DNA from: an uncultured virus (IMG/VR IMGVR_UViG_3300047375_000936)
Lineage: Duplodnaviria; Heunggongvirae; Uroviricota; Caudoviricetes
Virus record (IMG/VR): IMGVR_UViG_3300047375_000936
Reading direction: 5' to 3' (one strand)
Length of the DNA: 64,000 nucleotides
Shown here: positions 1 through 64,000 of the stretch, in pieces
How positions within the stretch are numbered: position 1 is the first letter of the stretch
Layout: each line of letters starts with the position of its first letter
The notes under the pieces: model-generated
Database searches by the model: none
What the model saw: only the letters and a program-made list of their open reading frames with translations
What the model was told of the DNA's origin: nothing
Program-made: the position numbers and the translations under genes

Positions 1-541
1 CACTTAGTTCAGGTTGCGTAGCATTTACTGTAAATTCTGCCTCGCTAATTATTCCAACAATAAAATCATCTGCATATGCTGCAATTACATTACGATCAAC
101 ATTTGCACTATCTTTAAGTTTGATTGTTTTCATTTCAGTTACTTGAGCAGCAGTTGCCTGCGGTCCAATTAAGTTCCATTCATTGTTTGAATTTTTACCA
201 TATAACTGATTGGTTGTAGAATTCCACCATAGATCACCTTCTGCAAAACCTACAGGCTGCAAATCACTGACTTCGGCACCAGCTGTTGTTTTAAAATTAG
301 TTCCATCATATACTTTTAATCTTTCAGCAGTTGCATCATACCATAGTTGGCCTGTAATTGCTTTTGTAGGTGCAGCAGTTCCTTGGAAGTTTTCTAGTAA
401 GAATAAAAAGTTTTCGTTTTGTTGCTCGCCATAACCAGCAAAGTTTTTACCAATTAACTTTAATTCGGTCGTGTTATCAACTGTTCCATCTTCAACTGTA
501 ACTAGTTGTGAACCATTATATTTGTTAATTATATAAGCCAT
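1..541 (-). CDS. Baseplate/tail-fibre family protein, N-terminal part (runs off the left edge); paralog of the two neighbouring genes
   Basis: Not in the ORF track. Manual translation from ATG 541 gives MAYIINKYNGSQLVTVEDGTVDNTTELKLIGKNFAGYGEQQNENFLFLLENF...GQLWYD. This is the same N-terminal motif as 575..2428 and 2425..4521. AAAGGG and an ATAAATA motif lie upstream. Confidence 0.85.
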   Translation of the reverse strand, partial: MAYIINKYNGSQLVTVEDGTVDNTTELKLIGKNFAGYGEQQNENFLFLLENFQGTAAPTKAITGQLWYDATAERLKVYDGTNFKTTAGAEVSDLQPVGFAEGDLWWNSTTNQLYGKNSNNEWNLIGPQATAAQVTEMKTIKLKDSANVDRNVIAAYADDFIVGIISEAEFTVNATQPELS

Positions 542-567
542 GTATATCTACCCTTTTTATGTTACAG

Positions 568-574
568 TATTTAT
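568..574 (-). promoter_or_regulatory. T4-type late promoter motif ATAAATA
   Basis: Minus strand reads TAG-ATAAATA-ctgtaacataaaaagggtagatatac-ATG. It matches the T4 gp55 promoter core TATAAATA. Confidence 0.6.
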
Positions 575-2428
575 CTAAACGCTGCTTGTTAGGTCTTCTT
601 GCCAAACCCAAGCGCCTGCTACTACTGCAAATCGTTTTAATGTCCTAGTTACAGTTAGTGTTACTGTATCGCTAACATCAGTAAAACTAAAATCAGTAAC
701 AACCGATTGGTTCTGTACGCCCGCACTGTCAACTGCTGTAAAACTTTTTGAAACTCCATCGGTTGCATTATAGGTATACGCACCTGCATAACTTGTACAA
801 TGTACTCTAGCATTTACTCCGTTATTTTTTGTAGTAGACGGACATAAATCGTTTACTAATAATGCAAGTTGAATGTCAGTTAATCCAGTTGAGTCAACAC
901 TAAGTTCAATATCGTGTTCTTTATAGATATCGTCGACATATTTTTTATGAGCTGCATCGTTGTCAGTACCAGGTGTTGCTAAGTTTCGAATCTTTGTTGT
1001 ACCCGACATAGTTATATCACCGTTGATATTTAGACTCATATCGTTGGTACAAGCAATAGTTGACCCATTTAAATTAATATTGTCAACATCAAGAATTGAT
1101 AGTGTACCAATACTTGTAAGACCGCTTGCTGTTGTAACACTTGAATGCAGTTCATTAATAGTTAGTATATCGGTTCCGTTAATTTTATAACCAAGGCCAT
1201 CAGCAACATCAATGTTCACACTCGAAGTCCAAGAGTTAGTAGAATTTTTCCAAATAAGTTCTTTGTCAAGCCCTGACGATTTTAAAATTATACCACCTTC
1301 GTTGGCTTGGGCATCGGTTAACAACGAACTATCGTCATTGATGCCAAGTTCAATTTGTTTGTCTTGTACTCTTAAATTAACTACTTCAAGTGCAGTGTTC
1401 GAACCTTTAACTGTTAGATTGCCTTCAATAATTACATCACCGTTTGATGCAGTAGTGCCGACATGTAATGCTGCTTGTGGCGCAGAATTAAATATACCAA
1501 CATGTTGGTTACTTGTTTCAATTTTAAACGAGCTTGACTGAGCACCAGAACTTGACGTTTGAATATCAATATTTGCATCGTCACGTAAAGCAGTAAGAAC
1601 AATATCTCTATCTACTGATGTAGTATCGGTTGCTATACTAAATCGTGATACATCGCCTGTTAAGAATCCTCTATCATTGTTAATATGTAGATGCTGATTG
1701 GTAGTTTGATAAGTTGCAATTGGCAACGAAGGACTTACTTGCAAGAAACTTGCAGCACTATAAGAAATGCCTCCGGAAATTAAATTATCTGCATTAGTAG
1801 CACTACCATTCCAATAAAAGTCACTATATGTTGGAACAATATTTACACCTTGTTTAATAGCATACGGTGTTGGAAATCCGGTTAGTAATACAGCGTTTAC
1901 ATCAATTACTGCTGGAGTAAATGCTTCTTTACTCACAAGAGCAACAGTACTGTTGCCAACACTCCAGCGTCCAACAATTTTGTCAACGCCGTAAATATCA
2001 ACCAATGTAATAGCATCGTATTCTGTTTTGCCTTGTGTTCGAGTATAGCTCGGTCCTGCTAAAAATTCTGTAGTACCATCACTAAAATAAAGTTGTTTAT
2101 TAGTTGCGTCAATCCACAAATCGCCTGCAACCATCTCAGGCTTTAGAGCTGCATAAGTTGTAGTATCGGTGCCTCGGAATTGTGTTCCGTCCCATACTTT
2201 TAATCTACCTGCTGATGTATCATACCATATTTGTCCTCTTAGAGGATTTGCTGGAGCACTAGTAGCAGCAAAGTTTTCCATCATCTTAATAAAGTTTTCG
2301 TTAAAGGCTTCGCCGTATCCTGTATAGTTTCGACCTACAAGTGTTATATCAGTTGTTGTAGAGTCAACTGACCCATCAACTAGGTCTACTAACAATGTTC
2401 CGTCAGTTTGGTTTAGTTTATAACTCAT
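575..2428 (-). CDS. Baseplate-attached tail fibre / wedge-family protein (617 aa)
   Basis: Shared N-terminal motif GRNYTGYGEAFNENFIKMMENFA..GQIWYD. A C-terminal trimeric fibre neck motif (NLATPGTDNDAAHKKYVD) is present. It lies in the baseplate cluster. Confidence 0.7.
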   Translation of the reverse strand: MSYKLNQTDGTLLVDLVDGSVDSTTTDITLVGRNYTGYGEAFNENFIKMMENFAATSAPANPLRGQIWYDTSAGRLKVWDGTQFRGTDTTTYAALKPEMVAGDLWIDATNKQLYFSDGTTEFLAGPSYTRTQGKTEYDAITLVDIYGVDKIVGRWSVGNSTVALVSKEAFTPAVIDVNAVLLTGFPTPYAIKQGVNIVPTYSDFYWNGSATNADNLISGGISYSAASFLQVSPSLPIATYQTTNQHLHINNDRGFLTGDVSRFSIATDTTSVDRDIVLTALRDDANIDIQTSSSGAQSSSFKIETSNQHVGIFNSAPQAALHVGTTASNGDVIIEGNLTVKGSNTALEVVNLRVQDKQIELGINDDSSLLTDAQANEGGIILKSSGLDKELIWKNSTNSWTSSVNIDVADGLGYKINGTDILTINELHSSVTTASGLTSIGTLSILDVDNINLNGSTIACTNDMSLNINGDITMSGTTKIRNLATPGTDNDAAHKKYVDDIYKEHDIELSVDSTGLTDIQLALLVNDLCPSTTKNNGVNARVHCTSYAGAYTYNATDGVSKSFTAVDSAGVQNQSVVTDFSFTDVSDTVTLTVTRTLKRFAVVAGAWVWQEDLTSSV

Positions 2429-4521
2429 ACTACAATATCTCCTACGTAAATAATATATTCAACTGTTGTAAACGGACTTGTATGATAGTACGGATCATTT
2501 TGTATATCAAGCATTGCGCCAGTTTGGCTAATGCCTGTGCCAGTTGTTGTTCCAATAATATTTTGCGCACTTGCACCGGTATCTGTTCCGCCTGTAACAT
2601 TAGTGCTTGCATAATATTGTTCACCGTTGTCGCCTTGTAAACTGTGTTGATGATCTGGTAGCATAGGTTGTGTAATTGTACCTGTTTCGCTACCGCCAGT
2701 TAAACCTACAGTATTTGCTGCTGCATCATTTAGTAAACGATTGCCAGTAGTAGCGTCACCCAAATGACCTACTAAGCCTCGTCCTCTAAAATCTGGTAAA
2801 TTAAAAGTAGTTGCGCCGCCGTCTGTTGAACCGTATAATATTCCAATAATTAAATACAACGATTCTTCGCTACCTCCACCACGGGTAAGTTGTTGTCCGT
2901 GGCATAGTGCCCAACCTGTTGGAGCTGCTGTTCCTGCATATGGCATTATCATACCTAATTGAAATGATGGTACTGTGCTAACAATTTGTGCTTGTGTCAT
3001 ATAACGCAAGCCTTCGCTGTTTTCAACTAAAAACTTATCACTGCTTGCTACATCAACTGCAATTGCAGTTTGGTCAGTAACAAAACTTGGCTTAATATTA
3101 AGTGTCCACTCTTTTGTAGTTCCACCAACTTGCCCATCAAATTGCACACTACCAGTTGCAGTAACATCGCCAGTACTATTAAATTGGAATGTAGTTGGAC
3201 TTGCTAGTTTACCTGCTGTTTGAGCACTGCCACTTACATTACCTGTTACATTTCCGACTAAATTACCGTTGAATGTATTTGCATAAACATTTGCATATCT
3301 TAAAATAGGTGTACCAATGTTACTTGCTAAGTCTTCGTATGGCTGAATATTTCGAGCATAAATTGAATCTGATGATTGTCCGTCGTTTACATTAAAGTAC
3401 GCATCGCCGCCAATATTTAAATCACCGTTAATACCTGCGCCGCCTGCTACAACTAATGCGCCAGTTGTTGGATTACTACTAGGATTCGTATTTGTTGCCT
3501 CAATTTTACCACTGTTAGCTCCGGACATTGTAGCTTTTATATTACCACCTACATCAAGCACTTCAGTAGGCGATGTATTCATCAATCCGTGTTTTCCGTC
3601 TGCTGTAATTAATAATGCTGTTGTGTTTGCGCCAGCATTGTTTACATTAAAGTTAATCGGGCCATCTGTTGCTTTGTTTCTAATAATAACACCGCTACCT
3701 GTAACACTAGCAGTTAAGATGCCATTTTCACCAATTGTCAAACCAGTATTTGTTTGGATGCGCACATCTTTGTCAAATCTATTTGCTGTATCAAGTCTTG
3801 CTACATTTTCATATACTAAACTAGCTGTACCTGCTGTATTTACAAGTGCTTCTGCTTTTTCACTAGTTCCATAATACTTTGCTTTTGCACCATTAAACGC
3901 AAGTTCTGTTGGAATATTTACACCAGGTTTTACAACATACCCAGTTGGAAATCCTGTAATTTTTAATTTTGGCGTAAATTCAATATAACTATAAACTGAC
4001 ATTATGTTATTTTGCACATAATTAATTAATACTGTATGATCAACGTCGGTGCCTAGCTGTGTACTGGTACCTACTAGTGTAGCAATTTTACTACCAGTTG
4101 CAGTTGATTCACTGTAGTCAGGCCCAATCAATACCCATCCACTACCACTGTAAATGTATGCTTGTAAATTTGCAGTATCAACCCATATGTCGCCAAGTAC
4201 ACTTGCACTTGCTTCAGGTTGTGCTTGTGCTTTTTTAATTCCGCCTGCTGCTACCCAAGCTGCGCCATCGTAAACTTTTAACTGGTCAACTCCAGTTGTA
4301 GTATCATACCAAAGTTGTCCTTCTACTGGACTAGCAGGAGCTGTTGTATTTGCAAAGTTTTCTAGTAAATGTAAAAAGTTTTCATTGACATACCCGCCGT
4401 AACCTGTTAGGTTTTGACCAACTAATTTTAAACTAGTATCAGTATTGTTAAGTCCGTTTTCTTCAACAGTAATACTACCGTTGTTTGTAAAATCAGTAAA
4501 TCGTACGGTGTAGTCTGCCAT
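2425..4521 (-). CDS. Short tail fibre-like protein with C-terminal phage tail collar domain (698 aa)
   Basis: Collar motif GMIMPYAGTAAPTGWALCHG...TFNLPDFRGR, followed by a His-x-His tip motif (PDHQHS). The N-terminus is shared with the neighbouring genes. Confidence 0.8.
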   Translation of the reverse strand: MADYTVRFTDFTNNGSITVEENGLNNTDTSLKLVGQNLTGYGGYVNENFLHLLENFANTTAPASPVEGQLWYDTTTGVDQLKVYDGAAWVAAGGIKKAQAQPEASASVLGDIWVDTANLQAYIYSGSGWVLIGPDYSESTATGSKIATLVGTSTQLGTDVDHTVLINYVQNNIMSVYSYIEFTPKLKITGFPTGYVVKPGVNIPTELAFNGAKAKYYGTSEKAEALVNTAGTASLVYENVARLDTANRFDKDVRIQTNTGLTIGENGILTASVTGSGVIIRNKATDGPINFNVNNAGANTTALLITADGKHGLMNTSPTEVLDVGGNIKATMSGANSGKIEATNTNPSSNPTTGALVVAGGAGINGDLNIGGDAYFNVNDGQSSDSIYARNIQPYEDLASNIGTPILRYANVYANTFNGNLVGNVTGNVSGSAQTAGKLASPTTFQFNSTGDVTATGSVQFDGQVGGTTKEWTLNIKPSFVTDQTAIAVDVASSDKFLVENSEGLRYMTQAQIVSTVPSFQLGMIMPYAGTAAPTGWALCHGQQLTRGGGSEESLYLIIGILYGSTDGGATTFNLPDFRGRGLVGHLGDATTGNRLLNDAAANTVGLTGGSETGTITQPMLPDHQHSLQGDNGEQYYASTNVTGGTDTGASAQNIIGTTTGTGISQTGAMLDIQNDPYYHTSPFTTVEYIIYVGDIVV

Positions 4522-4524
4522 GGT

Positions 4525-5133
4525 TTATCCCTCAATTCCGCTTAAACTTTGAATTCTCACAGTATAATCAACTTGGATTAAACGGTTTAAACTCTTTTGT
4601 ACAGGATGAAAAATAACATGTGTAATTAGTCTACCTGTACCGCTTGCCGAATAGCTGCGTAATCCTAGTTCGTCAAAAACATAAAGATTTTCATTACTAC
4701 CGGCTGTATCAAATGCATCTTGTCCTGCTGGTTCACCGTAGTCTAACAAACATCTAACTAATATGTCAGTATAGTTTGTACCACTTACATGACGAATTTC
4801 TGTCTTGTTTCTTATCGGATCGTTGTTGTTTACACTACGCTCGTCTACTACTTTAGTGAACGTTTGATTGTACAAACTTGCATTTGTACCTGTGCTGTTT
4901 GGTGTTAGGTATGTTACAATACCTGTTGGATCAACACTAGTTCCGCCATTGCCAAAACTCATATCGCTAATAAAGCCTTGTCCTTGATTAGCCAAACTTT
5001 CAGCAAGTGCTAAACTCATATTTTCATAATGAATAGCATTGCGTTTGTTTACAAAAACTTCGCCATTATCAGGATCTGAAATCTTGATATGTCCTTCTAC
5101 GTGTATTCCATTTAAGTCATTAAACTGTGTCAT
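4525..5133 (-). CDS. Virion structural (baseplate) protein, 202 aa
   Basis: Full ORF with an AAGG SD and its own late motif, between the wedge and fibre genes. Function is inferred from context only. Confidence 0.6.
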   Translation of the reverse strand: MTQFNDLNGIHVEGHIKISDPDNGEVFVNKRNAIHYENMSLALAESLANQGQGFISDMSFGNGGTSVDPTGIVTYLTPNSTGTNASLYNQTFTKVVDERSVNNNDPIRNKTEIRHVSGTNYTDILVRCLLDYGEPAGQDAFDTAGSNENLYVFDELGLRSYSASGTGRLITHVIFHPVQKSLNRLIQVDYTVRIQSLSGIEG

Positions 5134-5151
5134 CTTTTTTACCTTATACTG

Positions 5152-5158
5152 TATTTAT
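5152..5158 (-). promoter_or_regulatory. Late promoter motif ATAAATA
   Basis: Minus strand reads aa-ATAAATA-cagtataaggtaaaaaag-ATG, overlapping the stop codon of the upstream gene. Confidence 0.6.
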
Positions 5159-8100
5159 TTAGGTAGCTCAATAGTTGCTCCGCGGATAAATCTTGCAATT
5201 GCAGAATTGCTGTTTCTTAATGTTTCACCGGCAGCAATCCATTTTTTTCCGGTTCTTTTAACTACACGGATCTCTGTATCTACTGCTGGCGTTGTTGTAA
5301 ATTGAATGTACTTGTTACCTCCAACTGTTACAACTTCATATTCTTTTGTTTGTGTTTGGTCTGCTTCAGGACTATCTTGTGCAAGTGTTTTATTGTAAAC
5401 TGAAATATCAACTTTACTTAACTTGCGTCCTCCCACAAACACTTCAATTTCGTTTGCATTATCAATATCAAATCCTAAATCAACAATTTGATTTGAACCA
5501 TCGGCTCTGTCTCTGTATACACTATATGTATCCCTATAGTCAATAGTTTCAGCTGAACCTTGGCCATACGCTATATCGCCAGCTGCGTGTAAATCTTTTA
5601 CACCAGTTCCTAATGTACCTCTTCTAAGCTGAGATAATGTATTTTCTTGTACTGCAAAATACTCAATACGTTCTCCGTCTATCCAAATAATACCAGGTAA
5701 GTTTAATACAATATCAGGTTCTTGAATTCCGGTAGCATCAACTAGAACAATTTTATTGTCATACGGACTAACAGGATTAGCAATCATATAACTGTTTTCT
5801 TTACTAAGACGTTTATAATGTGTTCTGCCTAGCATGTCTCTAAATATTCTATATCCAAACTTATCTGACGACACTGGTGCTGCCCAATGCATTACTTGGA
5901 TACGATCGTTTTCGTTTACAATATCTTTAAGACGTACTGCATTTAAATTTTCCATTACTTCATAATCAACAATTGGATGCAATAGTCTTTTGTTTTTAAC
6001 AACCCAAACATATTGAGCACCAGCAGCCGCTGATTCAAGTTGTACAATTCCACTTGATAATAAATTTCGTCTAGCAAATTCATCAGTGTTTTCATTAACT
6101 ACTGTTTCAGTTAAAACATCATATGTGAATCTTCTAAATTGATTAATATCGTGGTTACTAAAGTGCATTGCTCTATATGTAGTAAAGAGATCGTCGTATA
6201 TTTCAGGATTAATACTGATACTATCGCTATCGATAAATTCAACTTCACTAATTTTTACTGCGGTTGAATCTGCTGTTACATAAAAATCTTCGTCTGCTAT
6301 AAATTCATCTCTTATGTCTTTAGCCATACTTTGTACAACAACAGTATTTCCATTTACTGATTTTACTATAGGTTCAAAACGTGTTGAAGTAGCTCCACTA
6401 ACTAATAGCAACGGTTCGCCTACTGTTACTTGAGATTCCATATCAAATGCTGTACTGCCATCAAGTGTAGTAAATGTTAATGCAGTATCAATAAAATAAT
6501 AGTCAGCGTTTTGTAAACAGTAAATATCTAGCTTACTTCCTGCCGGAGCAACATTAGTATTAAGTAGTGTAATTCTAGCGTTTACATTATCCCAAGACCA
6601 TTGAGAAACATCAAGTCTTACATCGTTTACATATACCATAAAATCAATTTTTGCCACTGATGATAAATTTGCAAATTGCCATCCGTCAATATCGTAACTT
6701 AAACTACTTGTAGTTGTAAACCTAATACTATATCCAGGGCTTAAAATATCTTCGTCGCCAAACACTAATAAGTTGTGTCCTAATGGCAAGTCATTAATTG
6801 GTGTAAATGTATCAGTAAAATTCCAATAATTTCCAGTGCCGTTTGACCAAGAATAATCATTATTAATTTGACTATACGAAGTAATTCCACTGTCGTATAC
6901 AGCATATTGTATAACATTACCCTGATCTAATCTTACTCTGCCTCCTGAGATCTCAATTACCAATTTGTCTGCAGGTTCAGTTGTATTGCTAGTATTCAAG
7001 AAATAGTCACTACCCTCTGTTTGAACAGAGCCATTTAATATTACAATGCAACTTGCATCGCTGCTATAATCCGCTGCTGTTACAAAACGCCAGTTATCGC
7101 TTTGGATTGCACTTGAATCCTGTAAGTCAAACTCGTTAATTTCAATTGTTTTACTATCTATTAAACTATTACCGTTTGCACCAAATGTCATTACAGTAAT
7201 AATTGATCCTACATTAATGTCAATATCGCTGTCAATAAATACGCTTTCTAAACTGTAATCGTTACTGTAAGTATCAGTTCTTAGTACAACTTTATCAAGC
7301 ATTACAACAACATTATCTTCACCAAATGGCTTTTCAGGATATGCAAATTCTCTAGTCGAGCCATCAAAGATATAATGAGCTACATTTATTTGCGCTTGTC
7401 CGTCGTTTTGTCTAGTATAAACTTGTAAATCAAGTGTATCAGTTACAGTACCTGGAACTAGTTCTTCAGGGCCGCCGCTGTTCGTTGGAGTAAAGAATCC
7501 GTCGCCGTCAACTGTTATTTCACCTGACGGTATACCTGTAGCAGTTGTTCTGTCTAATGCTCCGCCTTGAAGTGCAGTATCAAATGTTGATCCTACTGGA
7601 GAGAAGCTGCCATCACTTGATTGTTTTCTAATAATAATTTCGTCATCAGCAGTTGTACTAAATGCTCCATTAATATCAATTTCTGTTTGTACACCATCTC
7701 CGGTAATTGTAGCCATTACAGCATTTTTATTAGCAGTAATGGTGCTTCCGTCATATTGAGGATCATCAAGTCTTACACCGTTTAAGTATAGATTGTACTC
7801 TACGCCGCTTTCTAATGGAGAAGACAATGTGATTATATTTGTGCTACCGTCTAATTTGATAATTTCATCATCATATGTATTATCAAATGTGTCCCACGGC
7901 AGATCACTAAATCCGCCTACGCCAAACCCTTGTTCGCCGCCAAAGTCAAAGCTATCATACAATGCGCCTTCGTATTCAACACCGGTCATTAGTTGGCTAA
8001 ATTCTTTGCCAGGCATGCCTGTTGTTGGATCATATTCGTAGAATATTCTATCTGCTGCGTGTAACAATGCTGTATCTTTTTTGTATTTTACAACAAGTGT

Positions 8101-11100
8101 ATCATCAATTTTTGGTTCAGTAACTAGTGTAATTTCACCTATGTATCTGTCGTAACCTTTTGTAGTATCAAGTTTATTAACAACACTATATTCAGTATCT
8201 AATAATTCAACATTGTTGAGTAATACAGAGTATGTTGTAATATTTTGATTAATTGGCCATTGTAGTGTAAAAATTTCCTGGGCACCTGTGCCTGCAAATG
8301 TTTCAGTTTTGTCAATTGTTTCAAAGTACTTTTTACCGCTAATACGATCAAATTTTACAGTCATATGTGTGCTTCGCACATTTGGATTACCTAGTACTGC
8401 GGTTGCTCTAACTGATGTGCCGTCATTTGATTGATTGCCCGAAACTGTAATAGTCGGTGCAGATAAAACTCTACTACCTTTATTTAAGATTTCAATACTC
8501 TTGACTTTACCCTTGGCAACATATGCTTTTGCAGTTATTCCACTTTCGCCACTTATAGTAACCGCCGGTGTATCATAAAAGCCACTGCCGCCATCGGCAA
8601 CGTCAATTCTTATAATTTCGTATGTGTTGTTATCAACCCAATTTTTATAAGGATATGTAAAATATTTTTCCCAAAGATTTGTTACTTCGTTGTTGTTAAA
8701 CTTAGCAGCACTTGGAGTGATTTTCCCGCCAATATAACTTGGTGGCAAATCAAAGTCAGAAATTATACTTTGCGTTGGTTCAATCTTTTGATATGCACTA
8801 ATGTACTCTCTTACTTTTGTTTTAAATGGTTTTACTTCGTTGATATAATCTTGATAATTTTCAAGATTATCGTTTTGATATGCAACTTTTTGTGTTAGAT
8901 CTCCAACATTGTGTTTGGCACGTAAGAAACTAGACTTAAATACCCAATCAACGTTATCCTGTTCTGATAGAACATATCTAACACTTGCAAAGAATAATTT
9001 ATTATATTCAACTGCTAAATCACTAACAAATATGTTAGTTTTAATTGCATCAATAATATTACGCAATTCGTTTACTGGTTCTCTATCGTAAAAAGTAGTA
9101 TCATAAACTCCAGCATCGTATCCGGTAGTTTCTGTAGTATAATTGTAAATTACATCTAATAATTTAATTGTTCCATTTTCTCGACCAACTGTATCGTAAT
9201 TAATAGTGTAATCTTCAGTGTCTTGGTTGTCTGTTTTCTTTAATAACAGCCAGCCGCCTGTACCAATGTTTTTAATTTTTACTACATCGCCAATTGAATT
9301 ATCTAATCCAAATAGTTGATAACTTCCATCTATAACTTGATGAATTACAGTTGACTCACTGTACCCCGGTGCATACCAATCAGCGTAATTCCAATACTTT
9401 GTTGTATCAAAACTTTGGTTGTCGGTTCTTTCCCAGGCTGCTGTAGTTTTATTATAAATGTAAATTGTCCAGCGTCCGCCAATTGTTTCATCAGCTGTGA
9501 CCAAAACACTAAACGGTCTTACTTTTAAGAAAGTAGTTGGTGTATAATCGTATCCTTGATCTTTCACCGTAACACTAGTAATTTGTCCATTGCTATTAAT
9601 TGTAGATATTATCTCAGCATTTTTACCGGTAACATCTTCAATTTCAATACTTGGTGCTGTTTTATAACCATTGCCTGGATTATTAATAGTAACACCAGTA
9701 ATTTTACCAAATTCAACTACAGGAGTTAGAACTGCTTGTGTATTCTTTGCAGTACCAACAAATTGCAATTCGCTAACAGTATCAATTTGTCTATCAAAGT
9801 TTCCTTCAGCAGCCAATGGTAATGGATCAACTAATAAAAGTTTGCTTATATCGTAGTTGTCAACAATTAAGTTTTTAACAAATACACTGTTTATTCTATC
9901 AACAAATTGTTTAACTGCTTCAACACGATTAATAAACATACTCTGACGTGGCTGATTTAGAACTCCGTATTTTTTTGTGTCTGATAGTGTAATATCAGGT
10001 ACTGGATTTCCAACATTATCGTAACCAATTAAACTATCAATCCATTTTTGTTCAATAGAGGCATTTGGCATTGACAAATCAAGACCTTCAGTCATTAAGT
10101 CATATTCTCTATGAATTGGAACATTAATTGTTGTATCTTTTTCTTTTCTAAAATGCAAAATAGTATTAGTTTCTTGTACTAAATTTTTACAATTATAAAG
10201 TGCAAATTTATTATTTTCTAACAACGAAACAAATCTATATCCTGTACCAGCCGGATCTGCTATTAAGTTTGATATAGATTCGCAACTTAATGAGCGTCCT
10301 GCAACACGAGGTACAATTTGTGCATTTTCAACCCAATAGTAATATTTGGTTGTAAACCCTTGTTTTGTTCTATCATAAACTTGCTTACTGCTAACTGTGT
10401 CGTCGTCATATAAAGCTGTACCGCTTATGCCTTTTGTGTAACCAGCAGTTGTACCTGTTTGTGCATTCCACTCACTTGGTAATAAGTTAGTTTCAACCCA
10501 TTCGCAAACTTGTATACGTGAGTTAGGCAATAATTTATTAAATGTATTTGTTCGATACTGACTATTACCTTGATAAGGGTTGTACCAACTTGCTTCCTTA
10601 AGGTTCCACCAAAGTTTTCCAACATAACGATCGGTCCAATTTGATTGAACATCGACAATAACATCACTAGTATCACTAGACGACGAATATGTAGCTGGAT
10701 CGTACCATGTTTTAAAACTTAGCTCTTGTTCTGCAGGTCCTGCAATTTTACCCTGTCGTGGATCAATTACGTCTAATCTTTGAATTATGTCAGCAGTATC
10801 TTTTGCATATAAAAATACTTGTTGCAATTGTTCAATATTTGGTTTAGCAATTTGTGTTGTAAGTTCGCTCCAAGTATTTTTACCTGTTGCAAAACTAAAG
10901 TCAACTAGTAGTCCCGGATTTGGTGATGTTACATACCTTGGGTCATTATTGTAAGGCCTAGGCATAGCTGTTGCAACTATTGTTGGAATATTTAAATATA
11001 GATGATTGTCATTTAAGACAATATTTTCCATTTCGTGGGTAGCAGTATTGCGGCTATAGTCAACATCTTCGGCATACACATACAAATCATTAATTTCTTG

Positions 11101-14100
11101 GAATAAAATAATTCTTCCTGTATCTGGAATAATTTTTTTAATATCTGTATTACCGTTATCTAATAACATTCCGTTTTCATCAAATGTTGTCATTTCAACT
11201 AAATCACTATTTTTACCAGTAATTGCTAATTTGTTTTTACTAAAACTTACACTTGATCCAAACGCTTCGCATTTGTCGGTATACGGACTTCTAATATTTT
11301 GTTGTAGTTCATACACATTATTTGAATTTTGTTTATATACATAAACTGTTCCTGCATCAGTGTCAACATCATCGTTGTAAGGTGCAGCAACGGCAATTTT
11401 TGTACCATCGTCGTTGATATCAAAATTCTTGCCCCAAGTTTCTCTTTTTAATACATCTTCGTCAAACGATTGAATAAATTTCCATCTATCTACTGGTTGG
11501 TGATAAACAGTTAATCTACGTAATCCATTTACTGTTGAGCTAACAACAATTTTATCACCTAAAGTATCAATTGCAATTTTTTCACCAAAATTTTCTTCAC
11601 CAGTGTCTAAGTCTCCGTCAAGATCCTGATCTCTATTTGGAACAAATCCTGTGTGTTCGATATCTTCACTTATTTTCCAACTTGCAATATCGGTTGGCAA
11701 TTTTTGTCCTGTTGGTGTTGATGACGGTCTTTCAACTAGTGCTTCGTATAATTGTCCTTGATAGAAAACAATATCAGTTGTTCTATACTCTTCGTTTTGA
11801 TCAAACACACCTTTATAATTACGGTTGCGTGTCCAGCGCCAGTCTGTATCATATTCAAAGAAATACACTCGTCCTTGTCCTGCGCCAGTTGCACCAACAA
11901 ATAATTTATAGATACCATTACTAGTTTTTCTAATTTGTAAAGTTGTACCAAAATTTTCACTAGCATTTGGATCAGGACTTGTCATAACAATTTTTTGTTC
12001 ATATTGACGGGTTTTGTCATCAAGTTCGTAAATATAAATTACACCTTGATTACTCAATCCTGAAGATGTTCCAACTCCGGCAGGAATATAATATGCTGGT
12101 TCCCAATCTCTATTGTCGCTAGTTCCAATTGAACTACTATCACTTGCATCAGTGTGCCAATTGCTTACGTCATTTTTAGCACGCCACAAGGTACCTCTAT
12201 CAACAACAATATCTCCTGTAAGATATGCTTCAGTAGGATCTAGTGTTCCTTTAAATTGTGATAGTGCATTATCGGCTAATGGTGCGCCAACTACAATAAA
12301 CTTACTGTCAGGTGATACAGCAACACTTGTTCCGTATCCACTATTGTCGTCAGTAGCATCAGTTGCTGACAGTATTTGATCATTTGTAAATGCAAAGGTT
12401 GGCGAGTTTCTACGCTTAATTGTTGCAGTGCCTGTAAAATCTAAAGACGCATCGTTAGGATCTCCAGTGACTAAAGTTGTATTTGAATTGTTTATATCAG
12501 TTGATTTAGCAAATGTTGTATTAGCATTAGCATATTCTTGTTGCAAACTTACAATACTGTTATTTTCGTATACACTAAAGTTTCCAGTACCGTTGTTGTC
12601 AATCCATAATCTGTCTTTTTGATCTTTTTGTATATCTTCAATAAGATTATTTAAATCTTCAATGTTTGCAAATCTACGCTCAACAAATCTACTTAAACTT
12701 GCTCCGCCAACTCCACTAAAGCTATCATCTTCTTCTTCAAAATCAATTTCACCGTCAGTGGTTGATACTGCAAATGTAATAGTGTTTGCTAATACATCTG
12801 ATACTTTATAGAATCCTTTAAAATTTGGAATACTTGAAAAAATACCAATTATATCGTCTTTGGCAATATTTTCAACTTGTCTATCAAGTGTAATTTTTAC
12901 AGCAGATGATCCATCTGTGTTTGTAATATTAACAAATCCAGTAACCTCTAAATCACTTCTTGTGTGTTTTAGTACTGTCCATGATTGTTTGTCTTTTGTA
13001 ATCCAAACATGTTTTCCAATTTCAAGCTCGTCAATATTAATACTAGTAATATCGCTTCGAGATGTTACAATATATTCAACATCGTTGTTTCTTACATAGC
13101 CCGAATCTTTTGTATAGGTTGAAGTCGATGTTGTTGAAGATACGATAGTATGATCATAATCATCTGGAACTTTGTATCCTCCAGTACTAGGTATTTCAAT
13201 AATTAAATCCGAACGCCCAATTGTTTTGCTTGCATTTAATTCATAAATCTGTGGTTCTAACTTATAATCTTTTTCAGTTAATTGATATTCAATTTCTGCA
13301 ATATTTTCAATTGATCCATATTGTCCTAGTCTAATTGCCCATTCTTCGTATAATTCGACACTGTCGTTGTCAGCACTACTAAGTGCATCAAATAATTTTG
13401 TTACACTATTTGAAGTACCCTTTTCTTGTATAAATCCTTGATAGAATTTATATTGACTTACACTATCGGTAATAATGTTTTCTAAGTACTGTCGTTTTTG
13501 ATAGCCAATCAAATGCTGTGCAAGACGTTGCTGTTCACTGTCAAAGTTATCAGTATCAAGATCATAAAAATCAGCAAATTGGTTTGCTTTGTAATCCCAA
13601 TTTGGATAAATTTGAGATACAGGACGTTCATCTAATCTACGCCATTTGCTATCGTTAAATGTTTCTCCTGATGTATGATTTGCAAACGCACTATAATAAA
13701 ATTCTTTATGCTTTACAACGTCACTAACTCTATAATCTGAATTTGGAACCCATTGCATAACTTTAGCTTCGTCATAAAAGAATCCCGGAATTGATAAACT
13801 ACCATTCCAGCCGTCTGTTCTATATCCAACAAGTTTTATTCTTTCTTGTCTAAATCCTGCTGACTTATCATAGATTGTATCGGCAAAGACTGTTTTGTTA
13901 TCAAGTAAGACAGTGTGTTCTTTTTGTACTAACGGTAATTTAATTAAATAAATCGGTCTATCAGAATCAACTGTTCGTATAGTAAACGTATTGTCGTCGT
14001 TGCGGAAGATACTTGTAACGCTGCTATCCATAAAGTTACCGCTACTATCAAGTATGTTTACATCATAAAATGCATCAAACAAATTATCAATTGTAAACTT

Positions 14101-17100
14101 ATCACGTTTAAATTCTACTTTATTTGCAGCTGGACTTATTGCTAATACAGTTTCGTTGTCCCAATTTTGTGTTGTAAAGAATAAAAACTCTTTTACAAGT
14201 AGCAAGAAATCTTCAGGTAATCCACTTTCAGGATTTAAATTTTCAAAATTCCATCCTTGTACTTTTAGATATTCTTCGTATCCTAATAAAAAGTCAACAA
14301 CTTCTTGTTCTGTTTTATAAATTGTACCATAAGGAATTGTAGTTTGATTATCTTTATCAAACATTTTTCTAATAATTGCATCTTTGCCGCCAGTTATTGG
14401 AAGTTCGGCAAGTTTAGTATATTTTTCAATCTCAAAGGTTTCTTCACTCTCGTGACTAACTTTTGCTCTATAAAAATTATTTTCAAATCTTACAATAGTA
14501 CCAATAACATAAGTTTGATCAGAACTCCAATTAACAAAATCTTCACTAACGCCGCCAACATTAATTGCACTATCGCCATTACGATTCATATATGGATAAA
14601 TTGTAAATGTTGGATTTAAAGTATCATATCCTCCAATAATATATCCATTTTGTGTTTTAGTAATAATTACACCTGACAATACTGCAATATCTTGTATTCC
14701 ACTGGTGTTTAAAAATATTTTGTAATTTTCATCAGGAACAAATACTGTAGTTTTGTTTAGTGGGCTACGACTATCAAGTAATAATTTTAATTTTGTTTTT
14801 TCTGCAAAGCCCCCGAGTTTTACAGATAATTGATTGTCAAGTCCGTTTACTATTGTTTGATAATTTGCATACTTGCTTTCTACAGACCATTTTACGTAGT
14901 TTGCAATATAATTTACAAGTCCACTAGTGTAAACTTGTGTTGTCTCATTTGCAATACTTGGAAACACTAGATCCTTTGTAGAAATTTGTTGGTTAGTTTC
15001 TGAGTAGACATAATTTCCAGCCATATCTTTTTTGATACGACTTGCATCAAACCCAAGTCCAAATACTTTACTAGGCTGTGTTAGTGTCCAGGCTTTTAGT
15101 AATCCAAATCTATATTCACTACTATTTCTAAATGCTGATTCAACCGGTCCTTGGTCGCCGTAAGTAAAATCTTCAGACGATGCAGGTAGCAAAAATCCTT
15201 TAGCAATTCCGCTATCAAGCGGACTTTGTAGCTCGCCGCTGTCATTTACTGGAATAATACTTAATAGATTTGGCCTCATATATTTTGTTAATTGTACAGT
15301 TGCTTTGCCAGGTTCTTTAACAAACCCGTCTCTTAAATCTTGCCACAGCACTGTGTTAGAATATGTGTAAGGAGCAGGGCCGTATTGTGTTTCCCACCAG
15401 CTCGGCTTAATTGAAAACCCTAACATCTCCCATGGATGAGTATGCGGACGATCGGTATCATAATGCTGTTTAAAGATTGCTCTCCAACCGCCGGGTAGAC
15501 GATTACCATTTTCGTCTACTGAATTACGATAGTTAAATGTAAACCCATTTGTGCCGTCCCAATTAGTATTTTCAGTATAGTTTGGATTTCCAGCAGCACT
15601 TAACCAGCTACTAAATTCATCTAAGATCAATCCATCGATTGTTTCTTTTGTAACATTTGTATCTCTATATGTTCCGCCGATAAATTCATGTATGTTTAGA
15701 TATTCAGGATTATAAGGCTGTTTACAGTTGTTGTAAATACGTTTTTCAAGTTCAAGTAATAAGTCATCTCTGTAATCGCCAAATTCAACTGTATAGCTAC
15801 CATCGTGTCCTACAATAACATTTTGTGTGCCTAGTGCATTAGTAATGACAGTTCGCTCAGGAGTATATAGTGGATACAACCCTAATTTAGTAGGAGTTGG
15901 AGGAACATAACATCCGTTTGTATTTTCATATTCATATACAACTATGTCTTGTCCTACAGTTGGGTTAGTGTACTTAATGAAGCCATCTTCAAATGTATAA
16001 TCAACATTGTGTAATTTTTGTTCATCATTAACATATACCAATACTGCTGTTTTACCTAATTTTGTTAAAGTAAAGTTTGAAAAACTAGTTGGTAGATATG
16101 CAGTTTCGTTGTATTCAACTGTATTTGTTGTTGCTGTTGATGCATTAATTGGAATCACATCAGATGAAAAGAAAGGCGCCGACTCTGTTTTATCTTTATT
16201 CAGCGTATTCATAATCAAATCAACATGTTGTCTTGCATCACCATGAAATCCTGTTCGAGATGCTTCGTATAAAAATGCACGTTTAAATCGGCTGTATTCT
16301 TTTGAAGCGTATTGAATAGACTTCATAATGTTTGCTTCTTTGTCAACAATATGATAAGCTGCTAGATTAAACGGTCCACTGTGTTTAACAAACTGAGTAC
16401 CAAAAGAACTTTGTGTTTTTGGAAAAAGATCTCTTAGATTGGTGTTTCCAGGAGCTTGTCCTCTTCCGCTGGATCCAAGATTTTCAAGTATAGTATTAAC
16501 ATGCTTTGTAACCTCGCCTAGAGTAAAAGTAGTTAAATTTTCATTTAACGGATTGCTCTCTAAATTTTGAGGAATTTCATAATACCCATTTAAATTTTTA
16601 GTTGCAGCACTGTAGCATTTAAGAGTTACAATACTTTCACTTGTTAAATTTTTAAGAAATCTAACACGCTTGTAAGGCACACTATTTTCAACTACGTAAT
16701 CTGTATCTTGTATCTTACGTTTTCCGTTAACATAAACTTTTACAATTAAATCAGTTAAATTATTACTATCATTAAACATATCAATGTCAAAGTTATTTAA
16801 TTGACTGTTGTATTGTCTAATTACTGCTTGACGTGATTTAAATTTAGTTTTAGTCCATACATTTTTATATTCATAATTTCCATTAGGATCAAATAATTTA
16901 AAAAATCCACTATCAGTTTTTGCATTTATTTTATTTTGTATTTCGTCTTGATAATTCCAAGTATCTGTATGATAATTAAAATCAAAAACAATATCGCCAA
17001 AGTTGTTTATACTTTCGTATGCAAGCGGAAATCCTAGTTCTGTATCGTTTGTACCTGTGCCAATTCTATAAGAAAATAATTTTGTTCCTGTAAAACTCGA

Positions 17101-18900
17101 TGCTAGATATTGTGTTTTATCGCCGTAGCTATTACCGTTGGTATCAAACAAATCAAAATGCGGCTGTTCGTTTACTTTTGTTTTTTCCTGTCCCGGTATC
17201 CATTTATTATCGTGATAGTGATACATTTTACCAGCATTAACATTACCTTGTTTTACTAATACCGTATCTCCTTGTGATGGTGTTGTATCACTAGTTTCAA
17301 TTAAAGCAATTTGTCTATTTTTTACAGTGCCGGTACCAAAAAGAATAAACTTAACTTCATAAATTTTTCCGTTTACTGTTATGTCAGGATCTGCTGAAAA
17401 CAACACACGCATACCGTTGGTTACTTCTACTCCGTCAATTATATAACCTCCGGAACCTTCGATTGTACTAAACGCATCTTTTGTAAATGTATCGATTAAA
17501 TCAACATTTGTTTTTGCAAGATTTCCGTGATTGTATAATTGTAATCCGGCCTTATATTCAATAATTGGACGTTTAGCTCTTGCAGTTTCATCAAACTTTA
17601 TAGGTAGTCCGTTGGCTACAAAACTCGATTCAATGATATCTCGGTGGAACCAACGATTGTATCTACTCCATGGATTTCTATCAGGACTAGCACGGTTAAT
17701 ACAAATGTAATCTTTTACTGATAAAAATGCTGATGCATCTTCATAAGGATATTTGTCAAATCCAAACTCTTCTCCGTCAAAGGGTACCTCTTTTGTAGAT
17801 GTAAATGTAGTTGGAATTTCAAGGTCTTGTTCGTTTACTAATTGTATACTGCTGCCAACACCTTCAACAAAATAATACCCTGAAGCATATTTTGTAGGAG
17901 TAACTTCACCTTGAAAATAAACTTTCATACCATTACTAAGGTTTATAGTATCGTTTTCGTATGTTTCCATTCCAAGTATTTCTGTCTCAACGTTAATTTG
18001 AGAGTTTTCAACTATATTATAAAAACTAAAAATTCCAGTTAAGTTTGCATTATTTTGACTTAGATAAAATAGTGTGTCCGGTACTTCGTCTGGTACAACA
18101 AAAACAATTTTACCCTGTTCAATAAAAGTATCTTGTGTTTCAATATAAGTGCCTTCTTCATTTACTTTATATTTTGTAATACCAGTGTTATATAGTGTAC
18201 TAACATTTTCAGCGTCAACTTGTAGTAAAGGATCGTTGTCAACAAAAGCAATGTTGCTTGCTATACTAAAAGGATGCCCAGGACAATCGATAACAAATTC
18301 GTATGTCTGTCCTTTGTATAACTTGATGCTCGGATTCTTTGTAATACCGTCTGGCGTAAACAAATAACTTTCGACTTGATCGTCTTGTCCTAAAACAATA
18401 TTGTAAACACTGGTTGTATTTCTTGTTCGTCCTGCAATACCTACTGGTTCGGGTCCAAGCGGTAACCAAAAATATTCTCTAAAGTTTGTAAACTTATCCC
18501 AATCAATCTGCGGATCCCAGCTATAAGATTGCTGACTATTTAAAGCACTATGATTTGTACTAGCACCTTTGAATGTTTTTACCATTCCCATATAATCATT
18601 GTAGGTTGCAAAAAAATCTACATTATCAAGCTCGTCTTTGTAAACAATGCTTGATTCAAATTGATAATTTTCTCTGTCAGTTGAAATGTCAGGTAAGAAA
18701 TTGTCTGTTACAACAGTCGACGGACTATTGCGTCGACCAACATATGCATCAAGTTTTTCAACAACACCCTCTGATATCATCGAGTCAATAGTTGACTGTA
18801 TAAATTTTGAGTTTGTTTCGGTTCTGAAATACCTAGGAAGAAGATTTTTAGCCGAACGTTTGGTGTCGCCTACTGGCAAGGGATAATCTTGGTTTTCCAT
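5155..18900 (-). CDS. Giant baseplate wedge protein (gp7-like position), 4581 aa, with beta-propeller and small carbohydrate-binding-like modules
   Basis: Uninterrupted 13.7-kb ORF directly downstream of gp6. It has FG-GAP-like repeats (GYGTSVAVSPDSKFIVVGAP, NFGEKIAIDT, AFGSSVSFS) and GxGYxxAP Ig-like repeats. Confidence 0.7.
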   Translation of the reverse strand: MENQDYPLPVGDTKRSAKNLLPRYFRTETNSKFIQSTIDSMISEGVVEKLDAYVGRRNSPSTVVTDNFLPDISTDRENYQFESSIVYKDELDNVDFFATYNDYMGMVKTFKGASTNHSALNSQQSYSWDPQIDWDKFTNFREYFWLPLGPEPVGIAGRTRNTTSVYNIVLGQDDQVESYLFTPDGITKNPSIKLYKGQTYEFVIDCPGHPFSIASNIAFVDNDPLLQVDAENVSTLYNTGITKYKVNEEGTYIETQDTFIEQGKIVFVVPDEVPDTLFYLSQNNANLTGIFSFYNIVENSQINVETEILGMETYENDTINLSNGMKVYFQGEVTPTKYASGYYFVEGVGSSIQLVNEQDLEIPTTFTSTKEVPFDGEEFGFDKYPYEDASAFLSVKDYICINRASPDRNPWSRYNRWFHRDIIESSFVANGLPIKFDETARAKRPIIEYKAGLQLYNHGNLAKTNVDLIDTFTKDAFSTIEGSGGYIIDGVEVTNGMRVLFSADPDITVNGKIYEVKFILFGTGTVKNRQIALIETSDTTPSQGDTVLVKQGNVNAGKMYHYHDNKWIPGQEKTKVNEQPHFDLFDTNGNSYGDKTQYLASSFTGTKLFSYRIGTGTNDTELGFPLAYESINNFGDIVFDFNYHTDTWNYQDEIQNKINAKTDSGFFKLFDPNGNYEYKNVWTKTKFKSRQAVIRQYNSQLNNFDIDMFNDSNNLTDLIVKVYVNGKRKIQDTDYVVENSVPYKRVRFLKNLTSESIVTLKCYSAATKNLNGYYEIPQNLESNPLNENLTTFTLGEVTKHVNTILENLGSSGRGQAPGNTNLRDLFPKTQSSFGTQFVKHSGPFNLAAYHIVDKEANIMKSIQYASKEYSRFKRAFLYEASRTGFHGDARQHVDLIMNTLNKDKTESAPFFSSDVIPINASTATTNTVEYNETAYLPTSFSNFTLTKLGKTAVLVYVNDEQKLHNVDYTFEDGFIKYTNPTVGQDIVVYEYENTNGCYVPPTPTKLGLYPLYTPERTVITNALGTQNVIVGHDGSYTVEFGDYRDDLLLELEKRIYNNCKQPYNPEYLNIHEFIGGTYRDTNVTKETIDGLILDEFSSWLSAAGNPNYTENTNWDGTNGFTFNYRNSVDENGNRLPGGWRAIFKQHYDTDRPHTHPWEMLGFSIKPSWWETQYGPAPYTYSNTVLWQDLRDGFVKEPGKATVQLTKYMRPNLLSIIPVNDSGELQSPLDSGIAKGFLLPASSEDFTYGDQGPVESAFRNSSEYRFGLLKAWTLTQPSKVFGLGFDASRIKKDMAGNYVYSETNQQISTKDLVFPSIANETTQVYTSGLVNYIANYVKWSVESKYANYQTIVNGLDNQLSVKLGGFAEKTKLKLLLDSRSPLNKTTVFVPDENYKIFLNTSGIQDIAVLSGVIITKTQNGYIIGGYDTLNPTFTIYPYMNRNGDSAINVGGVSEDFVNWSSDQTYVIGTIVRFENNFYRAKVSHESEETFEIEKYTKLAELPITGGKDAIIRKMFDKDNQTTIPYGTIYKTEQEVVDFLLGYEEYLKVQGWNFENLNPESGLPEDFLLLVKEFLFFTTQNWDNETVLAISPAANKVEFKRDKFTIDNLFDAFYDVNILDSSGNFMDSSVTSIFRNDDNTFTIRTVDSDRPIYLIKLPLVQKEHTVLLDNKTVFADTIYDKSAGFRQERIKLVGYRTDGWNGSLSIPGFFYDEAKVMQWVPNSDYRVSDVVKHKEFYYSAFANHTSGETFNDSKWRRLDERPVSQIYPNWDYKANQFADFYDLDTDNFDSEQQRLAQHLIGYQKRQYLENIITDSVSQYKFYQGFIQEKGTSNSVTKLFDALSSADNDSVELYEEWAIRLGQYGSIENIAEIEYQLTEKDYKLEPQIYELNASKTIGRSDLIIEIPSTGGYKVPDDYDHTIVSSTTSTSTYTKDSGYVRNNDVEYIVTSRSDITSINIDELEIGKHVWITKDKQSWTVLKHTRSDLEVTGFVNITNTDGSSAVKITLDRQVENIAKDDIIGIFSSIPNFKGFYKVSDVLANTITFAVSTTDGEIDFEEEDDSFSGVGGASLSRFVERRFANIEDLNNLIEDIQKDQKDRLWIDNNGTGNFSVYENNSIVSLQQEYANANTTFAKSTDINNSNTTLVTGDPNDASLDFTGTATIKRRNSPTFAFTNDQILSATDATDDNSGYGTSVAVSPDSKFIVVGAPLADNALSQFKGTLDPTEAYLTGDIVVDRGTLWRAKNDVSNWHTDASDSSSIGTSDNRDWEPAYYIPAGVGTSSGLSNQGVIYIYELDDKTRQYEQKIVMTSPDPNASENFGTTLQIRKTSNGIYKLFVGATGAGQGRVYFFEYDTDWRWTRNRNYKGVFDQNEEYRTTDIVFYQGQLYEALVERPSSTPTGQKLPTDIASWKISEDIEHTGFVPNRDQDLDGDLDTGEENFGEKIAIDTLGDKIVVSSTVNGLRRLTVYHQPVDRWKFIQSFDEDVLKRETWGKNFDINDDGTKIAVAAPYNDDVDTDAGTVYVYKQNSNNVYELQQNIRSPYTDKCEAFGSSVSFSKNKLAITGKNSDLVEMTTFDENGMLLDNGNTDIKKIIPDTGRIILFQEINDLYVYAEDVDYSRNTATHEMENIVLNDNHLYLNIPTIVATAMPRPYNNDPRYVTSPNPGLLVDFSFATGKNTWSELTTQIAKPNIEQLQQVFLYAKDTADIIQRLDVIDPRQGKIAGPAEQELSFKTWYDPATYSSSSDTSDVIVDVQSNWTDRYVGKLWWNLKEASWYNPYQGNSQYRTNTFNKLLPNSRIQVCEWVETNLLPSEWNAQTGTTAGYTKGISGTALYDDDTVSSKQVYDRTKQGFTTKYYYWVENAQIVPRVAGRSLSCESISNLIADPAGTGYRFVSLLENNKFALYNCKNLVQETNTILHFRKEKDTTINVPIHREYDLMTEGLDLSMPNASIEQKWIDSLIGYDNVGNPVPDITLSDTKKYGVLNQPRQSMFINRVEAVKQFVDRINSVFVKNLIVDNYDISKLLLVDPLPLAAEGNFDRQIDTVSELQFVGTAKNTQAVLTPVVEFGKITGVTINNPGNGYKTAPSIEIEDVTGKNAEIISTINSNGQITSVTVKDQGYDYTPTTFLKVRPFSVLVTADETIGGRWTIYIYNKTTAAWERTDNQSFDTTKYWNYADWYAPGYSESTVIHQVIDGSYQLFGLDNSIGDVVKIKNIGTGGWLLLKKTDNQDTEDYTINYDTVGRENGTIKLLDVIYNYTTETTGYDAGVYDTTFYDREPVNELRNIIDAIKTNIFVSDLAVEYNKLFFASVRYVLSEQDNVDWVFKSSFLRAKHNVGDLTQKVAYQNDNLENYQDYINEVKPFKTKVREYISAYQKIEPTQSIISDFDLPPSYIGGKITPSAAKFNNNEVTNLWEKYFTYPYKNWVDNNTYEIIRIDVADGGSGFYDTPAVTISGESGITAKAYVAKGKVKSIEILNKGSRVLSAPTITVSGNQSNDGTSVRATAVLGNPNVRSTHMTVKFDRISGKKYFETIDKTETFAGTGAQEIFTLQWPINQNITTYSVLLNNVELLDTEYSVVNKLDTTKGYDRYIGEITLVTEPKIDDTLVVKYKKDTALLHAADRIFYEYDPTTGMPGKEFSQLMTGVEYEGALYDSFDFGGEQGFGVGGFSDLPWDTFDNTYDDEIIKLDGSTNIITLSSPLESGVEYNLYLNGVRLDDPQYDGSTITANKNAVMATITGDGVQTEIDINGAFSTTADDEIIIRKQSSDGSFSPVGSTFDTALQGGALDRTTATGIPSGEITVDGDGFFTPTNSGGPEELVPGTVTDTLDLQVYTRQNDGQAQINVAHYIFDGSTREFAYPEKPFGEDNVVVMLDKVVLRTDTYSNDYSLESVFIDSDIDINVGSIITVMTFGANGNSLIDSKTIEINEFDLQDSSAIQSDNWRFVTAADYSSDASCIVILNGSVQTEGSDYFLNTSNTTEPADKLVIEISGGRVRLDQGNVIQYAVYDSGITSYSQINNDYSWSNGTGNYWNFTDTFTPINDLPLGHNLLVFGDEDILSPGYSIRFTTTSSLSYDIDGWQFANLSSVAKIDFMVYVNDVRLDVSQWSWDNVNARITLLNTNVAPAGSKLDIYCLQNADYYFIDTALTFTTLDGSTAFDMESQVTVGEPLLLVSGATSTRFEPIVKSVNGNTVVVQSMAKDIRDEFIADEDFYVTADSTAVKISEVEFIDSDSISINPEIYDDLFTTYRAMHFSNHDINQFRRFTYDVLTETVVNENTDEFARRNLLSSGIVQLESAAAGAQYVWVVKNKRLLHPIVDYEVMENLNAVRLKDIVNENDRIQVMHWAAPVSSDKFGYRIFRDMLGRTHYKRLSKENSYMIANPVSPYDNKIVLVDATGIQEPDIVLNLPGIIWIDGERIEYFAVQENTLSQLRRGTLGTGVKDLHAAGDIAYGQGSAETIDYRDTYSVYRDRADGSNQIVDLGFDIDNANEIEVFVGGRKLSKVDISVYNKTLAQDSPEADQTQTKEYEVVTVGGNKYIQFTTTPAVDTEIRVVKRTGKKWIAAGETLRNSNSAIARFIRGATIELPK

Positions 18901-21900
18901 TAATAACTGCTGCCTCCGCTCGAGCTACTTGTACTTACTACTACTTCGGCTTGACTTCCAACAGTTTGTCCTGTTTGCTCAGCTGAAGTTACAATAGCAC
19001 CATCTGCTTTTAATCTATCAGCTGTGATTGCTGTGATTATTTCAACATTATCAACAGTTGCACCGCTGATAAAAATTTCGTCGTTTTCACTTCTTACTTC
19101 AAACAAACTGCCAAATGTATCTGTTGCTGAATCAGGTACAAGAACAATACTATTTAAATTAGGCGCTAGTTGTTGCATAATATATGCACTTAGTTCGCTC
19201 CAATAAAAAGTATCGCCAAATTCCCAATTTTCTAAAGCAAAGAATCGATTTGTTGCTTCAATAACTTGTGTTTTGATATCTTGATCATTAACAACACGGG
19301 CAGAATTTTTTACTACCTTCATTGTAGCTTGCAATCCTGGTTTAGCTTTTTTTCCAAATAAAACTTTAAATTTAACTGGATGATATATAACTTCGTCGCT
19401 AATTGATTTAATTTTGTTGATATCAGTGCCGTAATTTCTATAAAGTTGATCGGAACTTTGAGGAAGTGGTTCAGTTTCAAGTGTGCCTGCAAGGTATTGT
19501 CTATAGTTTGTATCATATGTTTTTGTTAAAAGATATGTGTCCATAATATTACTACTACTTGGATCAATTCTAGCATTTTCATCACTAGCATGTGCATATT
19601 GGAATTTTAATCCACTACGTCCTTCGTATGCTTTATAATTAAAAACTTGTGTTCGTGTTCTGTTTGTACTATCAATTTTTAAAAATGCATCATTTGCAAT
19701 TACATAATAAATTGGATTATTTGGTGTAGTTACACTAGCTGCTGCTTCAGATTGTACAACTAAAATATTTTCTGTAGTTTGATCTACATAACTATAAAAC
19801 TCGTTGTCATCGTTTGCTTTTTTTACAAATACATATTTGTTAGTATCACCAACTGATATAGGTGCAACAATATCGTTAAAAATTTGTGGATTATCAACTA
19901 CACCATCATCATCGCTATCAAAAAATACTACTTCAACTTTTTTACTATTTACATACCCAATGCCGTCTGTAAATTCTGCACTTACTGCCCACGGATAGTC
20001 AACTGTAAAAGGCAACAAGCCGCCGGTTGACGCTAAATCTTTATTAATGTTTAATACACTAATTTTATCTCGAACAATTTCACCGGTTTTACTGTCATAT
20101 ATTTTTTTACTTTTTTCAAAAAAGAATCTTACTTCATTATCGCTTTCAAATACATAACGTAGCGATCTACTTGTAATAGTGTAATCAACTCCATTTGTTT
20201 CAAATAAGAATAACCAACTTCGGTCCAATGACTGTTGTGTAGAATCTCCTGATAGTGCATACGACCATGTGTCGTTTACATTTAAGTTTTCTTGTGTTAC
20301 TACCTGCCAGCGACGATTGTTAGTGTCGTATCTTAATCCTACTGTTCTGTATGCAAACAATTGGTTAACTAAAGAATTTTTAACTTCATTGATTAAATCT
20401 CTAGTAAATTTTGGTTTTACACTATTAATTACTGCACCTGCTGGAATTGCATCGTTAAGAACAATTCCGCCTAAGCCTGTTGCTGATAATTCGTTACCGC
20501 CGTTTGTAACACTTATTACCTTTGTCCAAAGATATGTTACAGCGCCTTCGTGATCTGGAAGACCTTGCATTAATTTGTTATTATCAGTTTTCATAAAATG
20601 ATAACCCGATGGTGCTGTAAATTTAATTAGTGCGCCAGGCTCAATGTATCTAAAAACTCCTTCGGTAAACGAAGAAACTATATATTTAAATGCAGTAGTA
20701 TCATTTTCATTATTAGCGTCAACTACAAATCCACTACTGCGATTAGTGTCCTGTGTTGTTTGCTGCCAAACAATATTTAAATCTGTATAATCTTGATCTG
20801 TAAATTGATCATAATAAAAATTGCGTGTATTTTTATCCTGCAATAATGGCTCAATTGTATTTGCTACAATTCCTTCAACATCAGTTTTTGTAACAAAACT
20901 AAATTTTGTTTTTTCTTCTTGGTAATCTTTGTAGACTACACCATCAGTGCCAAATAAATTTGTTGAACTGTACTTGCCAGTGCTATCACGCAGATCATAG
21001 TATCTATTAATGCCGCTGCTGGTTCTATTAACACTCTTTACTTTAATAATATTTTGACTTATTCCAAGAGGTCCAAGATTATAATCTTCTGCTGTAATTA
21101 AACGATTCTGTGTATAATATGTACTAGGTGCATTGTCTTTAATACTTTGTGTTGTTTCGCTACTGGATGCAGTTGCTACTGATTGTTTTAAACTACAAAG
21201 CATTGTAAGAGTTTCGTTTTTGCCATTTGCACTTATATACGGAATTGAAATTTTAATGTTTTGTACATTATTTGGAAAAATTGTATAGTCAAGATTTGCA
21301 CTTGTTCTGTAGTAAGATCTAAAATTGCCTTTAGGAAGATTACCAAATACACCATCAGCAAAAATTAAATTTATGCGGTCATTTGTTCTTGATAGCACAC
21401 TGTAGATATTTTTAATTTTTTTACTAACACTATTATAAATTACATTGTTGCCTTCGACAGCATCGACCTTTGTCCAAAGATCTTGTTCTTGTCCACTACT
21501 ATCTAAACTATATAACCATACATCAGTATCGTTTACATTTGCAGCATCAACTTCAACTGTTTGATTTGGTGTTGGTAAATCAATTTGAAAATCGCCACGC
21601 TGCAAGCTACCTTGTCTAAAATGAATAAAAAATCCAGTGTTTGCACTGCCGGCACCTTGTCCGTTGTCTTTGTATAAAAACGAAAATTTATTTCCAACAC
21701 GAGGTGCTTCTTCAACAATATCATTTTTGTCAATGTCTGCGCCAACTGCTTCAAAATCTAAATTAGTTCCGTTTATCACTTTACTAAAACTATAAACAGG
21801 AAATGATTCTGGAGATGAATTAATATTATATTTTTCAGTCGGAATACCGCCAACAATAGCTGATTTTCTTGGAGATCCAAATTGGTTAGTATCAAGCATA

Positions 21901-22388
21901 CTTGCATTAAGTGCTTTAATAAATTGATCATACCAATTTTCGTTTGTTTGATCATTCCATTTAATTGATCTACCTGATAGGTTAGTACCTGTTGTATCCG
22001 ATACACTTTCAGTTGTAGTAATACTATCAACTTTTAAAAATCCAGCAGCTGGTTGATTTCGAGTTACATTATAACTAATTAAACGAGCTAGTCTAAGAAC
22101 ACTTTCTCTGCGCTCAGCTAATTCAATAAAGTTTTCTCTTGCATTTAAATCAACTCGGAAACTAATGTTTTGTCCAAGAAATGCAATTAGATCAATTAAT
22201 GAAAGATATTCACTACTTTCAATATAATCGTTAAAATCTTCTGGATAATTTTGTCTAATATAATTAACCATTGTTCGACGTAGATTGTCAAAGTCGTAAC
22301 TTTTGAAATCTGCATACTTGAAACTCTGGTATATTTTCTGCCAGTCTTCGGCTAATAAAAGTCTATTTTGTCTATCGGTTGCAGACAT
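18900..22388 (-). CDS. gp6: Baseplate wedge subunit, T4 gp6-like (1162 aa)
   Basis: N-terminus DFDNLRRTMVNYIRQNYPEDFNDYIESS...NENFIELAERRESVLRLARLISY and the motif APSTYYTQNRLITAEDY are typical of gp6/BaseplateJ. It follows gp25. Confidence 0.85.
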   Translation of the reverse strand: MSATDRQNRLLLAEDWQKIYQSFKYADFKSYDFDNLRRTMVNYIRQNYPEDFNDYIESSEYLSLIDLIAFLGQNISFRVDLNARENFIELAERRESVLRLARLISYNVTRNQPAAGFLKVDSITTTESVSDTTGTNLSGRSIKWNDQTNENWYDQFIKALNASMLDTNQFGSPRKSAIVGGIPTEKYNINSSPESFPVYSFSKVINGTNLDFEAVGADIDKNDIVEEAPRVGNKFSFLYKDNGQGAGSANTGFFIHFRQGSLQRGDFQIDLPTPNQTVEVDAANVNDTDVWLYSLDSSGQEQDLWTKVDAVEGNNVIYNSVSKKIKNIYSVLSRTNDRINLIFADGVFGNLPKGNFRSYYRTSANLDYTIFPNNVQNIKISIPYISANGKNETLTMLCSLKQSVATASSSETTQSIKDNAPSTYYTQNRLITAEDYNLGPLGISQNIIKVKSVNRTSSGINRYYDLRDSTGKYSSTNLFGTDGVVYKDYQEEKTKFSFVTKTDVEGIVANTIEPLLQDKNTRNFYYDQFTDQDYTDLNIVWQQTTQDTNRSSGFVVDANNENDTTAFKYIVSSFTEGVFRYIEPGALIKFTAPSGYHFMKTDNNKLMQGLPDHEGAVTYLWTKVISVTNGGNELSATGLGGIVLNDAIPAGAVINSVKPKFTRDLINEVKNSLVNQLFAYRTVGLRYDTNNRRWQVVTQENLNVNDTWSYALSGDSTQQSLDRSWLFLFETNGVDYTITSRSLRYVFESDNEVRFFFEKSKKIYDSKTGEIVRDKISVLNINKDLASTGGLLPFTVDYPWAVSAEFTDGIGYVNSKKVEVVFFDSDDDGVVDNPQIFNDIVAPISVGDTNKYVFVKKANDDNEFYSYVDQTTENILVVQSEAAASVTTPNNPIYYVIANDAFLKIDSTNRTRTQVFNYKAYEGRSGLKFQYAHASDENARIDPSSSNIMDTYLLTKTYDTNYRQYLAGTLETEPLPQSSDQLYRNYGTDINKIKSISDEVIYHPVKFKVLFGKKAKPGLQATMKVVKNSARVVNDQDIKTQVIEATNRFFALENWEFGDTFYWSELSAYIMQQLAPNLNSIVLVPDSATDTFGSLFEVRSENDEIFISGATVDNVEIITAITADRLKADGAIVTSAEQTGQTVGSQAEVVVSTSSSSGGSSY

Positions 22389-22412
22389 GATTACATTCCT
22401 CGGCTAATACTA

Positions 22413-22419
22413 TATTTAT
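22413..22419 (-). promoter_or_regulatory. Late promoter motif ATAAATA
   Basis: Minus strand reads c-ATAAATA-tagtattagccGAGGAatgtaatc-ATG. Confidence 0.6.
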
Positions 22420-22440
22420 GTATATTAAAATGTACGCACA

Positions 22441-22887
22441 TTAAAGTATGGCGTTTGACTGATTGTCAAATTTTAAAGTCATTTGTTCACTGATGTTATA
22501 TTCAATGTACGTAAGCTCTGCATATATTTGTATACCTGATTCGTATGCATCAACAATAATATTACTTGCATTTACTCTTGGATCATAATTTACTATTTGG
22601 GTTACATTATCAAGCACTGCTTTTTTAATCGAGTCGGTCATTGGTTCAAATAGTACGTCCCAAATTATAGTACCAAAGGTTGGATTCTCAAGTTTTTCAC
22701 CAATTCGAATATGAAAATGATTTAATATATCTTGTTTGATTAATTCTATATTTCTTAATTTAAAATTTTTATCTTCGGTGTTGACTGTGCTCAGTCCTTT
22801 GTAGCTTTTATCTACCAGAGGCTGATTCATAGTCTTAGGTGACGTAATTTTTAAATTTTTATAAAGATTTTTCTCTAGTGTGCTCAT
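22441..22887 (-). CDS. gp25: Baseplate wedge subunit, T4 gp25-like
   Basis: Motif IKQDILNHFHIRIGEKLENPTFGTIIWDVLFEP...YDPRV of the GPW/gp25 family. It is adjacent to gp6. Confidence 0.9.
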   Translation of the reverse strand: MSTLEKNLYKNLKITSPKTMNQPLVDKSYKGLSTVNTEDKNFKLRNIELIKQDILNHFHIRIGEKLENPTFGTIIWDVLFEPMTDSIKKAVLDNVTQIVNYDPRVNASNIIVDAYESGIQIYAELTYIEYNISEQMTLKFDNQSNAIL

Positions 22888-22899
22888 ATTGTATTTACC

Positions 22900-23694
22900 C
22901 TATAAAGCTGAGTCTGTTTTAAAGACGTTTGTGTTTTGTGGCTGGGGAGGTTGGTTATTTTGAACTTCAACTAGAGGTAAATCAAAACCTGCAGGAATGT
23001 CCCAGTTTCTACGAATTTGATTTACATAAAGTCCTGATTGCCCAGCAGGGCGAAAAATAGCAAAGTTACTTAATTTGTAATTATTTGCCTGATTGCCACC
23101 AAATACTTTTATTTTGTTGTTTGCAGGATCTATACTGTGTACAAAACAGATATGCCCTTTACTAGAGTTTTCTCTACGTGTCATTACACACAAATCGTAT
23201 TTTCTAATTTTTGTAAAATCTCGCCAGTCAATAGATCTGCCATAACGCAAATAAGATTGACTACCTACTCCTGGAACATTGTGCTCTTGTCCTGCTTTCC
23301 AAAGTACCCAGGTAGCAAATCCGCCGCACCAAGGATAATTGTTTCCGTCGTTTGGCATTGTTCCTCCTCCAGCAACTCCCCATGCTTCTGCAATCAATGG
23401 ATTTGGAGGGGTTCCTTTTTCTGTCCAATCTAATTGCAAATTATCTTCTAACACAGCCTGAATACTTGCATATGCTGTTCCTGCAGGTGCTGGATTTGCA
23501 GGAGGTTGTACTGGAGTTACTGCGCCGCCTACACTTGGATTAAAATCGCCGACACCAGATAAATCGTCAGGAGCACCTGGTTGAAACCCAGGTGTACTTG
23601 TACTAGCTGGTAAAAAATATCTATCTATTTCTGTTGGCTCTAACGCTCTTGCCGGTGATCCTACTTCGCTTGCTGGAATTACTATTTGACACAT
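22900..23694 (-). CDS. NlpC/P60-CHAP-like cysteine peptidoglycan hydrolase (TIGR02594-like)
   Basis: Catalytic-like motifs PWCGGF, GHICFV and GGNQ. The N-terminal linker is Pro/Ala-rich. Confidence 0.75.
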   Translation of the reverse strand: MCQIVIPASEVGSPARALEPTEIDRYFLPASTSTPGFQPGAPDDLSGVGDFNPSVGGAVTPVQPPANPAPAGTAYASIQAVLEDNLQLDWTEKGTPPNPLIAEAWGVAGGGTMPNDGNNYPWCGGFATWVLWKAGQEHNVPGVGSQSYLRYGRSIDWRDFTKIRKYDLCVMTRRENSSKGHICFVHSIDPANNKIKVFGGNQANNYKLSNFAIFRPAGQSGLYVNQIRRNWDIPAGFDLPLVEVQNNQPPQPQNTNVFKTDSAL

Positions 23695-26675
23695 TATGCT
23701 GTAAACCTTCCGTTATTTGATACTGTTGCACGACCAAGGGCAACATACTCGTCTATTTTTGTTCCGTACCCGTCTGTGCCAACAGAATTTCCTTGTCTCC
23801 ATTTTCTAGCATCATTTGGACCTTTTAGATGAGCTCCCATTAGTATTCCTGCAACTAAAGAAACACTGTCGCCATCTTTAATAGCACCGTTACTTTTGCA
23901 ATATCTTAGATTTGCATTTGTATAAAGTATCATGGCTTTTTCTTGACAATCGTTTTTGTTTGCAAGCCAATCTTCAACATTATTAATTCCGTCTTTACCA
24001 GTGTAATTATTTGGATTCAATCTAAGTCCGGTGCCTCCGCCTCTTGCTGACATTTTTATGTAGCCGCCTTCTTTTAGAGCATATCCACCAAACTGATATT
24101 TGCCTGCAAAGCCAATACTATTTGTACAATTATATTTTAATCCACTTTCTCTAAATCCTAATGCATTTAAATAGGCAACTGTTTCAGCTTCGTTGAGTCC
24201 GTTGATTGCACCTGCTGGAGCAGCACTTAGTGGTCCATCACTTGGTCCACTACATCCGTAAGAGCCACCTTCTGTGCCTGCTGCTGGATAATCCTGCTGC
24301 AAAGATGCGTTAGCTACATCTGCTGATTGTTCTGAAATATCTTGAGTGCTAGATGCGCTGTTAGCTGTAGCACCACTTAACCCTGCTACTGTTTGAGCAA
24401 CTGTATCGCCGTAGTAAACTGCTGTGCTACGATATTTGTCTGCAATTTCTTGTGCTGCGTCTGGATCGATTATTAATGGATCTTCTTGAGTATATTTTGG
24501 ATTTTCTACAATAGCACCAAGTTCTGTACCTGTAGCGTTTATAGCATTTCCAAGTATACGCAAATCGTTTTCTAACGGATGCCCAAATGCTGGATTAATA
24601 TTTGGAGCGATAACAACTACACGATAACCAGCAGCAGATAGGTTAGCATAACCTTCTCTAAGATTTTGTTTGGCTTTTTCAACATCTCCAATATCGCCTA
24701 CGCCAACTTGTATAATTGCATACTGTCCTGATGTTGAGTTTGGAAATGCAGCCGGATCACTTGCTACACCAGCATTTGTATCAGCTTCTGCTGATGAACT
24801 AACTGCTGGAGTTTGAGATCCTGTACCTACAGCGGCATATGTATCTGGTAGTACATTCTGCAAGAATGAATTAGTTTGTTGTTGACCGGCTCTTGTTCTA
24901 TCTGGAGTGTATGCTGCTGGATTAATATTTTCATGTTGCGGCCACGGCTCGTGTTCTGGAATTCTTGCTGCAAGATTTGCTCTTACTGGTGGCACTGGAA
25001 TAAACGGATTTGGTGCAGGAGGTAAGGTTGCTGGGCGAGACTCTATCGATACACCAGCTGTTGCTGCTGGACTTCCAGGTGAGTTTAAATGTATTTGCGC
25101 ATCTGAAGATAATTGTATGTTACCTTCAGCTTTTACACTTAGTACACCTTTTGCTTGTACATTGACTGTGTTTGCTATACTCGATATATCCATTGATTCT
25201 TGCGCAGTTACTTTAACTGCGGCAGCAGTACTATATAATTCTAGTGTATTTGCGGCTGTAATATATGTTTGTAATCCACTGCTAGAATGAGATTGTCCGT
25301 CAACTTGATTATAACTATTACCAAGTGCTTTCATATGATAATCGCCGTCGGTTGAAACTTTTACAAAACTACAACCTTCAATACCAACACTTTCGGCACT
25401 ACCTAGTGCTAAATGCTGCTGACTTACTACATCTAGAGATCCTTTACTTGTAACTGTAACTTTTGAATTACCATAAACTGCAACACCATCTTGTCCTGTT
25501 AAACTTACATTAGCTCCAGCATTTAATGATATTTCGTTTTGTGCCGATACACCATAACTACCACCTACATCAATTGCAAGGTCTTTGCCCGAACTAATAT
25601 TCATATTTTCCATTGCTGTTAGATTTATATCTCTATCTGCGGTGAAGTTGATATCATTTTCACTGTGTACACTAACACTATCTTGCGCATACACATCAAT
25701 TTTACCATTGCTGGACATTTCTATCCAGCTAGAGCCTTTGCTGTTACTGATATAAATTAAATCTTCGGTGTTATGCAAAAGTATTTGATGTCCGGTGCGT
25801 GTTCTAATTCTAAACAATTCGTTTGCTGGTCTAGTAACATCTCCAGTATCAGTTGTCTTTTCAATGTCTGCATATTCGAATGGCGTTGACTCAGGGTGAC
25901 CTTTTCTTAAAAATTTATCATCGCCGTCATCCATTACAATACTTGATCCGCCAAGTCTTGCTTTATAAAATTCTGTTTCGTTTTCACCGTGTTGATACAA
26001 TGGAGCATTAGTACGTTTATCAAACGGACCAGGCGTATTCATTCCAAATACTGTACTCGGAAGTTCTCTTCTTGCGCCACTAGTGGTTAGTCCTCTAACA
26101 TCGTCGGTTATTAATCCTGCACGATTTAATCTTTCAACAAAATCTGTGTTTACAGGCTTTAAGAATTTTGTTGGTTGTGTTTCGCCATCAGGTGATGTAA
26201 TGGCTTTGTTGTATTCACCTACTGGTAATTTTTGTCCTAGATCATTTAGATAAGTTGAAGTACGCCCGTCTGGAACTGTAAAGTTTGTAAATGCATCAGG
26301 AACGCATGCCATCCAAAAACCAAAGTCTTTTCTGCCTTCAACAACTAACACAATTACCTTTGTTCCAATGTCCGGAGGTACTGCCCAGAATCCATAACTC
26401 TGTTGTGAACTAGCAAATGTATTATCCGATCCTGTTTGATGCAACGGAGTTTGTCCAGCAAAAGGACTTGCATATTGGCACTGTAAACTTTGTCCTATTT
26501 CATCCCAATCACTGCCATTTGCGTTTGCTGTTAGCAACGAAACATTTAGTCCGCCCATAAATGTTTGATCAAGATGACCAATTACACGCCCAATGTAAAT
26601 ACCCGGATCAGCTGGACGTGCGGCGTTGTCACTTTTTCTTGTAAATTCACTGCGTATGTTTTGCGGTTCGGGCAT
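23694..26675 (-). CDS. gp5: Baseplate hub / central spike, T4 gp5-like, with C-terminal lysozyme-like domain (993 aa)
   Basis: N-terminal OB-fold (SYGFWAVPPDIGTKVIV) and RIRTRTGHQILL...WIEMSSNGKIDVY beta-helix repeats. The C-terminus has a lysozyme-like ALGFRESG...AGKYQFG motif. Confidence 0.8.
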   Translation of the reverse strand: MPEPQNIRSEFTRKSDNAARPADPGIYIGRVIGHLDQTFMGGLNVSLLTANANGSDWDEIGQSLQCQYASPFAGQTPLHQTGSDNTFASSQQSYGFWAVPPDIGTKVIVLVVEGRKDFGFWMACVPDAFTNFTVPDGRTSTYLNDLGQKLPVGEYNKAITSPDGETQPTKFLKPVNTDFVERLNRAGLITDDVRGLTTSGARRELPSTVFGMNTPGPFDKRTNAPLYQHGENETEFYKARLGGSSIVMDDGDDKFLRKGHPESTPFEYADIEKTTDTGDVTRPANELFRIRTRTGHQILLHNTEDLIYISNSKGSSWIEMSSNGKIDVYAQDSVSVHSENDINFTADRDINLTAMENMNISSGKDLAIDVGGSYGVSAQNEISLNAGANVSLTGQDGVAVYGNSKVTVTSKGSLDVVSQQHLALGSAESVGIEGCSFVKVSTDGDYHMKALGNSYNQVDGQSHSSSGLQTYITAANTLELYSTAAAVKVTAQESMDISSIANTVNVQAKGVLSVKAEGNIQLSSDAQIHLNSPGSPAATAGVSIESRPATLPPAPNPFIPVPPVRANLAARIPEHEPWPQHENINPAAYTPDRTRAGQQQTNSFLQNVLPDTYAAVGTGSQTPAVSSSAEADTNAGVASDPAAFPNSTSGQYAIIQVGVGDIGDVEKAKQNLREGYANLSAAGYRVVVIAPNINPAFGHPLENDLRILGNAINATGTELGAIVENPKYTQEDPLIIDPDAAQEIADKYRSTAVYYGDTVAQTVAGLSGATANSASSTQDISEQSADVANASLQQDYPAAGTEGGSYGCSGPSDGPLSAAPAGAINGLNEAETVAYLNALGFRESGLKYNCTNSIGFAGKYQFGGYALKEGGYIKMSARGGGTGLRLNPNNYTGKDGINNVEDWLANKNDCQEKAMILYTNANLRYCKSNGAIKDGDSVSLVAGILMGAHLKGPNDARKWRQGNSVGTDGYGTKIDEYVALGRATVSNNGRFTA

Positions 26676-26677
26676 AT

Positions 26678-29419
26678 TTAAAATCCTAAGTTTCTTGTTA
26701 TTCGACTTACTTCTGTATTAAATTGATTAGCAGCAGTATTAATAGTGTTGCTGGCTTCATTAATATATCCAGGAATTTTTCCTGCACTTACACTACCAAG
26801 TAACTCTTGTTGTGCTGCTGCTAATGATGTATTTAATCCTTGCGAAAGTTGCTGTTGAGCTTGCTGAAGTGCGCTGCCTGATAGCCCTGAAAGCGATCCA
26901 AGTAATTGATTTGTTGCTGGATTGGTGCCAAGATTTTGAAATATTCCAGGTACTTGAGAAGTAATGGCGCCAATTGTAGTATTTAAGTTTGCTGCAATTG
27001 CATTGACTTGACTAAAAGCGCTGAAAACATTTTCAGCAAGGTTAGCTACTTCAGTTCCCGATAATATATTTTCAAAATTATTTAAGCCGTTTTGAGTAAA
27101 GCCAGTTAGTAATTGCTGCTGTGCTTGCTGTAACATATCTTGAGTTTGGTTACTAGCAGCAGATATTTGATTGTTAAGTTTTTGCATAACAAGATTTGGA
27201 TTGCCAAGTTTAGTAGCTTGGACAACTGAAGTTGCTGCATTAACATCGTCGAGTGATTGATTTGGCATTCTCAATAGATTTAGTTGTTGTGTAAACATTC
27301 CATTTGAAAATTCATTTTTAAATGTCGTAACTTTGTACAATCCACTAAATGCACTAGCAGGATCAAGTGCTGTTAAATTACCAAAAAAGTCAACTGCTGT
27401 TTTAAAACTTATTAGTACATAAATTTCGCCTCTTGTAAAATCTAATTGTCCTTTGGTTGTGTACCCTGTTGCAGATGGATTAGGATGGTTATTTCCGATA
27501 TCAACTTCAGTAAAATAAAAAGGATCTCCCCAAATTCTTAAATCTAGTGTAACATTATCAGTATCACTGTTTAATACCATTTTATTAAAATGATTTGCAA
27601 TACGTACCTTTGCTGAGTCGTCGCTGCTGCCTCCTTCGGGTGCAGTAGTTCCGCTGCCTATTGCAACATTAGCTGATGCAATGGCGCCTGTTCCTTGAGG
27701 ATTAGGTCCTGCGCCAACTGACGGAATTCTTTGTGCAACTTCTTCAGTAACTACTGGATTTCCAGAATTATGCTGTGTATCTTGGCCACCTTGGCTACCA
27801 ATACGTGACATTTCTTTATAAAATGCATTATTAATGCTAAAATTAAAATCAATAATGTCAGTGTTTAATCCAGTATAGGTGTAATTGTAGTGCTTGACTG
27901 CATCTTTAATTTGTGGAGAATAACTCTGTGAACTTGATTGGTTAGACAAGCGACTAATGTGAATTTCATAAGGCGTAACAATATATTCAAATCGTGTTGC
28001 AGGCATACCTGTTTTTGCAATCATGCCAGTATCAATAATAGTGGTTTTTGAATGTATTTTAAACCATGTAATAGTATTTCCTCTAGCTCTTTGTAAAAAT
28101 TCTGCTTTTGATTTCCCCCATTCACTACCAAGCAGCACACTTTCAATAATTTTTTCAATTTTTTGTCCTGTGCCAAACTGAAATTCTCTTTGATCTTGAT
28201 CGTATGTCATTCCGGCTCTAGTTACAATTCGTGTTCCGTCATCTTTAACAGTTACAGTAGTGTTATCAAATGCTTTAAAAGGAATAGTTCCATAATCAAA
28301 AGCTGATGAAGTAATAAGAGACTGTCCCATTTCATTATCGTTGGTGTTAATAACTGTGTTAGCAGGACTACTTGTTAGATTAGTTATAGCAGACGCTCTA
28401 TTACTAATTGCATTATTAATTTGATTATTAATTGCTACGTCTTCTAAGGCAGTGTCTAACCCAAGTGTAGATTCTAATGCTGAAATTCTATTTTGATAAG
28501 TTTGATTAATTAAGTTTCTATCTGAAGCTATATTATCTTCAATAGTGTTAACTCTATCTCTAAGAGATTGTTCAAATGAGTTAGTTTGCGAACCAGCCCA
28601 TATGCCGCCGCCACCTATGCTTTGATCAAAAGCAGCTATTTCATAATCTGATGACAAGTTTGAAACTCCAGCTGCGCCTCTTGGTTGACTTCTTATAGAA
28701 ATATCTTTTGGAAAATTAATTTCGTATTGATGAGGAACATAATTTGAATCAGCTTCTGCCATGTCAGTTTGTATTTTATTTAGATAGGCTTCTAAACTAT
28801 TTTCGCCCCAACTTAGTACTTCACTTACACTTGCTCCTTGTAGTTTAGTTTCAGTTGGTATTTTTTCAACTTGATCAAAAAATGCTTGGTGGTTCCAAGG
28901 AATTGCTGTAACATGATATGTTGATCCAGCGGCTGTAACATCAAAAGTTACGTTAACTAGACTTAATACTAGGTTAGTACTTGGTAATACTTGTGGATTG
29001 TTGTTGTCATCAAATCCTTTAAAAGTTCCTTGTAGTAAGAAAGGAGCATTAAGATAACTTACTCCTGTTCCAAGTGCTTGTTCAGCAGCAATACTCAGTG
29101 ACTGGAAAAACAATCCGACACTTTGCGGTTCAGTAACTGTAAATTCTATTTGAATAGCATTACTAAAGCTAGTGCCTGGATTAGGAGCAACTAGATATTC
29201 ACTGATAACATTATCAATAAAAAATTCGACATTAGTTTTGGTTGCATCTTCAATTAAAGTTGTAACTGGTTTATCTGGAAAGCCTCCAGATTTAATAATT
29301 GGAACTGCTGGACCGTTTTCGTAAGATTCAGGATAAGGCACTTGTTGAGGGCTTAATACTCCAAATACCCAATTGTAATTGTAAGTGGCAAGATTATTTA
29401 GAGTATTCTCTAATGTCAT
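26678..29419 (-). CDS. Baseplate hub protein (gp27-like position), 913 aa
   Basis: Lies between gp53 and gp5. It has the hub-type C-terminal motifs LRIWGDP and FSGLYKVTTFKNEFSNGMFTQQLNLLR, followed by a Q/N/A-rich tail. Confidence 0.6.
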   Translation of the reverse strand: MTLENTLNNLATYNYNWVFGVLSPQQVPYPESYENGPAVPIIKSGGFPDKPVTTLIEDATKTNVEFFIDNVISEYLVAPNPGTSFSNAIQIEFTVTEPQSVGLFFQSLSIAAEQALGTGVSYLNAPFLLQGTFKGFDDNNNPQVLPSTNLVLSLVNVTFDVTAAGSTYHVTAIPWNHQAFFDQVEKIPTETKLQGASVSEVLSWGENSLEAYLNKIQTDMAEADSNYVPHQYEINFPKDISIRSQPRGAAGVSNLSSDYEIAAFDQSIGGGGIWAGSQTNSFEQSLRDRVNTIEDNIASDRNLINQTYQNRISALESTLGLDTALEDVAINNQINNAISNRASAITNLTSSPANTVINTNDNEMGQSLITSSAFDYGTIPFKAFDNTTVTVKDDGTRIVTRAGMTYDQDQREFQFGTGQKIEKIIESVLLGSEWGKSKAEFLQRARGNTITWFKIHSKTTIIDTGMIAKTGMPATRFEYIVTPYEIHISRLSNQSSSQSYSPQIKDAVKHYNYTYTGLNTDIIDFNFSINNAFYKEMSRIGSQGGQDTQHNSGNPVVTEEVAQRIPSVGAGPNPQGTGAIASANVAIGSGTTAPEGGSSDDSAKVRIANHFNKMVLNSDTDNVTLDLRIWGDPFYFTEVDIGNNHPNPSATGYTTKGQLDFTRGEIYVLISFKTAVDFFGNLTALDPASAFSGLYKVTTFKNEFSNGMFTQQLNLLRMPNQSLDDVNAATSVVQATKLGNPNLVMQKLNNQISAASNQTQDMLQQAQQQLLTGFTQNGLNNFENILSGTEVANLAENVFSAFSQVNAIAANLNTTIGAITSQVPGIFQNLGTNPATNQLLGSLSGLSGSALQQAQQQLSQGLNTSLAAAQQELLGSVSAGKIPGYINEASNTINTAANQFNTEVSRITRNLGF

Positions 29420-29719
29420 TTAAGCTCCAAGCACTGTGTCAAGTGTTGTTTTTTGTGGTAAACGAATAGTAGTTCCAGCAACAAAATCAAACACTGGATC
29501 TTTTATAGTATCTATATTTCTTACTGCAAATACCCACCATAATTTGGATGTACCGTATAGATCATACGAAAGCAAATCAGGTCTGTAAGTATATTGAGGT
29601 TGAATTGTGTATGTAACATCATTGTCAAGTGCAGGAATATCTCTTTTTTGATAGATATCTAAATAATCACTTCTTAGTCTTGTTTCAGCATAAGGACTTG
29701 ATGACGAATATTTAATCAT
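29420..29719 (-). CDS. gp53: Baseplate wedge subunit, gp53-like (LysM-like)
   Basis: Motif YRPDLLSYDLYGTSKLWWVFAVRN...IRLP. Confidence 0.8.
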   Translation of the reverse strand: MIKYSSSSPYAETRLRSDYLDIYQKRDIPALDNDVTYTIQPQYTYRPDLLSYDLYGTSKLWWVFAVRNIDTIKDPVFDFVAGTTIRLPQKTTLDTVLGA

Positions 29720-30615
29720 TAAATAAACCCTCCTGGTTTTTTGTTGCCAATATATTCACCTTTTATAAACGATTCAAGATTAAAATCTTTTGTTGCTGTT
29801 CTGCTGTATGCTGGCGACACTGTTACGTTTAGTGTACTCAAAGTTGGCACATAACAATAATCACCAGAGGCAACAAGATTAGGATCTCCAAATGAATCAA
29901 AAGAATTTTTGTTAATTGGTACTTGGATATAATCAACTGCATTTGGCAAATCAAGGTTAAACATTTTAACAATTATTGGAGTTTCGTCAAATATAAAATT
30001 ACCATATCCACTTAATGCAACACGAGGAGGTGGATGCCCTTGTAACGGTCCGTCGCCGTAAAACATTTTTGTAATACTGCGTAAAAAATGCACTGCGGCA
30101 ATCCAATACTGCCCATCTGATTCATTTTCTACAGGAAATTCTGCACTAATTGTAATATCTTCAATTCTACTTGATTCATAAACATGATAAGGATAGTTTG
30201 TATGTACAGGCTGCACTGTATCGTAGTTTGCCATGCTGGATAACAATATTTGCGGAGTTGTAGGAAAAACTAAACTTTGATTACTTGTTTGTAATGGAGC
30301 AAGTATTGGAGAATTTACAAAATAATCTGGAGATGCAGGTAAATGTATTCGTACACGCCAATCTTGAGAATTATTATCTGAAGAAGCCGATAATTGTGCT
30401 GTTTGAGCAAAAGATTGTACCGGAGTTGCTCCAAAATTTAAATCGCTTCCTAATCTACCCTGACTAATAAACTGAACAAAGTCAGAAGCATTGCCATTTG
30501 TAAATACCCGATTGATATTTTGCACTGTATTAACAGCTCTTCCAATTGGAGTACTATTAAAACTGTTTCGTAAACTGTTTGTAACTGCACTTCCAATAAC
30601 TTTAAATAAACTCAT
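29719..30615 (-). CDS. Tail tube initiator / baseplate-tube cap protein (gp48/gp54-like)
   Basis: Start moved to ATG 30615 because of a GGAG SD upstream. Motifs LVFPTTPQI, HFLRSITKMFYG and PPPRVALSGYG are typical of tube-initiator proteins. It is the first gene of the baseplate operon. Confidence 0.6.
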   Translation of the reverse strand: MSLFKVIGSAVTNSLRNSFNSTPIGRAVNTVQNINRVFTNGNASDFVQFISQGRLGSDLNFGATPVQSFAQTAQLSASSDNNSQDWRVRIHLPASPDYFVNSPILAPLQTSNQSLVFPTTPQILLSSMANYDTVQPVHTNYPYHVYESSRIEDITISAEFPVENESDGQYWIAAVHFLRSITKMFYGDGPLQGHPPPRVALSGYGNFIFDETPIIVKMFNLDLPNAVDYIQVPINKNSFDSFGDPNLVASGDYCYVPTLSTLNVTVSPAYSRTATKDFNLESFIKGEYIGNKKPGGFI

Positions 30616-30632
30616 GTGAATCTCCTGCATAG

Positions 30633-30638
30633 TATTTA
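30633..30638 (-). promoter_or_regulatory. Late promoter motif TAAATA for the baseplate operon
   Basis: Minus strand reads ac-TAAATA-ctatgcaGGAGattcac-ATG. Confidence 0.55.
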
Positions 30639-30639
30639 G

Positions 30640-30668
30640 TTGACAAAATTAACTACGTGTATTATAAT
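30640..30668 (+). promoter_or_regulatory. Consensus sigma70 promoter upstream of gp55
   Basis: TTGACA (30640-30645), a 17-nt spacer, then TATAAT (30663-30668). Confidence 0.9.
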
Positions 30669-30689
30669 AAATATAACATAGGAGAAAAC

Positions 30690-31520
30690 ATGGCAAGAAG
30701 AGTAAATTATCTTAACAATAAAGATATGTTGGCAGAGATACATAAATCAAAAAATACATTTGCTAGTTACGTTGACCCAACAAATGCAGATTACGATATT
30801 ATTCTGCCTAGTGTTGACAAGATTAACATACGCACAATTGCAGAAGCAAAGCGTAATAAAGCAAAAAAACTAACAACTAGAAAATACGAAGCTGAAAAAG
30901 CAGCTGGCAAGAAAGTAAAGCAAGCTGACTGCGAGGTAAGCTATCAAAGTATTACAAAAGAAGAATTAATTTTTCGTGTAATGACGTTTGACCATATACC
31001 TGAAGAACCAGGACGTAAAAAGAATCCAAAAACTGTTGCAGATACAAAAACTAAACTGCCATTTCCGCCATATGTACATTATAAATTTGACAACGATGGA
31101 AATTTACAACTAGTTGGTAAATCACACTGGGAAGGTGGCATGGAGAACGGACACTTTTCAAAAGAACACGGCAAAGCAACAAATAAACTTGCTATGATGT
31201 GGATGAAACTTGTTGATCGCTATGCTACAAGAGGTAATGTTCGTGGTTACACCTACAACGACGAAATGAAAGGTCAAGCAATTCTACAACTTGCACAGAT
31301 TGGCTTGCAATTTGACGAATCAAAGAGTCAAAATCCTTTTGCTTACTACACAGCAGCCGTTACTAATAGCTTTGTGCGTGTTATCAACTTAGAAAAACGT
31401 AATCAGAACATTAGAGACGATATTCTCGAGATGAACGACTTAAATCCTTCGCATACAAGGACACATTCTGGAGAATGGGAAGCTGCTCTTAAAAGAGAAG
31501 CAGAAGCAGCAAAAAAGTAA
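30690..31520 (+). CDS. gp55: Late-transcription sigma factor, T4 gp55-like
   Basis: Motif RGYTYNDEM...QFDESKSQNPFAYYTAAVTNSFVRVINLEKR. Start set at ATG 30690 after AGGAG. The order 55-47-46 is as in T4. Confidence 0.85.
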   Translation: MARRVNYLNNKDMLAEIHKSKNTFASYVDPTNADYDIILPSVDKINIRTIAEAKRNKAKKLTTRKYEAEKAAGKKVKQADCEVSYQSITKEELIFRVMTFDHIPEEPGRKKNPKTVADTKTKLPFPPYVHYKFDNDGNLQLVGKSHWEGGMENGHFSKEHGKATNKLAMMWMKLVDRYATRGNVRGYTYNDEMKGQAILQLAQIGLQFDESKSQNPFAYYTAAVTNSFVRVINLEKRNQNIRDDILEMNDLNPSHTRTHSGEWEAALKREAEAAKK

Positions 31521-31549
31521 TTGACAACTTAACTAAAATACCATATAAT
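31521..31549 (+). promoter_or_regulatory. Consensus sigma70 promoter upstream of gp47
   Basis: TTGACA (31521-31526), a 17-nt spacer, then TATAAT (31544-31549). Confidence 0.9.
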
Positions 31550-31574
31550 AGTATTCTATGATAGGAGTATTTCT

Positions 31575-32588
31575 TTGTTTAAAAAAGCTGCGGTCTTTAC
31601 AGACATACACTTTGGATTAAAAGGCAATTCACGTGTTCACAACCAAGATTGTGAGGATTATGTGGATTGGTTTATCCAAACGGCCAAGGAACATGGGTGC
31701 GAGACTGCCTTGTTTACTGGTGATTGGAACCATAATCGCAATAGTTTAAATTTAACTACTATGGATGCTGGGCTTCGGTGTCTTGAGAAGATAGGTGCAG
31801 CATTTGATAAGTTTTATATGTTTGCAGGTAACCACGATTTGTATTATAAAGATAAACGTGATGTAAAGTCAACTGAGTTTGCTCGACATATTCCTGGTGT
31901 TACTGTAATTGAAGACATACTTGTCGAGGATGATGTTGCATTGGTACCGTGGTTAGTAGGCGATGAGTGGAAAAAGATGAAAGACATCCAAGCAAAATAC
32001 TTGTTTGGACACTTTGAACTGCCTAGCTTCTATATGAATGCAATGGTACAGATGCCCGATCACGGAGAACTAAAGAGCGAGCATTTTGTAAATCAAGAGT
32101 ATGTGTTTAGCGGACACTTCCACAAACGTCAAAAACAAGGTAAGGTGCATTACATTGGTAATGCATTCCCCCATAACTATGCCGATGCATGGGACGACGA
32201 TCGCGGTATGATGATACTTGATAAAGAGAATGATGCAGAACCTGAATACATTAATTGGGTCGATTGCCCTAAGTACCGCACTATTAAGCTATCGCAACTG
32301 ATTGATGAGAAAGATACACTTCTCAAAAGCAGAATGTACCTAAGAGTTACACTTGATTTACCTGTAAGCTACGAAGAAGCAAGTTTTATCAAAGAAACAT
32401 TTATAAACGATTACGATTGTAGAGAGATTACACTAATTCCTCACAAACAACTTGAAGAAATTAACACCGAACTTGATATTGCACAGTTTGAAAGTGTAGA
32501 TCAAATTGTTTCAAACGAAATACTAGCAATTGACAGTGATAACTTTGACAAAGCAATGCTACTAGATATCTATAACGGATTAGAATGA
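31575..32588 (+). CDS. gp47: Recombination nuclease subunit (Mre11/SbcD-like), T4 gp47
   Basis: Metallophosphoesterase motifs DIHFG, GD, GNHD, GHFE and SGHFH. TTG start after AGGAG. Confidence 0.95.
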   Translation: MFKKAAVFTDIHFGLKGNSRVHNQDCEDYVDWFIQTAKEHGCETALFTGDWNHNRNSLNLTTMDAGLRCLEKIGAAFDKFYMFAGNHDLYYKDKRDVKSTEFARHIPGVTVIEDILVEDDVALVPWLVGDEWKKMKDIQAKYLFGHFELPSFYMNAMVQMPDHGELKSEHFVNQEYVFSGHFHKRQKQGKVHYIGNAFPHNYADAWDDDRGMMILDKENDAEPEYINWVDCPKYRTIKLSQLIDEKDTLLKSRMYLRVTLDLPVSYEEASFIKETFINDYDCREITLIPHKQLEEINTELDIAQFESVDQIVSNEILAIDSDNFDKAMLLDIYNGLE

Positions 32589-34363
32589 TAAAAATTAAAG
32601 ACTTAACAGTAAAGAACTTCATGAGTGTGGGTAATGTTACCCAAGCAGTTGACTTTGACGAAGAGCAACTAACCCTTGTGTTAGGCGAGAACTTGGATCA
32701 AGGCGGTGACGATACTGGATCACGCAATGGCACTGGTAAAACCACTATCATTAATGCACTATCCTATGCATTATATGGACAGGCTCTTACAAATATCAAA
32801 CGCAACAACCTTATTAACAAAACTAACTCAAAAGGTATGCTTGTTACTCTTAACTTTGAGAAAGCTGGAAATCAATATCGTATTGAACGTGGTAGATCGC
32901 CAAACATACTCAAGTTTTATGTCAACGAAAACGAACAAATTGATGAATTAGCTGATAACAGCCAAGGCGATAGTCGTAAAACACAGGAATCAATTAAAGA
33001 CCTGCTAGACATGAGTCACGATATGTTTAAACATATTGTTGCGCTCAATACCTACACCGAACCTTTCCTTAGTATGCGGACAAATGACCAAAGAGCTATT
33101 ATTGAACAGCTTCTTGGTATTACGATACTAAGTGAAAAGGCATCATTACTCAAAGACTCGGTCAGACTTACTAAAGATACCATTACCGAAGAAACTTTAA
33201 AGATTGAAGCTATACAAAAAGCAAACGAAGGTATCCAAAGTACTATTACTAACCTTGAAAAAACACAAAGAGCCTGGAAAGCCAAGCAACGTACCGATAT
33301 TGACAAGCTAACAAGTGCAATTGAACAACTTGAAAAGTTAGATATCGATAAAGAATTAGATTCACACGACAAATTAGCAAACTGGACCAAGCATAACAAT
33401 GCTATTTCGTCACTAAAGAAAGAATTAGCTACATTAGAACCTGCATTGGTACGTGCTGATAAGAGTGTTAGCAAATTAAACAAGGATATTGTTGAATTAA
33501 AGGATGCAACGTGCTATACTTGCGGACAAGAGCTTCATGCAGACAAAAAAGCTGAAATTGAGTCAAAGAAAGCAAAAGAACTTGAAGATGCAATAGCGTA
33601 TCAAAAAGAAATTACTCGAAAAGTAACAGATGTTACTGTTGAACTAGATACAATTGGTGATATTAACGGTAAGCCTACTACATTCTACGAAGCTGCTAAA
33701 GAAGCATACGAACATAGAAACAACGTAGATAACTTAAAGCAAACACTGCTAAGTAAAGAGCAAGAGGCAGACCCATATCAGGCACAAATTAACGATTTAA
33801 CAAACACAGCACTACAAGATATCAACTGGTCAACAGTTAACGAACTTACTAATGTAAAAGAACACCAAGACTTCTTGCTAAAGCTATTAACCAACAAAGA
33901 TAGCTTCATTAGAAAGAAAATTATTGATCAGAACCTAGCATATCTTAACAATAGGCTAACATATTACTTAGATAAACTTGGTTTACCACATCAAGTGGTA
34001 TTCTTAAACGACTTAGCAGTTGAAATTACACAGCTAGGACAAGATCTTGACTTTGATAACCTGTCACGTGGCGAACGTAATAGGTTAATTCTTGGTCTTT
34101 CGTTTGCATTCCGTGATGTTTGGGAGAGTTTGTATCAAAGTATTAACTTACTGTTCATTGATGAGCTTATTGATAGCGGAATGGACACAGCAGGCGTAGA
34201 AAACAGTATAGGCGTACTTAAAAAGATGACTAGAGAGCGTAATAAGAATATTTTCCTTATCTCACATAAGGATGAACTAGTTGGCAGGGTCAACAATGTT
34301 CTAAGAGTGGTAAAGGAAAATGGGTTCACTAGTTATGCAACAGACATTGACATTGTAGAATGA
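32585..34363 (+). CDS. gp46: Recombination ATPase subunit (Rad50/SbcC-like), T4 gp46
   Basis: Walker A NGTGKTT, zinc hook CYTCGQ, signature LSRGE, Walker B LFIDE, H-loop ISH and coiled coils. Confidence 0.95.
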   Translation: MIKIKDLTVKNFMSVGNVTQAVDFDEEQLTLVLGENLDQGGDDTGSRNGTGKTTIINALSYALYGQALTNIKRNNLINKTNSKGMLVTLNFEKAGNQYRIERGRSPNILKFYVNENEQIDELADNSQGDSRKTQESIKDLLDMSHDMFKHIVALNTYTEPFLSMRTNDQRAIIEQLLGITILSEKASLLKDSVRLTKDTITEETLKIEAIQKANEGIQSTITNLEKTQRAWKAKQRTDIDKLTSAIEQLEKLDIDKELDSHDKLANWTKHNNAISSLKKELATLEPALVRADKSVSKLNKDIVELKDATCYTCGQELHADKKAEIESKKAKELEDAIAYQKEITRKVTDVTVELDTIGDINGKPTTFYEAAKEAYEHRNNVDNLKQTLLSKEQEADPYQAQINDLTNTALQDINWSTVNELTNVKEHQDFLLKLLTNKDSFIRKKIIDQNLAYLNNRLTYYLDKLGLPHQVVFLNDLAVEITQLGQDLDFDNLSRGERNRLILGLSFAFRDVWESLYQSINLLFIDELIDSGMDTAGVENSIGVLKKMTRERNKNIFLISHKDELVGRVNNVLRVVKENGFTSYATDIDIVE

Positions 34364-34605
34364 GCGAATTAGACACACATGACAAAATAGTGTTAGCAGT
34401 ACTTGAATATTTTGAACTAAACGAAATATTCAACCACAGGCCTGCAGAACTAAAGCGTAGGAAGGTACGTAAAAAGCTATCTGCACTACGTGATTTATGT
34501 ACTGTAAGACGAGAAGAAATACTACAAGAGCATGTTAGGCATGTAAAAGACGGCAGAGCAAAAAATAATCCAAAAAAGGCACGTGAGGCACTGAAGAAGA
34601 AGTAA
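34360..34605 (+). CDS. Hypothetical basic helical protein (81 aa)
   Basis: Translationally coupled to gp46 (ATGA overlap). No recognised motif. Confidence 0.6.
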   Translation: MSELDTHDKIVLAVLEYFELNEIFNHRPAELKRRKVRKKLSALRDLCTVRREEILQEHVRHVKDGRAKNNPKKAREALKKK

Positions 34606-34612
34606 CTACAGT

Positions 34613-35062
34613 ATGAATTGGACATACAAAGGTGAAGAAATAACTGAAATACCAGATGAGTACGAAGGATTTGTTTATCTTATTACCAATTTAACTAACA
34701 ATCAAAAATACATAGGCAAAAAACTAGCAAAGTTTAAAACTACCAAGCCACCACTTAAAGGCAAAAAGAATAAACGTAGAGGCTACAAAGAAAGTGACTG
34801 GAAAACCTATTGGGGATCCAGTGATAGGCTTAATGCAGACGTAGCCGCACTAGGCGAAGACAAGTTTACAAGAGAAATACTATACCTATGTAAAGGTAGG
34901 GGCGAAATGTCCTACATAGAGGCACGAGAGCAGTTTGACAGGCGAGTACTTGAAACAGATGATTACTACAACGGTATCATTAATGTTAGAGTGGGCGGAT
35001 CAGACAAACTAAAACAGGCATTGCTAGAACATCACATACAGGCAAAACATTCCAACACATAA
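34613..35062 (+). CDS. Stand-alone GIY-YIG (Seg-like) endonuclease, 149 aa
   Basis: GFVYLITNLTNNQKYIGKK, YWGSS, the conserved Glu helix (SYIEAREQF) and YYN. There is a K/R-rich insertion and no C-terminal NUMOD/HTH domain. Confidence 0.85.
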   Translation: MNWTYKGEEITEIPDEYEGFVYLITNLTNNQKYIGKKLAKFKTTKPPLKGKKNKRRGYKESDWKTYWGSSDRLNADVAALGEDKFTREILYLCKGRGEMSYIEAREQFDRRVLETDDYYNGIINVRVGGSDKLKQALLEHHIQAKHSNT

Positions 35063-35432
35063 GGTTGGCGGGCCAGAATAAAAATACCGCTGTGGAAAAA
35101 GCTCTCGTATAGAAGCACACGTACATATTGATTGACACACCAGAGTGTGGAAGCCACCAAACAAATTGGGCTCACTAGTTGATATAGATTGCATGTTGGC
35201 AGTCAAAAAACACAAACACAGTACATAAAAACTCTTTAGCAATAGGAACGAAGCAAGAGGTAGCGTAAGCGATGTCGACGTAGGTTGGGAAAGGTCAGAG
35301 CCCATTGTACTTTGTGTATAAACAATTACCTACTTCCAAGTTCTCGGCTGGATAAGACTCACATGAAGTTTTTTTTGAGAAAGATGGGACCGTAACAGGT
35401 TCCGTCTGACTGAAACGATCTACATGAAACTT
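35063..35432 (+). ncRNA. Candidate large structured non-coding RNA (class not recognised)
   Basis: No credible ORF. Many local and crossing long-range complementary segments were found by eye (see findings). Expression and strand are unverified. Confidence 0.55.
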
Positions 35433-35435
35433 AAA

Positions 35436-35526
35436 CATATCACTTACGTGATATGCTATTATAAATATTATAAATAATAAAAATGTGTAGAGCGATAGCG
35501 ATACACAGATGAACGTTAGTTCATCT
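35436..35526. repeat. Cluster of three inverted repeats around an AT-rich tract with tandem TATAAATA
   Basis: CATATCAC-ttac-GTGATATG (35436-35455), TATAAATA at 35460 and 35469, TGTGTA-gagcgatagcga-TACACA (35484-35507) and AGATGAAC-gtta-GTTCATCT (35507-35526). Confidence 0.85.
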
Positions 35527-35532
35527 TGATAA

Positions 35533-36024
35533 TTGAAAGTTATTATGTCATCACCTTTGCTAAGAGCTCTTGTTAAAAAATCAAATGATCTACATAGTTG
35601 TTGGAAAACTGGAAACAGTGGACAGTGTCAAAAGTGTGAGCGTAATCAAGATAATAGTGATGGTTATCAGTTAACAGACTTTGACCATGAAGACTTAAAA
35701 CTACTTGAAGAGATGATTGTAGATTATGAATATAATCAAATATCTCACCCAAAAAAAGTTACTGCTATCTACAACGGAGAATTTACACTTCCGGTTGGAG
35801 CAAAATCGTCTGATACAACTCGACAACCAAGAATTGTTTGGGTGCTAGATCGAACTATTGGTAATGCAATTATATCTGGCAAAGTTATACAGGCAGCAAA
35901 CACTTTAGGATGGGCAAGCACTTGTGAATCAAAAGATGATAAAATATTAATTGGTCTTGGATTTCGCGATAGAGGCGGTTCAGAAGCCTATGACGAAGCA
36001 TTTGTCAAACAGATATACAAGTAA
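35533..36024 (+). CDS. Hypothetical protein (about 160 aa)
   Basis: ORF fills the gap. The start is uncertain (TTG 35533 or ATG 35545). There is an N-terminal C-x8-CxxC cluster but no recognised family. Confidence 0.55.
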   Translation: MKVIMSSPLLRALVKKSNDLHSCWKTGNSGQCQKCERNQDNSDGYQLTDFDHEDLKLLEEMIVDYEYNQISHPKKVTAIYNGEFTLPVGAKSSDTTRQPRIVWVLDRTIGNAIISGKVIQAANTLGWASTCESKDDKILIGLGFRDRGGSEAYDEAFVKQIYK

Positions 36025-36027
36025 TTG

Positions 36028-36035
36028 TATAAATA
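36028..36035 (+). promoter_or_regulatory. Late promoter TATAAATA
   Basis: Exact T4 late consensus upstream of an AGGA SD and ATG 36064. Confidence 0.7.
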
Positions 36036-36063
36036 ATAGTAACACAAACAAGGATGTACTACG

Positions 36064-36690
36064 ATGAACGTATTTCAAATTATTGCTGAAGATCAAGAAC
36101 TAGATGAAGTGATTCCATTTACTAAAAAAGCTAAGATGATGAAAAAAGCTGGTAAAGCAGCCAAAGGTGCTACCAAAGACGAAGCACGTCAGCTAGAAGT
36201 TGAACTACTTACATATTTAAAAACATCTGGACAGACAGCAACAGCTGATGCTGTTTTGAAATACTTTGATCAAAAAGGTTATGGCAATGTTGCAGCGCCA
36301 ATTATTGCTAATCTAAAAACCAAAGGAAATAAAAAAGCTGATCGTCAAACAGCAAAAGCTGACAAGCGTCAAGCCAAAGCAGATGCTAAAGCAGCAGCAC
36401 AAGCCGATGCAGAAAAGGCAGCAGGTTTAGAAAAACAACGTCAAGGTATGGCAGCAATGTCAAGTATGTACAGTGAAGCAGAAGGCCAAGATGTATTAAC
36501 TAAACGTGAAGTGCGTGGTATTATCAAACAGGTTGTACAAAAAGGTTATGGCGGAGCAGCAGGATTTGGTAAAGGAAAGTTTGCAGCACCTGATCCAAAA
36601 TTTAAGTCAGCAAATGCTAAAATTGATCCAGCAATCCAAAAAGCTTCTGACATGTTGAAAAAAGCAGGATACACAGTAACTAAAACTTAA
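36064..36690 (+). CDS. Lys/Ala-rich late protein, possible internal head (DNA-binding) protein
   Basis: Short acidic N-terminus with I/L-x-E sites (IAE, LDE), then a basic K/A-rich body. It has its own late promoter. Function is an inference. Confidence 0.55.
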   Translation: MNVFQIIAEDQELDEVIPFTKKAKMMKKAGKAAKGATKDEARQLEVELLTYLKTSGQTATADAVLKYFDQKGYGNVAAPIIANLKTKGNKKADRQTAKADKRQAKADAKAAAQADAEKAAGLEKQRQGMAAMSSMYSEAEGQDVLTKREVRGIIKQVVQKGYGGAAGFGKGKFAAPDPKFKSANAKIDPAIQKASDMLKKAGYTVTKT

Positions 36691-36920
36691 AAGTAAGGCT
36701 GTCCAGTTTTTTGAGCAGTCTCTAGATTTTCTGTGGCTAGTTTAGATATAACTTCTTTATCATCTGGCGAAAGCATATATGCATCATCATAAGATAGAGA
36801 TCCTCGCATGTGCCAGCATATTTTTGCCATATCGTATCTAATTTGTTTTACTTCGTCTTCAAGGACCTTAACTTCTTTAAGAATGTCTTCAACTGAAAGT
36901 GCTAAGATCCTGATGCGAAA
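36687..36920 (-). CDS. Unannotated gp51-like ORF in the -1 frame of the gp26-like gene (probable frameshift extension, 77 aa)
   Basis: Manual translation: FRIRILALSVEDILKEVKVLEDEVKQIRYDMAKICWHMRGSLSYDDAYMLSPDDKEVISKLATENLETAQKTGQPYF*. It is open from the slippery site to TAA 36687 and fills the intergenic gap exactly. Confidence 0.7.
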   Translation of the reverse strand, partial: FRIRILALSVEDILKEVKVLEDEVKQIRYDMAKICWHMRGSLSYDDAYMLSPDDKEVISKLATENLETAQKTGQPYF

Positions 36921-37765
36921 AAATTTGAAGCATCAAAGTTGATTGGTATTTCCATAGTATCTGGAGCACCGTCAGCTCTGTCCTCTTCGCTAGTTACAAT
37001 TTTTCTTGGCTTAACTGTAAACTTTTTTCTTTGTTCATCAACATGATCGAGAATTGATTTGTAAACATCAACTGGAGCATTTTCTAAAAAGTCAGCTAAG
37101 TGTCTTGTGTCGGTAACAGTATTTCCGTCAACTGTAATTGACTTTACACTATTAAACACATTAGCAATATTAATATCAGTTAAACGCTGAAATGTTTCGT
37201 TGAACTTTTGAATCTTTTCACCTTCGCTCATGTCGTCGTCGTTAACAATTTTAAGAATACGCTGTTCCTCAAATGTTTTAAGAGCAACATCGGTAAACTG
37301 TTTGTACGTCATTGGAGCAGTTTCGATTGTAAATTCGTTATGTGTAAAACTAGTTTGATATTCGTTAACAACTAATTCGTCTAAGATTTCAACTAGATTT
37401 GCTTCAAATGCACGTTCGTTTTCAGTACCCGGAATAGTAAACTCTAACGATAGTGACTCTCCGTATGTAGCAATACGTATTGCCGTTAACAATGCATCGA
37501 GATCAATATTTGGAACTAACCAAGCGTTTTTAATACCAGGACAGCAATTTTGAATTACACTTACTGTACTTTGTCCATTTAACAAAGCATCTGGTGTTTT
37601 AATCATAATTTCATCTTTAGCTGTCATAGCATACACTGCAACTTTACCATCTTCGGTTAATTCGATTGTACCTTGCGGATAGAACAAACCTTTGCTAGGT
37701 AGGTCGATATATAGTTTAGGCTGACGAAAATGTTTCATCAGTGGATTTGGTTTAATCTCAGTCAT
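36902..37765 (-). CDS. gp26: Baseplate hub assembly / tail assembly chaperone, T4 gp26-like
   Basis: IDLPSKG, MTAKDEIMIKTPDALL and DLDALLTAIRIATYG motifs, and an NFF C-terminus. It is divergent from the tape-measure gene. Confidence 0.75.
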   Translation of the reverse strand: MTEIKPNPLMKHFRQPKLYIDLPSKGLFYPQGTIELTEDGKVAVYAMTAKDEIMIKTPDALLNGQSTVSVIQNCCPGIKNAWLVPNIDLDALLTAIRIATYGESLSLEFTIPGTENERAFEANLVEILDELVVNEYQTSFTHNEFTIETAPMTYKQFTDVALKTFEEQRILKIVNDDDMSEGEKIQKFNETFQRLTDINIANVFNSVKSITVDGNTVTDTRHLADFLENAPVDVYKSILDHVDEQRKKFTVKPRKIVTSEEDRADGAPDTMEIPINFDASNFFASGS

Positions 37766-37776
37766 AATTTCTCCGG

Positions 37777-37811
37777 ATAAATACTTTGTTAAGTATATAT
37801 CTATGTATTTA
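37777..37811. promoter_or_regulatory. Face-to-face late promoter motifs for tape measure (+) and gp26-like (-)
   Basis: ATAAATA on + at 37777-37783 and TAAATA on - at 37806-37811. Confidence 0.55.
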
Positions 37812-37839
37812 AGTGCGCAGTTAATTTAGGAACACAGTC

Positions 37840-40440
37840 GTGGCAGAAACAGAAATTTTAAATGTAGGCGGTCCTCAGGGCGTTGCTAGTGAAGCAACCC
37901 TACTAAAACTTATTGATTTAACACGCCAGCAACAGCGTGGCCAAGGATCGGCTGCCCAAGCTGAAGCAAAACTAAGGCAAACACACAATGCTGCAATCAA
38001 AAAAGGTTCAGATAATGTTGGTGTACTTGGCAAAGCAGCACAAGCCGGCGCAAAGGCATTTGATACATACACAAAGGTTTTAAAAGACGGTGTTGGCGGA
38101 GTAAGTGACTTCACTGACTCAATGAAGTTTTTACCTAGCACAATGAAATCTCTAATACGTTTTGCAGATGCAAGCACACATCAGTTTAGAGAACTTAGTC
38201 AAGTTGGTGCAGGATTTGGTAATAGTATTTTTGAAATGAACAAAGTAGCTGCAACCAGCGGAATGGCAATGACAGATTTTTACGAAACTGTAAACGCAAA
38301 TTCTACTACAATGCGTTTTTTAAGTGGCAGTGTACAAGAAGGTGCTAAACGTTTTGCAGAAGTGTCGCATGGATTGCGTTCAAGCGATTTAGGTGAAACA
38401 CTTTTTAATATGGGTTTCTCAATTGGAGAAATAAACGAAGGGTTCCTAACCTATACAAATAATATGCAACGCCAGGGTATGCTGCAAGGCATGTCCAATC
38501 GAGAACTAATTGAAGGTAGTGCAGATTATCTAAAACAAATTGATTTGTTAGCAAAAGCAACCGGCGCAAGTAGAAAAGAATTTTTAAATCAAACTGAAGC
38601 ACTACAAGAAAGTTCTCAGTTTCAGTCATTACTAGCAAGAGCCGGAGAAGGTGCTGACGATTTAACTAATAACCTTGCGTTTGCTGCACAAACTCTAGGC
38701 GGACAGTTTACAGACGATTTAGTTCAAATTTCAAGTGGCACAGGCGGACTAACTGATCTAGGTATAGCACTACAACAAGTAAATGGCGGCAAGGCGTTTA
38801 CAGATCTTATGAAAAATGCTGAGAACATGGATCCAAATGAGTTTATGAGACAATTTAGTGCTCTTGCTCCTGATATTAGAGACAGTATCAAAAGCCAGTT
38901 TAGCCCAGCCGAAATGAGATTATTACAAGGTACACCTCTAGGTGCATTGTTTGATACACTCGGAGGGTTTTCAAGAGCCGCAGGAATTAATGTTGATAAA
39001 ATAATCGAAGAACAAGAACAACGAGATGCAGTTACCTCTGCGTTTGCAGGGTTCCAACAAGCTGTTGCTGATCTATCAAAGTTTATAACAGATAACTTTC
39101 TAAAAAGTGAAACATTTAAAAGTTTAAAAGAACTAGGTACTAGTTTGTCAGCTTCGTTTGCTACGTTGTTTGGTCCTGTTTCGCAAGACGGATCATTTAA
39201 AAATGCATCAGACGGCATTTCAAAATTTGTAACAATGGTTGACACTTTTGTAAAAGAAAATTTAATCGATCCAATAACAGCAGAAGTTAACAAATTTACT
39301 ACTCATATGAAAAACGATGGCGATGCAGGAACATATTTTAAAGATAAATTAACAGCAGCTGGTAATAAGATTTTAGATTTTTTCTTAGGTGCAGTTGGTG
39401 AAAATGAATTTGGCGAAGCAGGTAGAGGACAACGCGAAGGCGGACTGTTTTCAAAAGTTGGAGATGCACTTTCAAGCGTATTTGAAAATGAAGGATTTAG
39501 AGCAAGAATAAAAGGAATGTTTAGCGATGTTGCATTGTTAGCATCAGATTCAATTGCAGGTTGGTTTGACTCTGAAGCAGCAAAAGCCTCACTTGGAGAA
39601 CTTAAAAACGGTATACTAAAAGCAATGGGCTTTAAAACCGAAGAAGGGTCAAAAACAGTTTTTGAACAATTAAAAGATAGAGTATTAGGCGAGGCAGCCT
39701 CGCCTAGTGATAGTTTAATGAAACGAATAGAAACAAAAATATTTGGAGTAAGAGACGAATCGCAAGGAGAAATGTCAGTAATGGGTCGTGTAATTGATGA
39801 ACTAATAACTGGTATTACAAATGCGTTTGCTTCGGAATCGTTTAAAACTAAAATGGACGAAATTGTAGATACACTAAAACCTGTAATAGATTCTTCTATA
39901 AGAAAGTTACTAGAAGCATTAAACAGCACATTTCTTGGATACTTTATTCCAAATTCATCATTTGCAGGTGCCGAAGAACAACAATCAGGACTAGCAGATC
40001 AACTAAGAGTATTGGCAGAAACACCCGGCTTGGGTTACTCTGCGCCACGCAATCAAGGCGAAACTGATCGTCAGTATATAGCACGAATAATAGAAAGTGG
40101 CGACTTAATGGGTGCATATGCTGAGAGTGGTAGAAATATATTAGGACAACTTGGTAATCTTGAAGCTAATAATCCAAACTTAGTTCCTATAAGACATGTT
40201 GGTACATTGCGAGCTACTGGAAAAACTACAGAACCTGAAGGTGGTTTAATGAATATTAGTCAAGGTGAGCGTGTACTCAACCCATCAGAAGCAGCAGCAT
40301 ACAACAGTCAATCTGACCTTGGAGGTGCTATCAATAGACTAAATACTACTACCGCACAATTAGTAACACTAATGAAACAGAATAACAGAATCACCAGCGG
40401 TATCAGTAATGACTTCTTGAAAGGATCGTTAACAGTATGA
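37840..40440 (+). CDS. Tail tape-measure protein (866 aa)
   Basis: Long A/G/S-rich helical protein with the C-terminal motif GERVLNPSE. It is next to the chaperone gene. GTG start after AGGA. Confidence 0.7.
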   Translation: MAETEILNVGGPQGVASEATLLKLIDLTRQQQRGQGSAAQAEAKLRQTHNAAIKKGSDNVGVLGKAAQAGAKAFDTYTKVLKDGVGGVSDFTDSMKFLPSTMKSLIRFADASTHQFRELSQVGAGFGNSIFEMNKVAATSGMAMTDFYETVNANSTTMRFLSGSVQEGAKRFAEVSHGLRSSDLGETLFNMGFSIGEINEGFLTYTNNMQRQGMLQGMSNRELIEGSADYLKQIDLLAKATGASRKEFLNQTEALQESSQFQSLLARAGEGADDLTNNLAFAAQTLGGQFTDDLVQISSGTGGLTDLGIALQQVNGGKAFTDLMKNAENMDPNEFMRQFSALAPDIRDSIKSQFSPAEMRLLQGTPLGALFDTLGGFSRAAGINVDKIIEEQEQRDAVTSAFAGFQQAVADLSKFITDNFLKSETFKSLKELGTSLSASFATLFGPVSQDGSFKNASDGISKFVTMVDTFVKENLIDPITAEVNKFTTHMKNDGDAGTYFKDKLTAAGNKILDFFLGAVGENEFGEAGRGQREGGLFSKVGDALSSVFENEGFRARIKGMFSDVALLASDSIAGWFDSEAAKASLGELKNGILKAMGFKTEEGSKTVFEQLKDRVLGEAASPSDSLMKRIETKIFGVRDESQGEMSVMGRVIDELITGITNAFASESFKTKMDEIVDTLKPVIDSSIRKLLEALNSTFLGYFIPNSSFAGAEEQQSGLADQLRVLAETPGLGYSAPRNQGETDRQYIARIIESGDLMGAYAESGRNILGQLGNLEANNPNLVPIRHVGTLRATGKTTEPEGGLMNISQGERVLNPSEAAAYNSQSDLGGAINRLNTTTAQLVTLMKQNNRITSGISNDFLKGSLTV

Positions 40441-42158
40441 GTTGGAAAAAGCACTTTACACCAGTTGCAACCAGTATGAATGTTTCGGGTAGTTATTCTC
40501 CTTTTAGTTTTTCAAAAGGAACTGGCGTTGGTCCTGCGGCAGCAAATTATAGTAGTCATCTTCCTGATGTATATGTAGGCTCACCAAATCGTATCGAACG
40601 CTATGGCCAATACAATACTATGGATAATGACAGTGAAGTTAATGCTGCATTGGATATCCTTGCAGAATTTTGTAGTCAAAAAAACAAAGAGAACGAAACA
40701 CCGTTCAAAATGAAATTTAACAAATCGCCAACCAATAGTGAAGTACAAATTATTGGACAGTACTTGAAGCAATGGTGTAAGATTCAAGAGTTTGAAAAGC
40801 GTATTTTTAAAATTATCAGAAATACTTTTAAATACGGTGACCAATTTTTTATTAGAGATCCGGAAACACAAAAATGGTTTCATGTTGATCCTGCTAACAT
40901 TACAAAAATTATTGTTAACGAAAGTGACGGCAAACGTCCAGAACAGTATATTGTAAAAGACCTTAATATTAGCTTTGAATCGCTAAGTGCAACTAAATTA
41001 AATACCAACCAGGCATATGGTCCACAGGGCGGCGCTGGTTATCAAACACTTGACCAAAAATTTATGACAGGCAGAACACCCGACGGTAGTAGCAGCAGAT
41101 GGAGTACTGAAAGTAACGAAACTGCTATTGATGCACAGCACGTAGTTCACCTGAGTATGAGCGAAGGATTAGATCAAAATTTTCCTTTTGGCAATAGTTT
41201 ACTTGAAAGTATTTTTAAAGTATACAAACAAAAAGAATTACTCGAAGATGCTATTATTATCTATCGAGTACAACGTGCGCCAGAGCGCAGAGTATTCTAC
41301 GTTGATGTGGGCAACATGCCGTCACACCTTGCTATGCAGTTTGTGGAGCGTGTAAAAACGGAAATCCATCAGAGACGAATCCCATCCAAGACCGGAGGCG
41401 GACAAACTGTCATAGACAGCAGCTACAACCCTCTGTCAATCAACGAAGACTACTTCTTTCCTCAAACTGCTGAAGGTAGAGGATCTAAAGTTGAAACACT
41501 ACCAGGCGGTACTAATTTAGGTGAAATTGACGATTTAAAATATTTTACCAACAAACTACTTAGAGGTTTAAGAATTCCTTCAAGTTACTTGCCAACTGGC
41601 GCAGACGATAGTGCAAGCCAGTACAATGACGGCAGAGTTGGTACTGCATACATTCAAGAGCTACGCTTTAATAATTACTGTGAACGCTTGCAAAGTATGA
41701 TTACACAGGTTTTTAACAACGAATTTAAATTGTACCTAACCAACAAAGGTATCAATGTTGATGTTGCTATGTTTGACTTAACAATTCAACCTCCGCAAAA
41801 CTTTGCAAGTTATAGACAAGCAGAACTTGATAGTAATAGAATTAGTACATTTACACAAATGCAGCAGGTTCCGTTTATTTCTAACCGTTTTGCACTACAA
41901 CGTTTCCTAGGAATGAGCAAAGAAGAAGTTGCTGAGAACGAACGTATGTGGCGTGAAGAAAATGATGAATTTTTCTCAGCTGGCCCAACTGATGCCGCAG
42001 CACAGCTAAGAGACGCAGGCATTAGCGGAAGTGACATTTCAGACGATACAGAAGCAGCAATGGGCGATGAACTAGACGACAACGATCCAATTACAGGAGA
42101 TGCTGGAGATGTAGGTGGCGCTGGCGGCGGCACTCCAGATACTACACCAGAGGCATAA
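40437..42158 (+). CDS. gp20: Portal vertex protein, T4 gp20-like
   Basis: LLEDAIIIYRVQRAPERRVFYVDVGNMP, EDYFFPQTAEGRGSKVETLPGGTNLGEIDDLKYF and LRIPSSYL. Confidence 0.95.
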   Translation: MSWKKHFTPVATSMNVSGSYSPFSFSKGTGVGPAAANYSSHLPDVYVGSPNRIERYGQYNTMDNDSEVNAALDILAEFCSQKNKENETPFKMKFNKSPTNSEVQIIGQYLKQWCKIQEFEKRIFKIIRNTFKYGDQFFIRDPETQKWFHVDPANITKIIVNESDGKRPEQYIVKDLNISFESLSATKLNTNQAYGPQGGAGYQTLDQKFMTGRTPDGSSSRWSTESNETAIDAQHVVHLSMSEGLDQNFPFGNSLLESIFKVYKQKELLEDAIIIYRVQRAPERRVFYVDVGNMPSHLAMQFVERVKTEIHQRRIPSKTGGGQTVIDSSYNPLSINEDYFFPQTAEGRGSKVETLPGGTNLGEIDDLKYFTNKLLRGLRIPSSYLPTGADDSASQYNDGRVGTAYIQELRFNNYCERLQSMITQVFNNEFKLYLTNKGINVDVAMFDLTIQPPQNFASYRQAELDSNRISTFTQMQQVPFISNRFALQRFLGMSKEEVAENERMWREENDEFFSAGPTDAAAQLRDAGISGSDISDDTEAAMGDELDDNDPITGDAGDVGGAGGGTPDTTPEA

Positions 42159-42166
42159 ATAATTAC

Positions 42167-42418
42167 ATGATACTAAGAGAGCTATATTATTTTGATAAAC
42201 AAACAATGGAACCTCAAGAAGACCAGAGGTATGTTTCTGATGACGATGAAACACCAATTTCAATCGATGATACTCGAAAAACACGATTAACTCTTAAAGA
42301 CATCAATCGAGCACGTAGGGCGGACGATGCTCATAGAAAAGAATCTGAAAATGATTTATTATACATTAGGGCAATGTATGGAATAGCTGCTCAAGGCGGT
42401 GAAGAAGCTATAGCATAG
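42167..42418 (+). CDS. Small head-cluster protein (83 aa)
   Basis: ORF immediately after portal with ATAAATA (42155-42161) 5 nt upstream. Function is unknown. Confidence 0.65.
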   Translation: MILRELYYFDKQTMEPQEDQRYVSDDDETPISIDDTRKTRLTLKDINRARRADDAHRKESENDLLYIRAMYGIAAQGGEEAIA

Positions 42419-42427
42419 GAGTAAATT

Positions 42428-43189
42428 TTGCCCAAAATTTTTATTCCTGGTGAAACTAAAGCCCAACGGAAAGCTCGAAAGCGTGAAGAGAAAGCAGCTC
42501 ACAATCAGCGACTTAAAGTTGCACAAAGAAGTGTACTTCCACCAAAACCAAAACCAGCTCCCGACAGCCCGGGCCCAAATGATCAAATCAAAAGAAGCGA
42601 CATTGTTTTTGTTTTAGGCAATGGAACTAGCCGAAAACCAGTCAAATCAGAGGAATTGCGAGCGCACGGAACTATCTATGGCTGTAATGCATTATTTAGA
42701 GAGTTTATTCCTGATTACTTGATAGCAGTTGATACTAAAATGATTAGAGAGATATCAACTGCTGGGTATCAGCACCATCATCCAGTTTGGACAAATCCTA
42801 ACAAATACACTAGATCTGTTGAAAAATTAAACCTTTTTAATCCAAATTTAGGTTGGAGTAGTGGACCAACTGCACTTAACTTTGCAAGCAATCAGTTCCC
42901 TAAAGAGGTGTATATTTTAGGCTTTGATTATCAAGGAATTGGAAGAAAGAACGAATTAGTAAACAATGTGTATGCTGGTACCGAAAACTACAAAAAGCTA
43001 CATGATAGAGCAACATACTTTGGAAACTGGGAAAGACAAACATCTACAGTAATTCAAAAAAATCCTAGAATTAGATATATAAGAGTAGTTGAAGTTGAAC
43101 CGTACTTTGTACCAAATTCATTAGAAGGACATGATAATCTTAGACATATTACTGTAGAAAAGTTTAAACAAAAGTTCAAATTATCATAA
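42428..43189 (+). CDS. Sialyltransferase/MptE-like (GT29/GT42/DUF115-type) fold protein
   Basis: Motif order VFVLGNGTSR, IYGCNAL, YLIAVD, WSSGPTAL, VYILGFD. TTG start after AGGAG. The N-terminal extension is basic. Confidence 0.55.
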   Translation: MPKIFIPGETKAQRKARKREEKAAHNQRLKVAQRSVLPPKPKPAPDSPGPNDQIKRSDIVFVLGNGTSRKPVKSEELRAHGTIYGCNALFREFIPDYLIAVDTKMIREISTAGYQHHHPVWTNPNKYTRSVEKLNLFNPNLGWSSGPTALNFASNQFPKEVYILGFDYQGIGRKNELVNNVYAGTENYKKLHDRATYFGNWERQTSTVIQKNPRIRYIRVVEVEPYFVPNSLEGHDNLRHITVEKFKQKFKLS

Positions 43190-43196
43190 AAATTAT

Positions 43197-43222
43197 AAAA
43201 TGGGCCGTTTTGAGCCCATTTT
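43197..43222 (+). terminator. Putative intrinsic terminator
   Basis: AAAATGGGC-cgttttga-GCCCATTTT just after the stop at 43189. Confidence 0.6.
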
Positions 43223-43284
43223 CAGCGTATATTTTTCAAAAAGTGTAAATATAATAGACAGCCTTGACAATGAAGGAGAACGAC

Positions 43285-44262
43285 ATGACTGATCAAACAA
43301 AATTCGAGGAAATGCTCGAAAAATTAGTAAACGAGGATCGTGAAGGTGCAGAAGCACTATTCCACGAAATCGTTGTAGAAAAATCAAGAGAGATTTATAC
43401 AAACATTTTAGACGAAGCTGACGAGGAAGTTGAAGAAACAACTGACGAAGAAGTAGATGAGTCCGACGACGAAGATCTAGATGAAACAACTGATGAAGAA
43501 GTAGACGAAGCTGCTGATGAAGAAGTTGAAGAATCAGACGACGAAGACCTAGACGAAATGTTTGGCCTTAACGAACCAGAAATGGAAGCAGAGCCAGATC
43601 CAGCAATGGACATGATGGGCGATATGGAACCAGAAATGGGCGGTGACGAAGAAGGCGACGACGAAGAAGGCGAAGCTGACGGACCAGAAGCTGCAATGGA
43701 TAACCTAGAAGATGCACTTGAAGAGCTTAAAGCAGCATTTGCTGATATGATGGGCGACGAAGAGCCAGGTGACGAAGAGCCAGAAGAAGAAGCAATGGCA
43801 TTCGAAGCTGACGAAGAAGTAGAAGAAGCTGCTGACGAAGAAGTAGAAGAAGCTGCTGACGAAGAAGTTGAAGAAACAACTGATGAAGAAGTTGAAGAAG
43901 CAAGAACAACTCCAAAATCAGCATCAGAAACAATGCGTGAATACGTAGAAAAAATTGCAGATCCATCAAACCAAGAAGGCGCAGACAACAAAAAATCAAC
44001 AGTTGCTGGCAAGAATGACATGGGCGGAACAGCATCAAATATGAATCAAGGCCAAGATGGTAATCATCCAGAAGCCGGTGCAGGTTCAACTGTACAAGGT
44101 TCAGCACTAAGTGATACAAGTGCAAAAGAAGATAACGCAGGGAATGTAAACGTTCCAGGCGGTAAGGCTTCAAAATCAATGAAGTCGCAACCTGGCCACG
44201 GCGCTGAGAAAAAGGGCAAGCCAGAGAACGCTGCTAATAAAAAGTCAATGACTGGCAGCTAA
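43285..44262 (+). CDS. Highly acidic prohead core / scaffold-like protein
   Basis: Start set at ATG 43285 (AAGGAG SD, TAAATA at 43246-43251). It has E/D-rich repeats and lies between portal and protease, as T4 gp67/68 do. Confidence 0.65.
   Translation: MTDQTKFEEMLEKLVNEDREGAEALFHEIVVEKSREIYTNILDEADEEVEETTDEEVDESDDEDLDETTDEEVDEAADEEVEESDDEDLDEMFGLNEPEMEAEPDPAMDMMGDMEPEMGGDEEGDDEEGEADGPEAAMDNLEDALEELKAAFADMMGDEEPGDEEPEEEAMAFEADEEVEEAADEEVEEAADEEVEETTDEEVEEARTTPKSASETMREYVEKIADPSNQEGADNKKSTVAGKNDMGGTASNMNQGQDGNHPEAGAGSTVQGSALSDTSAKEDNAGNVNVPGGKASKSMKSQPGHGAEKKGKPENAANKKSMTGS
43807..43902 (+). repeat. In-frame 24-nt tandem repeat (4 copies) encoding (A/T)DEEVEE(A/T)
   Basis: GCTGACGAAGAAGTAGAAGAAGCT occurs twice exactly, plus two degenerate copies. 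Related units also occur at about 43415-43557. Confidence 0.9.
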
Positions 44263-44275
44263 GATAGGACTGAAG

Positions 44276-44902
44276 ATGTTAAACTTAACTGAAACATTAT
44301 CCTTCGACCAAGCTAGAATGGTCGTTGAGTCTGCTGATAACGCTTCGGGTGGAAAGGACCTTCATATGAAGGGAATTTTCATTCAAGGTGGTGTTAAAAA
44401 CGCTAACCAGCGTGTTTATCCGGTAGAAGAAATTGGCAGGGCTGTCACCACGCTCAATGAGCAGATAGCTGAAGGATATTCGGTTTGTGGTGAAGTAGAT
44501 CATCCAGAAGGACTTAATATTAACTTAGACCGAGTGAGTCATCTAATCACAGATATGTGGATGGACGGAGCAAACGGTTTTGGTAAATTAAAAATACTAC
44601 CAACACCAATGGGAAACCTAGTTAAAACAATGCTTGAAAGCGGAGTTAAACTAGGAGTTTCATCTAGAGGTAGCGGAGAAGTTGACGGCTCAGGCAATGT
44701 CAATGGATTTGAAATAATCACCGTGGACGTTGTGGCTCAGCCCAGCGCCCCCGGTGCATATCCTACACCAATTTACGAGCATTTAATGAACGAAAGAGGC
44801 GGGTATAAGGCATTTTTAACTTCGAAAGAAGTAACAGGCGACCCAAAGGCACAAAAATATATTGCAGAGAGCTTATTAAACATAATAAGCAGGCTCCAAT
44901 AA
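44276..44902 (+). CDS. gp21: Prohead maturation protease, T4 gp21-like
   Basis: GIFIQGGVKNANQRVYP, GEVDHP, LGVSSRGSG and DVVAQPSAPGAY. Confidence 0.95.
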   Translation: MLNLTETLSFDQARMVVESADNASGGKDLHMKGIFIQGGVKNANQRVYPVEEIGRAVTTLNEQIAEGYSVCGEVDHPEGLNINLDRVSHLITDMWMDGANGFGKLKILPTPMGNLVKTMLESGVKLGVSSRGSGEVDGSGNVNGFEIITVDVVAQPSAPGAYPTPIYEHLMNERGGYKAFLTSKEVTGDPKAQKYIAESLLNIISRLQ

Positions 44903-44913
44903 AGGAGAAATTA

Positions 44914-46002
44914 ATGGAAGCACTTAAATCCCTATTAGAGAGCGATGCAATTTCAGAAGCAATGAAAACAGAAATTGAAGAAGCATGGAACAAAAAGATC
45001 GATGAAAATCGTCTTTCCGTTACTTCTGAACTTCGTGAAGAGTTTGCAACAAAATATGAGCACGATAAAGGTGTTATGATTGAAGCAATCGATTCTTTGA
45101 TGACTGAAAAGTTAGCAGAGGAAATGAAGGAGTTTGCCGAAGACCGTAAACAACTAGCTGAACAAAAAGCTAAGTATGCGGTAGCAATGAAAGAAAATGC
45201 AAATCTTATGAGTAGATTTGTATCGGAAACATTGGTAAAAGAAGTAAACGAATTACACGAAGACCAGAAAGCAATGGCTAATAAGTTCACTGTGCTTGAA
45301 GAATTTGTTGTCGAACAACTAGCTAAAGAAATTGCAGAGTTTGATGAGGACAAAAAAGATCTTGCTGAAACAAAAGTACGTCTAGTACGTGAAGGCAAAG
45401 CTCACTTCGAAAAGGTCCGTAAAGACTTTATCGAAAGAAGTGCAAATGCAATATCTGAAACTGTTGACCGCGGCTTACGCAGCGAAATCAAACAGTTAAA
45501 AGAAGATATTGACTCAGCACGTAAAAACGATTTTGGTCGTAAAATATTTGAAGCATTTGCTAACGAATATATGGGTTCACACCTAAATGAAAGATCAGAA
45601 ACTAAAAAACTACTTAAAGTTGTAGACACTAAAAATCAACAAGTTGTAGAAGCAAAAGAACTAGCACTAAAAGCTAAAGCAATTGCAGAAGCAAAAGACG
45701 CACAAGTAAAGCGTTTAGTTGAGTCTAATCAGCGTAAAGAAGTATTAAACGAACTTACTGGACCACTTAACACGGCCCAGAAAGAAATCATGGCAGATTT
45801 ACTGGAATCAGTTCAAACAGCTAAACTACGTTCAGCGTTTAACAAGTATCTACCGTCAGTTATTGACAGTAAAGCTCCAGCGAAGCAGAAGGCAACACTT
45901 AAAGAAGGCAAAGAAATTACAGGCAACAAAACAAACAGTTCTATCGAGTCAAGCGAATCAACACACAATGTAGTTGATATCAAACGCTTGGCCGGATTAT
46001 AA
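44914..46002 (+). CDS. gp22: Prohead core scaffolding protein, T4 gp22-like
   Basis: Coiled-coil E/K-rich protein between protease and capsid, with the motif GRKIFEAFANEY. Confidence 0.8.
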   Translation: MEALKSLLESDAISEAMKTEIEEAWNKKIDENRLSVTSELREEFATKYEHDKGVMIEAIDSLMTEKLAEEMKEFAEDRKQLAEQKAKYAVAMKENANLMSRFVSETLVKEVNELHEDQKAMANKFTVLEEFVVEQLAKEIAEFDEDKKDLAETKVRLVREGKAHFEKVRKDFIERSANAISETVDRGLRSEIKQLKEDIDSARKNDFGRKIFEAFANEYMGSHLNERSETKKLLKVVDTKNQQVVEAKELALKAKAIAEAKDAQVKRLVESNQRKEVLNELTGPLNTAQKEIMADLLESVQTAKLRSAFNKYLPSVIDSKAPAKQKATLKEGKEITGNKTNSSIESSESTHNVVDIKRLAGL

Positions 46003-46012
46003 GGAGATAAAT

Positions 46013-47185
46013 ATGTCAGAACTACTAACAGGTCGCTGGCAGGAGACAAAAGGTGCCTTAGTCGAAGGCCTTACAGGCAACAAAAAAGCAGTTATGGAAA
46101 CAACTCTTGAAAATACTCGCAAGTATTTGTCAGAATCCGCAACTGCAGGTGCAACTTCTGCTGGTAACGTAGCAACCCTAAACCGTGTGATCCTTCCAGT
46201 GATCAGACGTGTTATGCCAACCGTTATCGCTAACGAACTAGTCGGCGTACAGCCAATGACTGGTCCAGTTGGTCAAATTCATACACTACGTGTACGTTAT
46301 GCTGATGCTTTCAATAGTTCAAGCGGAACAGACACAGCAGCTGGTGATGAAGCTCTAAGCCCATTCAAAATTGCTGAAGGTTATTCCGGTGCAACTGACG
46401 ATAAGGCAGCAGCAACAAGCGCATTAGAAGGCGCAGCTGGTAACAGACTAAGCATTCAGATCTTGAAACAGACTGTTGAAGCGAAGTCACGTAAGCTATC
46501 AGCACGTTGGACATTTGAAGCGGCACAAGACGCTCAAAGCCAGCACGGTATCGACGTAGAAGCAGAAATCATGGCAGCACTTGCTCAAGAGATTACTGCA
46601 GAAATCGACCAAGAAGTTATTGCAAGTCTAAACTCATTAGCGGGTTCAGCAGCAGAAACTTACAACCAAGCAGCAGTAAGTGGTACAGCTACTTTTGTTG
46701 GTGACGAACATGCAGCTCTTGCAGTTCAAATCAACAAAGTGTCAAACTTAATTGCACAGCGTACACGCAGAGGCGCAGGTAACTGGGCTGTTGTTTCACC
46801 AACTGTATTAACAATTCTACAGTCGGCAACAACATCAGCATTTGCACGTACAACTGAAGGTTCTTTTGAAGCACCTACAAACACTAAAATGGTTGGTACA
46901 CTAAACAACGCAATGAAGATTTATGTAAACACATATGCTTCAAGTGACGATGTTCTAGTTGGTTACAAAGGTACTAGTGAATCAGATGCAGCGGCATTCT
47001 ATTGCCCATACATCCCACTAATGTCTTCAGGTGTTGTCCTAGATCCGGGCACATTTGAGCCAGTAGTATCATTTATGACACGCTACGGTTATGTAGAACT
47101 AAGCAACACTGCTTCGTCTCTAGGTAACGCAGCTGACTACCTAAGTAAAGTTGGCGTAACAACCGGCAACCTAAGCTTCAGTTAA
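46013..47185 (+). CDS. gp23: Major capsid protein, T4 gp23-like (390 aa)
   Basis: RRVMPTVIANELVGVQPMTGPVGQI, VEAKSRKLSARWTFEAAQD, AFYCPYIPL and FMTRYG. Start set at ATG 46013 after AAGGAG. Confidence 0.97.
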   Translation: MSELLTGRWQETKGALVEGLTGNKKAVMETTLENTRKYLSESATAGATSAGNVATLNRVILPVIRRVMPTVIANELVGVQPMTGPVGQIHTLRVRYADAFNSSSGTDTAAGDEALSPFKIAEGYSGATDDKAAATSALEGAAGNRLSIQILKQTVEAKSRKLSARWTFEAAQDAQSQHGIDVEAEIMAALAQEITAEIDQEVIASLNSLAGSAAETYNQAAVSGTATFVGDEHAALAVQINKVSNLIAQRTRRGAGNWAVVSPTVLTILQSATTSAFARTTEGSFEAPTNTKMVGTLNNAMKIYVNTYASSDDVLVGYKGTSESDAAAFYCPYIPLMSSGVVLDPGTFEPVVSFMTRYGYVELSNTASSLGNAADYLSKVGVTTGNLSFS

Positions 47186-47206
47186 GTTTAAGTCAAATAC
47201 TAATGG

Positions 47207-47230
47207 AAAAGGCCCTACGGGGCCTTTTTT
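47207..47230 (+). terminator. Intrinsic terminator after major capsid gene
   Basis: AAAA-GGCCC-TACG-GGGCC-TTTTTT, a cUACGg tetraloop hairpin followed by a U tract. Confidence 0.9.
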
Positions 47231-47259
47231 ATTGAGTAAATATACTATAGGAGAGTATA

Positions 47260-47451
47260 ATGAAAACTGGTCAAATATTTAAATATACAGGAAGTAATGC
47301 TATTGTTAGACCTGATGAATTTGGACAAACTCGGAGAGATGTAGTTGTTCAAAATGGTCGTAAAGAATACGCAATTGGAGACAGAATAAAATATTATGTT
47401 GTAGAAAAGAACGGAAGATCTTTTGCAGTAGATATTGAACCAAATGAGTAA
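47260..47451 (+). CDS. Small degenerate cold-shock-domain (OB-fold)-like protein, 63 aa
   Basis: The pattern MKTG.I...IVRPD..G..RDVVV...GDRIKY.V..KNGRSFAVDI parallels CspA. It has an AGGAG SD and TAAATA at 47237-47242. Confidence 0.55.
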   Translation: MKTGQIFKYTGSNAIVRPDEFGQTRRDVVVQNGRKEYAIGDRIKYYVVEKNGRSFAVDIEPNE

Positions 47452-47483
47452 ACACCCATTTTATTAAAATGGATAAATACTTT

Positions 47484-47558
47484 TGTCAGAGGAATAGAGA
47501 ACCTTGATAAGGACTTATGCGGTCCCACCGCGTAGACCTAGAACGTCAACATAAGGAG
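47484..47558 (+). promoter_or_regulatory. Structured 5' leader downstream of late motif ATAAATA (47473-47479)
   Basis: Two hairpins, plus an alternative pairing CTTATG/CATAAG that overlaps the SD. Confidence 0.45.
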
Positions 47559-47564
47559 AAAACA

Positions 47565-47960
47565 ATGGGACGTCCAATTAATAAAGATTTGATAGGGTTT
47601 GGAACAGGCCGTATCGCAGCAACACGCCACTTTTTTACAGGTAGTTCAGAAGGAACAACAGCAGCACATATTGTTTCACAAAGATCAACAAATAAATTTT
47701 TAGTAAGATTAGATTCAGACGCAGGAGATGCTGCAACAGGTGAAGTAATGACACTAGTCAACAAAGCCAATGGCGCACTAGTAGCAGGCGAATTTAGAAT
47801 TGATGCAATTCTAGAAGATTCTACAACTGTACAAGTTACCAAACTGCGTAATAGAACAATTCAGTACGAAGGCGGAACATCTAACGTAGCAAACGTTCGT
47901 TGGGCAGCAGGTGTACATCCAGCAGCAGGTGATGCTGGTGCAAACGTAGACGCCCAATAA
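47565..47960 (+). CDS. Virion structural protein (131 aa), possibly head decoration
   Basis: Start set at ATG 47565 (AAGGAG SD). It has a late motif and lies downstream of the capsid gene. Function is inferred. Confidence 0.6.
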   Translation: MGRPINKDLIGFGTGRIAATRHFFTGSSEGTTAAHIVSQRSTNKFLVRLDSDAGDAATGEVMTLVNKANGALVAGEFRIDAILEDSTTVQVTKLRNRTIQYEGGTSNVANVRWAAGVHPAAGDAGANVDAQ

Positions 47961-47977
47961 TTTTAGGGAGTCTTTAA

Positions 47978-49030
47978 ATGTCTAGTGCCAAAATACTTGA
48001 ACACAGTGTAGATCTATATAAAGTCACAGTTAATCCTGGTGGCACAGTAGAATTCAATGCTGGAGATGGGTTGTCTCCAGCAACTACAGGCACGTTCAAC
48101 TTTTACGGCGATCTCAATGTTGTAGGTAGTCAAACAACCATTAATACATCAGAACTTGCTGTTACCGATAAAACAATTACCATAAACAACGGTGAAACTG
48201 GCAACGGAGTTTCAACAGGACCTGATGGAACCGAAACAGCTGGAATAATTGTAGATAGAGGAAACTTTCCTGATGCTAAATTGTTGTACGATGAAGACCT
48301 TGATTGGTATGATTCACGCAGCGGTGGAATTATTGGCGATAAAGGTGCATGGGTATTTAAAGATCAGAACAACGAAACAATAGGTGTTTTTACAAATTTT
48401 GTTGGAACATTTGGAAGCGACGATTTAGTTTTACTAGGTGAAGGAACTAATGTTGTAACCGTAACTGGCACAGTTAGTTACGAAGAACAACTTTGGCCTT
48501 ATGTTAATGGTGTAATTCAACCAAACGTAAACTTGCCTGATAGACTTAGTGCGCCAACAGATGACGACCACATACCAAACGTAAAAGCTGTTAAAGATTA
48601 TGTTAAAGCGTATAACACATACAACTTTACTGACACAATCGAAAGCGGTGATACAACTGTAAGTGTAGCCGATCAAGATGAAACAAGTAGTGCAAGTTTA
48701 GCTCTTATCACAGTTGATAGCAGCGAAGTAGCACGTTTTTATCAAGCAAGTATTGAATTACTTGAAGTCGGTATAACAACTAACACAATTTCAACTATAA
48801 ACCAAAACTCAAATCTTAAAGTGCAAGGTTCTGGAACAGGAAGTGTAGAGTTTGGAACTCCAGCATTATTTCCTATTACAACAGATCCTGATGCACCAAC
48901 TGATGGGGTTAAGATTTATGGTAAAGCAGAAGCTGACGGAGGAACTGGTATATTTTTTATTAATCAAAACTCAACCACAGATGAAATCATCAGTAGAAAC
49001 AAAGCACTATTGTATAGTATAATTTTTTAA
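47978..49030 (+). CDS. Virion structural / fibre-associated protein (350 aa)
   Basis: Fibre-type motifs GDLNVVGSQTTINTSELAVTDKTITIN, AGIIVDRG and IPNVKAVKDYV. Confidence 0.65.
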   Translation: MSSAKILEHSVDLYKVTVNPGGTVEFNAGDGLSPATTGTFNFYGDLNVVGSQTTINTSELAVTDKTITINNGETGNGVSTGPDGTETAGIIVDRGNFPDAKLLYDEDLDWYDSRSGGIIGDKGAWVFKDQNNETIGVFTNFVGTFGSDDLVLLGEGTNVVTVTGTVSYEEQLWPYVNGVIQPNVNLPDRLSAPTDDDHIPNVKAVKDYVKAYNTYNFTDTIESGDTTVSVADQDETSSASLALITVDSSEVARFYQASIELLEVGITTNTISTINQNSNLKVQGSGTGSVEFGTPALFPITTDPDAPTDGVKIYGKAEADGGTGIFFINQNSTTDEIISRNKALLYSIIF

Positions 49031-49041
49031 AGGAAAACAAA

Positions 49042-49371
49042 ATGGCCATTGCAAGTAATCTAATATTAGCAACAGACACAACGATACTGTTAGTGCCGGC
49101 ACAAAAAAAATATGCAATTACTACAATTGTTGTTTGCAACTATGCAACAACAACCGATGCTTCGTTTGGAAGTAGTTTTGATATGCACGTTATACCAAGC
49201 GGTGAATCAAAAACTAATGCAAACAAAGTTTTAAATACGATTGCAATGCCAGCACAAGAAACATTTTCGTTTAATACTGAACGTCTAATCTTAGAAGAAG
49301 GGGACAGTGTTGTTTTAAATAGTCCCGACTCAAATCGTTTGAGTGCAACAATTAGTTATTTGGAAGTTTAA
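49042..49371 (+). CDS. Small beta-rich virion protein (109 aa)
   Basis: AAGGA SD and a C-terminal LILEEGDSV...ISYLEV pattern common in small structural proteins of T4-like phages. Confidence 0.6.
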   Translation: MAIASNLILATDTTILLVPAQKKYAITTIVVCNYATTTDASFGSSFDMHVIPSGESKTNANKVLNTIAMPAQETFSFNTERLILEEGDSVVLNSPDSNRLSATISYLEV

Positions 49372-52300
49372 ATGGAATATATTAAGAAGCAGTCGATATA
49401 CTCAAGAAAAATTGACAACAATGAACTTATTATTAACAATGACGGTACTATCGAACTTACTCCACAAGCAGGAGCAGTTAAAGTTGCCGGTAACTTAGAA
49501 GTTACTGGAAGTAGTAGTGGTCCGACAAACGATTTAGTTTATTATGTTTCTTTAGAAGGCGATGACGCAAATGACGGACTTGGTGCCGGCGCATCAAGAG
49601 CAAAGCGTACTATTAAGTCGGCAGTAGATGATGCTCCAGCAGGCTCAACAATTAAAGTTGCACCAGGAGAGTTCTACGAAAACAATCCAATCACATTAAA
49701 AGAACGCATGACAGTGCGTGGTGATAGTTTGCGTAACGTACTTGTTTTTCCAAATAATCCAACACTAGACTTATTCTTAATGGATAATGCTTGTTATCTA
49801 TTCCAGATGACATTTAGAGGACTACGTGATCCAGGTTGGTGTGCAAGAATTAGAGAAGGTGCTCTAGTTACTACATCACCATATGTACAAAACTGTACTA
49901 ACATGAACGGTCCTTGGCTGAATGACGGAACAGAATTTATTCCATTCCAAACAGTACAAATTGACGGTGTACCTGCAACAGCTAGACCGATTGAAAACGA
50001 TCCATCTGTTCCACTAGCAAAACGAATAAATGTCAACGGTGGTGGTAACGGTATTTTAGTCGACGGTAATGACTACGACCAACGTTCGTTAGTTTTTAGT
50101 TTTGTTGCAGATGCATTTACACAAATTGCCCAAGGTGGTATTGGTTTCCATGTTACCAACTTTGGTTATACACAGATTGTTAGTTGCTTCTCGGTGTTTA
50201 CACGTATTGGTTTCTTGACAACCAAAGGCGGCTATCTTAGTATTTCGAACAGTGTTAGTGACTTTGGTACATTTGCTATTATTGCTGACGGACTATTTGA
50301 TAAAGTTTATACAACTGCAAGACCATCACAAACATATACATCTAATGTAGGTAGTGTAACTGTAAATAGTACAGGTGCAGGATATACCGGTACACCTACT
50401 GTTACTTTTGATGCACCATCAACACCAGGAGGCGTAACTGCTCAAGGTTCGGCAAGTGTCGATGCGTTAAGAGGTGAAGTGACAAGTATTACAGTTGATA
50501 ATCCAGGTAGCGGTTATCAATCGGCACCAACTATTACATTAACCGGCGGCGGATTTAGTAGTGCAGCAACCGCAACAGCTAACCTAATTAAAAACAAAAC
50601 AATTGAAGTAAACAGTTTACGAGATGTTCCCCAAACAGGTAGTGTTATTAAGTTTGAAGGCGACTCAACTGTTTATTATGTAACTGGAAACAACATTACA
50701 ACACAACCGTTTATATATGATGAAAATGTTTGTAGACGTGACGTTAGAAGAATTATTGATGCTATTATGGGCGATGTTGCTCTTGGTACTAATTACCAAA
50801 GTATTTCCGCTGGTAGAAGTTACTTACGTGCAAACAGTGCCAAAGTACTTAATCAACAATTAGCACCTACAATTTTTGGTATTGAAGCAACAAGAGATGA
50901 AATACTTGCTCTTATTCCAGATAGCGATCCTGCTAACGAACAATATAGATATGACATAATAGAAAAAACTGCAATTATTACAAACTTCATTTCAAATGAA
51001 GATAGTAGTGGTGCACCAGACGTTTTTTATGACGATACAAATGCTAGTAGTCCAGCAGCAGTAGCAGCGAAAGATTCAATACTTCTTAACAAAGACTTTA
51101 TTGTTAATGAAACAATAAAATATATTGCAGAACAGTTTAGCAACTTATCGTACGATCAAGACAAGTGCGAACGTGATGTTAGAATTATTACTGAAGCAGT
51201 AGCTTATGACACTGCACTCGGAACAAACTATAATAGTGTTACTGCTGGGCTTGCTTATGCAAGAGCCAATGCAAGTGAAGTAACAACAACACAATTAACA
51301 GTTACACTTGCTGCATATAAAAATGTTAAAACACTTACACTAGCACTTAGCGATGTTGTTGCTGATGCAACTGCTACAACAAGAGTTGGAGCTGCCTGGG
51401 ACGAAGTAATTGAGATTATCGAAGGCAGAGCATACAATAGCACTACATGTAGACGTGACGTAGGACAAATTGTTGATAGTGTTGCTTTTGATATAGCACT
51501 AGGTACTAATTATAACGCTGTTACAACTGGATTATCATATCAAAGAGCAAACACTGCTTATGTACTAAGTGCGCAATTCCAACAAACAATTGCCTCTTAC
51601 CAGTATATGAAAACACTTGCAACTGGCACATACCTAAGTGATGCTACTGCTGAAACTAGATCAAACGCTGCCTTTGATGAAATTTTAGACATTATTCAAA
51701 ATGGTGTTGTTAGCACAGATACCGCAGCAGATGCACTTACATTTAGCGACCCTGGAGTAGACAATAGTAGAGCAGCAGCTCGTGTACTACTACAACTAAA
51801 CAGAGACTTTATTGCAGGTGAACTAATTACTTGGATCAATACAAATTATCCATCTCTAGTATATGATACTGCAAAATGTTCAAGAGATACAAAATATATT
51901 GTTGATGCATTATCGTTTGACATCCAATATACTGGTAACTTTGCTACACGTAGAGTAGCAACATCGTACTATGAAGGAACAGCAAGTCAGCTGCCAGAAT
52001 CTCAAAGAGTAGCAACAGCAGCAGCATATGCACATTTAAAAAATAATATTGTAAGTCAAATTGTTATTGAAAACTATCCTGGACAAAATACTAATGGGTT
52101 ACCAGGTAGTTCTGATGAAGTTTCGGGAATCGAGTCACTTACTTCAATAATTGAAGATGTTACACGAAACGACCGAAGTGTAAATCTTCCTAACTTAGCA
52201 AGTAAAATATCAAGTCTTGTTGGCGGAGGCAATGGAATATACGAAACATTCTTAGACAGTAACGCTCCGGGAACAAGTAGAAAATATGGCGACATTGACA

Positions 52301-55300
52301 ACAACGGTAGTATTGCTTCTGCTGATGCAGCAGCTATTACTATATACAATGCTGGTAATTATGATCAGCTAACATATACACAATATGAATGGATAAGAGA
52401 AACTTTAATACCTGCAATTGAAAAACTTGATCGTGCAACATACAGTGACTTCTTTTATACAACATATGACTTTTTACCAGACTTAGTTGAGCCAGATATT
52501 GGCTGGGCAGATGCAGCTATTCAAACTGATGTGAATACTTGGAAAAATGCTAAAACAACTATTCAAGATACAGTTATAAAACAAATTACTATTGGTAATA
52601 TTAGCAATGCTGATACTATTACATATCCCGAACCAACAAATGTTATTACTGCAAGAGCAAATGCTAAAGATCAGTTACGTGCAAATAGACAATTTATAAT
52701 TGACGAAATCTCTGCATATGTAACTTCGAATAATCCTTCACTTACATACGACGATGATAAGTGTCGAAGAGATGTTGGATATATTGTTGATGCATTAACA
52801 TACGACATATTGTACGAAGGCAATAGTGCAACTCGACAATCAGCCGATAGTTACTTTGTTGGAACAGTCGGACAGTTGGGTACTGTTACAGAAGAAACAA
52901 CTGCAACTATTGCAGCATATACACACTTGCAAGGTGTTGTAACTGGTATCTTATTAGAAGCAGCTCTATCAAAAAGTACAGGCAATACAACAACACAAGA
53001 CACAACAAACGAGCCTGCAACTGCAACTGAAGTTGCTAAAGCATCAGAATTAATTCAAATTATTATTGATGTTCTTACAGCAGGAAGCACAACTGGATTA
53101 CCAACAACCAGTAGAGCAGTTACCGACTGGGCAGCAGCACCGTTGCAAACAGCATTTAGTAGTATCTTTGGACAGCAAGATAACTTTGCTGACTTAACTA
53201 CTACATACATTTTAACAAACTATCCAGACTTTACATATGATAGAGCAAAATGTAAACGTGACGTAGGAATAATTCTTGATGCAGTAGTTAGAGATGCGAA
53301 ACTTGCTACTAACCATAATGCTATTGTAGCAGGGCAAGCCTATTTAAGAGGTAACGCAGCAACAGTAAAAGACTCGCAATTCCCAGCAACAATCCTTGCG
53401 CTACGCGAAGCAAAACGACTATCACTAACGTATGTTACTGCAAATGCAGCAGCAGTTACAAGAATTACAGATGGATGGGATACAGTATTAACTTTCTTAG
53501 AGTTTGGTACACTACCAAGTGAAGGACAAACATATCCAGCACCTACTCCTGCAAGTCAAGAACTAATTGACGCTGCAAGACAGTTACAAGACAACAAAAG
53601 TTTCTTAGAAGAAGAAGTTATTTCATACATTAACGATCAATATTTTGTATATGATAGTGCTAAGTGCGCTAGAGATACACAACTAATACTTGATGCTGTT
53701 GTAAACGATTTGCTTCTCGGAACAAATTATAATAGTATCACAGCTGGACTATCGTATTATAGAGCAGTGAGTGCGTATGTAATTAGCGATCAAATTACAC
53801 AAACTATTGCAGCTATTACGCATTTAAAATCAGAAGTTGCTACTTTACTTACAGGCGATGCAACAAGTATTTCTGCAACTAATGCAAGTTTTGATGAAAT
53901 TATTGATATTATACAAAATGGAACTGCTAATGCTGATGCACTAACATTTCCAAATCCAACAGGAAACGTTCTACAAGGAAATGCAAAAGATCAACTAGTA
54001 GCAAACAGAGATTTTATTGCAACAGAACTTATTAGTTGGATTAATGCTAATTTGCCAAACTTGACATACGACGAAGCAAAATGCCAAAGAGATACAAAAT
54101 TTATTGTTGATGCACTATGTCACGATATTATGTATGAAACAAATCTTGCAAGCATTATTAATGCAAAAGCATACTTTGAAGCAAGTGCAAGTGTTCTTCC
54201 ATATGATCAAAGAGACGGAACTGCGGATGCACTACAACAACTTAGTGCAATTGTAAAACAGATTGTATTAGGTACATATTCTGGACAGAATACAAGTTCA
54301 GGAGATGCATCAAATATCGAAGCATACCGTGTAAAAGAATTAACTGAAATTGTAGTAGATGTTGTTAGAGCAAATACACTAACAATATTACCTACTGAAA
54401 CAACACCTAATTTAGCTGGAGCAAGTGCGCAGACACAAGCTAGTGCAGCATTAATAACAGCAACTGGCGATAGTACAAGTGCTGATCTTGTACAGAGCGT
54501 TATTACATATATTAACACTAATCAAAATGGATTTAGTTATAATCAAACAAAGTGCCGTAGAGATGTTGGATACTTAATTGAATCAACTACACATGACTTA
54601 TTATACACAGGCAATGTTAGTTCTTTAACAAGTGCAAGAAGTTATTTCTTAGACAGTGAAAGTCAAGTGTATGGTCAAGAAACACAAACAGCAGATGCAC
54701 TAACTAGACTAAAAACTGTTGCATCTCAGTGTATCCAAGGTATTGCTGTTACACCAACAGCAGGCAATACTGAAACACAGAGTTTAGTAGGACCGTATGG
54801 TACAAGCACACAATCAACTACATCAAATACGTTGTTTAACATTACAATTGATGCAATTCAAGCAGGTAACTTGTTAAGTACACCAAATGACTTAGAGCCT
54901 GATACTAGTTGGGCTTCAATTGCAATGACAACTGAATTAGATAAATTAATACTTGCCAAAGCAACAGTGCAAACTGGTACAATTACATTTATTAATGACA
55001 ACATACTAGGCTTTAAGTATAATGTAGCAGCATGTGAAAGAGATACAAAATATATTATCGATGCTGCACTTTACGATATGATGTATGGCGGTAACAAACA
55101 AACAAGACGTGCAGGGGAAGCATATTACACAGGAACAATCCTAAACGGCATTACAACAACAGGCGATAATGCAGATCAAGAAGGTGTTACTGAATTTACC
55201 TATAAACGTCTAGCAGATGTTATGGATAAGATTGGCAGAAATGTTACAGTCTCAACTAGTGACGGCGTAACAGTTGCACAAGTTTATAATGCAACAGCAG

Positions 55301-57507
55301 GTACAAGCGATGCAACTGTAAGTATAACTGCTAACGTAACAAAAATTGCAGAAGTAATTAGCCAAGGCATTTATCCTGTATTACCAAATGAAATTGATCA
55401 CGATTATGCAGCAAATGCTGAAACAAGTGCAAATGCTAAAAGAGAGCTAGTACTTGATGCTACACAAGCAATTGAAGACGAAGCTATTAGATTACTTAAC
55501 TTACAATACGGTGGAGTTGCCGAACTAGACTTGTTCCCCCAACTTGCATTTGTACAAGAAGGAACAATTGGTAGTATGCAAAATGTTTCAACTGTAAGTA
55601 CGAGTGGACATGCATTTGAATACGTTGGCGCAGGTGTTACTTATAACGCACTTCCGTTCTTTGGTGGTAGTGCTATTGCAGAAAACGAAATTACAGAAAC
55701 CGATAACGGTAGAGTATTTGCAGGTGGTACTGTTGACCAAATTGGTAACTTTAGAGTTGGTAACTTCTTTGGAGTTAACGCTCTTACAGGTGCTATTACA
55801 CTAAACGCTGAAGAGATTAGTTTAAGTGGTATTGCTAGTATTGGACCGTTCAAACGCTTTGGTATTCCAGTTGGTGTTGAACTTAAAGAAGTTAGCAACA
55901 GTTCAGATCTAAGAGCAAGTACCGGACAGCCAGATCAAAATACTACACCAACACAGGTTGCGGTTGTAAACTATGTTGAAAATAGATATCTTAACAAACT
56001 AACAGGCGGTCTTGTATTAGGCGATGTACAAATCAATGCAGATCTAGCAGTAAACGGCGGTGACCTAACTACTACATCAACAACATTCAACTTGTTTGAT
56101 GATAATGCTAATATTGTAAATGCATTTGGCGGTACAACACAGTTGACGATTGGCGCGGTTGGAATTGGTACTACAACAATTAAACACAACGTTGATATTG
56201 ACTTAGATCTAAACGTTGATGGCGGGGATATTACAACTAATGTAACCGATACATTTAACTTGCTAAATGCAAATGCTAGAACAATAAACGCATTTGGCGC
56301 TGCAACAACTATTAATATGGGTGCAATATCAACTGATAGTGTGCTTACATTTAACAGTGAAATTATTATATTCAACAGTGTAGGAACGCTACAACTACCA
56401 GTTGGTACTACAGCACAACGTGGCGCAGATTCAACAGCAGCACAAGGGCAAGTTAGATATAACACAACTGATAGTGCATTTGAAGGATACGACGGTGCTA
56501 ACTGGGGTACACTAGGCGGTGTTAGAGATGTTGACCAAGATACGTTTATTCGACCAGAACAAACACCTGGATCAGATGAAGACACATTAGAATTCTTTGC
56601 TGATGGTATTGAGCGCATGTCTCTAAACCCAACTACACTTAGAGTTGACGATACAATCTTAACTGTATTTGAAAATACAACTGAAAGTGTTGATTGGGAA
56701 ACAGGTGCAATTAGAATACTTGGCGGCGTTGGCATTGCTAGAAACTTGCATGTTCAAGGATACATTAGTGGTGATAGTAATGACATATTACAACTTACCG
56801 AAAAAGCAACTGACGAAATTTACATTCCAGCAAATACTATTAGAACTAGAGATAGCTTTAAAATTATTGCAAATGAGTCTGATAGTGCTACTGATAATAT
56901 TATTGATCCAATTACACTTGCACACCACAATGAGAGTGGTAATGCTGTAATTGGTGCAGGTATTGGTTTACCGTTTGAACAAGAAATTACAAACAATAAC
57001 TATGTAACTGCTGGTAGAATTGATGTTGTAAGTACAGATGTTACAACTGGTGCAGAAGACTTTGACATGGTATTCACAACTAGAATAGCAGGCGCAAGTA
57101 CAGAGAAGTTACGTTTAAGTGAAACCACAAGTACATTTACAACTAACGTACAAATTGATCAAGACTTATTTGTAACTGGTATACTTGATGCAGCAGGCTT
57201 TAGAGGTAGTATCTTTGCAGACGATAGTACCGAAATGCTTGATGCTGTTAACAACAGAATTATTGTTACAAACCTTGACGCAGGTACACTTACACTAATT
57301 AACGACCTTGAAGTACAATACGGCGGTACTGGTGCAAGCACATTTACTACAGATGGTATACTTTATGGTAATGCAGCAAACCCTGTACAAGTAACAGCAG
57401 CAGCAGGCGATGCTGATATAGCTGAAAGTTTCCAAATACTTAGTGCAACAAGTGGAGCAGACTCAACACCAGTCTGGACTGACACAATCGACGGTGGTAG
57501 CTTTTAA
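49372..57507 (+). CDS. Giant fibre-like virion protein (2711 aa) with pectin-lyase-like region and ten CxRD helical repeats
   Basis: YYVSLEGDDANDG...KRTIKSAV...VAPGEFYE...RGDSLR beta-helix entry, ten Y-x4-C-x-RD repeats, and fibre motifs such as LQLPVGTTAQR..GQVRYN..FEGYDG. It ends in IDGGSF. Confidence 0.75.
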   Translation: MEYIKKQSIYSRKIDNNELIINNDGTIELTPQAGAVKVAGNLEVTGSSSGPTNDLVYYVSLEGDDANDGLGAGASRAKRTIKSAVDDAPAGSTIKVAPGEFYENNPITLKERMTVRGDSLRNVLVFPNNPTLDLFLMDNACYLFQMTFRGLRDPGWCARIREGALVTTSPYVQNCTNMNGPWLNDGTEFIPFQTVQIDGVPATARPIENDPSVPLAKRINVNGGGNGILVDGNDYDQRSLVFSFVADAFTQIAQGGIGFHVTNFGYTQIVSCFSVFTRIGFLTTKGGYLSISNSVSDFGTFAIIADGLFDKVYTTARPSQTYTSNVGSVTVNSTGAGYTGTPTVTFDAPSTPGGVTAQGSASVDALRGEVTSITVDNPGSGYQSAPTITLTGGGFSSAATATANLIKNKTIEVNSLRDVPQTGSVIKFEGDSTVYYVTGNNITTQPFIYDENVCRRDVRRIIDAIMGDVALGTNYQSISAGRSYLRANSAKVLNQQLAPTIFGIEATRDEILALIPDSDPANEQYRYDIIEKTAIITNFISNEDSSGAPDVFYDDTNASSPAAVAAKDSILLNKDFIVNETIKYIAEQFSNLSYDQDKCERDVRIITEAVAYDTALGTNYNSVTAGLAYARANASEVTTTQLTVTLAAYKNVKTLTLALSDVVADATATTRVGAAWDEVIEIIEGRAYNSTTCRRDVGQIVDSVAFDIALGTNYNAVTTGLSYQRANTAYVLSAQFQQTIASYQYMKTLATGTYLSDATAETRSNAAFDEILDIIQNGVVSTDTAADALTFSDPGVDNSRAAARVLLQLNRDFIAGELITWINTNYPSLVYDTAKCSRDTKYIVDALSFDIQYTGNFATRRVATSYYEGTASQLPESQRVATAAAYAHLKNNIVSQIVIENYPGQNTNGLPGSSDEVSGIESLTSIIEDVTRNDRSVNLPNLASKISSLVGGGNGIYETFLDSNAPGTSRKYGDIDNNGSIASADAAAITIYNAGNYDQLTYTQYEWIRETLIPAIEKLDRATYSDFFYTTYDFLPDLVEPDIGWADAAIQTDVNTWKNAKTTIQDTVIKQITIGNISNADTITYPEPTNVITARANAKDQLRANRQFIIDEISAYVTSNNPSLTYDDDKCRRDVGYIVDALTYDILYEGNSATRQSADSYFVGTVGQLGTVTEETTATIAAYTHLQGVVTGILLEAALSKSTGNTTTQDTTNEPATATEVAKASELIQIIIDVLTAGSTTGLPTTSRAVTDWAAAPLQTAFSSIFGQQDNFADLTTTYILTNYPDFTYDRAKCKRDVGIILDAVVRDAKLATNHNAIVAGQAYLRGNAATVKDSQFPATILALREAKRLSLTYVTANAAAVTRITDGWDTVLTFLEFGTLPSEGQTYPAPTPASQELIDAARQLQDNKSFLEEEVISYINDQYFVYDSAKCARDTQLILDAVVNDLLLGTNYNSITAGLSYYRAVSAYVISDQITQTIAAITHLKSEVATLLTGDATSISATNASFDEIIDIIQNGTANADALTFPNPTGNVLQGNAKDQLVANRDFIATELISWINANLPNLTYDEAKCQRDTKFIVDALCHDIMYETNLASIINAKAYFEASASVLPYDQRDGTADALQQLSAIVKQIVLGTYSGQNTSSGDASNIEAYRVKELTEIVVDVVRANTLTILPTETTPNLAGASAQTQASAALITATGDSTSADLVQSVITYINTNQNGFSYNQTKCRRDVGYLIESTTHDLLYTGNVSSLTSARSYFLDSESQVYGQETQTADALTRLKTVASQCIQGIAVTPTAGNTETQSLVGPYGTSTQSTTSNTLFNITIDAIQAGNLLSTPNDLEPDTSWASIAMTTELDKLILAKATVQTGTITFINDNILGFKYNVAACERDTKYIIDAALYDMMYGGNKQTRRAGEAYYTGTILNGITTTGDNADQEGVTEFTYKRLADVMDKIGRNVTVSTSDGVTVAQVYNATAGTSDATVSITANVTKIAEVISQGIYPVLPNEIDHDYAANAETSANAKRELVLDATQAIEDEAIRLLNLQYGGVAELDLFPQLAFVQEGTIGSMQNVSTVSTSGHAFEYVGAGVTYNALPFFGGSAIAENEITETDNGRVFAGGTVDQIGNFRVGNFFGVNALTGAITLNAEEISLSGIASIGPFKRFGIPVGVELKEVSNSSDLRASTGQPDQNTTPTQVAVVNYVENRYLNKLTGGLVLGDVQINADLAVNGGDLTTTSTTFNLFDDNANIVNAFGGTTQLTIGAVGIGTTTIKHNVDIDLDLNVDGGDITTNVTDTFNLLNANARTINAFGAATTINMGAISTDSVLTFNSEIIIFNSVGTLQLPVGTTAQRGADSTAAQGQVRYNTTDSAFEGYDGANWGTLGGVRDVDQDTFIRPEQTPGSDEDTLEFFADGIERMSLNPTTLRVDDTILTVFENTTESVDWETGAIRILGGVGIARNLHVQGYISGDSNDILQLTEKATDEIYIPANTIRTRDSFKIIANESDSATDNIIDPITLAHHNESGNAVIGAGIGLPFEQEITNNNYVTAGRIDVVSTDVTTGAEDFDMVFTTRIAGASTEKLRLSETTSTFTTNVQIDQDLFVTGILDAAGFRGSIFADDSTEMLDAVNNRIIVTNLDAGTLTLINDLEVQYGGTGASTFTTDGILYGNAANPVQVTAAAGDADIAESFQILSATSGADSTPVWTDTIDGGSF

Positions 57508-57523
57508 TTAAGCTGCCACTTTT
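57494..57523 (+). terminator. Putative intrinsic terminator overlapping the stop codon
   Basis: GTGGTAGCTT-ttaatt-AAGCTGCCAC-TTTT. Confidence 0.7.
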
Positions 57524-57532
57524 ACTTCCTAG

Positions 57533-57539
57533 ATAAATA
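57533..57539 (+). promoter_or_regulatory. Late promoter motif ATAAATA
   Basis: Lies immediately after the terminator, about 77 nt upstream of ATG 57617. Confidence 0.6.
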
Positions 57540-57616
57540 ACTTAGTAGCGTATTTTACGTTTTACGATGGGCGTCTTTTTAGACTTGACCCGTACCTATA
57601 TAGGAGGCAGTTGCAA

Positions 57617-60600
57617 ATGGCAACAAGAATTAGACACAAGCGAAGTGCGGTCGCTGGTAATCAACCTAGTGTGGCACAATTAGACTCAGGCGAATTAGCC
57701 ATCAACACAGCAGACGGTAAGGTATACTTACTACGTGATGATAACACAGTCCAAGATATAACCAAAAGAATTTTTGAAAATAATACCGAAGTTAGAGTTG
57801 ATGACTTAGCTGACTCAGCAAGTGCTGAAATTAGTATGACAGTCAACGGTGACGAAAAGATGACAGTCACAAACGCCGGCTTCAATATGAAAGACGATAT
57901 TGATTTAGAAGATTTTGGTAAAATAACATTTCGCGAAAGTATTGCTTCGGGTGAAGACGGCATTGGTATACAAGCTCCGTTTAACCTTCCAAACAGTTAT
58001 GATTTAACCCTGCCTCTGGTTAATGGTACTGTTGGACAAATTTTAAAAACAGACGGCTTTGGTAATTTAGCATTTAGTGATCCAGATATCTTTGGCGGTA
58101 ACGTAATTTATGTTAGTGCTGAACAAGGTAACGATGCCAACGATGGACAAAGTGCTCCAGTTAAAACTATTAAACGTGCTTGTAAACTTGCTAGTGCTAT
58201 TGTTTATAATCCAGATGGAACAGTAACAGGTATTAGAGTAAACATCAAAGTTGCTGTTGGCGACTATACAGAAGATAACCCACTTATTATTCCAGACAAC
58301 GTTGTTGTTAAAGGCGACGGTTTGCGTGGGTGTATTGTACGTCCAGCTAATGCTAACTTGGATATGTTCCGTGTACGTAATGCTTGTTACTTTGGTGAAT
58401 TTACTTTCCGTGACGGCGTTGATGATAACCAAGTTCCTCTTATTACTTGGGATTATGCTACAGTGTTTGACGATCCTAATGCTACTGATGTAACAGATAG
58501 AACCGAATACACAAATTTACCTGATACTAAACCTACTATTGTTACTTCGCCATATACACAGAACTGTTCGATTATTTCGTTCTTGGGTGGTAGTGGTGCT
58601 AAGATTGACGGTGCATTAGTTGAATCTCCAAACGTTCCTCGTTATAATATCGAAGCTGAGAATCCGGTTATTGGTGCTACACCTGAACAAGGTAAATCAA
58701 TGGTTGCTAACGCATACACCATGCTTTCATTCGGTGGTACAGGCTGGCGACTACTCAACGATGCTTATGCACAGATCGTGTCTTGTTTCCAAATTTTCCT
58801 ACTCAACGGTGTTTATACACAGTCAGGTGGTTATTGTTCCATTACTAACTCCGCTACAAACTTTGGATTGTATGCGTTGAGATCTAGTGGTTATTCACCA
58901 AAAGCATTTGAATTTGATAGAGCACACGTTGTATCAACTGGTGCAAGTGATGGTAAACAAACACTTACTATTGTTGGCATTAATCGTGATTCTCCAGTTG
59001 AAGAATTTGTTTTACGTTATAGAGAACCAGGATATCGTTTTGCACACGATTTACTACAAAATAAAATTACACAAATTGCTACAGATACCGATACTTGGAT
59101 CCAAGGACAAATTGCAACAGCAAACTCAGGATCGTCAAGTATCTATGCTGGATTCACTTACAACGAAGAAAAGTGTCGTCGAGACACACGTTTATTAGTT
59201 GATGCTATTAGACACGATGCTGCATTAAATAGTAATGCAAGAACATTAACAGCAGCATTAACATATTTTAATGGTCGCTTTCCAGCCGATATATTTGCTG
59301 CACAAAAAGATCAGCACATTGATTCATTTGCTCAAGCAAAAACATTTACAGCTGGAATTGTACAAGACGCTACCTTTACAAACAGAACAAATGCACTTTG
59401 GGAAGAAGTTATTGAAATACTTGACAACGGTAGCTCAACAAGCGCACCAGGAGATGAGTTAGTAGATACACGAGTATTGCCAACAGCTATTAACACAGAC
59501 AGCGGAAATGCTGTGGCGCAACTTATTGCAAACAAATTATTTTTACAAAAAGAAATTACAGCTTGGATTTCAAGTCAAGTTAACTCTAACACTGCTCCTT
59601 TCTTTACAGGATTTAATTATAATCAAGCAGCATGTGAAAATGATGTAAGTAAAATTGTTGACGCATTAACATATGATCTTTCAACTGGAGGCAATTTGGA
59701 ATCTCTTGTTGCTGCACAACAATATTTTGTTGACGGTTCGAGTGTTTATGGAACTGGACAAAAATTAACTACACTTGCTGCATGGGAAAGACTAAAAACA
59801 CTTGTAGAACAACTTATCAAAGAAGAAGCAGTAAGTATATCCACAGGCAACACTGAAACTCAAGATACATCAGGTACTCCTGCAACAGATACTGAAGCAA
59901 ATTTTGCTAAAACACGTATTGGCGAAATTATACAACATATTGAAACTGATGCAGGCTTATTAGCTGATCCTATTGCACTTGACTTAACTGCATTAAGTGT
60001 AAGTCAAACTTTACAAGATGACTTTATTAGATTAGATGCAATTGGTGCTGCTAACATTGCACAACGTGTTACTAGATATATTAATCAAGAAATTGATACT
60101 TACAAATGGTACGGATTTACATACGATCGTGCAAAATGTATTAGAGATACAAAATTAATTGTAGAAGCTGTTGCTAAAGATACATGGGATACTGGTAACA
60201 GATATTCACGTAGTGCTGGTTTAAGTTATTTTAGAGCTAACATAGCTGACTCAACACGTAGTGTTTTTGCTGGCGAAGAATTACAAACAATTGCAGCTAT
60301 TCAACAAGCAGCTATATATGCAAATGCTGAAATTGCAAGCAAACCGCAAATTACTACTGCTATTGAAGATTTTGTACAAAGTAGATTTAACATTGTTAGC
60401 GAAGCAATTAGATCGCCTGAAGAAATTCCATCGCCAAATGAAGTAAGTAGTGAAGGTGATATTACAAATACATTTATTCCTACACCAACTACAACAAACT
60501 TTAATGCTGCTACTGCTGTAGCAGTAGGTACTAGTGTATTTACAATTACAGGACACGGATATGCAAACGGACAAAAACTTGTTTATGACAACAACGGAAA

Positions 60601-63600
60601 CATTTCTGTTGGCGGATTAGACGACGAGCAAACATACTATGCAGTTGTTCTCGACGAGGATACATTTACACTAACATTTGATGATAGTTTAGAATTTCCA
60701 GTATTACTCTTTGCCAATTCTGTAAACACCGGAACGCATATTTTTAGATCTGATATTATTGAATTCTTTGTTGAAGAAATTTTAAGTTCGCACCAGACAT
60801 ATCAAACATTAATACTTGAATCAGGCGCTGAAAGTTATGAATTTATAGCAGGTAGAGCTATACAAGGTACAACTGGATCAAATAACAATAGTGCATTTGT
60901 TGCAAGTTGGGAACCTGCTGAACGTAGACTAGTAGTAAGTATTGAAGAAGTAGTTGTTGGTTCTAGTGTGCTTAGAATCCAATTTGATGCTTCAAGTACA
61001 ATTACACAAGACCATGCTAGTTCTCCAAATAGTGCAATTACTATCAACGAAGTGCAAACTAAACTAGGACTTGGTACATCAACCTTTAGTATTACTGCTA
61101 CTGACGGTAGTAGTAGTATTACAAACACAGGTAGTTTGCCTGAGAAACAAATTTGGTTCCACAGACCGAGTATTGTTAACTCATCATCACACACTTGGGA
61201 ATTCTCAGGTTCAGGTACAGACTATAATGCTTTACCACAAAACGGCGGTAACACACGAGGCGAATTTGAACAGTATGAAGAATTACCAGGACGTGTTTAT
61301 TCGTCAGGTACAAACGAACTTGGTGACTTTAAAGTTGGTGACTTTATTACAGCGTTCAACAGAACAGGTAACATTACATTTAGAAACAAAGTGCAGGTGG
61401 ATGAACTTGACGCTTTGAAACTAAGTTTGAGTGATGTTGCTATTGAAGAAATTTCAACCGATGTTAACTTAGGTGACGATGAAATTGGCGGACCGAGTGA
61501 TGCACGTTTAACAACACAGTTAGCTATTAGATCGTTTATTAGTAACAGACTAGGTGGCTTTGTTGACAAAACTGTGTCAACTGCTGCTGTTCCGGGTGCT
61601 ATTGTACAGCTTAACGTTAATGGACAGTTAAACGGCGAACTTATTCCAGCTACACGTCAGTTTACAAATACAAACACAGATGGTTATAATTCAAGATTAC
61701 TACAAGCAGATGATATTCCAGCAAAGGATTTAAGTGCTGGTGACATTGCTACTGAAAATTACGAACAAATTGAACTTACACTAAGCGGTAACATTACTGC
61801 CCTCGACGGTGCTACAATTACACAGCCAGGAGTAGCAGGCGCTATTGGTTATGCAAAAGGAAACTTCCAAACAAGTGGTAACATTCTTGTTGCTACAATC
61901 GACGGAGCATGGGACGCAACAGACGATAGTTTAGGTGCTCCGTGGGACTTTACAAACAACTTAAACTTGTTTGTTGATGGAGTTGATAGTGGAGTACACC
62001 CAACTGCGACAGGTGCATCAACTGAGCTTATTGATAACTTCTTCTTAAAAAGTTCAAACACAAGTCAGTTCTTAATACTTGATCCAGCTGGTACTTTTAA
62101 CTTTACTATCAATACAATTACTAGTGTAGCAAGATCGAGTAACATACAAACTCATATTACTGGCACAGCACACGGACTAAACGTAGGAAACCAAGTACGT
62201 GTAGTATGTAATGAAGACGAAACGTTTAATGTTAACGGCGAAGTATTAAGTACTCCGACATCAACATCGTTTACTATTGCAAATACAGGTATTGATTTTA
62301 GTACAACATCACGAACAGGTGACGTGTTTAGCATTGTTACAAGTGCTGACGGTGGCGCTCAAGGTGCTGTTACTGAAGAAAGATTTGGTGTTTGCGTAAA
62401 TGTTGATAACGCTAACCTTACAGGCGGTACTGGATATACACCAACTAATGGTAACGTAATTTATAGAAATGTTTCATTTACAAATGTTACTGGATCTGGT
62501 TCTGGTGCAAAAGCAAACATTACAGTTACAGCAGGTCTTGTTAGCGATGTTGATATTTCAGCAGGTGGTACAGGATATGCATTTGGTGATAGACTAAGTG
62601 CTAATGCCGCAGATATCGGCGGTACAGGTAGTAACTTTGAAATCACAATCGGTGCTATTGAAAATAGAGCATATGTTAACATAATCGGCGGTGAGCTATT
62701 TGTTGCTTCGCAATCATCACAAGACTTTGTTGAAGATGTAGATGCTGTAAATACAGCGTTTGATATTGGTTTAGACAATGTTAGAAGTATTAACTTTTTA
62801 GCAGGTACTCTAGCAGGCGGCGGCAGTGTTAACTATACAGATAGTCGAATTACAGTAGCTGACCACGGATTTATAGACGGTGATCCAGTAACATACGATA
62901 CCAACGGTAACGTTCCAATTGGCGGATTGCTAAACGAAAGAGTCTACTATGCAAAACGTATCACTGATGATATTTTTGAAGTATACGAAGATTACTCATT
63001 ATTAAATCAAATGGAGTTTTTAACTACTCCACTTAACAACAACCACAACTTTAGTTTACATCAGATCAACATCACTGATGACAGTGTACTTGTACGCAAC
63101 CACGGACTAACAACTGGTGATGCTGTTAGATTTAACACACTAACAGATGGAAGTACTAGTAATGCACTTCCAAATATTGCTGGTGATTCAATGACAGACG
63201 GTTCACGCTTCTTTGTTGGTTCGATTACAACTAACTCGTTTACATTGCACACACTGCGTAGTGATGCATTAAGTAGTATTAATGGACTTGTAACAAACAG
63301 AACAATTATTGGTACAAAAGGCGCAGGTGCTGCTAGAGTAACACCAAGTAACGTACAAGTTACTGGTGTTGTAAACACATCTAGTAGAATTAAATCAAAC
63401 TGGAACACTCTTGCTGCTACAAACATTGATGCTGAAAACATTATTTCTGGTACAATTTCACCTTCTAGATTATCATTAGCAGGTGTTCCAAACAGTGATA
63501 GTTTCTTAAGAGGTGATAGTAGTTATCAAACTGTTGTTCAAAGTATTAAAAAAGCAGCAACAACTGATAACCCAATTACACTTACAGGTAGTAGTTCAAA

Positions 63601-64000
63601 TGCAGAATTTTATGGCGACCCAGTAAACATTGGTATTTCTAATGTTGACCTTGATCCGCTAGGTACATTCTCGAGTCTAGGTGTAAGTAAGTTTTTACAA
63701 ACACAGTTTGATGTAAATTCAAATGCTAGTGGCGAAGTGTTTATTAAGGACGGTGTAGTAGATGCTGGTACACTAGACGGACTAGATAGTGCGTACTTCT
63801 TAAACCCATCTAACTTAACAAGTGCTGTTCCAGTTAACAGAGGCGGCACAAACATTACAACTTATGCTGTAGGCGATTTAATTTATGCACAATCAGCAGC
63901 TAGTTTAAATCCACTTAATATTGGTAGAAGAAATACGTTCTTAAAATCAAACGGCGTTACACCTGAATGGGGTACAGCACTTGATCTTGCTGAGGGACTA
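57617..64000 (+). CDS. Second giant fibre-like virion protein (at least 2128 aa, runs off the right edge); paralog of 49372..57507
   Basis: Absent from the ORF track because no stop falls inside the window. AGGAGG SD. It begins MATRIRHKRSAVAGNQPSVAQLDSGELAINTADGKVYL (fibre N-terminal motif), followed by VIYVSAEQGNDANDG..KTIKRA, three CxRD-type repeats and the shared SHTWEFSGSGTDYNALP block. The frame was confirmed at several points and at the last codon. Confidence 0.85.
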   Translation, partial: MATRIRHKRSAVAGNQPSVAQLDSGELAINTADGKVYLLRDDNTVQDITKRIFENNTEVRVDDLADSASAEISMTVNGDEKMTVTNAGFNMKDDIDLEDFGKITFRESIASGEDGIGIQAPFNLPNSYDLTLPLVNGTVGQILKTDGFGNLAFSDPDIFGGNVIYVSAEQGNDANDGQSAPVKTIKRACKLASAIVYNPDGTVTGIRVNIKVAVGDYTEDNPLIIPDNVVVKGDGLRGCIVRPANANLDMFRVRNACYFGEFTFRDGVDDNQVPLITWDYATVFDDPNATDVTDRTEYTNLPDTKPTIVTSPYTQNCSIISFLGGSGAKIDGALVESPNVPRYNIEAENPVIGATPEQGKSMVANAYTMLSFGGTGWRLLNDAYAQIVSCFQIFLLNGVYTQSGGYCSITNSATNFGLYALRSSGYSPKAFEFDRAHVVSTGASDGKQTLTIVGINRDSPVEEFVLRYREPGYRFAHDLLQNKITQIATDTDTWIQGQIATANSGSSSIYAGFTYNEEKCRRDTRLLVDAIRHDAALNSNARTLTAALTYFNGRFPADIFAAQKDQHIDSFAQAKTFTAGIVQDATFTNRTNALWEEVIEILDNGSSTSAPGDELVDTRVLPTAINTDSGNAVAQLIANKLFLQKEITAWISSQVNSNTAPFFTGFNYNQAACENDVSKIVDALTYDLSTGGNLESLVAAQQYFVDGSSVYGTGQKLTTLAAWERLKTLVEQLIKEEAVSISTGNTETQDTSGTPATDTEANFAKTRIGEIIQHIETDAGLLADPIALDLTALSVSQTLQDDFIRLDAIGAANIAQRVTRYINQEIDTYKWYGFTYDRAKCIRDTKLIVEAVAKDTWDTGNRYSRSAGLSYFRANIADSTRSVFAGEELQTIAAIQQAAIYANAEIASKPQITTAIEDFVQSRFNIVSEAIRSPEEIPSPNEVSSEGDITNTFIPTPTTTNFNAATAVAVGTSVFTITGHGYANGQKLVYDNNGNISVGGLDDEQTYYAVVLDEDTFTLTFDDSLEFPVLLFANSVNTGTHIFRSDIIEFFVEEILSSHQTYQTLILESGAESYEFIAGRAIQGTTGSNNNSAFVASWEPAERRLVVSIEEVVVGSSVLRIQFDASSTITQDHASSPNSAITINEVQTKLGLGTSTFSITATDGSSSITNTGSLPEKQIWFHRPSIVNSSSHTWEFSGSGTDYNALPQNGGNTRGEFEQYEELPGRVYSSGTNELGDFKVGDFITAFNRTGNITFRNKVQVDELDALKLSLSDVAIEEISTDVNLGDDEIGGPSDARLTTQLAIRSFISNRLGGFVDKTVSTAAVPGAIVQLNVNGQLNGELIPATRQFTNTNTDGYNSRLLQADDIPAKDLSAGDIATENYEQIELTLSGNITALDGATITQPGVAGAIGYAKGNFQTSGNILVATIDGAWDATDDSLGAPWDFTNNLNLFVDGVDSGVHPTATGASTELIDNFFLKSSNTSQFLILDPAGTFNFTINTITSVARSSNIQTHITGTAHGLNVGNQVRVVCNEDETFNVNGEVLSTPTSTSFTIANTGIDFSTTSRTGDVFSIVTSADGGAQGAVTEERFGVCVNVDNANLTGGTGYTPTNGNVIYRNVSFTNVTGSGSGAKANITVTAGLVSDVDISAGGTGYAFGDRLSANAADIGGTGSNFEITIGAIENRAYVNIIGGELFVASQSSQDFVEDVDAVNTAFDIGLDNVRSINFLAGTLAGGGSVNYTDSRITVADHGFIDGDPVTYDTNGNVPIGGLLNERVYYAKRITDDIFEVYEDYSLLNQMEFLTTPLNNNHNFSLHQINITDDSVLVRNHGLTTGDAVRFNTLTDGSTSNALPNIAGDSMTDGSRFFVGSITTNSFTLHTLRSDALSSINGLVTNRTIIGTKGAGAARVTPSNVQVTGVVNTSSRIKSNWNTLAATNIDAENIISGTISPSRLSLAGVPNSDSFLRGDSSYQTVVQSIKKAATTDNPITLTGSSSNAEFYGDPVNIGISNVDLDPLGTFSSLGVSKFLQTQFDVNSNASGEVFIKDGVVDAGTLDGLDSAYFLNPSNLTSAVPVNRGGTNITTYAVGDLIYAQSAASLNPLNIGRRNTFLKSNGVTPEWGTALDLAEGL

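Follow-up and report, generated by a model that had tools for sequence, protein, structure and literature searches.

What is encoded behind the small GIY-YIG nuclease gene of this uncultured phage, and does its product belong with the nuclease? The first-pass annotation of the locus had proposed an undescribed large RNA that either partners the nuclease, as scaffold or guide, or primes replication. To our knowledge, few large RNAs combine an intricate fold with strong covariation, and almost every such class studied so far is a ribozyme, a riboswitch or an RNA-protein machine. We find that positions 35063-35435 of the window (the whole 64,000-nt stretch of viral DNA analysed) are non-coding and encode a structured RNA on the plus strand, and that this RNA is common to hundreds of uncultured marine phages. 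Strong covariation, the lack of a match to any Rfam family and literature searches that found no description of it bear out the proposal of an undescribed large RNA.

The nuclease gene and the stretch behind it

The gene at 34613..35062 (plus strand) encodes a stand-alone, 149-residue GIY-YIG nuclease of the SegE type. It matches Pfam PF19835 (SegE_GIY-YIG) over its full length, with residues 3-123 aligned to profile positions 1-123 (E = 1.7e-35; 122.3 bits, curated cut-off 25), and PHROG 447 with E = 9.5e-39. Its translation contains the motifs GFVY at residues 19-22 and YIG at residues 33-35. T4 endonuclease II (DenA) was rejected as a relative (BLASTP E = 14). The protein consists of only the catalytic domain and a 26-residue tail, and the earlier statement that it has no DNA-recognition domain is correct in that no C-terminal DNA-binding domain is present. 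A K/R-rich stretch that had been singled out as a special insert falls within the PF19835 match and is therefore a family trait. The length of 149 residues is kept in 79 of 81 relatives, and a median dN/dS of 0.106 (299 pairs) indicates strong purifying selection. The nuclease is also more conserved than gp46, with a mean distance of 0.142 compared with 0.240; among near-identical nuclease pairs, 3/16 have gp46 genes more than 20% apart.

The sole long non-coding stretch had been placed behind this gene, and under a crude ORF cover it is indeed the longest non-coding gap of the window, in which three gaps reach at least 150 nt, one holding a 63-aa ORF and another a 47-aa ORF. Three candidate ORFs inside the stretch are intact in only 1/90, 1/90 and 2/90 relatives. 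Variability by codon position is 0.143/0.139/0.144 in the stretch, with no 3-base periodicity, and 0.143/0.079/0.215 in the tail of the nuclease ORF. Small ORFs within the stretch are ruled out by this ORF breakage and absent periodicity, and a decayed C-terminal nuclease domain by the fixed ORF length and by compensatory changes in a stretch that is non-coding. ARAGORN finds no tRNA or tmRNA gene in the window.

No Rfam 15 family reaches its gathering score anywhere in the window, GOLLD, ROOL, OLE and HEARO included. The only Rfam-like match, to Acido-Lenti-1, scores 26.5 bits, below the gathering score of 37, and covers a 33-nt hairpin (the terminal hairpin described below); four relatives (L205, L262, L271 and L277) likewise give no Rfam matches. 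Full-text searches found no description of the RNA, and the passages available from PMC10690425 and PMC7029224 contain none either. The former reports 8,495 candidate phage RNAs of 29-151 nt, which may include short fragments of the present one.

Covariation and fold of the RNA

We scored 96 proposed pairs in 90 distinct relatives, with partner-slide and 500-shuffle controls. The RNAs of relatives are 70-100% identical to that of the window (median 82%). The proposed pairs are 93.7% paired, compared with 33.5-39.3% when partners are slid. Compensatory changes on both sides occur at 45 pairs (629 cells, versus 71-98 cells for slid partners), and none of the 500 shuffles matches the observed covariation. 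At least 13 helices make up the fold, which has two covariation-supported pseudoknots, exchangeable stems at its periphery and an unpaired core under strong conservation. At 8 positions G-U outnumbers every other pair, which fits the plus strand only, as the first-pass annotation had argued from its G-U pairs; this, together with a minus-strand fold at z = +1.68, led us to reject a minus-strand RNA or a DNA-level structure. The minimum free energy of the stretch is unremarkable alone (plus strand z = -0.70), and thermodynamic stability was set aside as uninformative. The RNA evolves several-fold slower than neighbouring synonymous sites (dS 0.95 in the adjoining ORF).

The RNA had been thought to begin at the nuclease stop codon. 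A six-base-pair pseudoknot, PK1 (35052..35199), joins CCAACA at 35052-57, within Ser-Asn-Thr codons of the nuclease gene, to UGUUGG at 35194-99 in the loop of hairpin H6. All six pairs are formed in 90/90 sequences, and three covary (CG to AU in 9 or GC in 3, CG to UA in 12, AU to GC in 9). A leader, recognised by a conserved block and motifs, lies over the last ~20 nuclease codons (35000..35062, plus strand), from near 35000-35015, and carries two AGGCA motifs (35016-20 and 35040-44) spaced 24 nt apart. At least two AGGC[AU] motifs are found in 76/90 leaders against 0.12 expected, and the block AGGCAAAACAWUCCAACAC.UAAGG is kept even behind unrelated upstream sequence. With PK1 anchored in these codons and the leader conserved, the RNA therefore starts before the stop codon. 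Synonymous divergence of the nuclease gene is 0.50 in codons 126-149 and 0.95 in codons 1-125.

Behind the stop codon, 35067..35120 folds into H1 (35067-71/35087-91; 99.1% paired, GC to AU in 3 sequences), H2 (35092-94/35118-20; UA to AU in 15) and the hairpin H3 (35101-06/35112-16), in which the outer pairs change from GC to CG (10) and CG to UA (22) and the inner pairs are only 78.7% paired. H4 (35125-33/35177-85, spanning 35125..35185) encloses H5 (35136-49) and H5b (35152-55/35169-72); it is 99.2% paired, and four of its pairs show double changes in 22-31 sequences. H5 occurs as CACAC/GUGUG, CUACC/GGUAG or CUCCC/GGGAG. H4-H5 forms a replaceable peripheral domain, with 35133-35178 swapped for one hairpin in ~1/3 of relatives. 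H6 (35187-91/35200-04, spanning 35187..35204), whose loop forms PK1, is 98.7% paired with double changes at 4/5 pairs.

The conserved core is held by the long-range helix H7 (35216..35317), which corresponds to an earlier proposed pairing of ACACA-GTACA with TGTAC..TGTGT. Its inner five pairs (35221-25/35306-10) are 100% paired, and three of them carry 19-30 double changes (GC to AU in 21, UA to CG in 19, AU to UA in 30); the outer part (35216-19/35314-17) is only 76.5% paired, and in L205 and L207 the helix reads UGCUA/UAGCA. H8 (35232..35259) pairs 35232-36/35255-59 and 35239-40/35253-54 around the 12-nt loop AAUAGGAACGAA, whose bases are invariant or nearly so; it is 97.4% paired, changing from UA to CG (30) and CG to GC (15). 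The GC-GTAA-GC hairpin of the first-pass annotation is H9 (35263..35270; columns 301-451 of alignment A1), a stem of variable length, here GC-GUAA-GC and in relatives extended by 0 to about 110 nt, with loops of GUAA, GCAA, GAAA or UGGAAAC. It is followed by the unpaired, near-invariant GAUGUCGAC (35271..35279; invariant columns in alignments A1 and A2), whose palindrome GUCGAC reads GUCGGC in 1/90 sequences. H10 (35280-85/35328-33, spanning 35280..35333) matches the proposed pairing of GTAGGT with ACCTAC and is 99.1% paired, with changes from UA to GC (5), GC to AU (1) and GC to GU (13). It contains an invariant hairpin, UGGG/CCCA (35286-89/35301-04), with the loop AAAGGUCAGAG. Since H10 crosses H7, the two form a pseudoknot (PK2), and the expectation of mutually crossing long-range pairings holds.

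A candidate third pseudoknot would pair GUCA (35294-97) with UGAC (35407-10), spanning 35294..35410; it is 99.7% compatible and invariant. The pairing of GGTCAGA with TCTGACT is 99.8% compatible, yet invariant, leaving no variation to show covariation. H12 (35342-47/35375-80, spanning 35342..35380) is a weakly supported helix with a conserved loop segment, GACUCACAUGAAG (35356-68); it is 85.3% paired, with CG to UA in 13 sequences and one pair unpaired in 40. H11, the hairpin GAUGGGACC/GGUUCCGUC (35383..35406), is 99.3% paired, its closing pair changes from CG to UA in 7 sequences, and it folds in isolation at -13.7 kcal/mol (z = -4.15). A conserved single-stranded 3' tail, AAACGAUCUACAUGAA (35413..35428), includes AUCUACAU, which is invariant in A1. 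Compensatory changes back the local hairpins that had been drawn as TGGCGG/CCGCTG, CACAC/GTGTG, CTCTT/AAGAG and GATGGGACC/GGTTCCGTC. Three other suggested pairings, TGGAA/TTCCA, TAGATTG/CGATCTA and TGGGCTC/GAGCCCA, are broken by one-sided changes, and their changed bases are compensated in other helices.

Distribution of the RNA and the upstream nuclease

At least 120 loci in ocean viral metagenomes match a 28-base core of the RNA (class 1). A divergent RNA (class 2) occupies the same slot in other contigs (59 loci), the RNAs of L205-L207 are mosaic, and the nuclease has at least 599 relatives. Judged from sequence searches, the RNA family appears so far confined to uncultured marine phages with gp46/gp47-type recombination genes. 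A blastn search with both classes against 50,697 phage records gave no match, and neither did a search with the 28-base core across 185,579 prokaryote species, each represented by a single genome.

A nuclease gene lies upstream of the RNA in 129/129 assessable loci (127 GIY-YIG, 2 PDDEXK), and no RNA locus without one was found among them. Class 1 accounts for 74/74 of these and class 2 for 55/55 (53 GIY-YIG, 2 PDDEXK), four further class 2 loci being too short. In two contigs, including L277, a PDDEXK_15 gene (E = 3.6e-26) stands instead of the GIY-YIG gene; it is absent from G001 and G003. An extra ORF of 87-104 aa separates nuclease and RNA in six loci (L090, L094, L097, L107, L130 and L139). 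Downstream genes differ among relatives, and the stop of the upstream ORF is conserved.

We tentatively favour the reading that the locus encodes an ornate, autonomous non-coding RNA whose gene is linked to a nuclease slot, and that this RNA is not a guide. The RNA would act in its own right, perhaps as a ribozyme-like molecule or a protein-binding scaffold, and the slot would hold a stand-alone SegE-type GIY-YIG gene or, rarely, a PDDEXK gene. Free-standing homing endonucleases lodge beside conserved targets; by analogy, the slot nuclease may be a homing-type or accessory gene lodged beside a highly conserved RNA gene. The slot reading draws on the PDDEXK replacement, on the 3/16 near-identical nuclease pairs with divergent gp46 and on the mosaic RNAs of L205-L207; autonomy draws on the promoters or extra ORFs between nuclease and RNA and on nuclease homologues that have no RNA. 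T4 SegA-G share the catalytic domain family (PF19835, of which SegE is the namesake) and the placement of the gene between conserved genes in a phage with T4-type recombination genes. In contrast to them, the nuclease here has 149 residues and no DNA-binding domain, occurs near-universally in its lineage (75/78 loci), not patchily, and is strongly constrained by purifying selection.

Two observations on the slot run the other way. A selfish homing gene should be patchy, yet 75/78 gp46 relatives carry the nuclease and the 129 loci include none that lacks it; with its low dN/dS and its better conservation than gp46, the nuclease fits a useful enzyme better than a parasite. Counting against autonomy, the RNA occurs nowhere without a nuclease gene, and its class follows the nuclease tree closely (four changes, compared with 32 in shuffles, on a quick tree).

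The unbroken association with nucleases of two unrelated folds offers a concrete, testable hypothesis. Nuclease and RNA might be functional partners in one system, with the RNA serving as scaffold, targeting cofactor or inhibitor/immunity factor. This we consider unlikely, although the 129/129 count favours it, as do the replacement of a missing GIY-YIG gene by another nuclease fold and not by nothing, the reduction of the nuclease to a selectively constrained catalytic domain and tail, the start of the RNA inside the ORF and the tracking of the nuclease tree by RNA class. Close homologues of the nuclease, however, occur in other phages without such an RNA: those of Melnitz (73.5% aa identity) and S-SRM01 are followed by 150 and 88 nt, respectively, that hold no such RNA. 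The class 1 core model R1 has no match in the whole Melnitz genome; on class 2 loci and S-SRM01 its only match, in an intergenic gap of 118 nt in S-SRM01, scores 24.4 bits (E = 0.02) and is taken as chance. The nuclease family is present in 809 phage records without the RNA, with homologues at other sites in other phages. An intervening ORF or promoter is tolerated, both unrelated folds would need to bind the RNA, and RNA class switches on the nuclease tree, with at least two switches forced by starred branches.

Nor does the RNA look like a guide. The alignment contains no hypervariable or guide-like segment; its ends are conserved or self-paired hairpins, and its variable 3' segment is always a hairpin. 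Complementarity of at least 12 nt to the rest of the 64-kb window amounts to 8 clusters, compared with 4.0 on average and at most 10 in 30 shuffles, and guide-like complementarity was accordingly rejected as nothing above chance within the window. The proposal that the RNA partners the nuclease as scaffold or guide is not supported.

OMEGA systems (IscB with HEARO/omega RNA, TnpB with omega RNA) also place a small nuclease gene beside a large structured RNA, and the omega RNA of TnpB, like the RNA here, begins within the 3' end of its nuclease ORF. The nuclease here, in contrast, is GIY-YIG or PDDEXK rather than RuvC/HNH and belongs to a family that exists elsewhere without the RNA, and the locus lacks a guide segment, transposon ends and any Rfam HEARO match. 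It is doubtful that the RNA is the cofactor of a new nuclease-RNA system, recruiting, aiming or restraining a catalytic-domain-only GIY-YIG enzyme interchangeable with PDDEXK; if it were, an abundant group of marine phages would maintain a DNA nuclease that depends on RNA and has no relation to CRISPR or OMEGA.

Among known systems, the RNA has close likenesses in GOLLD, ROOL and OLE, large ornate RNAs of bacteria and phages. It shares with them large size, a multi-helix, pseudoknotted and strongly conserved structure, a phage-borne location, comparative discovery and a function not known. It differs in being smaller (~400-450 nt), in overlapping the 3' end of a protein gene, and in lying always behind a nuclease gene and not near tRNAs. 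GOLLD and ROOL are the subject of a cryo-EM paper (10.1101/2024.12.08.627333). For the present RNA, abundant in ocean viral metagenomes and without a described relative, alignment and fold suffice to begin synthesis, probing and cryo-EM without a cultured phage. An autonomous phage RNA with a new activity would be a useful outcome, and so would a new kind of partnership between RNA and nuclease.

Proposed transcript ends and the remaining alternatives

Including leader and terminal hairpin, the RNA would extend from ~35000 to 35455, about 400-450 nt. Its 5' start is estimated from L064 and from promoters that precede the RNA body by 65-76 nt in L114, L231 and L249; in these four relatives, TTGACA-17-TATACT or TATAAT lies between nuclease stop and RNA. 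The RNA starts inside the final codons of whichever gene lies upstream. We envisage that it forms the 3' portion of a gp46-nuclease transcript and that at least four relatives may also transcribe it from a sigma-70-type promoter of its own. It would end at the terminal hairpin CAUAUCAC-UUAC-GUGAUAUG (35436..35455, plus strand), a likely 3' end or terminator (-8.5 kcal/mol, z = -4.32) whose stem varies in sequence between relatives and keeps its self-complementarity. Contigs spanning the ORF end and the RNA occur in four metatranscriptome runs from four studies, a record of presence only, with DNA carry-over possible and no transcript ends seen. Coverage takes in the nuclease gene and reaches 35362 in the RNA; because these runs are contigs picked with the stretch itself, their depth and bare 3' part are not interpretable.

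Because PK1 and H1 lie within the footprint of a terminating ribosome, the active fold would probably form only on ribosome-free or separately made copies, as it does for 3'-UTR-derived RNAs. Small RNAs of that kind (types I and II) likewise overlap an ORF end and arise by mRNA read-through or from an internal or own promoter; the RNA here is several times larger and far more structured. A purely cis-acting 3' UTR, whose fold keeps 3' exonucleases off the nuclease/gp46 mRNA, or ties the fate of that mRNA to translation termination, and does nothing in trans, would suit the position at the operon 3' end before a terminal hairpin, the overlap of PK1 with the last codons and the RNA-library contigs that bridge ORF and RNA. 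We regard it as improbable nonetheless: a stabiliser needs far less than ~400 nt, two pseudoknots and long unpaired stretches that do not vary, four relatives have a promoter downstream of the ORF stop, and the RNA is kept behind different upstream genes.

Outside the RNA, 35460..35544 (plus strand) holds two TATAAATA boxes (35460-67 and 35469-76), which we take to be the T4 late-promoter consensus, followed by a conserved GUGUAGAGCG.UAGCGAUAC, a hairpin (35507-26) and the ATG of the next gene at 35545. The region folds at -19.6 kcal/mol (z = -5.15) and is conserved in relatives with varying stems. The hairpins would be assembly sites if the transcript worked on the DNA that encodes it, as ColE1 RNA II does in the role of an origin or primer RNA. 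The locus does adjoin recombination and replication genes, conserved hairpins and boxes do follow the RNA, and the AGGCA repeats, 24 nt apart, might just as well be sites in DNA. The replication-primer proposal nevertheless has no evidence behind it and such a role is very unlikely, as the skew profile shows neither a GC- nor an AT-skew shift at the locus, genes for a helicase, primase or initiator are not adjacent, and the covariation reflects RNA pairing, not hybrid formation.

Least probable is a degenerate or atypical self-splicing or self-cleaving ribozyme, such as a group I-like remnant with its GIY-YIG homing endonuclease: phage group I introns do hold GIY-YIG genes beside pseudoknotted RNAs with variable, modular peripheral stems (T4 td/I-TevI), and the H7/H10 crossing resembles the P3/P7 order, but Intron_gpI (RF00028) gives no match in the window (E up to 10) or in L205, L262, L271 and L277 (E up to 1) in a mode that detects T4 td (E = 9.2e-8) and nrdB (E = 2.3e-6), no small-ribozyme family matches the window, and flanking exons are absent, the nuclease ORF ending at its conserved stop and the downstream genes varying. 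The helix order also differs. Group I introns have a P3-P7 pseudoknot with P8 between P3' and P7'; here H7 3' and H10 3' are separated by only 10 unpaired bases (35318-35327), so the P3-P7/P8 order is absent, and the hairpin sits instead between H10 5' and H7 3', at the J7/3 place.

A conserved fold on the plus strand

Of all non-coding gaps in the window, the longest is the stretch behind the SegE-type GIY-YIG nuclease gene (34613-35062, plus strand; 149 aa, end-to-end PF19835 match at E = 1.7e-35, PHROG 447). No conserved ORF lies between the nuclease stop codon and the next start (35545): of the three candidate ORFs seen here, two are each intact in a single one of 90 relatives and the third in two, and variability by position modulo 3 is flat in these relatives (0.143/0.139/0.144), in contrast to 0.143/0.079/0.215 in the tail of the nuclease ORF. 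Identity among relatives over 370-470 nt 3' of the ORF is 74-91%, compared with 72-77% at the 3' end of gp46. Folding energy says nothing about whether a fold here is real or due to chance (z = -0.70 for the plus strand, +1.68 for the minus strand); the comparison of relatives decides.

A search with a 28-base core pattern yielded at least 120 further stretches, from which 90 distinct sequences of this RNA (class 1) were drawn and aligned. A 96-pair structure is paired in 93.7% of the alignment cells, as opposed to 33.5-39.3% after a shift of the 3' partners by 1-3 columns, and double-sided changes occur at 45 pairs in 629 cells, against 71-98 cells in the shifted control. In 500 shuffles, neither the percentage paired nor the covariation score is ever reached, and the same holds for the numbers of pairs and of cells that show double changes; the number of further pair types does not stand out from the shuffles (330/500). 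This covariation bears out the structured RNA proposed in the first-pass annotation. Since G-U is the commonest pair at eight positions, the fold is assigned to plus-strand RNA.

Anatomy and boundaries of the RNA

Ten helices or parts of helices have good support (H1, H2, outer H3, H4, H5, H6, inner H7, H8, H10 and H11), and support is weak for outer H7 (76.5%), inner H3 (78.7%) and H12 (85.3%). H7 (35221-25/35306-10) and H10 (35280-85/35328-33) cross in a pseudoknot. Covariation upholds two long-range pairings of the first-pass annotation, the H7-type ACACA-GTACA/TGTAC..TGTGT and GTAGGT/ACCTAC; another three (TGGAA/TTCCA, TAGATTG/CGATCTA and TGGGCTC/GAGCCCA) fail in the alignment of relatives, and the sixth, GGTCAGA/TCTGACT, agrees with the alignment but does not vary in it. 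That annotation also missed a pseudoknot, PK1, in which CCAACA (35052-57) pairs with UGUUGG in the H6 loop (35194-99). All six pairs are kept in 90/90 sequences, with switches of CG to AU/GC, CG to UA and AU to GC. CCAACA lies in the nuclease codons Ser-Asn-Thr, and the RNA therefore starts inside the nuclease gene rather than at its stop codon, as had been supposed. Synonymous divergence is 0.50 across the last 24 codons of the ORF, down from 0.95 before them, and the leader block AGGCAAAACAWUCCAACAC.UAAGG is retained even behind unrelated upstream sequence. The motif AGGC[AU] occurs two to four times in the leader of 76/90 relatives, mostly 24 nt apart (window copies at 35016-35020 and 35040-35044), and persists in leaders that are non-coding or of unrelated sequence; the repeat could bind a protein or act at the DNA level.

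Other parts of the RNA vary in architecture. H9 differs in length among relatives, from a 2-bp stem with a GNRA cap up to inserts of ~110 nt, and 35133-35178 is swapped for a single hairpin in about one-third of relatives. A candidate third pairing, GUCA (35294-97) with UGAC (35407-10), is compatible with the fold but invariant. The palindrome GUCGAC (35275-35280), within an unpaired and almost invariant segment (89/90 sequences), could mediate RNA-RNA dimerisation. A hairpin at 35436-55 closes the fold at its 3' end.

Two TATAAATA boxes lie between this hairpin and the next gene (35460-35544), then a GUUUGAGCG.UAGCGAAAAC-type box that is conserved and a hairpin whose sequence varies. Relatives whose downstream genes differ carry this module too, and it resembles the promoter-stem-loop (PeSL) modules of T4-like phages (PMC4122927). 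Contigs end within 450 nt of the nuclease stop in 24/81 related loci, including the window-identical copy L002. The region concerned is 35190-35262 (contig ends in L004-L082), and nine of the 24 contigs end 136-146 nt past the stop, just before the two H7 alleles diverge. We take this to reflect a branching of the assembly graph where strains co-occur, rather than an end of the genome.

Known families and a second RNA class

Rfam 15 at gathering scores gives no match in the 64-kb window, in keeping with the earlier description of a large RNA not previously reported. At E up to 10, the sole match in the window is the terminal hairpin (26.5 bits; gathering score 37), and four diverse relatives yield nothing at E up to 1. 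The same search mode recovers the T4 td (E = 9.2e-8) and nrdB (E = 2.3e-6) introns, and a usual phage group I intron would therefore have been seen; this candidate was rejected, there being no model match, no exons and a different helix order. ARAGORN finds nothing. The class 1 core is absent from 185,579 prokaryote species (one genome each). A covariance model of this core gives a weak match in a 118-nt intergenic gap of the cyanophage S-SRM01 (56719-56829; 24.4 bits, E = 0.02), probably by chance.

In some gp46 relatives, a different conserved non-coding stretch of ~400 nt (class 2) takes the place of class 1 behind the nuclease gene, and a pattern search places it at 59 loci in viral contigs (L262:5355-5790, L263, L271, L277:5500-5900 and L281-L339). 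The two classes have in common an AGGC leader, ACGAAGC.AGAG.UAG, a UGGG...CCCA hairpin and a CAAUCU..AU.A tail. Class 2 loci are nonetheless missed by the class 1 core model. An RNAalifold structure from 33 distinct class 2 sequences has 91 pairs, 96.8% paired, of which 19 show double changes, a count biased towards the predicted fold. Three loci (L205-L207) are mosaics of a class-2-like 5' part and a class 1 core. Class 2 has no Rfam match, and a set of 50,697 phage records contains no match to either class. The full-text literature searched gives no description of the RNA. It represents an undescribed family, although RNAs of this general kind, large and ornate phage RNAs whose function is unknown, are known. 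The family is abundant in the ocean, and its link to nucleases is unusual and testable.

The RNA and the nuclease gene

The reading with the best support is that of an autonomous gene for a structured RNA, with a slot for a nuclease gene fixed upstream of it. A GIY-YIG gene precedes class 1 in 74/74 loci with sufficient upstream sequence (six loci without a match have <260 nt each). Upstream of class 2 lies a GIY-YIG gene at 53 of the 59 loci and a PDDEXK_15 nuclease gene (PF24608, E = 3.6e-26) at two, four being too short, so that a nuclease gene is present in 55/55 long-enough loci and the linkage noted in the window holds in relatives. The GIY-YIG gene is found in 75/78 gp46 relatives, and RNA class clusters on a quick nuclease tree (4 changes, versus 32 in shuffles).

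The main rival holds that nuclease and RNA are functional partners. We consider it rather unlikely; it keeps its place because the linkage is complete and the nuclease, which has no DNA-binding domain, is strongly conserved. IMG/VR holds at least 599 nuclease relatives; with the best 80 fetched, the ORF is 149 aa long in 79/81 loci inspected. Purifying selection is strong (median dN/dS 0.106, 299 pairs), and mean distance is lower than for gp46 (0.142 versus 0.240).

Several observations speak against dependence of the nuclease on the RNA. The nuclease family is present in 809 phage records by tblastn. Melnitz, the phage with the closest cultured homologue (73.5% identity), carries it in a different genomic neighbourhood, followed by a 150-nt spacer, and has the RNA nowhere in its genome; S-SRM01 gives a similar picture. 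An extra ORF of 87-104 aa separates nuclease and RNA in six loci, and four others (L064, L249, L114 and L231) have a near-consensus sigma-70-type promoter between them. The PDDEXK gene has a fold unrelated to GIY-YIG and is absent from the related genomes G001 and G003. Distances of gp46 and the GIY-YIG nuclease correlate only moderately (Mantel r = 0.33, 0/999 permutations), and gp46 is >20% apart in 3/16 pairs with near-identical nucleases, which points to some exchange. As to the guide suggested earlier, the RNA alignment contains no variable segment that resembles one, and the RNA is no more complementary to the 64-kb window than expected by chance. A true RNA-dependent nuclease, the boldest reading, appears quite improbable. 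Both the autonomous gene and the partnership seem likelier than a cis-acting UTR, a primer RNA or a ribozyme remnant.

In the autonomous-gene reading, the RNA would arise as the end part of a gp46-nuclease transcript or from its own promoter, and would fold completely only without a ribosome on the last nuclease codons. In four metatranscriptome runs, each from a different study, contigs that cover the nuclease gene extend into the RNA (34934-35362, 34686-35201, 34865-35175 and 35002-35191); they place the sequence in RNA libraries and show it to be continuous with the ORF, but give no transcript ends, strand or level, and DNA carry-over is possible. A sigma-70-like match inside the nuclease ORF (TTGACA-17-GATGAT, 10/12, 34935-34963), ~40-90 nt before the RNA leader, could by its sequence provide a separate start in the window genome.

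The 5' neighbours of the nuclease gene are gp47-like and gp46-like recombination genes and an 81-aa basic ORF (34360-34605). The latter has no Pfam or PHROG match; relatives carry a similar small ORF (60-88 aa), too diverged for blastn. On two contigs, L277 (4979-5497; the same contig as L287) and L328, the place of the GIY-YIG gene upstream of the class 2 RNA is taken by a 116-aa ORF and a 173-aa PDDEXK_15 gene, whose ORF also ends in ...UCCAAC UAA. The nearest cultured homologues of gp46 (33200-34360) are in the jumbo phages Phosso and PA5oct (43-45% aa identity), not in pelagimyophages, and G001 reaches 170 kb at 48% estimated completeness; the phage carrying the window may therefore be a marine jumbo phage.
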